A DNA stretch of 52,758 nt from Candidatus Binatia bacterium (GCA_963666315.2 CAXXHG010000031.1:1-52758); one strand, 5' to 3'; positions 1-52,758 are shown, counted from the stretch's first letter. Notes: a model not told the origin generated them from the letters alone. A program made the numbers and translations.

Positions 1-1
1 G

Positions 2-1000
2 GTCAAATACGAAGGGATTCCAACCTTTGCTATCCGCGGGGAAAACAATAAGACTTACTATAAGCATCTGCATCAAGTCCTGGCCCATAAACCAACCCTA
101 ACCCTGGATGACGGAGCGGACCTCGTCTCTCTGCTGCATACCGATAAGACGTATGCAGACCGCATTGATCAGATGTGTGCCAGTACGGAAGAAACAACCA
201 CCGGGGTGATCCGGCTGCGGTCTATGGAAAAACACGGCGTCCTCAAGTTCCCCGTCATTGCTGTGAACGACGCTACCACTAAGCATTTGTTTGATAATCG
301 CTACGGGACCGGGCAATCGACCCTTGATGGCGTTCTGCGGGCAACGAATATTCTCTTGTCCGGTACGGTGGTTGTTGTCGCTGGCTATGGCTGGTGCGGC
401 AAAGGAGTGGCGGGCCGCGCCCGGGGCATGGGGTCACAGGTCATCGTAACGGAAGTCGATCCCATCCGTGGGCTGGAGGCTGCCATGGATGGCTTCCAGG
501 TGATGCCGATGCGGGAAGCCGCACGCGCAGGCGGCCTCTTTATTTCAGTGACCGGCGATACCGGCGTACTGCGTAAAGAGCATTTCCTGCGTATGCAAGA
601 TGGTGCCATCCTGTGTAACGCTGGACATTTCGACGTTGAGATTGATATCAAGGCCCTAAAAAAAATGGCCAAAAAAGTCGAGAAAAACGTCCGGAAAAAT
701 ATGGACGGCTATCATCTTGCCAACGGGCGCTGTCTGTATGTGCTTGCCGAAGGTCGACTCGTCAATCTTGCGGCAGCTGAGGGGCATCCCCCAACGGTTA
801 TGGATATGAGCTTTGCCACCCAAGCCCTGACTGTACGCTGGGCTGTCGAGCAAAAGCGATTGACCCCGCAAGTTCATGACGTACCTGAAGAAATTGAAGA
901 CCAGGTTTCGGCCCTCAAGCTTGCAAGCATGAACATCCAGATTGATCGACTCACTCCCGAGCAGCGGCGCTATCTTGCATCCTGGGAATTTGGGACATAA
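2..1000 (+). CDS. ahcY: Adenosylhomocysteinase (SAH hydrolase), 5'-truncated by the window edge
   Basis: Frame is open from position 2 ([14 protein letters not shown]...LDDGADL). Motifs [53 protein letters not shown]. Confidence 0.97.
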
Positions 1001-1009
1001 ACTCTACTC

Positions 1010-2170
1010 ATGGGTGGTGGGGCGTTGCGTTGGGGACTAAGCGGTTTTCTGCTGTTATGTCTAGCAAAAGCCGCTTTTGCACTCTCCCCGGCCCCACCCA
1101 TTCTCGAAGAGATCCGCTATATATCTGTCCCCGATTATACTCGGGTGATTATTACGCTCTCGGCTAAGGCGGACTATCACCACTTCACCGTACCAGTAGA
1201 TCGCGCGCATGATCGTCCGCCGCGCATCGTCATCGACTTCTCCCCAGCTCGAATCGGGCCCAGCACCTCCGCACCCACCCCCATCCATGACGGTCTCTTA
1301 AAACGCATTCGAACCGGTCAGTTCTCCCCCGCGACAGCCCGCGTTGTGCTCGACCTTGAGCCGATTGAGAGTTACACTGCCTTTCCCCTCTACTCGCCCT
1401 ATCGCCTCATTATTGATGTCAAAGGCAAGACCAAGAAAACGGTCCTCCGGCGACAGCAGCCTCCTCGTGCCCGCTACAAGATCATGATCGATCCGGGGCA
1501 TGGCGGCCGTGACCCGGGTGCTGTCGGCATCGGTGGTCTGGAGGAGAAAACGGTCGTACTGGCCATCAGTAAGCGGCTGGGCAAGAAGCTCGTTTCTCGC
1601 CTGCCCGTCGAGGTTGTCTACACGCGAGAGAAAGATGCATTTATTCCTCTTCCAGAGCGGACGGCTCGGGCCAATGCTGCAGGGGCAGATCTTTTTCTCT
1701 CTATCCACGCCAATGCCAGCAAAAACCCACAAGCCCAAGGCGTGGAAACCTATTATCTCAACAACACGAATGATCGGGCGACCATTCGTCTCGCAAGTCT
1801 GGAGAACGGCCTGCGGGATGTACAGCCGGCCGAACAAAAGGAAAGCCAGTTGTCTTATATTCTGAGCGACCTGATTCAAAATGGAAAAGCTGAAGAGTCG
1901 CTCTCGCTTGCGCACGCCCTGCAAACATCTATGATAACCCACGTATCAAAACGACACTCCCACGTCCGCAATCTCGGGGTGAAGAAGGGGCCGTTCTACG
2001 TGTTGGTCGGAGCACATATGCCGTGCGTATTAGTCGAAGTGTCGTTTCTTACCCACCGGCTGCAGGGCAAGCTGCTGCGCTCCTCCGTCTACCGAGAAGC
2101 CATCGCAGAAGGACTCTTTCAAGGTATTGCCCGCTTTATGCGCGACGGGCAACACACAGAAGGACTCTAA
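1010..2170 (+). CDS. N-acetylmuramoyl-L-alanine amidase (signal peptide + AMIN + Amidase_3), AmiC-like
   Basis: IDPGHGGRDPGA, EKTVVL, SIHANA, VLVEVSFLT motifs; AMIN-like RIVIDF/RVVLDL repeats. Confidence 0.93.
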   Translation: MGGGALRWGLSGFLLLCLAKAAFALSPAPPILEEIRYISVPDYTRVIITLSAKADYHHFTVPVDRAHDRPPRIVIDFSPARIGPSTSAPTPIHDGLLKRIRTGQFSPATARVVLDLEPIESYTAFPLYSPYRLIIDVKGKTKKTVLRRQQPPRARYKIMIDPGHGGRDPGAVGIGGLEEKTVVLAISKRLGKKLVSRLPVEVVYTREKDAFIPLPERTARANAAGADLFLSIHANASKNPQAQGVETYYLNNTNDRATIRLASLENGLRDVQPAEQKESQLSYILSDLIQNGKAEESLSLAHALQTSMITHVSKRHSHVRNLGVKKGPFYVLVGAHMPCVLVEVSFLTHRLQGKLLRSSVYREAIAEGLFQGIARFMRDGQHTEGL

Positions 2171-2185
2171 GAGAAGTCGTGTCAT

Positions 2186-4903
2186 ATGAATAGCCCGGCG
2201 TTGCCGTCCGACCAGCTTCCGATTGACCTCCCCCCCCTGCCGTCAGCAGATCCTGATGTTGAGATCGATCCGAATTGGGATCTGCATCAGCTTGCCAAGA
2301 CCTACCGCACGCGCATCTACGAAATTCTGGATCAACACCAGGCAAACGGCAGCAGTGGACGGACGGTTGTTCAGCTCCATACGGCTCTCATGGATCAGCT
2401 TGTGACCTACTTTTTTATGGCCGCAACGCGTCTCTACGCGCGTCGCTATCCCAGCCTCAGCCAACGGTGCAGTGTCTTTGCTCAAGGGGGATATGGTCGA
2501 AGGGAGCTGAGCCCTCATTCAGATATCGATTTATTATTTCTCTACCATTGGAAAATCACTCCATATGCCGAGACCGTTTGGGAGACCATTTATTACAGCC
2601 TCGTGGACGCAGGCTGGACAGTCGGACATGCCGTTCGGAATATGCGCGAATGTCTCCGTCTCGCCGCTAAAGACTTAGAAATCAAGACGGCACTGCTCGA
2701 CAGTCGCTATCTGTGTGGCGAGAAGTCCTTGGCCCAAGAGTTTCAGTCGGCAATAGCCCGAGAGCTCATGGGGAAACGGACCGAACAGTTTTTCCAGGCC
2801 AAAGCCCGAGAAAGTCAGACACGTCACCAACGCTATGGAGCATCCCTGTATCTTCTCGAACCAAACCTGAAAGAGGGTTGTGGAGGCCTACGCGACCTGC
2901 ATACCGCCTGGTGGCTGGCTAAAGTAAAGTTTAAACTCCAAAACCTCAGAGAGCTCGTCACCAAAGGAATTGTCCCACAATCGACGATTGAAGAAGTGGA
3001 AACTGCGCAGGATTTCTTGTGGCGTGTCCGTAATGGTCTCCACCTTCTCGACCGTACAGAACAAGATCAGCTCACATTTGAACACCAAGATCAGCTGGCC
3101 TCGACACTCGGATACATAGACACCATAGGCTTTATGCGCATGTATTATCAGCATGCCACAACTGTTTATGATTTCGCACAATTAATGTTTGAGCGCTGTT
3201 TGAGCACAGCACGACTCTTCAACTTCTTGGGTCGTCCGCGCGGGCGTGACATTCGGGACGGGGTACGGATTGTTGAGAACAGCTTGCATATCACCAAAGT
3301 CGAGATCCTCACTCAGGAGCCGCTTAATGTCGTTACCATCTTTCATGACGCCCAACGCCACGGGGTACAATGTACGCGAGAAACCAAGCAATTCATCCGT
3401 ACTGCCCTAACTCAGATTTCTCCACACACGGCCAGTCAGCCCGCGCTACGAGACGCATTCTTCGCTATTCTCGCGTGGAAGCAACGGGTCGCGCCAACCA
3501 TACGAGAGATGCACGAAGCACGTGTTCTGGAATGGCTCTTGCCGGAGTTTGGGCATTTACGCTGGCGCACCCAACGTGACCTGTACCATATTTACGCCGT
3601 TGACGAGCACACCCTACACGCCGTTGCCGAACTCGAACGACTACGGGACGGCGATTATAAAGAAGACCTGCCGCTCCTCACCCAAGTCATGCGCGAGATC
3701 GACCGTGTTGATCTCTTATTCCTATCCATGCTCTTTCATGATGTGGGCAAAGGGTATGGGGTCGAACACGACGCTCGGAGTGCGGAAATGGTAGAGACTG
3801 CGGCCACCCGCTGGCAACTCCCTCGAGACGATGCACACGAGTGGGAAATCCTCGTACGCCATCACCTCTTTATGTCCCACATCGCCCAAAGGCGCGACCT
3901 TTCAGACGATACCTTGATTGCTGAATTCGCGCGTACAGTAGAGAATTCGGGCTGCTTAAAGAGACTCTATCTGCTCACCTTTGCCGACATGAAAGCCGTC
4001 GGCCCAAAAGTATGGAATAGTTGGAAAGATGGCTTATTGAGTGAACTCTATCTGCGCACCCTTGACCGACTAGAAACTGGCGAACTCGTGGAGGAAGAGC
4101 AAGACGCACGCATACAGCGCCGTAAAGAGCGGCTGAGGCGAACCTTGGTCGCGCAAGCGGATCCTGAACAGGTAGACGGCTTCTTGACCGCTATGCCCGA
4201 TAGCTATTTCTTGACGACTCCGGAAGAGTCGGTCCCGGAGCACTTTCAGCTCATGAGCCGTGTCTCACAAGCGGGGCTTGAGGTCCTTGATGACCCTTAC
4301 CGCGTAAGCCTGAATCACTTCCCAGAGCAGGAGTATAGCGAACTCGCCCTGATCACCCGTGATCGACCAGGGCTATTCGCCCTGCTTGCCGGGGTCCTCG
4401 CCGTCAGTGGGCTGAGTGTCGCCGGAGCACGAATCACGACAAGTCAGCAAGGGATTGCACTCGACGTCTTCCGCCTCTCTCATCTCGATCGTCAAGACGT
4501 CATTCTGTCACCAGACACGTGGGCCCGATTCTACTCGCGTCTCGGGGATGTTTTACGTGGCGAACGTACAGTTGAAGAACTGCTGCAAGCGGCCCGCCCA
4601 CCCGCGTTTCTCAAGCGTCTGCGCCCTCATCTGAAGACAGAAGTCACGATAGACAACACGACTTCTTCAACCTACACGCTGGTCGATATCACCGCCCTGG
4701 ACCGGACTGGATTGTTATTTAGTGTGACCTATGCGCTCTTCCAGCTCGGGCTGGTCATTCATCTGGCGAAAATCACGACCAACGTCGATCAGGTCCTTGA
4801 TGTCTTCTATGTCACCGATGTGACAGGAGCAAAAGTTGGAGACCCCGAGCGTTTAACCGCAGCGCTATACAGTCGTCTGATCACTGACGAAGAGGCTGCG
4901 TGA
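2186..4903 (+). CDS. glnD: [Protein-PII] uridylyltransferase/uridylyl-removing enzyme
   Basis: GGYGRRELSPHSDIDLLFL NTase motif, EPNLKEGCGGLRD, HIYAVDEH and FHDVGKG HD domain, two C-terminal ACT domains (DRPGL, DRTGLL, DVFYV). Confidence 0.96.
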   Translation: MNSPALPSDQLPIDLPPLPSADPDVEIDPNWDLHQLAKTYRTRIYEILDQHQANGSSGRTVVQLHTALMDQLVTYFFMAATRLYARRYPSLSQRCSVFAQGGYGRRELSPHSDIDLLFLYHWKITPYAETVWETIYYSLVDAGWTVGHAVRNMRECLRLAAKDLEIKTALLDSRYLCGEKSLAQEFQSAIARELMGKRTEQFFQAKARESQTRHQRYGASLYLLEPNLKEGCGGLRDLHTAWWLAKVKFKLQNLRELVTKGIVPQSTIEEVETAQDFLWRVRNGLHLLDRTEQDQLTFEHQDQLASTLGYIDTIGFMRMYYQHATTVYDFAQLMFERCLSTARLFNFLGRPRGRDIRDGVRIVENSLHITKVEILTQEPLNVVTIFHDAQRHGVQCTRETKQFIRTALTQISPHTASQPALRDAFFAILAWKQRVAPTIREMHEARVLEWLLPEFGHLRWRTQRDLYHIYAVDEHTLHAVAELERLRDGDYKEDLPLLTQVMREIDRVDLLFLSMLFHDVGKGYGVEHDARSAEMVETAATRWQLPRDDAHEWEILVRHHLFMSHIAQRRDLSDDTLIAEFARTVENSGCLKRLYLLTFADMKAVGPKVWNSWKDGLLSELYLRTLDRLETGELVEEEQDARIQRRKERLRRTLVAQADPEQVDGFLTAMPDSYFLTTPEESVPEHFQLMSRVSQAGLEVLDDPYRVSLNHFPEQEYSELALITRDRPGLFALLAGVLAVSGLSVAGARITTSQQGIALDVFRLSHLDRQDVILSPDTWARFYSRLGDVLRGERTVEELLQAARPPAFLKRLRPHLKTEVTIDNTTSSTYTLVDITALDRTGLLFSVTYALFQLGLVIHLAKITTNVDQVLDVFYVTDVTGAKVGDPERLTAALYSRLITDEEAA

Positions 4904-5829
4904 CCCCATTGTCCATCTCAAACAAAGACACGACCCAGAGCGACGCCCTCCTTGATGCTTATCTGGCTTATTTGACAGTGGAGAAGGGGCTTACGCCTCG
5001 CACAGTGGAGATCTATAGCCGCGATTTGCACCGCTTCTGCCACTACCTGTCTACACAGGAAGTCCCCGATCTGAGAGAAGCGGGTTCCCGTCATTTGGTC
5101 GGCTTTCTCAGCACACTCCGCGAGCACGGGATTTCCACACGTACTCAGGCTCGCGTCTTGTCCGCTCTCAGAGGATTGTACCGCTTCCTGCAACGAGAAA
5201 ACGAACTGCCGGGCAAAAACCCGACCGCGTTATTCCATCTGCCAAAGTTTGGCCGGCGTCTACCGAAAGTCCCATCCCAGGAACAGGTTGGGGCACTCAT
5301 CAAGGTCCCGGATACCAATACCCCCTTGGGCGTGCGGAACCAGACCATGCTTGAAGTTCTGTATGCCACCGGTCTGCGTGTCTCCGAGCTGGTTCGGCTC
5401 GAAGTGTCCCAGGTCAACCTGGAGGCCGGGTTTGTGCGCGTACGCGGCAAAGGCGATAGAGAGCGCGTTGTTCCACTCGGCTCTTGCGCACTCGAACAAC
5501 TCCAGCACTATGTGTCTGCTATACGGCCCATACTACTCAAACACCGATCAAGCTCGTATTTCTTCCTGACTCGCTCAGGAAAACCACTCACCCGTCAGGC
5601 GTTCTGGCTCATTATAAAACAGTGCGCCAAGCAAAGTCCCGCAGGAGGGCCGCTCTCTCCGCATGCCTTGCGACATGCCTTTGCGACCCATCTCCTAGAA
5701 GGTGGAGCCGACCTACGCGCCGTGCAATCCATGCTCGGCCACGTTGATATTGCAACAACGCAAATTTACACCCATCTGACGAGTGAACGTCTGCGTGAAG
5801 TGCATCGCAAATACCATCCGCGCGGCTGA
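4900..5829 (+). CDS. xerD: Site-specific tyrosine recombinase XerD
   Basis: LYATGLRVSEL, GKGDRER, PHALRHAFATHLL, LGHVDIATTQIYTH, C-terminal YHPR. Confidence 0.92.
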   Translation: MTPLSISNKDTTQSDALLDAYLAYLTVEKGLTPRTVEIYSRDLHRFCHYLSTQEVPDLREAGSRHLVGFLSTLREHGISTRTQARVLSALRGLYRFLQRENELPGKNPTALFHLPKFGRRLPKVPSQEQVGALIKVPDTNTPLGVRNQTMLEVLYATGLRVSELVRLEVSQVNLEAGFVRVRGKGDRERVVPLGSCALEQLQHYVSAIRPILLKHRSSSYFFLTRSGKPLTRQAFWLIIKQCAKQSPAGGPLSPHALRHAFATHLLEGGADLRAVQSMLGHVDIATTQIYTHLTSERLREVHRKYHPRG

Positions 5830-5868
5830 CCGCCACGTGGATGGCCGCTTAGCCTCTTTTTAATTTTT
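5824..5868 (+). terminator. Probable intrinsic terminator after xerD
   Basis: Imperfect GC hairpin (ggctga...ttagcc) followed by a T-rich tract, between convergent genes. Confidence 0.4.
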
Positions 5869-7164
5869 AGGCACCGACCTTCTGCACCAGTTCCACGCCG
5901 AACTGCTCAGCCGCATTCCCGCCCAGCATACGGGCGATTGTGGATTCAGCCACGTCTGCCTGGGTGAGGGTCTCGATCGCGTCCCAGGCGCTGGTAGTGT
6001 CATGGTGCGGATAGCGCGAGCCCCAGACGATCTTTTCCGCAAAGTCGTCAGGCAGCTGCTGGATCATCCGCTCCTCAGCGTCAAATCCCAGCATCACGCG
6101 GCCTTCTGCCCACATCTCTTCAGGGTCCGTCCGTACCGGATAGTAGTTGAGCAGGGGAATGGTTTTTCCGGAAGCCTCCATCTTCTCTAAGAGTTCCTCC
6201 ATCCACGACGCTTTGCCGTGCGCTACCACAACTTTCATGCGTGGATAGCGTTGCATCACGGTAAAGCCGACTAACGTGGAGGCCACGAACATATGATTGT
6301 CCAACCAGTAGGACAGGATCGGCGCTATCGGATGGCCTACCGGTGGTGAAGCATAAAAGGTGAAATTTGAGGTGCCATTGCCACCACCGGCGGTGGGACC
6401 GCCGCCAGCATCACTGATGAGTGCGTATTGATTCATCCGACCCTTTATTTTCTCCACGAATGGCCCATGAGAGGTCCATTCCGGGTTCCACAACCCCGGC
6501 GTAGGGTGCACGACGGCGGTCACACCCAAGCTCTCCAGCTCGGCCCACAGCGGGTCGTAGTAGGGGTGGGTGAAGTAGCGCCCTTCGATAAACATGGGCC
6601 GCAGAAAAGCACCCCGGAAGCACGCGATCTTCGAGATCCGGCGCAACTCTTCCAGGGCATAATCCATATGCTGCAGCGGCACCATGGCGGCGGCAAACAG
6701 CCGCTCCGGGTCCGCCCGACAGAAATCGACTATCCAGTTGTTGTAGGCGCGGGCGAGAGCATAGGCCACATCCGGGTCTTCGATCAGATGAAAGCCTTCG
6801 GCGAACCAGGTGGGATACAGGAAGGCGAGGTCCACCCCCATAGCATCCATATCCCGCAGCCGGGCTTGTGAGGGTTGGAAGCACCGGCATTCATCGCATG
6901 GGGAGTATTCGGGTCCAATTCGCCAACCTGATCCCAGGTCATGCCCGGCTTCCAAATGGCGTGCCGGGGAATGTTGGTATTCATCGTGTCCCGGAACATT
7001 TTGCCGTTGACCTTGAGGTAGGAGCCGAACTGCCCGTCTTCCCGCCACAGCGCTGCTTTGCCCAGCGTGCGGTATTCCGGCTCCAAATACTCTTCCCAGA
7101 CCTCGCGCGGCTCGACCACGTGGGTGTCGGTATCAAAGACCGCAAAGCGCTTTGTGGTCGTCAT
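5867..7164 (-). pseudogene. Amidohydrolase_2 family protein split by a frameshift near 6869
   Basis: N-terminus (FDTDTHVVEP...GASNP) is in ORF 6784..7164 and continues as QARLRDMDAMGVD in ORF 5867..7048. The coding strand reads CCT CA CAA GCC, an extra CA. Could be a real lesion or an assembly error. Confidence 0.85.
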
Positions 7165-8618
7165 ACCCGGTCTCCCCCGAGTGCGTGACTATTCACCCGG
7201 TGTGCGCCCTCACCGTAGGTGCGGACGACGGAGGCCTCCGGCTCAAGCGCCCGTTCAATCTCTTGTTCCGTAGGCCACCAGTCCGGCCGCTCAATCTCAG
7301 TGACCCGCTCACGGATGAACGTGTCAGGTGTCTCCACGTTGTACAGTTTGCGCGCGTTCGCGCCGAGGAACTTAGTCTGATAGGACTCCGGTAACGCGTT
7401 TTGGCGCATCGTCTCGATGGCTCGCCACGCATCGTCGCCGTCGTGGTGGTAGATATCCGAAGACCAGGCCAAGATGTTTCCGTAGAACTCAGGCAAACGC
7501 GACGGCGGGGCTTCATCGCCTTCAAAGCCGGTGAGACAGTGCTCGAAGAAGGTCTCGCTTGGCAAGCGCTTTAACGCGGGGAGCTGGCGTTCGTTGCGGT
7601 ACAGCTTGTAGATCTTGTCACACTCATCCAACAAAAAACTCAGCCAGGTGGAGGACGCCTCAAAAACGGCCGCGTTGAGCTTTGGATATTTCTCAAAGAA
7701 GCCCGACATCAACACCAGCGCGACCCACAGGGCCGCTTCGGCTTGGAAGTTTTGGACATTGGTGTGGAATTGATGCGGCAGGCCCGCAGTAATCACTGTC
7801 CGGGCGATCAGTTCCGCACTGGAGTACTGTGCCGTATAGCCCGGGGGCTTGAGCCCGCCGAACGCCGGGAAGGGGTGCATGCCGTATACGACGCCCGTCT
7901 CCTCCATGGCTTGCCACAGCGGCTCATACTTGGGCTGAATCGGATAGTTGCCCATAGCATCAATCGGACGGACAAGGCCCACGCGGCAGCCCTTGGCCGC
8001 CACACGGTACAGCTCTTGCGTTGCGAAGACAGGATCTTGCATGGGCAGCAGAGCCGCAAAGAAAATCCGCTTGGGGTCTGCCTGACAGTAGTCATACGCC
8101 CACTCGTTGTAGGCCTTACACATGGCCCTAGCGCCTACCGCGTTCTGCAGCCACGGATAGGTATCGATATCAGTGGGGATGATCATTACTTGGTCTATGC
8201 CCTGGGTGTCCATGTCGAGCAATCGGGCCTGGGGCTCATAGGAGCCCTTATGGTCCAAATAGTTGGCCTGCTCCTGGGAAATGGCGGTTTTGGGATTGAG
8301 GTTACGGACGTTGAGGGCGCGTTGGATGTTATGCTTGAGACCCGGCCCGGACAGGGAGAGAACATTCACCACGCCCGGCGTTCCGCCGATCCGTTGAGAC
8401 CCGAGACCTGCTCCAGCATGGCCGTTGACAATGAGCTGCTTGGTCTCAGCGTCGAACCACATAGTGGTCTTCAGGGCTTCGAGTTCGTCCTTGGTCAGCC
8501 AGTCCTTGGTCAGCCAGTCCTTGGCCCGCTCCCATATCCAGGGCGGCTCAGTGACATGGGCATCACAGTCAAAGGTGGGGAAGTCCTTGGACATCGGCGC
8601 GAATTTCTGGACTGGCAT
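7161..8618 (-). CDS. Amidohydrolase_2 family metal-dependent hydrolase/decarboxylase
   Basis: FDCDAHVTEP, RLLDMDTQGID, AYNEWAYDYC, YEPLW, GMHP, SSDIYHHD, LGANARKLY; AGGAGG RBS upstream. Confidence 0.9.
   Translation of the reverse strand: MPVQKFAPMSKDFPTFDCDAHVTEPPWIWERAKDWLTKDWLTKDELEALKTTMWFDAETKQLIVNGHAGAGLGSQRIGGTPGVVNVLSLSGPGLKHNIQRALNVRNLNPKTAISQEQANYLDHKGSYEPQARLLDMDTQGIDQVMIIPTDIDTYPWLQNAVGARAMCKAYNEWAYDYCQADPKRIFFAALLPMQDPVFATQELYRVAAKGCRVGLVRPIDAMGNYPIQPKYEPLWQAMEETGVVYGMHPFPAFGGLKPPGYTAQYSSAELIARTVITAGLPHQFHTNVQNFQAEAALWVALVLMSGFFEKYPKLNAAVFEASSTWLSFLLDECDKIYKLYRNERQLPALKRLPSETFFEHCLTGFEGDEAPPSRLPEFYGNILAWSSDIYHHDGDDAWRAIETMRQNALPESYQTKFLGANARKLYNVETPDTFIRERVTEIERPDWWPTEQEIERALEPEASVVRTYGEGAHRVNSHALGGDRV
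8487..8524. repeat. In-frame 15-bp tandem duplication (KDWLT x2)
   Basis: gtccttggtcagcca x2 followed by gtccttgg. Confidence 0.9.
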
Positions 8619-8799
8619 GCTACACCTCCTTTTTAGTCGCTAATCGTACGCTTTTCCGGGTTCAGAGTAGCTCCACAACATTGACTTGTACAGTGAGACG
8701 GTTAAGACGGTGTCATTTCTTAAAAAAAGCCGGTCTAGCGTTGGGAGGAGACCAAGCGTCTCGACGATTTTCCTACTGCACACATCAGAACGTTCCGAC

Positions 8800-9150
8800 T
8801 CATTGTAGTAGTGTCCTTGTTCGAACCGCATGATCAGTAATAACGCAAAACTTTCCCCTCAGCTCTTGCCCCTTTTCAGCAAAAAGCGAAAGGATTCTCA
8901 CGTTGCGTAGCTCTCTATTTTTTATTCGGATGAGGATGATGCCGGGGCTCTGATGACCTGCATGAAAGACCAATGCGCCAAAATCCTTGTCTGCCGTAAG
9001 AATGATTCGATTTTCTTGCTGAGCAAGGACGATGATTTCTGGATCAGGCAACGTATGGTCTATCTCTCGTATCCAGGCGGCGTCATGACCAGCACGGCGA
9101 AGATCCTCAACGAGGCTTCTTGAGACGTTCGCATCGACAAGAATTCTCAC
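8800..9150 (-). CDS. DUF5615/PIN-like toxin (VapC45-type)
   Basis: MRILVDANV, D.EI...A..ENRIILTADKDFG motifs; overlaps the upstream DUF433 gene. Confidence 0.88.
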   Translation of the reverse strand: MRILVDANVSRSLVEDLRRAGHDAAWIREIDHTLPDPEIIVLAQQENRIILTADKDFGALVFHAGHQSPGIILIRIKNRELRNVRILSLFAEKGQELRGKFCVITDHAVRTRTLLQ

Positions 9151-9392
9151 TTCCCTGCCGCCAGCGCCTCTTCGAACAGCTGCTCGCCAGCAACAGAGTC
9201 CCGAGCATAGAAGAGAGCAGCTTGAATATCTTCCTCAGCCAGATCATATTCTGCGATAAGGTCTGCATAGAGAGCTCCGCCAGCAAGTTCTTCAAGAATC
9301 AACTCTACTGAGATTCGGGTCCCTTTAATGACAGGTTTCCCTGTAAGAATCTGCGGATTCACTTCAATGCGTTCTACCCATTGGTTCCCCAT
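9147..9392 (-). CDS. DUF433 antitoxin
   Basis: RIEVNPQILTGKPVIKGTRISVELILE...EDIQAALFYA. Confidence 0.92.
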   Translation of the reverse strand: MGNQWVERIEVNPQILTGKPVIKGTRISVELILEELAGGALYADLIAEYDLAEEDIQAALFYARDSVAGEQLFEEALAAGK

Positions 9393-9501
9393 ACGGCTCT
9401 CTCCTATAGTGGAACAATCACGAGGCTTATCTTAGGACATTCCAATCACTGAGAGCAATCGACTCAGCCGTTACGTACGTCGTGCGGAGGCTGGCACTGC
9501 T

Positions 9502-10596
9502 TTACATCACCACCACACTCCGGGCGACTTCACCTTTCTCCAGGGCGGTCATGGCATCGTTGACTTCGTCGAGCGAGTAGGTCCGGGTGACGAGCTCATC
9601 GATCTTGAGTTTTTTGTTCATATACAGCTGGATCAGCCGTGGTATATCAACCTGAGGACGGCAAGATCCGTACACAGACCCTTTGATAATCTTTTCGGTG
9701 AGCAGACTCGAAGCGGGGATCGTGACCGTATCTTCCCGTGACGGGGCACCAACCACAATGGTGGTGCCACCCTGACGGGCGCAAGCATACGCCTGCTCAA
9801 TCGTTTTACCCAAACCGATGACCTCAAAGGCATAATCGGCACCCCGCTTCTCAGTCAGGCTGCGCACGGTTTTCACCACGTCCTCACGGCTCGGGTTGAT
9901 GGTATGGGTCGCACCAAACTCTTTGGCATACTCCAGCTTATTGTCCATCAGATCCACGGCGATGATCGTCCCTGCTCCGGCCAGGGCACAGCCCTGGATC
10001 ACATTCAGGCCCACACCCCCGCAGCCGATGACAACCGTACTACTGCCTGGTTCAACCTTGGCCGTGTTAATCGCCGCACCGACCCCAGTCATAACACCAC
10101 AGCCCACCAGACAGGCCTTATCGAGAGGCACGTCATCCGGAATTTTGATGCAGGAGATCTCAGGCACAACGGCGAATTGGGCGAAGCTCGACAACCCCGC
10201 CATGTGGTGAATTTCTTTGCCGTCCTTCTTGAGCCGACAGGTGCCGTCGAGCAATGTCCCTTTCCCCATCGTCAGTCGCATATTCACGCACAGCACTGGT
10301 CGCCCAATTGCGCAGTAATAGCAGTGACCACAGTAGGGAGCAAACGACAGCACGACGTGGTCACCAGGTTTGACCAGATTCACGTCCGGACCAATCTCCT
10401 CGACGATACCCGCGCCTTCATGCCCCAGCACGACCGGCAGTCGAGAGCGGAGGACGCCGTGTATGACCGAATAGTCGCTGTGACACACACCATTAGCAAC
10501 AATCTTGACACGCACTTCTCTCGACTTTGGCGCATCAAGATCAACATCTTCGACTTTGAGCAGAGTATTCAGTTCGTATAACACTGCGGCTTTCAT
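9502..10596 (-). CDS. Zn-dependent alcohol dehydrogenase (class III-like MDR)
   Basis: GVCHSD, GHEGAG, CGHCYYC..C structural Zn site, GCGVMTG, GCGGVG. Confidence 0.93.
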   Translation of the reverse strand: MKAAVLYELNTLLKVEDVDLDAPKSREVRVKIVANGVCHSDYSVIHGVLRSRLPVVLGHEGAGIVEEIGPDVNLVKPGDHVVLSFAPYCGHCYYCAIGRPVLCVNMRLTMGKGTLLDGTCRLKKDGKEIHHMAGLSSFAQFAVVPEISCIKIPDDVPLDKACLVGCGVMTGVGAAINTAKVEPGSSTVVIGCGGVGLNVIQGCALAGAGTIIAVDLMDNKLEYAKEFGATHTINPSREDVVKTVRSLTEKRGADYAFEVIGLGKTIEQAYACARQGGTTIVVGAPSREDTVTIPASSLLTEKIIKGSVYGSCRPQVDIPRLIQLYMNKKLKIDELVTRTYSLDEVNDAMTALEKGEVARSVVVM

Positions 10597-10637
10597 AACG
10601 CCCTCCTTTTTTCTCGCTTGCTCGCTGTCTCGTTCCG

Positions 10638-11630
10638 CTAGACCCCATCTCTGAGGACGGAGCTTTCCAAAATCTTATGTGACGCAGCATGGGGATCGAG
10701 CTTGCCTGCCCCGACTTCATCAAAGAAGCGAGACAGCTCAGGGTCCGTCTGCACCTTGGCAATCAAACGTTTCCGGACTTCATATTCAACCCGCGAGATC
10801 AACTCTTCGCGGCGACGCTCCGTCCGGCGACGCTCAAGCTCGCCGAATTCGCGCGACGATTGATGGTGTTCCCGGATGGACTGAAACAGCTCAGACAAAC
10901 CCGTGCCATTAATGGCTTGGGTAGCAAGAACGGGAATCTTCCATTGTGAGTTTGCTGTCTCGCCTGCCGGCTTACTGCTGTATTTCAGCTCCAGCATGAG
11001 ACTCAGCTCAGTCATCATGCGCTGAGATCCCTCACGGTCGGCCTTATTCACAACAAAGATGTCCGCGATCTCCATCAGGCCAGCTTTCATGACTTGCACG
11101 CCATCGCCCGCCTCAGGCACCAGCGTTACGAGCACGGTGTCGGTCATGCCCATGACATCCAGCTCGGTCTGCCCGACACCGACGGTTTCAACCATAATAT
11201 AATCATAGCCAGCCGCATCGAACAGCTTAATAACATCCTTGGTCGCCCGCGCCAGTCCGCCATGACTACCACGCGTGGCCATGCTTCGGATGAAGACGCC
11301 TTTATCCAGATAATGCTTGCTCATCCGAATCCGATCACCAAGCAGGGCTCCGCCCGTAAACGGGCTGGATGGATCTATGGCCACAATACCAACCCGCTTA
11401 CCCGCTTTGCGCATAAGAGAGGTTAATCCATCGGCTAAGCTCGATTTGCCGGCTCCTGGCGGTCCGGTGATCCCGATGGTAAACGCCCTGCCCTGCTGTG
11501 AGCCTATGGCCTCCAGGATGCGCCCGACCACATCCCCTTCCCGTTCAGCAAGGGTCATCAAGCGGGCCAGCGCACGTGTATCGCCGGCTGACATTTTCTC
11601 GAGTAGTTGTTCCAGTGTGTATGTTGCCAT
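10638..11630 (-). CDS. meaB: Methylmalonyl-CoA mutase-associated GTPase MeaB/ArgK
   Basis: GITGPPGAGKSS, DPSSPFTGGALLGDRIRM, ETVGVGQ, NKAD. Confidence 0.93.
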   Translation of the reverse strand: MATYTLEQLLEKMSAGDTRALARLMTLAEREGDVVGRILEAIGSQQGRAFTIGITGPPGAGKSSLADGLTSLMRKAGKRVGIVAIDPSSPFTGGALLGDRIRMSKHYLDKGVFIRSMATRGSHGGLARATKDVIKLFDAAGYDYIMVETVGVGQTELDVMGMTDTVLVTLVPEAGDGVQVMKAGLMEIADIFVVNKADREGSQRMMTELSLMLELKYSSKPAGETANSQWKIPVLATQAINGTGLSELFQSIREHHQSSREFGELERRRTERRREELISRVEYEVRKRLIAKVQTDPELSRFFDEVGAGKLDPHAASHKILESSVLRDGV

Positions 11631-11764
11631 GTTTGCGGTTCTCTTTCCTAAGGGGTTTATATATCTGAAGCTGGTGTCAAAGCCAGGGCAGCTTGGCTAT
11701 GCTACGCAAGAAAGAAGAAACACACGCATGCAGCCTGGCATTGAATGCATTATGGGGAGACAAA

Positions 11765-12541
11765 ATGGAATGGGATAGCCTGTATATTGAGAAAACAGAC
11801 AACGTTGCCTTTCTGATCCTGGATCGTTCAGCATCGCTCAACGCAGTCAACGATCAACTCATCGCAGACCTCGAAGAGGCGTGTCAGACCTTAGATGCTG
11901 ACAGAGAGCTTCAGGTTGTTGTCCTCAAAGGGGAAGGGCGAGCCTTTTGTGCCGGCATGGACCTCAAGGCTGCCGCCCAGCGTCCTGCTACGAATGAAGC
12001 AATCCACGCGGCCTGGGCTCCGTGGCAACGCGCCTTGGATATGCTTGAACAGCTCAATGCGTTGACGATTGCGTCTATTCACGGCGCTTGCCTTGGGGCT
12101 GGGTACGAGTTAGTCCTCGCCTGTGATTTTCGGATTGCGGCCAATACCGCCTTTTTCTCCCTACCGCAGGTATTGTATGGCTCACCACCCGATACCAGCC
12201 AGAGCTATCGGCTGGCGCAGCTTATCGGCCTGGCCAAGGCAAAGGAGATTCTCATCTTGGGCGAACGTTTTGATGCTTCTCAAGCCGAGCATTGGGGTCT
12301 GCTGACCAAGGTTGTTGAAACGAAAAATTTGAAAGCAGAAACGCAGCAGCTCGTCGAGCGTTGCCTCAAAGTCGGCGGCAAAGCGGCGGTAGTCGCGAAA
12401 CATTTGCTCCATCGCGCATGGACACTTGCACAAGACGCCTGGCCGGCAGAGATCTCGCGCGCCCGTTCCGCCGCGCTAGAGGAGAAGGACTTTGCAGAGG
12501 CCATGCGCATCTATCGTGAGGAAAGAAAACCGCAGGTTTAG
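11765..12541 (+). CDS. Enoyl-CoA hydratase/isomerase family protein
   Basis: AFCAGMDL, HGACLGAGYELVLACDFRIA. Start placed at ATG 11765 after a GGGGAG RBS (ORF track starts at 11693). Confidence 0.9.
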   Translation: MEWDSLYIEKTDNVAFLILDRSASLNAVNDQLIADLEEACQTLDADRELQVVVLKGEGRAFCAGMDLKAAAQRPATNEAIHAAWAPWQRALDMLEQLNALTIASIHGACLGAGYELVLACDFRIAANTAFFSLPQVLYGSPPDTSQSYRLAQLIGLAKAKEILILGERFDASQAEHWGLLTKVVETKNLKAETQQLVERCLKVGGKAAVVAKHLLHRAWTLAQDAWPAEISRARSAALEEKDFAEAMRIYREERKPQV

Positions 12542-12635
12542 AAGAGGGATTAGGGAGAGGGGGTTAGGGGCTAGCTCTAAGAAAAACTCCACCGGCTTCC
12601 CATCCCCCAACCCCTAGCACCCAGCCCCTATCTTC
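12541..12635. repeat. Inverted 7-bp-period arrays forming a hairpin across the whole intergenic region
   Basis: GAGGGAT TAGGGAG AGGGGGT TAGGGGC TAG (12544-12574) versus TTCCCAT CCCCCAA CCCCTAG CACCCAG CCCCTAT (12597-12631), closed by GAAGA/TCTTC. Confidence 0.8.
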
Positions 12636-13841
12636 ATGCGCTCTACCACTCTTCATTTCATCAACGAACTCCGCACCGTGGGCATTCGTATCTCACTCAG
12701 CGAAAGCATGGATGCCGTACAAGCGGTTGCGGCAGCGGGAGTTGAACGCGAGGTCCTGCGCGAAGCGTTGGCAACTTGTGTCGTGAAAGAAGAAGAGGAT
12801 CGTTTCGCCTTTGATGAAGTCTTTGAACGCTTTTTTGCCGGACCTGCAAGAAGGGACAAGAAAAAACCGCGGCCACACTCCGGCGAAGGAGTAGGGCAGC
12901 GCACAACAAAAACAACCCGGAGCGAGCACGCGCGACCAAGTGAGAGGCAAAACAAGTCGGACAAGAAGCATTTCTCGCCTCAGTCTGTACAACCTCAAGA
13001 ATCCAAGTCTCAAAAGCAGAAAGACAAGCAAAAACAGAAAGCCCGGTCACTCCAGCCGGCCAAAGGAGTAGGAGAAAATCTAGAGGAAAAAGAAACACAG
13101 AAGCAGGAAAAATCTCGGCTCGCCAAACGCAAGGCGCTCTTACACAAATCGCTCAGCCTATTCGACTCACATGATATTGAAGAGGCCAAGGAGTTAGTAG
13201 AAGACCTCGCTCGCCGTTTTCGAGGCCATCTGGGCCGCCGCCAGCGTCGCACCAAGCGTGGACGGCTCGACTTTCGGCGGACTATTCGTGCGTCTATTTC
13301 TCATGGCGGTGTTCTGGTTGATCTACGCATGCGTGGCCGTCAGCCGGGTAAACCCGACCTCGTTGCGTTGTGTGACCTATCCGGATCGGTCTCAACCGTA
13401 AGCGACTTTCTACTCGCTTTACTTGCCCCAGCAAGTGACTACTTCCGGCACACGCGGACCTTTGCGTATGTGGACCGCCTGTGCGAAGTGTCCTTTGAAC
13501 AAGGCTATGTTGTCCCGCACGACGATCTTGATCTCTACGCGCGTTCAGATTTTGGCCAGGTACTTCAGAACTTTTGGCAGACCGAAGGCCCGCGCGCTTT
13601 AACGTGCAATGCCATAGTCCTTATCTTAGGCGACGCCCGCAACAACCGCCGGCCTCCCCGTCCGGACCTGCTGTCCCAGATCCGCGACCATGCCAAAAAA
13701 CTTATCTGGCTTAACCCGGAGCCAAGAGAGCGTTGGGACACTGGCGATAGCGTCATGAGCCGCTATGCGCCGATGTGTGATGCAGTATTGGAGTGTGAGA
13801 ATTTGAAGGACTTGCTGGGAGCGCTGAAGCAGGCGTTTTAG
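12636..13841 (+). CDS. VWA domain protein, CoxE-like
   Basis: GRLDFRRTIRAS, MIDAS DLSGS, SDFG, ILGDARNN, WLNPEP...WDTGDS. Confidence 0.88.
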   Translation: MRSTTLHFINELRTVGIRISLSESMDAVQAVAAAGVEREVLREALATCVVKEEEDRFAFDEVFERFFAGPARRDKKKPRPHSGEGVGQRTTKTTRSEHARPSERQNKSDKKHFSPQSVQPQESKSQKQKDKQKQKARSLQPAKGVGENLEEKETQKQEKSRLAKRKALLHKSLSLFDSHDIEEAKELVEDLARRFRGHLGRRQRRTKRGRLDFRRTIRASISHGGVLVDLRMRGRQPGKPDLVALCDLSGSVSTVSDFLLALLAPASDYFRHTRTFAYVDRLCEVSFEQGYVVPHDDLDLYARSDFGQVLQNFWQTEGPRALTCNAIVLILGDARNNRRPPRPDLLSQIRDHAKKLIWLNPEPRERWDTGDSVMSRYAPMCDAVLECENLKDLLGALKQAF

Positions 13842-13844
13842 AGT

Positions 13845-14648
13845 TTAAGGGAGCTGAGGGTCACCTGGGTGCATCCCCCTGTCGACATCCGAGGGGTTGG
13901 CCCTACGGATTCGGCGCAAGGGCTCGATAAGCTGAGGCAGCCAGTTCTGCGGATAACTCAACATTTCGCTTGGAACCCCGATCGGCTCTAGGCGGGCAGA
14001 CGGATCGGTTAGCAAGCTTCCTCGCATACGATCCCACACTGAGAAGATCGTGCCCAAGTTGTATGCGGCCGTACCAGGCACGTGATGCAGACGGTGCAAA
14101 CGCGGTGTGATGAACACCGGCTCTAAGAATTGCAGAGAAACGTACACATTGGCATGGCCAAAAGCCGCCCAGGCGCCATACAGGGCAGCACTGATCCCGA
14201 CCGCCTGTATCGGAAATCCCAGCAAGAGGAGAAGGACTGGCGACGCTAGGTGGCGGAGCAGGTGTTCCAGGAAGTGTCCTCGGAATGTCGCGAGCCAGTC
14301 AAGGATGCGGCTCGAGTGGTGTGCCTTGTGTAGCTCCCAGAGTGCGTCAATGTGGTGGAAGAGCACGTGGGACATATAGGCACCCAAGTCGTACAGCACT
14401 GTAGTGAGGAGTACGAACGCGAGGAACGGGATGACACCAGGCTCCAGGGTTGGTACTCCCATCGTAGCCGCCCAGTGAGACGCCTGAGTACGCAGCACGA
14501 GGCCGAGTCCTATAGCGCTGGTGAGGAAGTATACAGCATCGATCGTAAAAAATGGCCGGAAGAAGCGCGATAGCGTCAAGCGCACGAATGGAATGCGTTC
14601 CACGGTTACGAGCATAACAATAGCGGGTATGAGAATCAGGTTTTCCAT
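13845..14648 (-). CDS. Sterol desaturase / fatty acid hydroxylase family membrane protein
   Basis: His boxes HVLFH, HKAHH, HAN...HRLHH; YNLG.IFSVWDR; AGGAGG RBS. Confidence 0.9.
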   Translation of the reverse strand: MENLILIPAIVMLVTVERIPFVRLTLSRFFRPFFTIDAVYFLTSAIGLGLVLRTQASHWAATMGVPTLEPGVIPFLAFVLLTTVLYDLGAYMSHVLFHHIDALWELHKAHHSSRILDWLATFRGHFLEHLLRHLASPVLLLLLGFPIQAVGISAALYGAWAAFGHANVYVSLQFLEPVFITPRLHRLHHVPGTAAYNLGTIFSVWDRMRGSLLTDPSARLEPIGVPSEMLSYPQNWLPQLIEPLRRIRRANPSDVDRGMHPGDPQLP

Positions 14649-14686
14649 ATTGGAACCTCCTTTTTGGGATCTTCTCCCCCCCTCAC

Positions 14687-14713
14687 AACGATTGAGCTGC
14701 TGCTTTCGTTACA
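14687..14713 (-). promoter_or_regulatory. ECF-type promoter TGTAAC-N17-CGTT upstream of the desaturase
   Basis: Minus strand TGTAAC gaaagcagcagctcaat CGTT; same motif and spacing as the site upstream of the sigma gene. Confidence 0.7.
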
Positions 14714-14731
14714 CTGACCCGCCGGGCAGGC

Positions 14732-15715
14732 TTACGGGAACGAGACTATGCTGGTCTCAAAGTCAAAGCGCACAGCCTTCAGTTTTCGTGAGGCGAGGAT
14801 GACATGGAATTCTTTGACGCGCCCATCCTCGCTGACGTCGCAACGGAGCAGGGCGCGAGGAGCCCCTTTGGGATGGGTCTGCGAAAACTCGAGCAGCATC
14901 GCCGGCAGTCCGTTGACGACACACGGCCGGACGCGCATGCCAGCTAATCTTCGCTGCGCGACCCATAAGAAAAACTGTGCCACCTGAGAGCGGCCTACGA
15001 GCGGCACTCGTAGCGCGCTGTACTCACCACGGGCATCGGTGACTACACGGACCGAGTCAGTCAGGAGGGCTTGAATGCCTTCGACGTCCTGGGCGACGAG
15101 GCAGCGCAGAAATTCTTCCAGCACTCGCTGCGTCTGCTCTTGCAACCCACGCGTAGGGATACATCGCTCACGGTCATAGGACTGCATCTTTTGTCGGGCT
15201 CGGTGGTGCAGTACCCGCACATTTGCTTCCGACGGTCCCAGCACCTCGGCGGTTTCACGCGCTGAATAGTCAAAGACATCTCTGAGGAGCAGCACTGCGC
15301 GAGGTCGTGGGCTCAACGCCTCTAAGGCAAGCAGGAAAGCAAACGAGACACTCTCGAGCAGCTCATAGCGCCCTTCGAGACTGCCCTGCATGCCGCTCAT
15401 AGCCTTGGCGTACGCTGCTGTTCCTTCGTTTCCCGTCTCGATTGGTGATGGAAGCCAGCGCCCTATATACGCTGATCGCTTGCGTCGGCGGAGCATGTCC
15501 AGACCGACATTCACCGCGATACGAACAAGCCACGGGCGCCACCCCTCGTCGCTGCCTGGAGGCGGATGTTGCAGCGCGCGGACAAACGTCTCTTGCACGA
15601 TGTCATCGGCGTCCGCGGCACTACTAGTCAGACGATAGCCCACCCCCCACAGCAAACGCTCGTAGGCCCGGAATACGGCGCCCAGCTTCGCCGTGCCATT
15701 GGGCAGTGTGTCCAT
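14732..15715 (-). CDS. ECF41/SigJ-family sigma factor (sigma-70 r2/r4 + C-terminal SnoaL-like domain)
   Basis: DADDIVQETF, YIGRWLPSP (variant of the WLPEP linker), LLRDVFDYS, C-terminal NG.PA domain. Confidence 0.88.
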   Translation of the reverse strand: MDTLPNGTAKLGAVFRAYERLLWGVGYRLTSSAADADDIVQETFVRALQHPPPGSDEGWRPWLVRIAVNVGLDMLRRRKRSAYIGRWLPSPIETGNEGTAAYAKAMSGMQGSLEGRYELLESVSFAFLLALEALSPRPRAVLLLRDVFDYSARETAEVLGPSEANVRVLHHRARQKMQSYDRERCIPTRGLQEQTQRVLEEFLRCLVAQDVEGIQALLTDSVRVVTDARGEYSALRVPLVGRSQVAQFFLWVAQRRLAGMRVRPCVVNGLPAMLLEFSQTHPKGAPRALLRCDVSEDGRVKEFHVILASRKLKAVRFDFETSIVSFP

Positions 15716-15786
15716 ATCGACTTCCTCTACTCCCCCAGCTAACCGCCACCCATATGACAGGCAGTCTTCACACCTATCTTTACATA

Positions 15787-15813
15787 TACGTTTCAGCCGG
15801 CAAAAACGTTACA
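15787..15813 (-). promoter_or_regulatory. ECF-type promoter TGTAAC-N17-CGTA upstream of the sigma gene (possible autoregulation)
   Basis: Minus strand TGTAAC gtttttgccggctgaaa CGTA. Confidence 0.65.
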
Positions 15814-15947
15814 GATTTGGTCTCAAGCAAGGCGTTCTTCTTGCTCCGGAGGGGCCGGAGGAGTAAAGAGGCCGTAGCTTTGTAGGATAGGCAGAATAAA
15901 TTTCGACCCACCAAACAGAAGCGGTGGGGCAGTAACCGACCCTCCGG

Positions 15948-16307
15948 CTAGCTTTCCTCTCCACTCTTCAGAGGTTGGACCAAGTACGTACTAAGAACTT
16001 TCAACAATCGCGCATGCCTTTCTGGTGCGATTGTCCCAATTGAGCCGGCAATGTCTTGTTTGGGTAGAACGGCGAGGAATCCCAAGCGAAACAAAGAGGT
16101 CGAGGCTAATCCGCTGGAGGCAAAGTCAGCATCTGCTGAGGAGATGATTTCGTCAAAACTCTGCACGTCGTGCTGTAATTGAGTGCTCACACCACAGACG
16201 AGAACATCCCCATAGCCAGGCATTTCGCCAAGGACGATTGCTGGGCGGTTCTTCACTCTCCCATCGGCTTGGGGAATGGGCGTCAGGACGACGTCACCTT
16301 CTTTCAT
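15948..16307 (-). CDS. PemK/MazF family toxin
   Basis: GDVVL.P.PQADG..KNRPAIV, CGVST, SGL..TS..R motifs. Confidence 0.85.
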   Translation of the reverse strand: MKEGDVVLTPIPQADGRVKNRPAIVLGEMPGYGDVLVCGVSTQLQHDVQSFDEIISSADADFASSGLASTSLFRLGFLAVLPKQDIAGSIGTIAPERHARLLKVLSTYLVQPLKSGEES

Positions 16308-16400
16308 ACTCTGGATTAGACTCTTTGATAGCGTCTAGCGAATACTCTGGTTCATCTCCGCCATAGGCATTTTCTAATGCTTGTCTGGATAAGAGCAGCC
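16294..16400 (-). pseudogene. C-terminal remnant of the cognate antitoxin
   Basis: Reads LLLSRQALENAYGGDEPEYSLDAIKESNPEYERR* and overlaps the toxin start. The in-frame sequence upstream (to GTG 16467) does not look antitoxin-like and runs into the attC-like site. Confidence 0.6.
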
Positions 16401-16452
16401 GATCAGGATCACAAAAGATAATAAGCCAACTCTTCAAGAGACGAAGGGCAAT

Positions 16453-16540
16453 GTCTAACTGGGCCACTGCACCTGACCGCCGCCACGTTGCGAGTCGGAG
16501 AGAACAGAAACGTTATGTCTTGGCGACGGCAGGCGACTGA
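16453..16540 (+). mobile_element. Degenerate integron attC-like site
   Basis: GTCTAAC (RYYYAAC), 5-nt spacer, CACTGCAC-CTGACCGCCGCCA, pairing imperfectly with TGGCGACGGCAG-GCGACTG. No intact GTTRRRY R' box. Confidence 0.5.
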
Positions 16541-16560
16541 CAAAACACCGTGGAGTACTC

Positions 16561-16977
16561 TTATTCACTCCCACTCAACGCCTGACTGAGCGCCTGACGG
16601 TAAGGATGGGTGTCCATATAGGTTCGGAGGATCTTGAATTTCCCGTTTTCAAACGTCCAGAAGTTCAGATTGTTCATGACAATCGGTTTGCCATCTGTCG
16701 TCTTGCCTTCGAGGTGGAGGGGGGCAACGAGTTTGTTGCCGTCGATAACAATGTCCGTGGCAGCCGCCTTATAATCGACGAGGCTGGAGGTCAGCTTTTC
16801 ATAAAACGGGAGCAGGGCAGCTTTCCCTTGAATGCCCTCCTCGCCCGTCATAGGGTTAATAAGCTTTGCATCGTCTGCGAACAATTCGAGGATGCCGTCC
16901 ACATCACCATTGGTAACTCGTTCAAAATAAGTATGCGCTGCGGCTTCCATAGCCTGTTCAACTGGCCCTCTCGTCAT
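16561..16977 (-). CDS. SnoaL/NTF2-like family protein
   Basis: YFE...GDVDGILELFADDA, G...IQGKAAL, FENGK...YMDT; GGAGG RBS just before ATG 16977. Confidence 0.85.
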   Translation of the reverse strand: MTRGPVEQAMEAAAHTYFERVTNGDVDGILELFADDAKLINPMTGEEGIQGKAALLPFYEKLTSSLVDYKAAATDIVIDGNKLVAPLHLEGKTTDGKPIVMNNLNFWTFENGKFKILRTYMDTHPYRQALSQALSGSE

Positions 16978-16990
16978 AATTCCTCCCGGA

Positions 16991-17015
16991 AAGTTCAAGG
17001 TTCAAAGTTCAATGG
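16991..17015. repeat. Heptamer array, arm downstream of the four-helix-bundle gene
   Basis: AAGTTCA AGGTTCA AAGTTCA ATGG; inverted relative to 17436-17468. Confidence 0.85.
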
Positions 17016-17030
17016 AGTGGAAGAAGCGCT

Positions 17031-17420
17031 TTACTTGTACTCGCTCCCTTTCATTTCTGTAGTGCGTAAATATTTCATTAGGCCAGCGATCAATCGGCTG
17101 ATCTCCTGAGCTTTCTCACGGAGATCACGGAACTCGGTTTCACGGATATAGGCTTGATCAAAGGCAACATACAACTGAGCACGCACCTCACCGCAGGAGC
17201 CTTTCGCAAGAGATAAGAACTGGACGAACTCTTTATTCCCTTCACGCTCAAACCCCTCTGCTATGTTTGACAGAATGGGAACCGAAGCTCGACGGAGTTG
17301 ATCTTTCAAACCGAAGTCACGATTAAAATCCCCTGACGAGGAACCTGTATAAACGGCCTGTGCCAGTTCCCGGGCTTTCTTCCAGGCTTCAATGTCCTCA
17401 AATTTCTCGAATCGAGCCAT
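17031..17420 (-). CDS. Four-helix-bundle protein (23S rRNA intervening-sequence protein / Avd-like family)
   Basis: FEDIEAWKKAREL...Y, DFGLKDQLRRASV.ILSNIAEGFER, FVQFLSLAKGSCGEVRAQL. Confidence 0.93.
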   Translation of the reverse strand: MARFEKFEDIEAWKKARELAQAVYTGSSSGDFNRDFGLKDQLRRASVPILSNIAEGFEREGNKEFVQFLSLAKGSCGEVRAQLYVAFDQAYIRETEFRDLREKAQEISRLIAGLMKYLRTTEMKGSEYK

Positions 17421-17435
17421 TGTTATGAGGCCCTA

Positions 17436-17468
17436 CCGTTGAACCTTGAACCTTAAACATTGAACTTT
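17436..17468. repeat. Heptamer array, arm upstream of the four-helix-bundle gene, abutting the uvrA stop
   Basis: CCG TTGAACC TTGAACC TTAAACA TTGAACT TT; overlaps the uvrA stop codon (17467-17469). Confidence 0.85.
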
Positions 17469-20400
17469 ATCCCAGATACTCTTTCAAACATTGCGCCGTG
17501 TACGACTTCTCAGCCTTCTTGATGAGCTGCTCCGGGGTGCCGCTGGCGACTATATTTCCGCCGGCCGCGCCGCCTTCGGGCCCTAGGTCGACGATATAGT
17601 CGGCCTCTTTGATGATGTCGAGATTATGCTCGATTGTCACAACCGTATTGCCATTATCAATCAGGCGATGCAGGGTACGAATCAGTTTTTCAATATCAAC
17701 AAAGTGTAGCCCGGTGGTCGGCTCGTCTAACACATAGAGGGTTTTTCCGTGTGAGCGTTTGGCTAACTCGTAGGCCAGCTTAATGCGCTGGGCTTCGCCA
17801 CCCGACAGCGTATTGCTCGCCTGACCGAGCTTGATATAGCCCATGCCAATGTCATTCAGGAGCTGCAGCGGCCCGGCAATCTTGGGCACGCCAAAGAAAA
17901 ACGTTGCCGCCTCTTCGATCGTCATTTCGAGTACATCGGAGATACTCTTAGCGTTGTATGCAATCTCCAAGGTTTCTTCGTTATAGCGCCTCCCACCACA
18001 TACATCACAGGTGACATACACATCCGGCAGAAAACTCATCTCCATCTTGATACGACCCTGTCCAGCACAGGTTTCACACCGCCCGCCTATGACATTGAAC
18101 GAGAAGCGGCCCGGTTTATAGCCGCGTAGCCGGGCCTCGGGCAGCATGCAGAAGAGCTTGCGTACTTCGTCCCACAGGCCGACGTAGGAGGCTGGAACCG
18201 AACGCGGGGTTTTACCAATCGGGGACTGATCGACTTCCACAACACGCTCGATAGAGTCTGCATTCTCTAGGCTGTCATGCCTTCCCATGCGGCCCGCGTA
18301 CAGACCCAGTTTACGCCTCAGCGCGGTGACGAGGACGGCCTGCACCAACGAGCTCTTGCCCGATCCCGACACACCGGACACACACACCCAGGTGCCGAGA
18401 GGGATATCAACGTCGATATTCTTCAGATTATTTTCCCTCACCCCACGGAGACGCAGTGTAGGGCGATCTTTGAGCGATCGAAGCGGCCCGAGACGCGGAT
18501 GAGCAGAAGAGAGGAATCGTCCAGTGAGAGAATCCGCGTTCTGACGCAATTCATCCGGCGACCCAATTGTCACGACATGACCGCCATGCACCCCCGCACC
18601 CGGTCCGAGATCGATCACCACATCGGCGTTTTCAATCGTCTGCTCATCGTGTTCAACAACCAGCACCGTGTTGCCACGCTGCTGGAGATTCCGCAGGGTA
18701 TCAATCAGCCGGGCATTATCACGCGGATGCAGCCCTATCGTCGGCTCGTCCAGGATGTAACACACCCCGCATAGATTAGAGCCGAGCTGGGCTGCCAGAC
18801 GGATACGCTGCGCCTCTCCCCCCGACAAAGTATCGGCCCGACGGTCGAGTGTCAGATACGACAGGCCAACCTGATTGAGGAAAGTCAGCCGTGGCGCGAT
18901 CTCCTTTATGATCGGTTCACCAATAAGCACCTCCCGCTCCGATAGGGGCAGCTCCTGCATATGACTGAGACAATCATCATTCGACAAGGCCATGAGTGCG
19001 GGCAGCGACTGGCCGTGCACGCGCACGGCCCGCGCGCGCGAATTCAGACGGTCGCCGTTGCACACCGGGCACGCAGACTCGCCCAGGAATTGTGACAGCG
19101 AATAGGATGAAGCTAGCCCCTCACCGTCTTCAAGCGTTTCATTCAAAATATCGAAAACACCCCGGAGTCCGTTCCCATCCCCCGAGAAGACGAGTTCGCG
19201 CTGCTCCGTACTCAGTTCACCGAATGGCCGATCCGTTGGAACGCCGTATTTTTTTAACTCGCGTAGAAGTTTGTTCTTGTCCCGTTTGAGTTCTGAACGA
19301 GTGAGCGGCAAAAGCGCGTCTTGTTGGAGTGATTTTCTTTCATCCGGGACAACAAGCTCGGGATCAAACTCCCATAAAAAGCCCGCGCCCGTACATTCAG
19401 GACAGGCGCCCTGACGGCTATTAAACGAAAACATGCGCGGGTCGAGTTCCTCATACCCCAGCCCACACGAGACACAGAACAGCTTCTCACTATACGTGCG
19501 CTCGTCTTCACCCAGCAGATGTACAGCACCATTCCCAACTCGCAGGGCCGACTGGAGCAGAGCCTCGGTGTCGCGCCCAGTCCCATTCACCCGCGTCTCA
19601 CCAATAACAATATCAATGTCGTGCTCTTTATAGCGCTGCAAACTCATGCCCGGCTTGAGCGTCGTCCTCAGGCCGTCAATGCGCGCTTGCTGAAAGCCGA
19701 GCTTGCGCGCGCCGTCCAGGATGTCTTTATGAAACCCTTTACGCGCCCGTACCACTGGTGCAAGAAAGGTGGTGTCCTGACCATGAAAATCGGTTCGGAC
19801 ACGATCCAAGATTTGACTCCGGCTCTGGGCAGCCAAAGGCTCATCACACTTCGTACAATGCTGTACGCCAATCTTGGCATATAACAGCCGCAGATAGTGC
19901 GAGATTTCTGTGACTGTCGCAACGGTCGAGTTACGTCCGCCTCGGCTCGTGCGCTGCTCAATTGCCACGGTGGGTGGAATGCCGGTCAGCAGATCAACAT
20001 TGGGTCGCGCCAGCACTTTAATAAACTGGCGCGAATAGGCGGACAGACTATCGATGTAGCGTCGTTGCCCTTCGGCATAGACCAAATCAAAAACTAAAGT
20101 CGATTTCCCTGACCCGGATAATCCCGTCACCACCACCATTTGGTCGCGCGGGATATCAAGCGAGATATTCTGAAGGTTGTGTTCCTTGGCCCCAACAATG
20201 GCTATCGATTTCCCACTTCCTACTTCCGCAGCAATAGGCGGTAGCGGAGACTTCGCTTTTTGCTGCTTAGATCCTTCGACTCCGCTCAGGACAGGCTTTT
20301 GACTTTTGACTTTCGACCTCGCACCTTGAACTTTCGACCTTGGACCTAAAACGTGTTTGAGATACTGCCCGGTATAGGACGCTTTGACCTGCACAATCTG

Positions 20401-23166
20401 TTCCGGCGTCCCTTCCGCAATGACCCGTCCGCCGCCGTCTCCACCTTCAGGCCCAAGATCAATGAGGTGATCCGCATATTTAATCACCTCAAGATTATGT
20501 TCGATGATTAAGACAGAATGGCCACGCGTAATGAGCTGATCGAACGCATTCAGAAGTTTCTGAATATCCGCGAAATGCAGTCCGGTTGTCGGTTCATCAA
20601 AAATGAACAGCGTACCCTTGTCTTTTACCTGGGCAGTCTCCTGAGAGCGCCCTCTAGCAATATGCGTCGCCAGCTTTAGTCGCTGCGCCTCGCCGCCGGA
20701 CAGCGTAGTCAGCGATTGGCCCAGGCGCATATACTCCAGACCTACAGCCGCCAGCGGGGCAAGCCGGCGCTTGAGTTCTTTTTGCTCGCCAAAAAATTCT
20801 ATGGCTTCAGTCACCGTAAAATTGAGGATGTCGGTCAGGCCCTTGCGCTTATAGGTGACTTCCAATACTTCAGTCCGGAATCGTTTGCCGTGACATTCAG
20901 GACACGGGACATACACGTCCGAGAGAAACTGCATCTCCACTTTCTCAGCGCCTTCGCCTTTGCATGACTCGCAGCGCCCGCCTTCAACGTTGAACGAGAA
21001 TGTACTCGGGGTGTAGCCGCGCACACGGGCGAGTTCTGTTTGCGCCAGTAAGCGTCGCACCGTATCAAACGCCTTGGTATAGGTGAGTAGATTAGCCCGC
21101 GGGGTCGTCCCGATCGGAGACTGATTGACAAAAATAATGTCAGCAAGCTGATCCCCGCCCCGGATATCGCGACACGGCCCAGGTAAGCCAACCGGCTCGC
21201 CGCGCTGTTTTTTGAGTCCACGATACAGGACGTCGTCAACCAGCGTTGACTTGCCCGATCCGGATACTCCGGTCAGACACACCATGCAGCCGAGCGGAAT
21301 GGTGACATCAATGCCCTGCAGATTATGCGCGCTCGCCCCACGGATGGAGAGGCCGTATTTTTTCCGGACAGGGCGGCGTTTTTTCGGTAGCGGAATAGTC
21401 ATCCGACCAGACAGATATTGTCCGGTCAAAGACTTCTTGTCTTTGAGCAGCTTGGCGTATGGTCCCTCAAAAATAATCTCGCCGCCCTTTTCACCCGCCA
21501 ATGGTCCGAGGTCGATTATGTTGTCGGTCGCACGAATAATCTCAGGATCGTGCTCAACCACGACAACCGTATTGCCGTTGTCTCGTAGGTCTTGCAGGAT
21601 GCGGACCAGGCGTTGGCTGTCACGAGGATGCAGGCCAATAGAGGGCTCATCCAGAATATACAGCGTGTTCACCAGAGCCGAGCCTATCGCGGTTGTGAGA
21701 TCGACCCGTTCCAGTTCGCCACCGGACAGCGTTCGGGACTGACGGTCCAGGGTGAGGTATTCGACGCCAACCTCGACCAGGTAACGCAACCGTTTTCGAA
21801 TCTCGTCCAGGATGAGATGCGCGACTTGATCTTGGAAGGCGGTCAGGGTGAGATCCCCAAAAAAGCCGGCACATGCAGCTATGCTCAGCTGACTAATATC
21901 GGCGAGCCTTTTGCCTCCAACCCGATACAGGAGGGCCTCAGGTTTCAGCCGCGCGCCTTGACAGTCTTCGCACAGGAAATAGCCCCGATAGCGCGCCAGA
22001 AAGACACGCACGTGCATCTTATACGTTTTGGTTTCAAGCCATTTAAACCAGCCTCGTACGCCGTAGTAGTCGCCGTCACCTTCCATGATGACCAGCTGTT
22101 GTTCCGGACTGAGCTTGTGCCACGGCACGTCGGTCGGAATGTCCTGCTGTTCACAAAAAGAATACAGTTCGCGCCGCTCCCACTGGGCAGCCTTAATCCG
22201 CCAGGGTTTAATCGCGCCTTTTTCGAGCGTCAAGGCCGGGTCGGGCACAACCAGATCAGGATCAATATCGATGGTGCGGCCAAACCCACGGCAGGTATCA
22301 CACGCGCCCAGCGGGCTGTTAAACGAGAACATATTGGGCACAGGTTCTTTATAGGCAATGCCACACGCCGCACATTCAAGCTGATCCGAGAAGAGCAATT
22401 CGGCATTGTCCTCATCTGGAAAAAGTAGCGTGAGGCGCCCTTTCCCGTAGTGAAAGGCTTGTTCGAATGAATCATGGATGCGCTTTTTAGAGCGCGTCTT
22501 CAGGACCAAGCGATCAACCAGGATCGTACACGTTTCTTGCTGGCTTTCCGGACGCTCATCGAGTTCCTGGATATCAACCGGCTTGCCCGCTACAACAATA
22601 CGATGAAATCCAGACTGCAACAGACCACCACGCACCTCTTGCCACGGCAAACTGGCAGGCGTTGTGACAGCAAAGGTCACCAGAAAGCGGCTGCCGTCGG
22701 GTTTCTCTTCGACCAGTTTTTTATACACCGACTCAGCAGAATCCCGCTCGACCGGCTGGCCACACTCCTGGCAATACAAGGTGCCGATCTTGGCAAACAG
22801 GAGCTTGAGATGGTCATGCAGCTCGGTCATAGTCCCGACCGTTGAGCGCGAGGTACGCACCGGTCGGTTTTGGTCAATGGCAATAGCCGGCAGAATACCG
22901 TCAATGCGCTCAACCTGAGGCTTGTCCATGCGGTCCAGAAACTGCCGCGCGTAGGCCGAGAAGCTCTCGACATAGCGCCGTTGGCCTTCCGCATAGAGGA
23001 TATCGAAGGCCAGGCTGGACTTGCCGGAACCACTGACTCCCGTCACCACAGTCAGTTGGTTCAACGGGATCTGGACATCAATGTTTTTGAGATTGTTCTG
23101 GCTTGCACCAGTAACACGAATCGAGCCGCCACTCGTACCGTTGGTTTCCAATCCGGCCCTCCACAT
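17467..23166 (-). CDS. uvrA: Excinuclease ABC subunit A, double-length (two fused UvrA units)
   Basis: Four Walker A motifs ([36 protein letters not shown]), four LSGGE signatures, Zn-finger CxxC pairs, two AEGQRRY motifs. True start may be TTG at 23151 after GGAGG. Confidence 0.95.
20251..20345. repeat. In-frame heptamer array plus REP-like unit inside the UvrA linker
   Basis: ttttgac ttttgac tttcgac ctcgcac cttgaac tttcgac cttggac (20297-20345), next to ccttcgactccgctcaggacagg (20273-20295). Translates as [26 protein letters not shown]. Confidence 0.8.
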
Positions 23167-23406
23167 ACAGCTATCAGCGGATCGTAGTCAGGTCGAGATT
23201 CGGCTTCCACCCCCGCCAATGGATTGTCGGTTTCTTCATACTGAGCTGAGCCAGTTGCGTCTAGCCGGGCGTGAGGTGCCAGAGCTTTGATCCGGGGAAT
23301 CTGGTCCTCCTCCTAAACGAGACGATACGCTATAGTCCCAAGCGTCTCAAGAGTCTCAAGAGGTGGATCAAACGATCCATCCTACTTTTTGGAAGGAGGA
23401 ATTATT

Positions 23407-25071
23407 ATGAGACAGACATCTTTTAGGGCTGGGGTAGTATTTTTCTGCCTGTTTGTTTTGGCAGGCCCTGTCGTCGCAGAAGAAAAGAACGGCGCAACGG
23501 CTAATAGGGATGCGGCTGTTCCTCTCTTCGAGAATCTCGGCACCTATCACCGCCCGATCACCACAACGTCCGAGCTTGCTCAGCGCTATTTCAATCAAGG
23601 TTTTCGCCTAGTGTACGGATTCAATCATAGCGAGGCGATTCGCGCTTTTAATGAAGTCATTCGGCTCGACCACAATTGTGCCATGGCCTACTGGGGTCTT
23701 GCGCTTGCGTTGGGGCCGAATATCAACGACAAAATGCCTGCGGAACGCGGCAAACAAGCTTACGAGGCTATTCAGCAGGCTATCACCTTAGCGCGCTATG
23801 CGGGCGAGCATGAACGCGCTTACATTGAAGCCCTTGCCACGCGCTATGCGGCCGATCCGGAAAAAGCAGATCGGAAGGAGCTTGATAAGGCATATGCAGA
23901 CGCCATGCGTAGGCTGCATCAACGCTATGCGAACGACCTAGATGCTGCCACGCTCTTTGCCGCTTCACTCATGAACGTCCGCCCCTGGGATTATTGGACC
24001 CCGGATAGTCAGCCTCAGGACGGCACCCTGGAACTCGTCGCCGCACTGGAGAGCGTGATGGAACGCAACCCGGATCATATTGGGGCCATCCACTACTACA
24101 TTCATGCAGTTGAGGCGTCTTCGCAGCCCGAACGCGCCCTCCCTTACGCCCGGCGGCTGGCAGCCCAGATCCCTGGGTCCGGTCACCTCGTCCACATGCC
24201 GTCTCACATCTATATCCGCGTTGGGCTGTATGAGGAGGCGGGAGAAAGCAATGTCCGAGCGGTTGAGGCCGATGAGGCGTATATCGAGCAGGAACAGCCT
24301 CAGGGACTCTACCCCATGATGTATTACCCGCATAACATCGACTTTCTGTGGTCGGCTCGACAGATGGCAGGTCGCAGTGCAGAGGCAATTGAAGCCGCTC
24401 GTCGTCTGGCAGCCCGGACTACACCGGACGTTGCGCGCCAAGTCCCACCTTTAGAAGGCTGGACGGCTATGCCTCTGTGCGCGTTGGTCCGCTTCGGCAA
24501 ATGGGACGACGTTCTCACTGAGCCTCAACCTCCCGAAGATCTCGCATACATGACAGCTATTTGGCACTATGCGCGGGCTCTGGCCTTTACGGCAACGGAC
24601 AAAACGGAGGAGGCCAGGAAAGAGCACGCGCAGTTAGAACAGATAGTGAAGGCTATGCCAGCGGATCGTATGATAATGGGCCGGAATGCCGCTCAGACGT
24701 TGCTCACTATTGCTTCCAGTATTGTGGCCGGCGAGTTGGCAGCCAAGCATGGCAACACCGACGAGGCACTCAAACACCTCGCAGAAGCTGTTCAGGTGCA
24801 AGACAGCCTCGCCTACAACGAACCGCCTGCCTGGTATTACCCGGTTCGTCAGTCGCTAGGAGCCGTCTTGCTGGCAGCCGGGAAAAACACTGAAGCCGAG
24901 CAGGTGTATCGGAAAGATCTTGAGCAATATCAGGACAATGGCTGGTCGCTCTACGGGTTGGCTCAGAGCTTGCGCGCCCAGGGCAAAAAGAAGGACGCAC
25001 AAGCGATTGAGGCACAGTTCAAAAAAGCGTGGAGCAAGGCAGATGTGAAACTCGCCGCCTCGCAATTCTAA
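23407..25071 (+). CDS. Secreted TPR-rich conserved protein
   Basis: Signal peptide; AQRYFNQG..L.YGFNH.EA, HIGAIHYYIH, HLVHMPSHIY, NGWSLYGL; GGAGG RBS before ATG 23407. Confidence 0.8.
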   Translation: MRQTSFRAGVVFFCLFVLAGPVVAEEKNGATANRDAAVPLFENLGTYHRPITTTSELAQRYFNQGFRLVYGFNHSEAIRAFNEVIRLDHNCAMAYWGLALALGPNINDKMPAERGKQAYEAIQQAITLARYAGEHERAYIEALATRYAADPEKADRKELDKAYADAMRRLHQRYANDLDAATLFAASLMNVRPWDYWTPDSQPQDGTLELVAALESVMERNPDHIGAIHYYIHAVEASSQPERALPYARRLAAQIPGSGHLVHMPSHIYIRVGLYEEAGESNVRAVEADEAYIEQEQPQGLYPMMYYPHNIDFLWSARQMAGRSAEAIEAARRLAARTTPDVARQVPPLEGWTAMPLCALVRFGKWDDVLTEPQPPEDLAYMTAIWHYARALAFTATDKTEEARKEHAQLEQIVKAMPADRMIMGRNAAQTLLTIASSIVAGELAAKHGNTDEALKHLAEAVQVQDSLAYNEPPAWYYPVRQSLGAVLLAAGKNTEAEQVYRKDLEQYQDNGWSLYGLAQSLRAQGKKKDAQAIEAQFKKAWSKADVKLAASQF

Positions 25072-25287
25072 GAGTGTGTCTAATAAGTGTCTCTGTGGCC
25101 AAAGCCCGAGCGAAAGCAGCATGACCAAGGCGCCCGAAGCAGCTATATCCGCTGTGATATGGCGATGCAGGGCAACGCTGGACATGCTGCTTGCAGCCGG
25201 GCGACGCCCAGAATGGACTTTTTGGACACGCTCTAAGCGGGCTAAATCCTCAAAAGGGGTATAAAACATCAGAAAAGCGAGGAGAAA

Positions 25288-25875
25288 ATGACTAGACTAC
25301 TTGGCATTTCAGGCAGTCTGACCGCTGGCGGAAGCACCCGAAAAATTGTGGATGCTACGCTTCAGGCAGCCAAGACAAAAGCGCCGGACATGACAACCGA
25401 CGTTATTGACCTGCGCGAAGTAAAAATCTCTTTTTGCGACGGACGGCCTCCCGAAGAGTATCCGGACGATACAGCCCGCGTGCTCGAACGCATCCAGGCG
25501 GCAGATGCGTATGTTATCGGCACGCCGATCTATCGTGGCTCATACACTGGTGCGCTGAAAAACCTGCTCGACCATATTCCGGTCGAAGCGTTTATGGGCA
25601 AAGTCGCAGGGTTGGTCGGCAATGCGTATACGGATCATCACTACCTCAGTATCGACCAGGAACTGAAGCCGGTGCTGGCATGGTTTAATATGCATATTGT
25701 TCCGGGCAGCGTGTATGTCCGCGCCGATCAGATGCAGGGCGGCGAGATCACCGATAAACTGGTCCAGGACCATCTGCGTCAGCTCGGTGAGGCGGTCATC
25801 GCGTTGTGCCTAAGCCTCAAAGACAGCCCCCAAGGTCCTCCGCCGCTCGTTCTGTGGCCGAGGAAGAAATCGTAA
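25288..25875 (+). CDS. NAD(P)H-dependent FMN reductase (SsuE/MsuE-like)
   Basis: GISGSL..GGST, GTPIYRGSYTGALKNLLD. Confidence 0.9.
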   Translation: MTRLLGISGSLTAGGSTRKIVDATLQAAKTKAPDMTTDVIDLREVKISFCDGRPPEEYPDDTARVLERIQAADAYVIGTPIYRGSYTGALKNLLDHIPVEAFMGKVAGLVGNAYTDHHYLSIDQELKPVLAWFNMHIVPGSVYVRADQMQGGEITDKLVQDHLRQLGEAVIALCLSLKDSPQGPPPLVLWPRKKS

Positions 25876-25948
25876 TTTATATTGGACAGTTTTCCTTGAC
25901 GCCTACAGATTCACAGCATACCCTAGCGCCCGACACAGGAGTGAGTAC

Positions 25949-26947
25949 ATGCGTTTTGTCATCTTCGGCGCAGGTGCGGTGGGCAGCACGGTGGGGGCAC
26001 ATTTCGCAAGAGCCGGAACGGATATCCTACTGATCGGCGACCCAGCCCATATTGAAAAAATCCATACTGACGGTCTAAAAATGTCAGGCAAATATGGCGA
26101 ATTTGTCACTTCGCCACCGGCCTGCTCTTCTGTGGATACCTGGAAGTTCCAGCCGAATGACGTTGTCTTCCTATGCGTAAAAACATACGACGCACCCGTT
26201 GCTATCGAACAACTGCGCGCCAAGGTTCCGCCCGAAACGCGTATCTTTTGCCTCCAAAATACGATGACAAATGAGGAGCTGGTTGCCAAGCACTTCACCA
26301 ATGTCTACGGTGCGGCTTTGCACCTTGGTTCGCGCTTTGTATTTCCCGGTGAGGTGAGTCATTTGGGTGGGAATTCATTGGTGATCGGCCGGTATCCCGA
26401 AGGCATAGACAAGACGGCGGAACAGGCCGTTGCCGCCCTACAAGCGGCCAGTATGGGCGGGGCGCTTACAGACGAGATCGTCGCATGTAAGTGGGCCAAG
26501 TTTTGTATCAACCTCATGAATGCACCTGCGGCGATTCTTGATGTTTCCGGTACAGAAGCGTTTAACAACCAGGCTGCACGGCTCTTCTTTGGGGATATGT
26601 TGGAGGAAGCCCAGAACGTATTGACCAAAGCGGAGATCAAGCTCAAAACACTGCCGGGAGACCAACCTTTGTCGGCTCTGATAACAGCACTGCAGCGGAC
26701 AGACTTCACTCCCAAGCAGTTGCCGGATCGTTCCACTCACGTTTTTTCTTCCATGTGGCAAGATGTGTTCCGTCGTCGTGGTCGGACGGAAGCCCGCTAT
26801 CTGAACGGCAGGGTCAATGAGATGGGCCAACACCTTGGCCTCGAAACTCCACTGAATGCACTGTTGACACAGGTTGTTGACCAGATGGCTGAACGGCGCG
26901 AGTTGCTAGCCAGCTACACCGTGTCGGATCTGCGCCGGATGCTGTAG
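25949..26947 (+). CDS. Ketopantoate reductase (PanE/ApbA) family protein
   Basis: [30 protein letters not shown]...TE..YLNG. Confidence 0.88.
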
Positions 26948-26978
26948 AGGATTCTGGCCCGCGTCGAAATACAGCACG

Positions 26979-27398
26979 ATGACAGTCGCACGCTTTCACC
27001 TCGCTATCCCAGTCACCGACCTCGAAGCTGCCCGTACCTTCTACACGGAACTACTGGGTTGTACAGTCGGACGAGAGAGTTCGAGCTGGATTGATTTCAA
27101 TTTTTTCGGACACCAAGTCACAGTCCATCTTTCCCCAGCGGAAACGAAATTAGCCGCAACCAATCCCGTGGACGGCAAGCAGGTCCCGGTTCGGCATTTC
27201 GGCGTTATTCTCGACTGGGACGCGTGGCATACGCTGGCTCGCCAGTTGACCCAGGTGGGGGTGTCGTTCTTGATCGAGCCGTATATTCGTTTCCGTGGGC
27301 AGGTCGGTGAGCAGGCAACCCTGTTCTTGCTAGACCCAAGTCAGAACGGACTTGAATTCAAAGCGTTTAAAGACAAAGGACAAATCTTTGCGAGCTAG
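26979..27398 (+). CDS. VOC/glyoxalase family protein
   Basis: [40 protein letters not shown]. Confidence 0.9.
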
Positions 27399-27439
27399 AT
27401 CGTTAGACTCGTAGCAGGCAGGAGAAACAGGAGGACAGC

Positions 27440-28492
27440 ATGAAAGCACTGGCATTCTTGGCAATAGGTAAGGTCGGTATCATTGATATACTCATCCCCG
27501 ATCCTGGTCCGAATGATGCGGTTATTAAAACCACGGCGTCGTTGATTTGCACCTCAGACGTTCACACCGTTCGTGGGGTCATCGAGATTCCCGAAGGGCG
27601 AGTCTTAGGACACGAAAGCGTCGGCATTGTGTACAAAGCCGGTGCCAATGTCGTAACCTGTAAAGAGGGCGACCGCGTTGTCGTCAACGCCATCACACCC
27701 TGCGGCAAGTGTGATCCATGTCAGCGCGGGCTGGCTTCGCAGTGCGGCGGCATGCTCGGCGGCTATAAGTTCACCACCCAGCGCGACGGGAATATGGCGG
27801 AATATTTCTTTGTCAATGATGCGGACTACAACGTTGTCGCCATTCCGGATGATTTGACGGATGAGCAAGCGCTGTACACCACAGACATGATGTCCACCGG
27901 CCTTGTTGGAGCACAGAATGCGGAGATTCCCGTTGGAGGAACGGTGGCCATATTTGCGCAAGGCCCGGTCGGCTTATGCGCCACAGCCAGCGCACGGATG
28001 CTGGGAGCAGGACTGGTTATCGCGGTGGACTCAAAGCCGGACCGCAAAGAGCTGGCAAAAAAGATGGGCGCCGATGTCGTTGTTGATCCAACCGAAGGCG
28101 ACGTGATCGAACAGATCATGCAGCTCACCAACGGGCTCGGCGTAGACTCAGCCATTGAAGCGCTCGGGTCTCCTATTACGTTTGAAAACTGCGTGAAAGC
28201 CACAAAACCGGGTGGTGTGATTTCCAATATCGGCTACCACGGGGAAGCGGGCGATACCTTGAGTATTCCCCTGCCGGAGTTCGGCCTCGGCATGGGCGAT
28301 AAGAAAATTCATACCGCTCTTTGTCGTGGCGGCCGCGAGCAAGTCATACGATTGTTGCGTCTGATCCAAAACGGTCGCATTGACCCCACGCCGCTCACAA
28401 CGCATAGATTTCCGTTTTCAGAAGTTGAGCAGGCGTTCGAAATGATGACGACGAAAGCGGATAATGTCATTAAGCCGTTGATTACCTTTTAG
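27440..28492 (+). CDS. Zn-dependent secondary alcohol dehydrogenase-like MDR protein
   Basis: ICTSDVH, GHESVG, CGKCDPC, DMMSTG, AQGPVG, IKPLITF. Confidence 0.9.
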   Translation: MKALAFLAIGKVGIIDILIPDPGPNDAVIKTTASLICTSDVHTVRGVIEIPEGRVLGHESVGIVYKAGANVVTCKEGDRVVVNAITPCGKCDPCQRGLASQCGGMLGGYKFTTQRDGNMAEYFFVNDADYNVVAIPDDLTDEQALYTTDMMSTGLVGAQNAEIPVGGTVAIFAQGPVGLCATASARMLGAGLVIAVDSKPDRKELAKKMGADVVVDPTEGDVIEQIMQLTNGLGVDSAIEALGSPITFENCVKATKPGGVISNIGYHGEAGDTLSIPLPEFGLGMGDKKIHTALCRGGREQVIRLLRLIQNGRIDPTPLTTHRFPFSEVEQAFEMMTTKADNVIKPLITF

Positions 28493-28581
28493 TCGTCCCC
28501 CTGCTTATTGAGCAATGGCGGGCAGCTGCGTGGACAGCTTCCACGGGCTGCCCGTTTTCGTATGGCTTTCAGAATCTTTTG

Positions 28582-29154
28582 ATGAATCTTCTGATGCGTC
28601 TTTTCTTGAAACTCGCCGGTGTCATTTTGCTCATCACCCTCAGTGCCACTCAGACAGACGCGCAAGACAACCTTGAAAAAGGTACCCAGCTCTTTCAAGA
28701 CGGCAAACCCACCCAGGCCCGGAGGATTTTTGAGCTCCTGCTGGAGCAGCAAGCTGCGAACCCGACTGCCGCCTTCTACCTTGGCCGCATTACTTTTGAC
28801 GAGCAAGACTACGGACAAGCGATAGTCTGGTTCAAGAAAAGCCTCGGCACTGGGCAGTGTCATGCAGAGTATTATTTGTGGCTCGGGCGTGCCTATGGAT
28901 ACTACACCCAGCAGGCCAGTATGTTCCGTCAACCCTTTTTAGCCAAGAAGGTACAGAAGCATTTCGAACGAGCGGTTTCTTGTGACCCTAATCACGTTGC
29001 CGCTCGGTGGGATCTGATGGAATATTACCTGAAAGCTCCCGGTTTCCTTGGTGGGAGTAGAAAGAAAGCCAAGGAACAGGCTACTGCCATTCAGCAGCGC
29101 AACCCACAAGAGGGTCAAAAAGCGTGGGAGTTGATTGCTGAGCTAGACAAATAA
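28582..29154 (+). CDS. Secreted TPR protein
   Basis: Signal peptide; FYLGRI, YYLWLGRAYG, YYLKAPGFLGGS..KA. Confidence 0.78.
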   Translation: MNLLMRLFLKLAGVILLITLSATQTDAQDNLEKGTQLFQDGKPTQARRIFELLLEQQAANPTAAFYLGRITFDEQDYGQAIVWFKKSLGTGQCHAEYYLWLGRAYGYYTQQASMFRQPFLAKKVQKHFERAVSCDPNHVAARWDLMEYYLKAPGFLGGSRKKAKEQATAIQQRNPQEGQKAWELIAELDK

Positions 29155-29177
29155 GGGCGACGCATTGCTCCCCTACA
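29153..29177 (-). repeat. GTAG-type REP-like palindrome
   Basis: Minus strand TGTAGGGGAGCAATGCGTCGCCCTT, an imperfect hairpin with a GTAG foot, just after a stop codon. Confidence 0.5.
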
Positions 29178-29270
29178 CATGCGCCCTCTCTCACGGCAAG
29201 AGCTAAAGAATCCCAGCGCTGAACCGATAGGTCCGGTAGAGGGATTTATAGCCAGTGACGGGAGGAAACC

Positions 29271-29489
29271 ATGCCGAGACACAAAAAGGAATTCACTTTC
29301 CTCGAACTGATGGAAAAAATCAGCGAAGCGGAACAGAACGATGACGAAGTGCTCGCAACAGTCACCCATCTTGTTAATAGTGGGCGAGTCCGTTTCTGTG
29401 GAAATTTAGCGGGCGCAAAAATTGCCACCCGCCCGACACTCGCTGCCTTCCTCAATAAGGTACGATCAAAACCAGCCTTGGCATCCTAA
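29271..29489 (+). CDS. Small hypothetical protein (72 aa)
   Basis: GGAGG RBS; plausible composition (TFLELM...DDEVLATVTHLVNSGRVRFCGN); followed by a hairpin. Confidence 0.7.
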   Translation: MPRHKKEFTFLELMEKISEAEQNDDEVLATVTHLVNSGRVRFCGNLAGAKIATRPTLAAFLNKVRSKPALAS

Positions 29490-29496
29490 GCCGTAG

Positions 29497-29522
29497 CCAC
29501 GGATACGTGGCAGCGCGCTTTT
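29497..29522 (+). terminator. Probable terminator hairpin
   Basis: gccacg-gata-cgtggc followed by agcgcgctttt. Confidence 0.4.
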
Positions 29523-29588
29523 CCGGTCAGACAGGAGGAGATCAGAACCGCCGTACGAAACGGGGCAGAACTCTTTATCCACCCGCAG

Positions 29589-29909
29589 TCAATCGCCAGT
29601 TATGCAGCAGCCGCGAAAGCGACGCAGAATCTCCCGTGCAATCTGGCCGGAATGCTGCATACTCGCCAGCCCCGTAATAATCACCTGTTCGATCTGTTCG
29701 GCTCCTACCTCGTCGCGCGCCTCGTGTTTTTCTTCGACGGCTCCAATCAGCAGCTGGGCAGGAATACGTTCTTTCGAGAGCCTAAACTTATCGGCAATAC
29801 TACGCAGCTGACTCAACGAACTGACCTCCGCTTTGATACTAATCCGGCACGGCTCATCTTCGTTTTCAATGCCGACTCTGATGATTTTCAAGTCTACTCG
29901 TTCAGTCAT
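29589..29909 (-). CDS. Hypothetical protein ending GCCITGD-TGA
   Basis: GAGGGG RBS; co-directional with the adjacent small ORFs. Confidence 0.6.
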   Translation of the reverse strand: MTERVDLKIIRVGIENEDEPCRISIKAEVSSLSQLRSIADKFRLSKERIPAQLLIGAVEEKHEARDEVGAEQIEQVIITGLASMQHSGQIAREILRRFRGCCITGD

Positions 29910-29923
29910 GCCATTCGCCCCTC

Positions 29924-30091
29924 TTAGGACTCGGCCTCACTCGGCTTCTCATACACCCGAATCGGGATGATTTGACGACATGTCGGGCACGGGACCTCTT
30001 TGATCACGGGAAAGGATCGATAGGTCGCAGTAATCTGTTTGAGCTGGATAGTGAGCTCTTTTTCGCAGCAGGGTTGTAATGCGTCAGCCAT
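29924..30091 (-). CDS. Small Cys-rich hypothetical protein (PCC...CPTC), possible Zn ribbon
   Basis: MADALQPCCEK...VPCPTCRQII; ATG 30091 chosen over the upstream TTG. Confidence 0.6.
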   Translation of the reverse strand: MADALQPCCEKELTIQLKQITATYRSFPVIKEVPCPTCRQIIPIRVYEKPSEAES

Positions 30092-30167
30092 GCCTTTTGC
30101 ACTAGCCAACCGGTCTGAGTAAGTCAAGGACGCAGGAACTCTTGTCCCGCCTGTTCCGTCTGTCCCG

Positions 30168-30527
30168 TCATGGTTTCTTCTTAATCGTTGCCCCGGAATT
30201 CTGGCGCATCACGTCCGAGACGCGCCGGGCTTCGCTCTGATCCCCCAGGGACAGCGCTTGTTTAAACTGAACAGACAGCATCCGCATTAACGCTGCCTCT
30301 TGGGGGTCGAGTACGTCAGCTAACTGAGCCAGGGTGTCCATTGCCGCCCCAATCTTCACCCCGGCCTTGGGCACGTCGCCGCCAGCACGCGCAGCGATGG
30401 CCTCTTGGAGGAGTTGCTGTACCGCGTGTAACCCCGGCTTGGCTTGTGGACCAAGAACGATTTCCAGCTCGGGCAAGCGGGTCAACAGTGTATTCAACGA
30501 CTCTGGATATGAATGATCGTGTGCCAT
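30168..30527 (-). CDS. Helical hypothetical protein
   Basis: 119-aa ATG ORF with amphipathic helical pattern, divergent from pepP. Confidence 0.65.
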   Translation of the reverse strand: MAHDHSYPESLNTLLTRLPELEIVLGPQAKPGLHAVQQLLQEAIAARAGGDVPKAGVKIGAAMDTLAQLADVLDPQEAALMRMLSVQFKQALSLGDQSEARRVSDVMRQNSGATIKKKP

Positions 30528-30594
30528 ATAGTGAGAAGCGTCTTCAATTTTTGCATTGAAGTCAAGTCAGCACGGAACGGATGATATCTTTATC

Positions 30595-31923
30595 ATGAAA
30601 ATGAACGGAAATCTTTCAACCTACCAAGCGCGGCGCCAGGCGTTTATAGAACAAATGGGCGCACAGGGGGGCGACGCTGTCGCTATTTTTCCCGCTGCAC
30701 CATCCTCAATTCGCTCCCAAGACGTAGAATACCGCTATCGGCAGGACAACGATCTCTACTATCTGACCGGCTTTCCCGAGCCGGAATCCTTATGCCTGCT
30801 CTCCCCGCAGCATGAAAAAGAACAGTTTATTCTGTTCGTTCGTCCACGCGATAAACAAAAGGAGACATGGACGGGCAAGCGGTTCGGCATCGAAGGCGCG
30901 GCAGAATATTTCGGTGTAGATGCCGCCTATAGCATTGATCAGCTTGGCGAAGTTTTGCCCGAGCACTTACTCCAGACGGAAGAAGTCTATTACAGCTTAG
31001 GCCGCGATGAGCGGCTGAACACGAAAATATTGGACTTTGTGCATCAAGCCCGCCTACAACGCCCACGTAGCGGCCAGGGGCCCGTCGCGATGATTGAGCC
31101 GAGCGAAATCCTGCATGAACTACGCTTATTCAAAAATCCTGAGGAAATCGACCTAATGCGGCAAGCGGTGAGAGCCTCAGCCGCCGCCCATCAGGCCGCG
31201 CTCGAAGAGACTCGGCCCGATATGTATGAGTACGAAATTGAAGCGCTCTTAGAATTTCACTTTCGTCGCAACGGAGCCGAAGGACCAGCGTATCCTTCCA
31301 TTGTCGCCTCCGGTGCAAATGCCACGATCTTGCACTACATCACCAACGATCAGCAAATGCAGGCCGGCGATCTGCTGTTGATTGATGCGGGTTCAGAGTA
31401 CGGCTGCTATTGCTCCGATGTCACGCGCACCTTTCCGGTCGGGCGACAATTTTCCGGGCCACAGCGAGAGATCTATGAACTGGTGCTGACCTCCCAAAAG
31501 CAGGCCATCGAAATGATCCGGCCTGGCGTGCGTTTTGACGATGTGCACCGACATGCAACCGAAATCCTCGTAGACGGTCTGCGCGATCTCGGCATCCTGT
31601 CCGGCAGCACCGAGAGTATCCTTGAAAAAGGCAACTATCGTCAGTTCTATATGCATCGTACGAGTCATTGGCTTGGCATGGATGTGCATGACGTGGGGAA
31701 ATACAAGCTCGGCGAAGAGTCACGAGAACTCGAACCAGGCATGGTCCTCACGGTTGAGCCCGGCCTGTATATTGCCGCAGATGCCGAGGTGCCGGAGGCA
31801 TATCAGGGTATAGGCGTCCGCATCGAGGACGATGTGTTGGTCACACCCGATGGCTACGAGGTGCTCACTGCCGCCATTCTTAAAGAGGTGGACGATATCG
31901 AAGCAGCTCGGCGTGGGGTGTAG
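30595..31923 (+). CDS. pepP: Xaa-Pro aminopeptidase P
   Basis: YRQDNDLYYLTGFPEP, ILHY, LIDAG..Y.SDVTRT, HWLGMDVHD, TVEPGLY, GVRIEDD. Start codon uncertain. Confidence 0.94.
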   Translation: MKMNGNLSTYQARRQAFIEQMGAQGGDAVAIFPAAPSSIRSQDVEYRYRQDNDLYYLTGFPEPESLCLLSPQHEKEQFILFVRPRDKQKETWTGKRFGIEGAAEYFGVDAAYSIDQLGEVLPEHLLQTEEVYYSLGRDERLNTKILDFVHQARLQRPRSGQGPVAMIEPSEILHELRLFKNPEEIDLMRQAVRASAAAHQAALEETRPDMYEYEIEALLEFHFRRNGAEGPAYPSIVASGANATILHYITNDQQMQAGDLLLIDAGSEYGCYCSDVTRTFPVGRQFSGPQREIYELVLTSQKQAIEMIRPGVRFDDVHRHATEILVDGLRDLGILSGSTESILEKGNYRQFYMHRTSHWLGMDVHDVGKYKLGEESRELEPGMVLTVEPGLYIAADAEVPEAYQGIGVRIEDDVLVTPDGYEVLTAAILKEVDDIEAARRGV

Positions 31924-31938
31924 GGAGCGGAGCCTGCG

Positions 31939-32226
31939 TCAAGACATTTCCTGACTATGCGTACTAAGATATTCAAGGATGGCTATCTTCTCTGACTCCG
32001 ATAAGGGTGGCCGGCCCCGGCGTTGAAACTCCGCCTCCATACGCACCATCATAAACTGCCACATCTCAGTCGTGAGCAGGCCCGGATGATACAGCCGATG
32101 GCAACCCGAGCAGCGCTGTGTATAGAGCTGCGCGCGCTCGGATTCCGGCTCGGGTAAAGACGCATTACAACCTGCCGCATAGACACTCGCGATCAAAAAC
32201 AAGCACCCTAGAAATATTCGCCTCAT
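31939..32226 (-). CDS. Mono-heme c-type cytochrome lipoprotein
   Basis: Lipobox AAGC, CSGCH heme motif, W...M.RM helix. Confidence 0.8.
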   Translation of the reverse strand: MRRIFLGCLFLIASVYAAGCNASLPEPESERAQLYTQRCSGCHRLYHPGLLTTEMWQFMMVRMEAEFQRRGRPPLSESEKIAILEYLSTHSQEMS

Positions 32227-32235
32227 TTACCCTCT

Positions 32236-32736
32236 TTATTCTGGATCAACGACAAACGGCTCGCGGCATACCGCTACTTGACCCGGAATATCTTCGATCA
32301 GTACCTCTATGGTCTGGATGCTGTTGCCCCGCGCGTCAGCTAGGCGAGTGCGTATACGCGCAATCAAATACTGAGCGATCTCCTCGGATGACGAGTGCAC
32401 TATGGGCAGCAGGCATACGTCTTGACGCGGGAAGCTGAACTGTGCGCCGTCCTCACATTCCACCTGAACGGTCTCTGTATCGACTTTAATGGCGAGACAG
32501 TCGCTTTGTTCAGGTAATAAAGTACGAAAGTGGAGTTTCCCGCACTCCTCTTCCGCAATTTTCTTCAGCACCAGGAAATCAACCACATAGCCATCAGGAC
32601 CGACCGGTCCACTCACAGTGACCTGGGCCTGATACGTATGGCCGTGCAAGGGTTCCCGGAATCCTTTAAAAGCAATGAAGTGCGCGGCAGTAAAACACAA
32701 CTGCTCCTTGCCTATCGACACAGAAAAAATGCTCAT
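32236..32736 (-). CDS. 6-pyruvoyl-tetrahydropterin synthase family protein (ExxHGH type)
   Basis: FTAAHF, EPLHGHTY, GYVVDF, SSEEIA. Confidence 0.88.
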   Translation of the reverse strand: MSIFSVSIGKEQLCFTAAHFIAFKGFREPLHGHTYQAQVTVSGPVGPDGYVVDFLVLKKIAEEECGKLHFRTLLPEQSDCLAIKVDTETVQVECEDGAQFSFPRQDVCLLPIVHSSSEEIAQYLIARIRTRLADARGNSIQTIEVLIEDIPGQVAVCREPFVVDPE

Positions 32737-32772
32737 ACGTTTATCCTATTGGCCTATCGGTCATCGCATCCC

Positions 32773-33657
32773 TTATCGGGCATCGAATCCATCCAGAAAA
32801 CCCTGGAGTCCGCTCCGACGCAATGCGGCTTCCGGACTGCCAAAGGCACGTTGATACTGCTGCTGAGTCAAGCCCGTGGTCTCCAGGAAACAGACCACTT
32901 CTTCGGCCTGGACAGGCAGGATAGGCTGGAGACGCTGATATAGTTGCTCGGCCAAATCAGTCTCATAAACGATAGTTGAAAGAAAATCCTGAACACAAAT
33001 CCCATGAGCACCACCAAGGAGACAGGACAGAAAGTAAGCAATCTGATCGTCGTTCCGCTTTCGACGCCAGGTTTCTGCTGTCGTGAGAATGTTTTCGATA
33101 CCAGTTTGCTCACGCACGGAGACAACATCAGGCGACCCAGTTCCCTCAAAACCGGGAGCGAGAAAGATTAAGGCATAGTCTGCCCCATTCAGCCGCACAG
33201 GATGGGGGATATAATGGGGGGAGGTATAGCCGGTGAGAGCGAAGAGCCGGCGACGATAGGCAACCAACTCATGCCCATTCTCAGCGTCTAGATTCCACAA
33301 CCATTCTGCCAGCCCAAGTCCATTTTCCTGCGCCCGCTCAACGAACGTATACAGAGTAGCTGGCTGATAACCTTCTCGTTTCACAAGCCGACCAAGATCC
33401 TCCAATGTGACCGTTAATCCCAGTGCTTCCACTCTTCCGTCGGGCTGAGTTTCACAAGAGACAATCTCACCCTCCAACGGAAGTTTTGCAATTTCGAGGG
33501 CGGTGGCAAACTGGTCGCCATATTTGGACAATTTTGCAAAGCCGCGCGCGCAGTTGTTCAAAGCGACAATATAGGCATCATACATCTGAAACGTTCCTGA
33601 GAACGAGAGGCCCAAGCCACTCATTAATGACCCATGACCGATGAGTGTCACCTTCAT
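32773..33657 (-). CDS. Hypothetical protein; N-terminus resembles the gamma-glutamylcyclotransferase fold
   Basis: LIGHGSLMS (compare GYGSL), RGF, L.KREGY. The fold call is tentative. Confidence 0.55.
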   Translation of the reverse strand: MKVTLIGHGSLMSGLGLSFSGTFQMYDAYIVALNNCARGFAKLSKYGDQFATALEIAKLPLEGEIVSCETQPDGRVEALGLTVTLEDLGRLVKREGYQPATLYTFVERAQENGLGLAEWLWNLDAENGHELVAYRRRLFALTGYTSPHYIPHPVRLNGADYALIFLAPGFEGTGSPDVVSVREQTGIENILTTAETWRRKRNDDQIAYFLSCLLGGAHGICVQDFLSTIVYETDLAEQLYQRLQPILPVQAEEVVCFLETTGLTQQQYQRAFGSPEAALRRSGLQGFLDGFDAR

Positions 33658-33830
33658 AAGAGGCTCTTACCTTACCGACGGCGCTCTACACGGAAAAGAC
33701 CGATCGATCTGATCGGCGGGGGGTCCTTTCCGGTAAGAAAGACACGCTACCGACTCTTCGGGGCCGCTCTCGGCATTATTATCCTGAAAAATTGTTGTAA
33801 AACCTACTCTGGGGATGATGGCGTAGCGTC

Positions 33831-34853
33831 TCATTCCGTATCGTCCTCAGGCGACTCCGGAGCAGAGAAAATATGAACTATCATATCCGTCATACCTGTA
33901 GTCTGTGCCTTCTCAACCGCCGCCCAGTCGTGATCAGGCAGGACGGCCAGTGCGGGGAACAGGTCTTTGAACTTCTTGAGACGCCAGATCGCGTCCCACC
34001 AGGCCTCACGCTTGAAGGCAAAGCCGGGCATCCACGCGTATCGATACTGGCTTTCCGTCCAAGCCAGGTTGCCGCACAGGATAACGGGCTGAGTCGGTAA
34101 ACGGACAAGAACGGCAAGTCCGCCGGCTGTCGCACCCGTTACGTCTATGAGTTCTACACTGCCGTCACCAAAAACGTCTTGGGCTGCGCTAAAGGTGCCA
34201 AGCGGATCACTAGTCGTGAAGTCCACGAATTGCCATGCACCCGCCTGATCGAATTCGTCTTGCAGGTACAGCCCAAAATTACTACTGCTGATTGCAGCAG
34301 TATGCTCAGCGCTTGTCACAACAACGGTTGCGTGCGGAAAACTCTCTAACTCTCCGGTATGGTCGAGCCGCAGGTCGGGCAAGATGACAAAGCCCACCTT
34401 GTCAGGAGAGAATTGAGCTGCCTCGAGTTGCGACACGATATCCTGCTCTGGCTCCATATGCGCTGCGCCAATAGCCGAACGGAATCCTCCCAGGTAGTGC
34501 TCAGCATCCTGCGCTATAACACGGTTGAGCCCAGTACCGACGAGAATCAATCCCTGTTGAGGGTGCTCAATGCCAAACACCAGAATGTCGAGTGCCTGTC
34601 GCTGCAGGAGACTACCGCTCTCATACACGACTCGGCTTGGCACCTGTATCGAACCCGTATTGAAGACGTGCAGCTTGAGGCCGCTCACACCGCGATATTT
34701 TTTAGGCCAGTTGTGCAATGCGGGCTCAATATAAGGCAGACGCAACGGCTCTTCACAGGCCGCGCAGGTCAGCAACACCAGGACAGCAAGCAGACCAATA
34801 TGCCTGCCAATATGACTACATTGATATATAAGCTTAAATTTTGCGCTTTCCAC
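33831..34853 (-). CDS. Metallo-beta-lactamase fold (AHL-lactonase-like) lipoprotein with degenerate metal site
   Basis: IEHPQQGLILVGTG, LPDLRLDHTG (normally HxHxDH), DVFGDGSV, GATAG (normally GHTPG), PDHD; lipobox-like CAAC. Start uncertain. Confidence 0.8.
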   Translation of the reverse strand: MESAKFKLIYQCSHIGRHIGLLAVLVLLTCAACEEPLRLPYIEPALHNWPKKYRGVSGLKLHVFNTGSIQVPSRVVYESGSLLQRQALDILVFGIEHPQQGLILVGTGLNRVIAQDAEHYLGGFRSAIGAAHMEPEQDIVSQLEAAQFSPDKVGFVILPDLRLDHTGELESFPHATVVVTSAEHTAAISSSNFGLYLQDEFDQAGAWQFVDFTTSDPLGTFSAAQDVFGDGSVELIDVTGATAGGLAVLVRLPTQPVILCGNLAWTESQYRYAWMPGFAFKREAWWDAIWRLKKFKDLFPALAVLPDHDWAAVEKAQTTGMTDMIVHIFSAPESPEDDTE

Positions 34854-34975
34854 TTGGAGACTCAGGATTCCCGACTTTCGTTACACTGCATATATGCCCG
34901 AAGGCTGCTTGAGAAAAGCACTGAATCATTTTCTCCTCTCGTCTTCTTGACTTTTTTTCCCTGAGCAGGGGCAAT

Positions 34976-35005
34976 CCCAGGACTGCCCAGGACTGTCGAG
35001 GACTG
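34976..35005. repeat. Three direct 10-bp repeats in a divergent intergenic region
   Basis: cccaggactg cccaggactg tcgaggactg. Confidence 0.6.
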
Positions 35006-35252
35006 ACTGAGGAGAGCCAGCGCCTCTTCACGCTGCTCCGCCACGCCGACCGCTCATAAGCATAACATTTGAAAATCGTTATATTTCCCGCCTCTTTCGT
35101 TATCTTTCCGTTATGCATTCAGTCATCATTCCGTGTATACTCGTGAGATAGCATATTCTCACGCTCACCCGCTTTTATGAGTTGACCTGAGCAAGGTTCT
35201 CGACTACGGTAGGGGCGTTTTTTCCAATGAAAACAATCGCAAAGGACTCCGT

Positions 35253-36668
35253 ATGGATTGGCCACCGGGCACCCAAGAGCGCATCTCGCTCGCTAAGGTA
35301 GAAGCGCAGTTGCGCACGTTCCGAGTCCGCTTCAACCTCTACACCGCCCAACACCAGCTCTATAGTATCGGTACGGTTCTGGCGCTCGGAGTCGCCTTGT
35401 TTACGATCTTGGCCTTCAGCCTGTCTTCATTCAGGTTCACCCTGGCCGCCTGGCCGCTGCTCGCACTCGTCGGGTTTGTATGTTTTCGTTTTCTTCGTCG
35501 GGGCATCACTGATTGGACGAATATCAACACTGCCGCTCATCGAGTGGATCTCCAAGTCGGCCTGAAACAACGCCTCTCAACCATTGCAGCCCAGATCACG
35601 GCTGGCGCCCCGGATGTGCTTCCGGCTTCACGCTTATGGACCTATCTCTTACGCGATAATATGGACCGACTCCCCGCCTGGGAGGTCAAAAAGGTTGGGC
35701 CAAGCCGCGTTCCGTGGAGCCTCCTGCCTTTTCTTGGCGCTGTCGCACTGGCCTTCTTCATCGCTTCTATCCCTCTCCTTTCGCCGGCGTCGGAGCCCAT
35801 GCCCTTCACCCTGACCAACCTAGAGTTGCTCACATCCGAACTTCCCGAACGCGCCGGACAACTGGTTGGCGAACGCCTGTCCATGTTGCCCGAAAACCCC
35901 CAGACTCCACCTCTGGACCCACTGCCGTCAGGTGAAACAACGACCCAACAGCACGGAGAGCAAGATCAGCAAGAAGAGCAGAGAGAGCAAGAAGGACTGG
36001 GCCAAGAGCTCCTGTCCCTGGCCTCCTTGCCTGAGAATATACAGCAGGCAATCCGCTCGGCCCTGCAAGGGCTTGAAGAGTCTGATGAGCAGCGACGAGC
36101 ACGACAAGGAGACTCGGCGGCGCAAGAACGGCAGGCACTGAACCCTGGACAGGATGGGGATGGCTTGGTTGGGTCTCAGGATGAAGCTGAGCAGCAGGCC
36201 GCTGCCGAGGGACAAGCCGGCAGAGACGGACAGGGCCAGTCGGCAGGCAAAGGGGGCAACCAGGGACCGGAGCAGGGCAGCGGCATTCAAAGGCTGCAAC
36301 AAGCCCGCCTTAAGCGGCGTCAAACAGCCGGCGTCTTTGAGCCCGCTAACCCACAACTTCCGAGCAAGGGCGGACAGGCCGGTAGAGGCGGTACGGGAGC
36401 CGGCAGCGGTACCGATCGGCGCTTATTCGGCAATGAAAAGGACCTAGACACACCCACGCCGACGTTTCGCCTCTCTTTAGATGCGAGCTTTGAGAAAAGC
36501 CGTACGGCTACTGAAATTGTCAAAGATGAAGGCGGCGGGGTGATTATCAAATCAACCAGCCAACTCAACCAAAACCAAGCCTTAGACGATGCCATCCGCA
36601 ATGCCCAAATCCCGCCTGAATATGAAGATATCGTCAAACGTCTGTTTTCTCGGGGAGAAGTTCAGTGA
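35253..36668 (+). CDS. Membrane protein with Gln/Gly-rich C-terminal region, first gene of the MoxR operon
   Basis: Three TM segments, GLKQRLST, low-complexity region, terminal IPPEYEDIVKRLF. Confidence 0.8.
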   Translation: MDWPPGTQERISLAKVEAQLRTFRVRFNLYTAQHQLYSIGTVLALGVALFTILAFSLSSFRFTLAAWPLLALVGFVCFRFLRRGITDWTNINTAAHRVDLQVGLKQRLSTIAAQITAGAPDVLPASRLWTYLLRDNMDRLPAWEVKKVGPSRVPWSLLPFLGAVALAFFIASIPLLSPASEPMPFTLTNLELLTSELPERAGQLVGERLSMLPENPQTPPLDPLPSGETTTQQHGEQDQQEEQREQEGLGQELLSLASLPENIQQAIRSALQGLEESDEQRRARQGDSAAQERQALNPGQDGDGLVGSQDEAEQQAAAEGQAGRDGQGQSAGKGGNQGPEQGSGIQRLQQARLKRRQTAGVFEPANPQLPSKGGQAGRGGTGAGSGTDRRLFGNEKDLDTPTPTFRLSLDASFEKSRTATEIVKDEGGGVIIKSTSQLNQNQALDDAIRNAQIPPEYEDIVKRLFSRGEVQ

Positions 36669-37714
36669 GTGAGACATCTACAACCGATTTAGTGCTCGAA
36701 TTCCAAGACACCTTTCAGCGCATCCAGTCCGAACTCGCCAAAGTGATCATCGGCTATGAGGAACTCATCAAAGATATTCTGATTGCCTTCTTTGCCGGTG
36801 GGCATGTCCTTATCGAAGGCGTACCGGGGACGGGCAAAACACTCCTGGTCCGTTCGCTCGCACACGTCCTCAATCTGAGCTTTAACCGGATTCAGTTTAC
36901 CGTCGATCTCATGCCGGCGGACGTGACCGGCACCCGCATGATCATGGATCGGGACGATGGTCGGCGCGAATCTGTCTTTGCTGAAGGGCCGGTCTTTGCG
37001 CATGTCCTCCTTGGAGACGAAATCAACCGGTCCACCCCTAAGACTCAGGCTGCCCTGCTCGAAGCCATGGCGGAACTCCAAGTGACGGTCGCCGGGACAA
37101 CCTATCAACTCCCCCCGCCCTTTTTCGTTCTCGCCACGCTCAACCCGATCGAAATGGAAGGAACCTATCCGCTACCGGAAGCGCAGCTGGACCGATTCTT
37201 CTTTAAGGTACGCCTGACCTATCCGACCCACCAGGAGGTCCAAAGCATTATCAGCGCAACCACCACAACTGACGTACCAGACCCCCAACCGGTTTTTTCC
37301 GAAGCTGAGGCGGCTGACAAGGTCATGGCGTTTCGCCACCTCGTGCGTGACGTGCTGGTCGCCCCGAATATCGAAGAGTATACGGCAGCGCTGATTCATG
37401 CCACACTGCCGGCCGGAGCCACATACTTGAATCAGACTGATTCCGCTTCGGTCACTTTGCCCAAAGACGATCTGGTTAACCGCTATGTCAGTTTTGGCTC
37501 AAGTCCACGCGGCGGCCAGACCTTAATGCTCGGTGCCAAGGTTGCAGCCTTGCTCGATGGCCGGGCGAATGTGAGTTATGAAGACATTGACCGCGTCATG
37601 ATCCCCGCCCTGAACCATCGGCTTGTTCTCAACTTTGCTGCGGAAGCAGAAAATATCGACCCGACGACGATTATCGAGCGGATCCGGCAGTCGGCTCAGC
37701 AACTCAAACGATAG
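36665..37714 (+). CDS. moxR: MoxR-family AAA+ ATPase
   Basis: GHVLIEGVPGTGKT, RIQFTVDLMPAD, DEINRSTPKTQAALLEAM, EGTYPLPEAQLDRF, GSSPR. Confidence 0.95.
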   Translation: MSETSTTDLVLEFQDTFQRIQSELAKVIIGYEELIKDILIAFFAGGHVLIEGVPGTGKTLLVRSLAHVLNLSFNRIQFTVDLMPADVTGTRMIMDRDDGRRESVFAEGPVFAHVLLGDEINRSTPKTQAALLEAMAELQVTVAGTTYQLPPPFFVLATLNPIEMEGTYPLPEAQLDRFFFKVRLTYPTHQEVQSIISATTTTDVPDPQPVFSEAEAADKVMAFRHLVRDVLVAPNIEEYTAALIHATLPAGATYLNQTDSASVTLPKDDLVNRYVSFGSSPRGGQTLMLGAKVAALLDGRANVSYEDIDRVMIPALNHRLVLNFAAEAENIDPTTIIERIRQSAQQLKR

Positions 37715-37728
37715 GGATACCGCCCGGC

Positions 37729-38637
37729 GTGAGTCTCACTGATCCGGCTTTCTTCAGACAACTCGACCGTCTGCGCATCCGCGTTCGTACGGCGCGTGGT
37801 CACCGGCCGGGAGAGACGCCTATTCCGCGCACCAGCCAAGCGTGGGGCGTAGAATTCGAATCTTATAAAGACTACGCCCCGGGAGACGATTTCCGGTATC
37901 TAGACTGGAATGCCGCCAGTCGGCTCGACAAGCTCATGGTCCGAACGTTTACCGCCGAGCGAGAAATTCCCTTTCATCTCATCCTCGACACCAGTGCCTC
38001 GATGGGCGCACCGAGCAGAGATAAGAAATTTGGATTTGCCACCGATCTTACGGCGGCGCTGAGCTATATCGTGCTGTCCAGTAATAATACGCTCCGGATC
38101 GCAGCCCTGGCCTCGCCGGAAAAAGGCCAGCGACCCTTTTGGGCAACCCCGTTTTTGCGCCATCACAATCGCTTCTTCCGTTTGCCGCCTTTTCTTGAAT
38201 CGCTCTCTCCCGCAGGCAAAACCTACCTTCGAGAATCAGTCCAGGCCTATGTCAGCCAAACCAAAGAGCCCGGGGTGGTCATCCTGATCTCGGACTTCCT
38301 GACTCCACCGAGACAATATGAAACCGCTCTCCTCTTCCTCATTGCCCGCGGCTACGAGGTCAAAGCCATCCACGTCATGGGCGACAGTGAGCTACATCCG
38401 GAACGCCTCTTTCGACGCGGCAAGCTGTATGATGTGGAAGCACAAACCGAACGCTGGGTCACCCTGAGTCGCGCCAACCTTGAGCAGTATCAAGACGCCC
38501 TGTCAACGCACTGTGAGGCGCTCCAACAGTTCTGCCATCAACACCAGATCTTGTATGCCCGTGTCTCCACGGCCCAGCCCATTATGCAGACGGTCACCGA
38601 TACACTGGCCCGTTCCGGATTACTGACACTCCACTGA
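37729..38637 (+). CDS. DUF58 domain protein
   Basis: EFESYKDYAPGDDFRYLDWN, ILDTSASM, ILISDFL. Confidence 0.92.
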   Translation: MSLTDPAFFRQLDRLRIRVRTARGHRPGETPIPRTSQAWGVEFESYKDYAPGDDFRYLDWNAASRLDKLMVRTFTAEREIPFHLILDTSASMGAPSRDKKFGFATDLTAALSYIVLSSNNTLRIAALASPEKGQRPFWATPFLRHHNRFFRLPPFLESLSPAGKTYLRESVQAYVSQTKEPGVVILISDFLTPPRQYETALLFLIARGYEVKAIHVMGDSELHPERLFRRGKLYDVEAQTERWVTLSRANLEQYQDALSTHCEALQQFCHQHQILYARVSTAQPIMQTVTDTLARSGLLTLH

Positions 38638-38653
38638 TCGCTCTCACCTGCCT

Positions 38654-40546
38654 ATGGGTATTCTCAACCTCACTGCTTTACCGTTCTTTTCCGTGCTCGG
38701 CATCCTGATACTCATTTATCTACGCGAGCGTATGCGTAAGCGGATTGAGGTCCCGAGTCTCCTGTTCTGGGAGACCATCGCAGAAGATAGAATCCGCGCC
38801 CGGCGCTTTTTGCCCGACCTACTCTTCTTCCTCCAGGCAGCCCTGCTGCTCTTGCTGGTCGGCGGCCTCCTGCATCCCTATTGGTCACGAGCAGTGATGG
38901 AAATGCGCGGGGACCGGCACATTCTCGTCTTTGATATCTCGGCCAGCATGCAGGCGCGTGAGGGACGGCTGCAGCGGTTTGATCTCGCCCTGGATCAAGC
39001 CAAATACGTGCTGCGCTCCCTGGCCCCGCTCGACGAGGTCATGCTCATCAGTGTTGCCACCCGGCCACGCGTGGTCAGTGGCTACACCACAGATCATCGC
39101 CTGGTATTGCATCGTCTCGAGGGCTTACAGCCGCTCGATACGAGCACCAACCTCGAACTCGGTATTGAACTCGCGCTGGTCCAGCGTGATCGGGCCGGGC
39201 GGCAAGCCCGGATTCATGTCTTTACGGATCTGCTACTCAGCCGGCTCAATCTGTCGGAAACGCAGCGCGGTCTGCTCACCTATCATCGGGTCGGAGAAAC
39301 GGACGACAATCTGGCATTGGCCTCAGTCCATGTATACCAGAATCCGTTCCAAGACTACTCTCAAGCCCGAGCCTATATTCTTGTCCGTAACTATACGGAT
39401 CGCAAGAAAAATGCGACGTTGACAGTAGAATTGAACGGCACCGCATTATTTCAACGCGAGTTCAGCCTCGCCGCCAATGAGACACGGTCGCTTTCTCTCA
39501 GTGGGTTCACCGGGCCGGGACAACTGGACGTCTACCTGGGACCTGAAGATGCCTTGGCAATTGATAACCACGCACTTAACTGGATAGCCGAGCGTCGCCC
39601 TTGGCAGCTCATCCTGGTATCCCCGGTTACACACCTGCACGCGGAACTGCGGCAGGTGAGCAAGGCTCTGCCTGGCCTCAGCCTGGTCATCACCACCCCG
39701 GAGGCGTTCTCGCCGCAGCAGTTACACGAGCAGGATGTTGTCCTTTTTCACCAATTCGTTCCTGGCGCAACCGTTCCGGCTAATAGTCTGTACATCTTTC
39801 CGCCCACCGAGAATCCGCTTTTTCCGGTTCTCACCGAGGCTGCGGATCTGCATATCCTCGACTGGGACGAGGACCATGAAATCCTCCATAACCTCCAGTA
39901 CGTGGAGGCACTGCCCTTCAAGCAGGCGCGTATCCTTGCCCTGCCTTCGTGGGCTCAGGTCCTAATTTCTTCGCGCACCCAGCTGGGCGAGATCCCGCTT
40001 GCACTGACTGGAGAAAAAGACGGCCACCGTGTGGTCTGTCTGGCTTTTGATCTTGGTGCCGGCAATTTGACGGATTCCGACAACCTGACCCTCTTGGTGC
40101 TCTTTTTGAACGCGCTGCGCTGGCTCCGGCCACCGAGTCCGCTCGACCCCCACATCCTCCTCACAGGAGAGACATTTTTTCTACCCACAGCTGCAACGAA
40201 CGGTGCGCCGGATACCCTGCGTTTGTCCACACCTCAGGCAGCTGCACTCAGCCTTGAGACAGACACGCTGACCCTCGACCATGTCGGAACCTACCGCATA
40301 GAAAGCGATCACTATCGCGCACTGGTGTACGCGAATTTGTTTGACGAAACCGAATCCGATATCGGACGTGAAACGACAGCGGGAGAGCTCCCTGTCGCTG
40401 TTGAAACAGCACGGTCTATGCCCCAGGAAGTACAGCGGGATGACCCAGTCGAATTTGGCCATAGCCTCTATTGGCTGGCCGCCCTCATTCTCTTAGGTGA
40501 GTGGCTATACGCCTTACGACGCTCTAGTATGGAACGTGCATCATGA
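38654..40546 (+). CDS. BatA N-terminal + VWA domain membrane protein
   Basis: VPSLLFW BatA motif, FDISASM MIDAS, VFTD, NLFDETESDI, C-terminal TM LLGEW. Confidence 0.88.
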   Translation: MGILNLTALPFFSVLGILILIYLRERMRKRIEVPSLLFWETIAEDRIRARRFLPDLLFFLQAALLLLLVGGLLHPYWSRAVMEMRGDRHILVFDISASMQAREGRLQRFDLALDQAKYVLRSLAPLDEVMLISVATRPRVVSGYTTDHRLVLHRLEGLQPLDTSTNLELGIELALVQRDRAGRQARIHVFTDLLLSRLNLSETQRGLLTYHRVGETDDNLALASVHVYQNPFQDYSQARAYILVRNYTDRKKNATLTVELNGTALFQREFSLAANETRSLSLSGFTGPGQLDVYLGPEDALAIDNHALNWIAERRPWQLILVSPVTHLHAELRQVSKALPGLSLVITTPEAFSPQQLHEQDVVLFHQFVPGATVPANSLYIFPPTENPLFPVLTEAADLHILDWDEDHEILHNLQYVEALPFKQARILALPSWAQVLISSRTQLGEIPLALTGEKDGHRVVCLAFDLGAGNLTDSDNLTLLVLFLNALRWLRPPSPLDPHILLTGETFFLPTAATNGAPDTLRLSTPQAAALSLETDTLTLDHVGTYRIESDHYRALVYANLFDETESDIGRETTAGELPVAVETARSMPQEVQRDDPVEFGHSLYWLAALILLGEWLYALRRSSMERAS

Positions 40547-43185
40547 CCGTGGAAATTCTCGGCCAACTGTATACCCTTCTCTCGCCAAAGACGTTGTGGC
40601 TGCTCGTCTTACTCCCCCTGCTATGGCTCCCACTCCGCGGCCAGTCTTACCGCGGTGTCGTGCTCGGTGCCACGCTGCTGCGCTCTTTAGCCACGATCTT
40701 GGTTATTGCGGCCTTGGGCGGCCTCAGTCGTCAGACCATCCTGTCTGATCATACCCTCGCCGTTGTTGCGGCCGTTGATGCGTCGGACAGCATCTCGGCA
40801 GAAGGGCGTACCTGGACACGCACCTACCTTGGTCAACTCCGAGAGGCACTCTCGGCGGAAGATGAACTCTCGATCCTCTCGTTCGCAACAGACACCCAAC
40901 TTGTCCTCCAGCCTGGGCCCGCAAGCGAGGCCGTCCTGCCAGCATCCTTGCCACGCCATGAGAATGCGGCCAGCACCAATATCGGCCAGGCTCTTGAACG
41001 GGCGTTTGCCCTCTACCCGGAGGGCGCGGAAAAACGTCTCTTGCTTGTGACCGACGGCAACGAAACAACTGGCAGGGCACGCCAGACTGTCGCCATAGCC
41101 CGGCAGATGGGAATCGCCATCTATCCGGTTATTCCTCCAGGCGGACGACACACTGAGGTTTCGCTTGAAAAATTCGTTGTTCCGCCCCTGATACGTGAAG
41201 GCAGTGTGTTTAATATGCGCATGGTCGTTCGGAACGGCCATGCACAGCCGGTCCAGGGCCGAGCCAACATCTTCGCCGACGATCGGCTACTCACACGTCA
41301 AGTGGTCATCTTGGAGCCGGGCTTGTCCGTGCTTGAGATCCCGTCCCAAATTCTTCAGCGTGGCAACTATCTGCTGCGAGCGGAAATTCAGACAGACGAC
41401 GACACTATTAGCGGCAACAACACCCAGAGCACCAGTCTTGCCGTTGCGGGGAAAACACGCTCGCTGGTCATTAGCGATAATGCGAATACCCACCTCGCCC
41501 GGGCGTTACAGCTCAAAGAGGTCGATATCGAATTTCGCCGGCCGGACGGACTGCCAACCAAGCTGACAGACCTACTCGATTATAACTGTTTGGTCTTTGA
41601 CGATATCAGTCGTGACGCTGTGACCAAGAAGCAAATGGCTGTCATCGAGCGCTATGTGCGCGACTTCGGCGGCGGCTTTATTATGACGGGCGGAGCGCAA
41701 ACCTTTGGGACGCTCGACTATAAAAACTCGGCGATCGAACGCATCCTGCCGGTCTCATTTCAGGAACAACGTCCAAAAAAGAAAAAACGTATCCCTATTG
41801 CCCTCTTCCTGCTCATCGATCGCTCGAACAGCATGGGCTATAATAGTCGGGTTCGTGGACTGCACGACGGACAAAAAATGCTGTACGCCCAGAAGGCGGC
41901 AACTGCCGTCTTAGCCCAGCTTCAAAACAGCGACCTGGCAGGTGCAATCGCCTTTGACTCAGAAGCCTACTCCCTTGCCCCGTTAGGCCGACTGTCTAAA
42001 AATCGCTCTGTCTTGAAAAGCCGCATTCGACGGCTGCGCTACGGTGGGGGTACAGACTTTTACAATGCGCTGGAGGCTGCGGCCGATCAGCTCAGCCGCA
42101 GTCGTCGGTCGATTCGACATATTATTCTGCTGACCGACGGGGATACCAATCGCAGTCCTGCCGATCATTACCCACTTATTAAAACTATTGCTCAGCGCCA
42201 AATCTCGATTACAACCATCCGGATCGGGACGGACACCGTCAATCTGCAACTGTTGTCCTATATGTCCGAAAAAACCAACGGACGCTTCTATCATGTAAAA
42301 GACGCGTCCACCCTCCCCCAACTCCTGGTGAGAGATACCCGGCGTACGATCCGTCAACAAGACAAAGAAGACGAGGGTCCTAAGGACATCATTCCGCATG
42401 TTGGCGTGCGAGGTCAGATTTTACGCGGCTTGACCCAATTCCCCGCCCTGGATGAATACATGTTAACCAAGCCGAAGAGGGGGGCCAACGTCCAGCTCTA
42501 TACCGACATCCACAAGGAACAGGATCCGCTGCTGGCAACGTGGCAGTACGGGCTCGGCAAAGTCGTTGTCGTTCCCTTTGATCCCAGTGGAGCCGGATCA
42601 GGCGACTGGATCCGTTGGGAGCGTTTCGGTAAATTCTGGTCTCAGGCCGTCCGCTGGGCCATGCGCAACGAGACTTCGTTGGATTACCGACTGAGCGTCA
42701 CCAAACGTGGAGAACGCACCATTCTGCGGGTTGAATCCTATGACAATGAAAACGGCGGCGTCCTGCAGGCCCGCTTCCCGCGCGGCACAAAGAGTGGAAC
42801 CTTGACGCTCATGCCGGTCGCTCCTCGGGTCTACGAAGCCACTCTACCGGCACGCTATCAGGGCAGGGTACCGGTGACGATAGTCAAACGCAAAGACGGC
42901 AAGATTGTCAGCCAAAAAAGCCAGACCGTACTAGTCAGTCAGGATACAAACGAGTCGTTCAAAGAATATCGTCAGCAGCAGCCCAACCGTGCCCTCCTAC
43001 ACGCACTCGCTGCAGGCACGGGCGGGAAACTCAATCCCAGCTTTAAAGAACTGACTTCCCAAAAACGCGGCGGGCAGAAGATTCTTCTCCAGCCACTCGA
43101 AAATATTCTCATCATCATCGCCCTGTTCCTTATCCTGGCCGACATCGCTCTGCGGGTTCTGTTCGGCCCTTCAGTTGAGGCATAA
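40543..43185 (+). CDS. Double-VWA + glutamine-amidotransferase-like domain membrane protein
   Basis: VDASDS and IDRSNSM MIDAS motifs, TDGNE/TDGD, YVRDFGGGFIMTGG, PLLATWQYGLGK, FWSQAVRW. Confidence 0.88.
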   Translation: MTVEILGQLYTLLSPKTLWLLVLLPLLWLPLRGQSYRGVVLGATLLRSLATILVIAALGGLSRQTILSDHTLAVVAAVDASDSISAEGRTWTRTYLGQLREALSAEDELSILSFATDTQLVLQPGPASEAVLPASLPRHENAASTNIGQALERAFALYPEGAEKRLLLVTDGNETTGRARQTVAIARQMGIAIYPVIPPGGRHTEVSLEKFVVPPLIREGSVFNMRMVVRNGHAQPVQGRANIFADDRLLTRQVVILEPGLSVLEIPSQILQRGNYLLRAEIQTDDDTISGNNTQSTSLAVAGKTRSLVISDNANTHLARALQLKEVDIEFRRPDGLPTKLTDLLDYNCLVFDDISRDAVTKKQMAVIERYVRDFGGGFIMTGGAQTFGTLDYKNSAIERILPVSFQEQRPKKKKRIPIALFLLIDRSNSMGYNSRVRGLHDGQKMLYAQKAATAVLAQLQNSDLAGAIAFDSEAYSLAPLGRLSKNRSVLKSRIRRLRYGGGTDFYNALEAAADQLSRSRRSIRHIILLTDGDTNRSPADHYPLIKTIAQRQISITTIRIGTDTVNLQLLSYMSEKTNGRFYHVKDASTLPQLLVRDTRRTIRQQDKEDEGPKDIIPHVGVRGQILRGLTQFPALDEYMLTKPKRGANVQLYTDIHKEQDPLLATWQYGLGKVVVVPFDPSGAGSGDWIRWERFGKFWSQAVRWAMRNETSLDYRLSVTKRGERTILRVESYDNENGGVLQARFPRGTKSGTLTLMPVAPRVYEATLPARYQGRVPVTIVKRKDGKIVSQKSQTVLVSQDTNESFKEYRQQQPNRALLHALAAGTGGKLNPSFKELTSQKRGGQKILLQPLENILIIIALFLILADIALRVLFGPSVEA

Positions 43186-43205
43186 GTCTACACCACAAAT
43201 ACAGG

Positions 43206-44768
43206 CTAGCGCTGCTTCAGCCATGCGCTGACCGCAGGCGGATCAACTAGCTCTTTCGCCAATATGCTCAGCACCATGTCTTTTACATGCACGGATGAGA
43301 ACTCCGGTGTATACACCGTTGCTTTCGTTTGCCCCGGCATCTTTAAGAGGAGCGGAATTCGGATATCCGTCTTTCCATCGTATCTATCGGCGTGCCGCCA
43401 GGGATGATCTGCGGTAATCAATACAGCGGTACTGTCCCACAGTCCCGCATTTTCCATCGTACGCCGGATTTCTCCAAGAAAATTATCCGTGAGGACCACA
43501 TTATCCAAATACCCAATAGGAGAATGATTGAGGTAGGTCAGGCTCTTTCGCTTTGCATCATAAATCGGTGGATCATGCGGCTGCAATAAATGCACGAAGA
43601 TGAGGTGCGAGTCGAACCGCTCGACCATCTTCTTCACTCGAGTCACTATCATGCCATAACTCGCCACATGGCCGATCTGGGCATCTGCAGGCAGGCCGTC
43701 CAAAAACGCAGCCTGGAGGCTTTGCCAGAACATTCTTGGATGCCCTCTCTGCGTCTCAAGACGATACGGATCTGTAAACGCCAAACGTAAGCACTCGGTA
43801 GAGAGTTCACCAAACAACCGGCAGTAGGGGTGATAAAATCCAATAATGGATAACGTCCGCCCAGCGTCTCGGACCTCAGAAAATAGATTCGGCATGCCCG
43901 ACAGTGAGCGGCTGTCTGTTGCATCCTCAAAATCTAATACCAGCGTCCTCCGATCCGTGGCTGTCGCCCGACGTACCCGTTTCCCTACCAATAATGCTGG
44001 AATTGCTGTCCAGGTGCTCCTTGACAAGGCCGGTGCGTTTGCAAACACAATGGCCTGCTCAGCAAATCTGTCGAACTCCGGCAGTTGTAGAAACGCAGGC
44101 CGTTCCGGAAAGACTAAGCGGTAATCTAACTCGTCAAATAGGAGAACCAGCATACGGGGAGCATTATCCGACAGGCTCTCCTTCACCTCAGAGGCATCCG
44201 CCCTACTCGCTCCACAGCATGGGGACTGATCGCTGGCCACGACCAATGAGGTCAGAGAATGCCAGAAGAGCTGAACAATAACTAAGGCAGCAAACGGAAA
44301 TGTGGTAACAAAGACCATGCGGACCACGCGAAATAACGGCCAATAAAAGCGTATGAAAAACGCTACACATATGAAGGCTACAAGAGCGATCGCAATCTTA
44401 GTCATTACGGAGATGCTGAGAAGCGCATACACCACATCTCAGATGTTGAAGCCGAGGGTGACCCTTCCGAGGTTCAAAGGCTTAAGCAAAGCGAAGAAAA
44501 CGAGGAGACTGGCGAACAGATGAAGAACCGGGTTCGCAACTTTCCTGATAACTCGAATTCCCAGGAAACACAGGCCAGATAGCCCAAGGACGAGGACCAA
44601 CCCAGCTATATAATCATAGGGCCCATAATCGGGCAGAAAGTACATGTCCGTTTCAGAGGCAAAGAGTAGCTTTCTGAAAAGCGCAAGATAGTTCAGTGTT
44701 ACAATGGTTGTCGCCGTTGCCAGATCGAAAAAGTATTGGTCCGTCCACTTGTGTGCCATTTCAGACAA
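43206..44768 (-). pseudogene. Membrane-anchored sulfatase/alkaline-phosphatase superfamily protein with one in-frame TGA at 44439-44441
   Basis: ORFs 44439..44768 and 43206..44435 are in the same frame (AAC ATC TGA GAT GTG). Motifs LLFDEL, T..AIP, H..QPHDP, ITADH, RIPL. Confidence 0.75.
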
Positions 44769-44809
44769 GCCTGAGTAGAGGAGCTACAATCAGGTCCACA
44801 TCCCCCAGT

Positions 44810-47800
44810 TCAAAACAATTCCAACTGCGATTCTTTCCTTTTCCCACGCAGCCTCAACTGACTCCGCCGGCGCTCGAAGAGTTGTTCTTCGATATCCGCT
44901 AGGTAGGGGGATGGCGACATGGGTCGTATCTTGCCGCGCCAGCGGCGCTTCTTGGCATGACACAGATAGAGCTTGGTCTTGGCTCTGGTAACTCCCGCAT
45001 AGAAAAGCCGCCGTTCTTCGGCAAGGGCAGTCTCGTTCGCCTTGCCCCAGGTCAGCGGGAGAATGCCGTCTTCACAACCCACAATAAAAACAACCGGGAA
45101 CTCCAAGCCCTTGGCGGCATGGAGCGTGAGAAGAGAAATCCTATCAGCACGCGGGTCCCAGGTGTCGATTTGAGTCTCCAACGCAAGAGCGGATAGAAAG
45201 CGATCCAAATCGTCCCCGTACGACTGAACAATTGGTTTGAGGAGTTCAAATGCCTCTTCAGCCTCCTCAATCTCCTTCGTTTTTTTGGACGCAGCTTCAA
45301 GCTGGCGGAGTAAGGCCACTTCACTCTGCTCATCACGTATCGAGTCAATCAATGTGGCAACACCAGGGTGATCTAGAAGATGGGTATGCGCTCGCTTTTG
45401 AAATGGCATGCCGGAACGTTGCAGTGCTTCGACGAGCGCACCGGCTTGCGCTTCAGTCCGATACAGCACGGCAATGTCAGCAAAGGACACGTCCTCAAAG
45501 GACACGTTCTGGCCTTCAGCGTCTCGCGACCGACCAGTATCAATAGAAAAAAAGCTGTGCCCACCGAGTAGGTATTCCAGAGACTGTACCACAAACTCCG
45601 CTTCAGCCTTCTCAGTCGGCGCTTCGTGTATGGTAATGAGGCTGGGGGCGTCTTCAAGCACAGGCCTGGATTTCTGCTCAGAACCTGACGGTGCAATGAC
45701 TTGAGACGAGAGTCTCAAGTCATTGCTATCAGACCGATAGTTCCGTGTGAGTCGCACGACTTGTGCGTGAGGAAAGTCTTCGCTGAACTGAGCGAAAAAC
45801 CGCACATCCGCCCCGCGAAAACGATATATAGCCTGATTGGGGTCGCCAATCGCACAGATATTGCTGTCTGGCGGAACGAGGAGCTTAATGAGCCGGACCT
45901 GTTGTTCGTCCACGTCCTGATATTCATCGATACCCACCCATAGATATTGCTGTCGATAGTGTGTGAGTAAGCCTGTGTCGGATTCCAAGGCATAGATCGT
46001 CCGTCCTATGAGATCGTCAAAATCAACCAGATTACGCGCTTCCAATGCCTGTTGGTATGTCTGGTACGCTTTGGTCTGCTTCGCCTCTGCGGGTGTTGTT
46101 CCGGTCCGTTTTGCCGCAGAGATAGCCGAGAGTAAGCTGCGGGTTTGTCGTGCGGAAACGCCAAGTGTATCTTATAAAAGTTGCTGCCGCTCTGCCTCAG
46201 CCGCAATACGGAAGCCACGTTGCAGACCTGCCGCGTTCCAGTGCGCTTGCAAAATAGCCATGCCGAGCGCGTGAAAGGTAAAGAGGGCAAGCTTGCCCCA
46301 GACATCCGGCAGGAGGCGTTGTAAACGTTTGCGCATTTCATCGGCCGCGCGGCGAGTGAACGTAATGGCCAGCCATTGCTCAGGCTGGACAGCATGATTA
46401 AGAATGAGGTGGGCAATCCTATGCGTGAGCGTGCGCGTCTTGCCCGAACCTGGTCCGGCAACAATGAGGAGCGGACCTGAGACGATCTCAGCCGCCTTGC
46501 GCTGATCTGCATCAAGTCCGACTAAGACACCGGACGCCTGCTGTTCCAGCGTTTTTTTCAAAATGGGCAGAACGGGCAGGGAAGCAGAAGCCAACTTTGC
46601 GGGCTTGGCAGGCTTCGCAGGCCTCGACTGTAGAGAATCTTCTTTTCGCCCAGCGAGCTTCTTCTTTTGATTTTCTTTTCTAGGCAAAACATCTGGTTTC
46701 ACCAATGGCTTGGTGTTATGTGGGAAAAATGACGGTCCACTGGTCTGTTGCCTCAACTCTTCGTCCCGGAATAGCTTGATCCTGCCGTAGACACCATCGT
46801 AGCCAGCTTCGCGAATGACCTCCTGCTTCCGTAAGCGGGCAATCGCTTCGGCCACTATCGAGTCACCAGTTTTCTGAATGTCTTCTAACGGAATATCGTT
46901 GATAAGCTGCAGCTCGGGTCCAAGCTGGCCGAGCAAGCCTTCGTAGTAGTGAGCAACTTTCTTACTCTGGGGGCCAACATGCAGGATCTCGGATAAAATC
47001 TCGGGCAGTGGCACGAGGCTCTGGACCGCGCCTGCCGTTTCAGGCCGGCTCTCGCCGCTCCGGTCGGCCAGATCATCTATGCGGTGCATGACGCCAATGG
47101 TCAACGGCTTGCCGCACTCCGGGCAGCGACCGCCAAGCTGCTTGGTCTCGTTGGGTAGTAAACAGACATGACAATTGCGGTGACCGTCGAGATGGTATTT
47201 GCCCTCTTCAGGAAAGAACTCTAGCGTTCCTTCATAGCCACGGCCTGTTTCCAATGCTGTGCGGATTGCAAAATAGTCAAGCTCTGTGTCAAAGACACAC
47301 GCTTCGCGACCCAACTTTTGCGGTGAATGGGCGTCGGAGTTTGATACCAGCCGAAAGCGGTCCAAAGACGATACACGCCAGTTCATCTCTGGGTCAGACG
47401 AGAGGCCGGTCTCAACCGCAAAGATGTGCGAAGCGAGGTCAGCGTAGCATTCGTCGATGGCGTCAAAGCCCGACTTCGATCCGAGCGCGGCAAACCACGG
47501 CGTCCAAATATGGGCCGGAACAAGATACGAGCCCGGACCTGATTCCAGCGTTATTTCTAATAAGTGCCGCGAATCCAACCCCAAGATGGGCCGGCCGTCG
47601 GACTTCAGATTGCCGATCTTAGACAGACTCTGAATAATGCGCGCGGCAGACGGAAAGTCAGGCGCGTAGAGCAGGTGATGGATCTTACGCGTCTTTTCCC
47701 CTTTTTTATAAATAGTCGAAATCTCGACAGACAGCATGAAACGCGTCGTCCCCTGACAAGCCGGCGGCAGCATGGCCGAGACCTCTTTTTCGAGGTCGGG

Positions 47801-48001
47801 TTTGAGGCGGAATAGTCCTGGCTCAGCAGGGACAAGTTGCTCTTTCAACTCGGCAATCCAAACCGGGTGCGTAAAATCGCCAGTCCCGACCACGGCAATG
47901 CCCTTCTTGCGTGCCCAATAGGCCAGGTGTTTCAGATCGCAATCTTTACTTGTGGCGCGAGAGTATTTGGAATGGATGTGTAGATCGGCGTAAAACGCCA
48001 T
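44810..48001 (-). pseudogene. PHP/endonuclease Q-like domain fused to a UvrD/REP helicase, with one in-frame TAA at 46172-46174
   Basis: ADLHIHSKYSRATS, GTGDFTHP, PAHIWTP, NSDAHS, GKYHLDGHR, CPECG; then AGPGSGKT, DEYQD, GDPNQAIY.FRGA, NYRS, TLHAAKGLEF, EERRLFY. The frame continues unbroken through the stop (QQLL*DTLGVS). Confidence 0.88.
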
Positions 48002-48030
48002 AGCTGCCCCTCCCCCGATCCGATTGGGGG

Positions 48031-48060
48031 ATTATCGACTGAGAAGAGGAGGCAGGTCAA
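48031..48060 (-). promoter_or_regulatory. Sigma70-like promoter for the PHP-UvrD gene
   Basis: Minus strand TTGACC-N18-GATAAT, ending about 30 nt before the ATG, with a GGAGG RBS. Confidence 0.5.
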
Positions 48061-48135
48061 CGGCAGGAGAGAAAACGGGCTTGATACAAGGGGGGGGGGA
48101 GCTTGCTGTATGGAAGAGGAGTCGAGCCATTTCCT

Positions 48136-49552
48136 TCACGTACACACCGCCTGAAAGTGCTCCGCCAACACCCATGCGACACACGAAGTAAGGCGTTTAC
48201 CCATAGACAATTCTAAAAACTCATTGGGTCCGTGCGCGTTGGAATGCGGGCCGAGTACGCCGCTGATCATAAACTGAGCGTGCGGAAACTTCTCACCCAG
48301 CATAGCCATAAACGGGATTGTTCCACCCTCGCCTATGGCACACGCATTTTGGCCAAAGAATTCTTGAGAAGCACGGTTCAGCGCCTGCTCCAGCCATGAC
48401 GCAAGGGGTGGAGCATTCCATCCTGCCGCGCCCCATTCCGGCTCGAACGAGACCTGGGCGCCATATGGTGGATCGTGGTTCAAACAGGTGCTTGAGCGCG
48501 GCTGCCGCCGCATCCACATCTAACGTGGGTGGAATGCGTAAGGAAACCTTTACTGCGGTCACCGGCCGCAGAACATTGCCGGCTTGTTCGAGCGACGGCA
48601 AACCGGAAGCGCCGGTAATTTCAAGCTGCGGGCGCCAGGTTCGGTTGAGGAGGAGTTGATGAATATTGTTAGTGACCGCTTGCGTTGTCGTATGAAAAGG
48701 GAATTCCCCGGCCACAGTCTGGCCCATCACCTGGGCCGTTGTTCGGGCTTGCTGCAGCCGCTCGTCCGGAATTTCGACCTTCAATTCAGACGGTAATATT
48801 TCTCCCGTCTTTTCGTCTTCAAGGCGGCTCAGCAACTGGCGCAGGATACGGAACGTCGAGGGCACAATGCCGCTCGCCGCACCGGAGTGCACGCCTTCGG
48901 TTAAGGTAGAGACGACCAGATTCCCGGACACGAGACCGCGCAAGGAGGTCGTGATCCAGAGCTGTTCATAATTGCCACAACCCGAATCCAGGCAGACCAC
49001 CAGACTCGGGGTTCCAATCCGGTCAGCCAGCGCGTCGATATAATACGGCAAATCCCCACTGCCGCTCTCTTCGCACGACTCGATCACGATCACACACCGG
49101 GCGCAGGCAACGCCCTGGAGCTTGAGCGCCTTGATTGCGGTGAGCGAGGCACAAGCGGCATAACCATCATCCGCCCCACCACGGCCGTACAGCTTGCCGT
49201 CTTTGATTATCGGCTTCCACGGACCCAGGCCCTCATGCCAGCCGTCCATAGGCGGTTGTTTGTCGAGATGACCGTATAACAAAACCGTCTCGGCCGAATC
49301 TCCCGGAATCTCGATAAAAAGCAAAGGCGTCCGGCCTTCAAGTCTGACAATATCAAGTCTCAGCCCTGGGACATCCTGGCCACGAACCCAGTTTGCAATC
49401 AACTCGACTGCCTGGTCGAGGTAGCCATTGGTCTGCCAGTCCGGATCATAGGCGGGGGACTGGTTGGGAATAGCCAGGTATTCCGTAAGGGTGGGGATGA
49501 TGCTGGTATTCCACGTATCTTCGACAAATTGGCGGGTTGTGTTGGTATCCAT
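48136..49552 (-). pseudogene. M20/DapE-family metallopeptidase with a +1 frameshift near 48477
   Basis: YGHLDKQP, GRGGADDG, CEESGS, SLRG, HSG. The coding strand reads GAA C CAC GAT CCA CCA TAT; the C-terminus (HDPPYGAQV...GGTIPF...NAHGPNE) is in ORF 48136..48519. Confidence 0.88.
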
Positions 49553-49664
49553 ATATTCACCTTTTCTGTAAAGATCGTACAGAATTGACAATTGAGAAGT
49601 GTAGCGGCCTCGGCTTCAAGATTCATCCGGTCTAGCCGCCTGGGGGTCAACTCGGTACAGTACC

Positions 49665-49916
49665 TAGTGCCGGACAGCAGGGATAGCCTAGCCATTAAGG
49701 GAGTGAGACGGTAGGGTAGCAGAGCACGAATCTGAGAGGAGGGAGACGGTTATGGCCCGCTTATCAGCGCCCCCCATTACGCTCTCGGAAGAGCAGCGGC
49801 GAGTGTTGGAGGCCATGGTCCGGAAACGCACGAGTCCGCAGCATAAGGTACGACGGGCAAAGATTATTCTGCGGGCCGCTCAGGGCCATGGGATTCGGCG
49901 CACGGTGCACCAGTGA
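49665..49916 (+). mobile_element. IS630-family transposase remnant (N-terminal HTH, ORF 49752..49916) with possible left end
   Basis: MARLSAPPITLSEEQRRVLEAMVRKRTSPQHKVRRAKIILRAAQG, typical of IS630 N-termini. TA-GTG start at 49665 is a tentative end. Confidence 0.7.
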
Positions 49917-49940
49917 TCCGCTGCACGGATTTTACGGGCT

Positions 49941-50032
49941 TGTCATTCTGAGGCTGGAGGCCGAAGAATCTCTCTGCCACCGCCGCTTCTGAGAGATTCT
50001 TCACCTGCGCTCCGCTGCGGTTCAGAATGACA
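49941..50032. repeat. REP/MITE-like nested palindrome
   Basis: 11-bp terminal inverted repeat TGTCATTCTGA...TCAGAATGACA, with an internal perfect 12-bp stem GAAGAATCTCTC/GAGAGATTCTTC. Confidence 0.85.
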
Positions 50033-50090
50033 CCCTGCATCTTCACTGCGGTCAAATACGAGTCGTATATTTCAGAAGGAGGCGCATGCT

Positions 50091-50444
50091 ATGGCAGAGT
50101 TCACAGTGTATCACAACCCTGGTTGAGGCAAGTCGCGTGGAGCGCTCGATATTTTACAAGAGCGCGGCGTCGAGTTCGACGTTATTGAATACTTAAAGAG
50201 CCCCCTGAGTCGAGACGACTTTGAACGCTTTCTCGATCTTTTGCCGGATTCCCCGGCGGAACTTGTGCGTAAGGACAAAAATTTCAAGGCGCTGGGTCTG
50301 GATGAAAACGCCTATGTCACCCGGGAGGCCGTGGTCGAAGTGCTGCTGCAACATCCTGAACTCATGCAGCGTCCGGTTATTATCAAAGGCCAAAAGGCCG
50401 TCATTGCCCGGCCATCAGAAAAAGTGCTTGAGTTGTTGGATTAA
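50091..50444 (+). CDS. arsC: ArsC/Spx-family arsenate reductase-like protein with in-frame TGA at codon 12 (probable selenocysteine)
   Basis: AGGAGG RBS; MAEFTVYHNPG-TGA-GKSRGALDIL...IEYLK.P...LVRK...HPELMQRPVI...IARP. TGA 50124-50126 aligns with the catalytic Cys of HNPxC. Confidence 0.88.
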
Positions 50445-50467
50445 TCGTCTGTGTGGGGGCAAGCTTA

Positions 50468-51781
50468 TTATCGTGCTTCCCCCACCAAGGTGTGAGCTGT
50501 GGCGGACGTCACATGCACGGGCACGATGTCACCCGGCTGGGCGCCATTGCCCGGAAAGACAACGGTTTTGAACTGTGGGTCTTTGCCGGCCAGCCAATCT
50601 TTTTGCTTTTTCGCCGGCCCTTCAACCAGCACCTCGACCGACTGACCGATCCGCTGCTGATTCAGCTCTCCCCCAATCTGTTCTTGCAGATGAATGATCT
50701 CTTGGAGGCGCCGGCCCTTTTCTTCTTCAGAGAGAGTTTCGCCCCATTTATATGACTTGGTGCCTTCGCGCGCTGAGTATTTAAACATAAAGGCAAAATC
50801 GTAGCGTGTCCTGGCCATAAAATCATAGGTCGCGCGAAAATCGGCTTCCTGTTCGCCTGGGAAGCCGACAATAATGTCAGTTGACAATGCCAGGTTGGGC
50901 ATCGCCTCACGCAACCGATCAACAAGCGCGGCATATGCCTCGACCGTATAACCACGTTCCATACGCGCTAAAACGCGATTCGAAGCCGCCTGCAGCGGCA
51001 GATGCAGATACGGAGCAACCTTGGAGCACGTCGCCATAGCGTCAATCGCACTATCGTCCATGTCGGATGGATGCGGGGAGGTGAAACGAATCCGCTCTAT
51101 CCCCTCTATCTGTGCGGTTTGGTGCAGCAGGCGACCAAAATTCACGTCACCGTCCCGGTAGGCATTCACCGTTTGGCCCAAATAGACAACTTCTTTATAG
51201 CCTTGGTCAGCAAGCTCTCGTACTTGGTCGAGTAACGCTCCAGCCGGGACGCTGCGTTCCCGCCCACGGACATACGGCACGATACAAAACGTACAGAACT
51301 TGTCGCAGCCGCGCATGATGGTCACCCAGGCCCGAATGCCTGCACTGCGTGCGGGGCTGACATCGGCATAGGTCTCATCCCGATCAAGACGGACTGATAC
51401 AAGCGGCTCGTCCGTTTCTTTTTGCGCTAGCAGTGCCGGGAGATTGCGATACGCATCAGGACCCAGCACAAGGTCAAGAAACGGCGCTTTATCAAGCAGC
51501 GTCACCCGATGGTGCTGCGCCATGCAGCCCGTCAGCCCCAGCACGACCCCAGGCTTGCGGGCCTTGTATTTGGCGAGCTCACCAAGCCGACCAATAATCC
51601 GCGCTTCCGCGCGCTCACGAATCGCGCAGGTGTTGAGTAGGATGACGTCGGCTTGATCTGGTGCGCGCGTTGGCTCGTAGCCCTCGGGCTTGAGCAGCCC
51701 CAGAATGAGCTCGGTGTCAGAAATATTCATCTGACACCCGTAGGTCTCGATATAGATCTTGCGTGATTCCCGTAGTTTCAT
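50468..51781 (-). CDS. miaB: tRNA-2-methylthio-N6-dimethylallyladenosine synthase
   Basis: ETYGCQMN, NTCAIRE, GCMAQ, CDKFCTFC radical SAM motif, RFTSPHP, TDIIVGFPGE, YSAREGT, TRAM domain. Confidence 0.96.
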   Translation of the reverse strand: MKLRESRKIYIETYGCQMNISDTELILGLLKPEGYEPTRAPDQADVILLNTCAIRERAEARIIGRLGELAKYKARKPGVVLGLTGCMAQHHRVTLLDKAPFLDLVLGPDAYRNLPALLAQKETDEPLVSVRLDRDETYADVSPARSAGIRAWVTIMRGCDKFCTFCIVPYVRGRERSVPAGALLDQVRELADQGYKEVVYLGQTVNAYRDGDVNFGRLLHQTAQIEGIERIRFTSPHPSDMDDSAIDAMATCSKVAPYLHLPLQAASNRVLARMERGYTVEAYAALVDRLREAMPNLALSTDIIVGFPGEQEADFRATYDFMARTRYDFAFMFKYSAREGTKSYKWGETLSEEEKGRRLQEIIHLQEQIGGELNQQRIGQSVEVLVEGPAKKQKDWLAGKDPQFKTVVFPGNGAQPGDIVPVHVTSATAHTLVGEAR

Positions 51782-52013
51782 AGTTTCAGTCTGTTTCTGG
51801 TCTGTTTAATGAAGGATTTTTGTACCCGTTCCCGAGCCGCAAAGCAACGCCTGAATTGCGGGCCCCAGTACAGAATGGTAGGGTCGAGGCCACAGCCGAC
51901 TGTGTACGGTCTGCTGTACATTGTATAGGAATAGCAGAGAAAGTCAGCCTGCGGAGAAAAGATTGAATCGGACGCTGCCCCCTCAGTTGCGTATGCTCAT
52001 ATAGGAAAACCTT

Positions 52014-52758
52014 ATGCTGGAACGTATTATCTCGCTGCTGCCGAGCAGTACGGAAATTGTGTGCGCCCTGGGGCTCCGGGAGCGTCTCGTTGGGGTCTCG
52101 CATGAGTGTGACTATCCGTCTGATGTCGTGGGTCTGCCCATCCTCATCGAACCCAAGCTTAATCCACGCGGGACAAGCAACGACATCGATACGCGCGTAC
52201 GCCAGATCGTACAGGAAGGTCTCAGCGTCTACCGCATGAAAACAGATCTGCTCCAAGAATTACAGCCGGACGTCATCGTCACCCAAGATCAGTGTGAAGT
52301 CTGTGCCGTCTCCCTACCCGATGTCGAAAACGCCGTGCGCTGTTTTCTGACCCCGGACGTTACCGTTGTGTCGCTAAGACCGGAGCACCTGCGTGATATC
52401 TGGACTGATATCCGCAATGTCGCGGTAGCAACCGGTCAGGAGGCAACCGCCCAGGCGCTCATCCAGAGCTTAAAAGAACGCCTGTGGACAGTCGAACAAA
52501 AAACGCGTCATCTTTCTCGACCGCGTGTGGCCTGCCTGGAATGGCTCGATCCGCTCATGGCTGCCGGGAATTGGATACCCGAACTGGTGAATATTGCGGG
52601 TGGGGAGTATGGTCTGGTCGATGCGGGCGCGCACACGCCGACGATCACCTGGGAGGCACTCGTCGCATACCAGCCCGAGGTGATTGTGATCACGCCGTGT
52701 GGATTTAAAATCCCGCAGTCCCAAACCGATCTCCCCATACTGACGGCCCATCCGCAGT
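52014..52758 (+). CDS. Cobalamin/Fe-siderophore-binding (BtuF-like) protein, 3'-truncated by the window edge
   Basis: Not in the ORF track because it has no stop in the window. MLERIISLLPSSTEIVCALG...VGVSHECDYP...PDVIVTQDQCEVCAVS...RVACLEWLDPLMAAGNWIPELV. Confidence 0.88.
   Translation, partial: MLERIISLLPSSTEIVCALGLRERLVGVSHECDYPSDVVGLPILIEPKLNPRGTSNDIDTRVRQIVQEGLSVYRMKTDLLQELQPDVIVTQDQCEVCAVSLPDVENAVRCFLTPDVTVVSLRPEHLRDIWTDIRNVAVATGQEATAQALIQSLKERLWTVEQKTRHLSRPRVACLEWLDPLMAAGNWIPELVNIAGGEYGLVDAGAHTPTITWEALVAYQPEVIVITPCGFKIPQSQTDLPILTAHPQ

Follow-up and report, generated by a model that had tools for sequence, protein, structure and literature searches.

We found that a gene for a four-helix-bundle protein, located between uvrA and snoaL in a Candidatus Binatia bacterium, is enclosed by two inverted arrays of 7-nt repeats, and that gene and arrays together probably constitute one discrete, promoter-less hairpin cassette (positions 16990-17466, about 480 nt) of the 23S rRNA intervening sequence (IVS) type in the mRNA junction uvrA-snoaL. 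The window, that is, the whole stretch of DNA analyzed, comprises 52,758 nt (GCA_963666315.2 CAXXHG010000031.1:1-52758). According to our working model, the cassette would be transcribed together with uvrA and snoaL, and its arms would pair in the RNA to form a stem of about 26 bp, thereby looping out the gene and placing the uvrA stop beside the ribosome-binding site of snoaL. By analogy with the 23S elements, this stem may be a substrate of RNase III, and the neighbours could thereby stay expressed whether the insert is tolerated or excised.

To our knowledge, no accepted origin or function has emerged for 23S rRNA IVS and their S23p ORFs since they became known in the early 1990s, and bacterial heptamer repeats have been known for as long without a partner protein. 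TIGR02436, to which the cassette protein belongs, is a very large, strongly conserved and still unexplained family, with at least 6137 clusters matched at E <=0.001. A gene and complementary arrays acting as one insertable unit link these three loose ends; the link rests on the occurrence of the unit both in rRNA and at operon junctions, and on the covariation of the arms.

The uvrA-snoaL junction

The original prediction had described a uvrA stop followed by heptamers, a 129-aa gene, inverted arms, GGGAGGA and the snoaL ATG, and this layout, all on the minus strand, matches the sequence base by base. The upstream gene in the ORF list, uvrA (17467..23166), encodes a duplicated UvrA of 1899 aa, which the NCBIfam uvrA equivalogs match twice and which Pfam UvrA_DNA-bind and UvrA_inter also match. 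Its TAA stop (17469-17467) directly adjoins the first heptamer of the 5' arm (17436..17466), which was delimited from the sequence, repeat searches and folds and consists of four NGTTCAA units, AGTTCAA (17466-17460), TGTTTAA (17459-17453), GGTTCAA (17452-17446) and GGTTCAA (17445-17439), followed by CGG (17438-17436). A 15-nt spacer (17421..17435; sequence and promoter scan), with merely a weak Shine-Dalgarno-like TAGGG, separates this arm from the four-helix-bundle gene (17031..17420; PF05635/TIGR02436), whose ORF extends from the ATG at 17420 to the TAA at 17033-17031 and would form the loop of the hairpin. The 3' arm (16990..17015; sequence and repeat searches) comprises CCA (17015-17013), three TTGAACN units (TTGAACT, 17012-17006; TTGAACC, 17005-16999; TTGAACT, 16998-16992) and TT (16991-16990). 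Two nucleotides past it, the sequence GGGAGGA (16981..16987) represents the putative ribosome-binding site of snoaL, a SnoaL_2-type gene (16561..16977; Pfam SnoaL_2, E 5e-17) with its ATG at 16977-16975; the TTG start listed at 16998, inside the 3' arm, is unlikely to be the real one. A hairpin with a T-run just 3' of snoaL (16552..16571; consensus scan only) is probably the end of the uvrA-cassette-snoaL transcription unit, and a promoter scan revealed no promoter-like site between uvrA and snoaL. The terminator-like hits of the consensus scan were weak matches.

An inverted-repeat search aligned the arms over 26 nt (16990-17015 and 17436-17461) with 85% complementarity, and a count by hand gave 22 Watson-Crick pairs, 2 G-U pairs and 2 mismatches, which agrees with the predicted stem of roughly 25 bp with G-U pairs and two mismatches. 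When the minus strand around the cassette was folded, as the original prediction had proposed, here from 16965 to 17480, the arms were paired in both the MFE and the centroid structures. This 516-nt fold had a z-score of only -1.21, since most of its energy comes from the coding loop; for the two arms extended by 7 nt on either side, the duplex energy was -34.6 kcal/mol. The inverted-repeat score of the window copy was 16, compared with a maximum of 10.5 over 100 shuffles of the flanks. The double heptamer, allowing <=2 mismatches, occurs four times in the 52.7-kb window, always within the two arms (expected 0.2; four occurrences were reached in 0/100 shuffles). Tandem Repeats Finder reported period 7 at 16990-17012 (3.3 copies) and 17439-17465 (3.9 copies), and the junction carries at least three head-to-tail 7-nt units outside coding sequence, as do STRR-like repeats.

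Among the 40 ORFs of the window, none contained a reverse transcriptase, transposase or RVT domain, in line with the earlier statement that no transposase or RT is adjacent, and the sole recombinase, XerC/D-like, is encoded 11 kb from the cassette. The four-helix-bundle gene is single-copy in the window (tblastn) and has no long direct repeat pair around it. Rfam identified no rRNA or other family between 16800 and 17600 at E up to 1, and PADLOC returned no match for the cassette protein, SnoaL or a MazF-like ORF.

Complementary arms across the family

We surveyed 80 related loci (designated L001 and so on) with proteins 52-95% identical. The loci are non-independent, as 53 of them fall into 11 syntenic groups, with about 39 contexts overall. 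Inverted flanks beyond all 100 shuffles were found in 73 of the 80, and an inverted-repeat score >=12 was reached by 71/78 real elements vs 1/248 shifted pseudo-elements from the same loci. Significant arms were likewise present in all 10 plasmid-borne homologues examined out of 29 records (27-49% identity), which carry unrelated heptamers, e.g., GGGAAAA, AGTCAGG, GGAGATA and GGGTGTA. The period was 7 in 114 of 116 detected arrays, with a median of 4.2 copies. By this survey, inverted heptamer arms are a family-wide architecture, and the periodic, complementary flanks that the original prediction had expected on homologous genes are indeed there. For five of the seven loci that failed the arm test, a complementary array was located 100-200 nt farther upstream, and two exceptions were left without explanation (L064 and L072, the latter cut by a contig end). 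Loci with direct repeats (L042, L051, L059, L077, L076, L085 and L088) were considered as counter-examples to pairing and rejected, as all of them have a third, complementary array upstream.

The arms also covary, as had been predicted. The commonest 5' and 3' hexamers, picked independently, were reverse complements in 59 of 72 loci, compared with a mean of 18.9 and a maximum of 31 in 10,000 permutations. The heptamer sequence varies by lineage, with both arms changing together even at syntenic sites: in a syntenic group of 19 loci (membrane-fusion protein, cassette, RND pump), both arms carry GTTCAA (11), GTCCAA (6) or GTTCAG (2). The arms of the window and those of L001 differ by indels of exactly 7 nt. 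Judged from these alignments, the arms stay complementary as their sequence drifts, and the copy number moves in 7-nt steps.

These data bear on a trivial explanation, namely that the arrays are ordinary slippage-prone intergenic simple sequence of the STRR kind with no functional link to the gene. Other heptamer arrays are indeed numerous in cassette-bearing genomes (48 arrays of other sequence, without the gene, in 808 kb), and intergenic heptamer repeats are known in cyanobacteria, Beggiatoaceae and Bacteroidetes. Those of cyanobacteria (STRR), Beggiatoaceae (TAACTGA) and Nostoc (upstream of recF/recO) share the period of 7 and the intergenic position with the cassette, and, like its arms, they often touch start or stop codons, vary in copy number and occur in the same phyla. 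However, the contrast between 71/78 elements and 1/248 control positions, the complementarity in 59/72 loci, the persistence of the association in distant homologues and in rRNA, and the duplication of the arms as part of the unit (L038/L039, see below) already contradict this explanation, which we regard as highly improbable. The papers on STRR-type repeats describe mainly direct repeats, name no gene and speculate on an unidentified binding protein, whereas the cassette has pairs of complementary arrays around one gene family. Stem-loops made of heptamer repeats have also been reported within a structured RNA, the Nostoc trnL intron. Gene-less hairpins of the same heptamers were observed near two cassettes (L054, 3816-3901; L039, 5409-5545).

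Two comparisons of the arms that could have revealed selection on the sense RNA, under which G-U should outnumber A-C mismatches, were neutral. Mismatches in 74 ungapped arm pairs comprised 56 G:T and 63 A:C, and the duplex energy of the arms plus 7 nt was better for the sense strand in 39 loci and for the antisense strand in 33 (p=0.16); therefore, complementarity could be kept at the DNA level. A sense-strand energy advantage seen with 120-nt flanks (50 vs 31, p=0.002) was discarded, since its source lies outside the arms and it was lost upon restriction to them. Mismatches are frequent at position 7 of the unit (21 T:T cells).

Insertion at operon junctions

The two copies of one MAG (L038 and L039) resemble each other at 89% over the stretch bounded by their outermost heptamers, and their surroundings are unrelated. 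Filled and empty sites, which the original prediction had proposed to compare, were available in two comparisons of cyanobacterial plasmids covering three junctions. Two Nostoc plasmids (L082 and L083) have a common operon with 89-99.7% identity, in which each carries its own, different cassette, placed precisely between one gene's stop and the ATG that follows; the empty counterparts read TAG-GTT-ATG or an overlapping TAATG. In Picosynechococcus, cas10 and cmr3 are separated by a 12-nt spacer in PCC 7002 but by a cassette in PCC 7003. The sole close relative of the uvrA-snoaL junction, L001, is filled too. Comparison of the three filled junctions with their empty counterparts gave no convincing target-site duplication. 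One of them has a 2-3-nt overlap (TG/ATG), which is too short to count as such. The comparisons show, at the level of sequence, that the cassette is a unit of duplication and insertion, and that it lodges after one gene's stop codon and ahead of the following gene's start or ribosome-binding site. Cassettes move rarely, since they keep to a single junction even across family-level divergence.

The cassette has the same orientation as its neighbours. Neighbours were co-directional at 61/77 upstream and 67/80 downstream positions according to a longest-open-frame heuristic, counts that are approximate because the heuristic miscalled the window's own snoaL as minus-strand, and in 8/8 annotated plasmid loci. 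The upstream stop lies at most about 10 nt from the first repeat, and the next start is mostly found 0-20 nt past the last.

Insertion polymorphism with clean empty sites, and copies bounded exactly by their arms, would also fit a rival view in which the arms are terminal inverted repeats acting on DNA, at the ends of a non-autonomous mobile element that is either a recombination cassette or a MITE-like element carrying a passenger gene. The ends would then be recognised or paired as DNA, e.g., through single-stranded DNA hairpins or gene conversion between arrays, and RNA pairing would be incidental. The lack of a G:U-over-A:C excess and of a sense-strand energy advantage in the arms fits such an element, and the gene-less hairpins of L054 and L039 could be its landing pads or remnants. 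Yet transposase, reverse transcriptase and integrase are not adjacent in the window, the three filled junctions have no visible target-site duplication, and the arms are not conserved between lineages, although a dedicated transposase would need conserved ends. In addition, the orientation of cassettes strongly follows that of the host transcript, and the same design occurs in 23S rRNA, for which RNA-stem cleavage has been demonstrated. On balance, we consider a DNA-level element unlikely. MITEs and REP/BIME elements resemble the cassette in being short, intergenic, transposase-less and hairpin-forming, with inverted ends and many copies per genome. The cassette differs from them by its conserved protein gene, by the absence of an observed target-site duplication, by periodic ends that are free to change sequence and by an orientation tied to transcription; moreover, its sole ORF is the four-helix-bundle gene and its end sequences vary between lineages, which sets it apart from IS elements and MITEs as usually defined. 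Integron gene cassettes, too, are promoter-less single genes in line with host transcription and contain a folded imperfect palindrome in the unit. However, they carry a single attC, at one end, and depend on an IntI and an attI next to them, whereas the heptamer cassette has two arms, no integron integrase and a distribution over scattered operon junctions.

The cassette protein and 23S rRNA intervening sequences

The cassette protein matched PF05635 with E 5e-35 (120.3 bits, cut-off 33.8; residues 8-112 of 129) and TIGR02436 with E 5e-33 (113.6 bits, cut-off 24). The dN/dS ratio was 0.32 between the window protein and that of L001 and 0.05-0.32 across 6 pairs of cassette genes, and a Shine-Dalgarno-like tetramer precedes 43/81 cassette-gene starts vs 13/81 in a control window. 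These sequence signatures show the hallmarks of a functional protein under purifying selection. Its AF2 model (pLDDT 90.6) consists of four long helices, and Foldseek matched it to 2GSC (XCC0516; TM 0.81/0.89, rmsd 1.7), an up-down four-helix-bundle fold, to 2RLD (TM 0.77/0.87) and to bAvd 4DWL (TM 0.70/0.81), as well as to Avd chains of DGR RNP structures (8UB7). The relation to Avd put forward by the original prediction was thus recovered as a fold match, while a phmmer search against the PDB detected no sequence similarity of the cassette protein to Avd; among solved structures, its nearest relatives are 2GSC and 2RLD, neither of them a DGR protein. Avd, an RNA-binding factor, is small and basic and acts together with a structured RNA that its own locus produces. 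The Avd of diversity-generating retroelements and the modelled cassette protein have the four-helix-bundle fold in common; unlike Avd in DGR, the cassette has no adjacent reverse transcriptase or template/variable repeats.

As a further explanation, the arrays could primarily be binding sites for the cassette's own protein, a pentameric ring contacting one 7-nt unit per subunit in autoregulation, RNP formation or mobility, with the inverted arrangement being secondary. The strict 7-nt period with a median of about four units per array would suit such a ring, as would the match of the model to the Avd chains of 8UB7. According to the introduction of one report, the solved family members are homopentamers, 2GSC being a homopentameric toroid (PMC4990558). 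The heptamer core type, moreover, largely tracks protein clades in a quick tree, in which many forks are unresolved, so that only coarse conclusions were drawn from it. Against primary binding sites, near-identical proteins lie between different cores (L019 GTTCAA vs L032 GTTTAA; L025 vs L065), the heptamers are entirely different across a family that shares conserved residues, the two arms present different, complementary sequences on one RNA strand, and the 48 arrays of other sequence are without the gene. This explanation therefore seems quite unlikely to us.

The RNA hairpin that we favour has its closest parallel in rRNA, a kinship that the original prediction had proposed. On an Azospirillum plasmid, a cassette with the quasi-heptamer arms GAGGACG/GATGACA is located inside an LSU rRNA gene (L087); at gathering scores, Rfam detected only the LSU rRNA in this locus and gave no match on 13 further cassette loci. 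The Coxiella 23S IVS is reported to have a 28-bp terminal stem, with an in vitro RNase III cut mapped to its middle; ahead of its S23p ORF, GACAGAT heptamers are repeated in tandem, in a copy number that depends on the strain (PMC4990558). ORF-bearing 23S IVS (helix 45; Leptospira, Coxiella, Brucella and others) and the cassette are alike in having a PF05635 ORF looped out by a terminal stem of 25-30 bp, tandem heptamers of variable copy number in the arms, a length of about 430-480 nt and an orientation co-directional with the host transcript. Unlike the 23S IVS, the window cassette sits in a protein-coding transcript, the uvrA-snoaL junction, outside 23S helix 25 or 45. Its protein is under purifying selection, whereas the Coxiella IVS ORF is reported to be decaying, with the protein probably not made (PMC4990558). 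RNase III cleavage has been demonstrated for the 23S IVS stem and is a prediction for the window cassette. Overall, the interpretation in the original prediction is partly supported: three of its four refuting conditions were examined, and each outcome was favourable to it. The designation "undescribed system", however, was too strong, given that ORF-bearing IVS with a terminal stem and heptameric repeats are already described for 23S rRNA. Two features appear to be new and were found in no paper, namely the location at mRNA junctions and the presence of heptamer arms throughout the family; a search of open papers, with subscription journals and database family descriptions outside its scope, did not find S23p family members outside rRNA with flanking heptamer arrays.

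We further speculate that four-helix-bundle genes with heptamer arms form one widespread class of mobile "junction introns", for which the 23S IVS would merely be the best-known landing site and which would have colonised operon stop-start junctions in at least 8 phyla. Such cassettes would be tolerated because their arms fold in the transcript, and RNase III could cut this fold, or ribosomes that terminate at its foot could cross to the other side of the stem base and restart at the next gene. The Avd-like pentamer would be the partner that bacterial heptamer repeats have so far lacked; it might bind the 7-nt-periodic stem and aid spread or upkeep, and the gene-less hairpins of the same heptamers as well as STRR-type arrays might be its footprints or targets. 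Taken jointly, all parts of this scheme are possible at best, and we put it forward tentatively.

The filled and empty sites of Picosynechococcus PCC 7003 and 7002 and of the Nostoc plasmids are natural pairs in culturable, non-pathogenic cyanobacteria. Cassettes may also cause assembly breaks, and they split operons in annotation and inflate "gene neighbourhood" associations. The S23p family is listed as CRISPR-linked (PMC10910872), and the PCC 7003 cassette between cas10 and cmr3 is an example of such an inflated association.

The four-helix-bundle cassette between uvrA and snoaL

On the minus strand of the window, the TAA (17469-17467) of a 1899-aa UvrA gene (17467-23166), a tandem duplication whose one ORF encodes two complete UvrA modules, runs directly into a 5' arm of four heptamers, AGTTCAA TGTTTAA GGTTCAA GGTTCAA CGG (17466-17436). 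After a spacer of 15 nt comes an ORF of 129 aa (17420-17031), with profile matches to PF05635 (E 5e-35) and to TIGR02436 (E 5e-33). The 3' arm, CCA TTGAACT TTGAACC TTGAACT TT (17015-16990), starts fifteen bases past the ORF stop, and GGGAGGA (16987-16981) precedes the ATG (16977) of the downstream SnoaL_2 gene (16561-16977). An ORF listing placed the snoaL start at a TTG inside the 3' arm, but the ATG behind GGGAGGA is likelier. This layout is as described in the original prediction, which had also proposed a stem of about 25 bp with G-U pairs and two mismatches; a hand-read repeat search gave 26 positions, comprising 22 Watson-Crick pairs, 2 G-U pairs and 2 mismatches, and the arms are paired in both the minimum-energy and the centroid fold of 516 nt. 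Because the coding loop dominates, the z-score for the entire 516-nt fold is unremarkable (-1.21). The double heptamer is confined to the two arms within 52.7 kb (4 matches vs 0.2 expected), and the inverted-repeat score of 16 compares with a maximum of 10.5 in shuffled flanks.

A scan of the junction detected no promoter-like site between uvrA and snoaL, and a terminator-like hairpin lies 3' of snoaL; uvrA, the cassette gene and snoaL therefore look like one transcription unit. The cassette gene is single-copy in the window. As anticipated, the 40 ORFs of the window include no reverse transcriptase or transposase; a XerC/D-like recombinase gene is located 11 kb from the cassette. The cassette site had no Rfam match, and PADLOC returned none.

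Just downstream of snoaL and the hairpin lies a MazF-like pair (15948-16467, minus strand), consisting of a MazF/PemK-like toxin gene (15948-16307) and, ahead of it, an overlapping 57-aa ORF (16294-16467) that is probably its antitoxin. Further downstream, past this pair and some 850 bp from the stand-alone snoaL, an ECF-type sigma factor (14732-15715, minus strand) shows a weak C-terminal SnoaL_2-like match. A UvrD-like helicase (44813-48001, minus strand) is split by a TAA near 46175 into a 609-aa ORF, which ends with the N-terminal helicase domain, and a 411-aa ORF with the remainder, representing either a pseudogene or a sequencing error.

Heptamer arms in relatives and their covariation

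A protein search of genome contigs confirmed 534 related loci, and we analyzed the best 80 (52-95% identity), which belong mostly to Acidobacteriota (Pyrinomonadaceae), Verrucomicrobiota, Planctomycetota, Binatota, Chloroflexota and others. The 120 nt upstream and the 120 nt downstream of each ORF were compared for an ungapped inverted repeat, with 100 shuffles per locus. In 73 of these best 80 of 534 loci the repeat exceeded all 100 shuffles, with arms of 15-54 nt (median 30); one of them (L060) passes via a GC-rich, non-periodic repeat. Same-sized pseudo-elements displaced by 2.5 or 4 kb inside the same loci served as a control, and a score of at least 12 was reached by 71 of 78 real elements vs 1 of 248 shifted ones. 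A strict array detector, which overlooked many imperfect arrays including the window's own, assigned a period of 7 to 114 of 116 detected arrays (median 4.2 units).

Five of the seven failing loci (L042, L051, L059 and L077, which have a common syntenic locus, and L076) carry same-orientation arrays on both sides and a complementary third array further upstream; the other two are L064 and L072, the latter cut by a contig end. The resulting order X - X' - gene - X', with the complementary array 100-200 nt upstream, a downstream-type array just before the gene and then the downstream array, was also found on plasmids of Gemmatirosa and Pseudanabaena (L085, L088) and recurs in at least four unrelated lineages. 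With this order the gene could lie either within a stem-loop or outside it, depending on which of two stems forms.

Plasmid relatives were collected by tblastn (29 records), and 10 were taken to span organisms (27-49% identity). All 10 loci have significant inverted arms, which are built of unrelated units: GGTTYAA in Riemerella, GGGGAAA in Nostoc and Geminocystis, AGTCAGG in Nostoc and Aulosira, GGAGATA in Picosynechococcus, GGGTGTA in Calothrix, CTAAAAG in Pseudanabaena and an 8-mer in Gemmatirosa.

The hexamer core of the heptamers varies among the genome loci, with GTTCAA and GTCCAA being the commonest and GTCTCA/GTCCCA, GTTTAA, GTTCCA, GTCTGA, GTTCGA, GTTCAG, GTTCTG and GTTTCA rarer. For each locus, the most frequent upstream hexamer beginning with GT and the most frequent downstream hexamer ending in AC were picked independently; the two were reverse complementary in 59 of 72 loci (label permutation: mean 18.9, maximum 31 in 10,000 trials), where the loci are non-independent in that 53 fall into 11 groups with both flanking genes in common, leaving about 39 contexts. 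Discordant pairs are mostly one transition apart. In one such group, 19 Acidobacteriota loci (L003, L004, L006, L011, L017, L018, L021-L024, L026, L027, L034, L036, L044, L048, L049, L066, L074) have a membrane-fusion protein gene on one side of the cassette gene and an RND pump gene on the other, and both arms carry GTTCAA (11 loci), GTCCAA (6) or GTTCAG (2). The cassette has stayed at this junction through divergence at the family level, with changes in the arm core, and mixed cores also occur in three other syntenic groups. Since syntenic groups carry differing cores, each on both arms, the sequences indicate that both arms change in concert at a given genomic site. Thus the inverted 7-periodic flanks and the arm covariation foreseen for homologues are both present. 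In a quick, poorly resolved tree, core type roughly tracks protein clades, with switches between near-identical proteins.

Inverted heptamer arrays also occur without the four-helix-bundle gene (L054 3816-3901, L039 5409-5545, L015 9513-9753, L028 11348-11419 and L037 7850-7999), enclosing loops of 14-110 nt; some have the core of the neighbouring cassette (GTCCAA) and others unrelated units (GTAAGGG, AATCGTG, CAGTGAG). The 808 kb of related loci contain 48 further period-7 arrays. Three MAG contigs labelled Klebsiella or Bifidobacterium (L042, L046, L059) are syntenic with and near-identical to Verrucomicrobiota loci; these bins appear to be taxonomically mislabelled.

Insertion of a discrete unit at gene junctions

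The cassette is a discrete unit, bounded by its heptamers: two copies in one MAG (L038 and L039) are 89% identical from the first to the last heptamer and unrelated outside. The closest relative of the window among the best 80 of 534 loci, the Binatia MAG locus L001, is collinear and 93.6% identical over uvrA, cassette and snoaL, and the arms differ by exact 7-nt indels, the window having an additional unit in its 5' arm and L001 one in its 3' arm, demonstrating slippage by 7 nt.

The original prediction had suggested comparing uvrA-snoaL junctions in relatives for empty sites; for other family members, such sites were found in two cyanobacterial comparisons and establish insertion at junctions. 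The Nostoc plasmids L082 and L083 have three adjacent genes A, B and C in common (89-99.7% identity). In L083 a cassette separates the A stop from the B ATG, and L082 reads TAG-GTT-ATG at this place; a different cassette separates the B stop from the C ATG in L082, and in L083 these two codons overlap as TAATG. By megablast, this region was present in full in 5 records, and 6 showed a gap the size of a cassette; of these, only L082 was inspected by eye. In Picosynechococcus PCC 7003 a cassette separates cas10 from cmr3, while the 93% identical pAQ6 of PCC 7002 has TAA-12 nt-ATG. Here the 5' repeat reaches into the last codons of cas10, alters the C-terminus and provides a new stop (L086 1440-1491, filled, vs L091 700-757). 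No convincing target-site duplication was seen at the filled Nostoc and Picosynechococcus junctions compared with their empty counterparts.

The orientation of the cassette follows that of its neighbours, which are co-directional upstream in 61 of 77 and downstream in 67 of 80 loci according to a longest-open-frame heuristic, which got the window's own snoaL wrong. In the 8 plasmid loci that are annotated, all annotated neighbours point the same way as the cassette. The first heptamer usually lies no more than about 10 nt from the upstream stop codon and often overlaps it, and the next start is mostly 0-20 nt past the last heptamer.

Some cassettes lie inside CRISPR-cas operons (L086 1457-1884, cas10/cmr3 of PCC 7003; L088 1289-1968), and the Pseudanabaena cassette lies between cas6 and cas4. 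The association of a '23S rRNA IVP' with CRISPR, reported in a legend of PMC10910872, may reflect hitch-hiking. The cas10-cmr3 junction of Synechocystis PCC 7338 (L092 738-1318) holds a Uma2-family endonuclease gene without arms.

Proposed pairing of the arms and kinship with rRNA intervening sequences

If only the sense RNA required the arms to stay complementary, more G-U than A-C mismatches would be expected. The 74 ungapped arm pairs contain 1936 Watson-Crick cells, 56 G:T and 63 A:C, and the RNA duplex energy of the arms plus 7 nt was better for the sense strand in 39 loci and for the antisense strand in 33 (p=0.16). A sense advantage obtained with whole 120-nt flanks (50 vs 31, p=0.002) originates outside the arms and was discarded. 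Neither the mismatch tally nor the duplex energy speaks for RNA rather than DNA. The arms could accordingly be read as DNA-level inverted ends, which we consider unlikely as the explanation and which is compatible with pairing in RNA. We prefer RNA because the orientation is tied to host transcription, because the cassette fits stop-start junctions and because it is homologous with rRNA elements, for which RNase III cleavage is experimental.

This kinship, already part of the original prediction, is direct in Azospirillum, whose copy (L087) lies within a bacterial LSU rRNA gene; its arms consist of GAGGACG/GATGACA units, with several mismatches being G-U on the rRNA strand. The Coxiella intervening sequence, described in PMC4990558, is a 428-nt insert in helix-45 with the S23p ORF in the loop of a 28-bp terminal stem, which RNase III cuts in vitro at a site mapped mid-stem by RACE; ahead of the ORF it carries the heptamer GACAGAT three times in tandem, and the number of copies varies among strains. 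This heptamer is the L087 unit GATGACA in rotated form. Based on L087 and on the Coxiella stem, heptamers and ORF, classical rRNA intervening sequences and the window cassette have one design in common.

We consider the following mechanism reasonably probable. The cassette would be transcribed within the uvrA-snoaL message, and the arms would pair in vivo into a stem of about 26 bp whose loop holds the gene. It would be this stem that lets a tight junction tolerate the insert, most likely by serving RNase III as a substrate, as in 23S rRNA; on this reading the stem would be cleaved and the insert would cause no polarity.

The claim of an undescribed system stood in part. ORF-bearing 23S intervening sequences, their terminal stems, RNase III excision, the Coxiella heptamers and the relationship to Avd are published, as are intergenic heptamer repeats of cyanobacteria and Beggiatoaceae, whose partner was not identified there. 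In searches of openly accessible papers, we found no description of non-rRNA PF05635/TIGR02436 genes flanked by complementary heptamer arrays or inserted at operon junctions. The window element is thus an ordinary member of a so far undescribed variant of the ORF-bearing intervening sequence.

Judging from dN/dS values of 0.05-0.32 (6 pairs), the cassette protein is under purifying selection, and 43 of 81 starts have an SD-like tetramer ahead of them (control window: 13 of 81). The arrays might instead be binding sites of the cassette's own protein as a pentamer, a reading that we regard as quite improbable and that is likewise compatible with a paired RNA stem. The AF2 model of the cassette protein is a four-helix bundle (pLDDT 90.6) with 2GSC and 2RLD as best structural matches; consistent with the proposed relation to Avd, it also matches bAvd and DGR RNP chains at a TM of about 0.7-0.8, with weak E-values.
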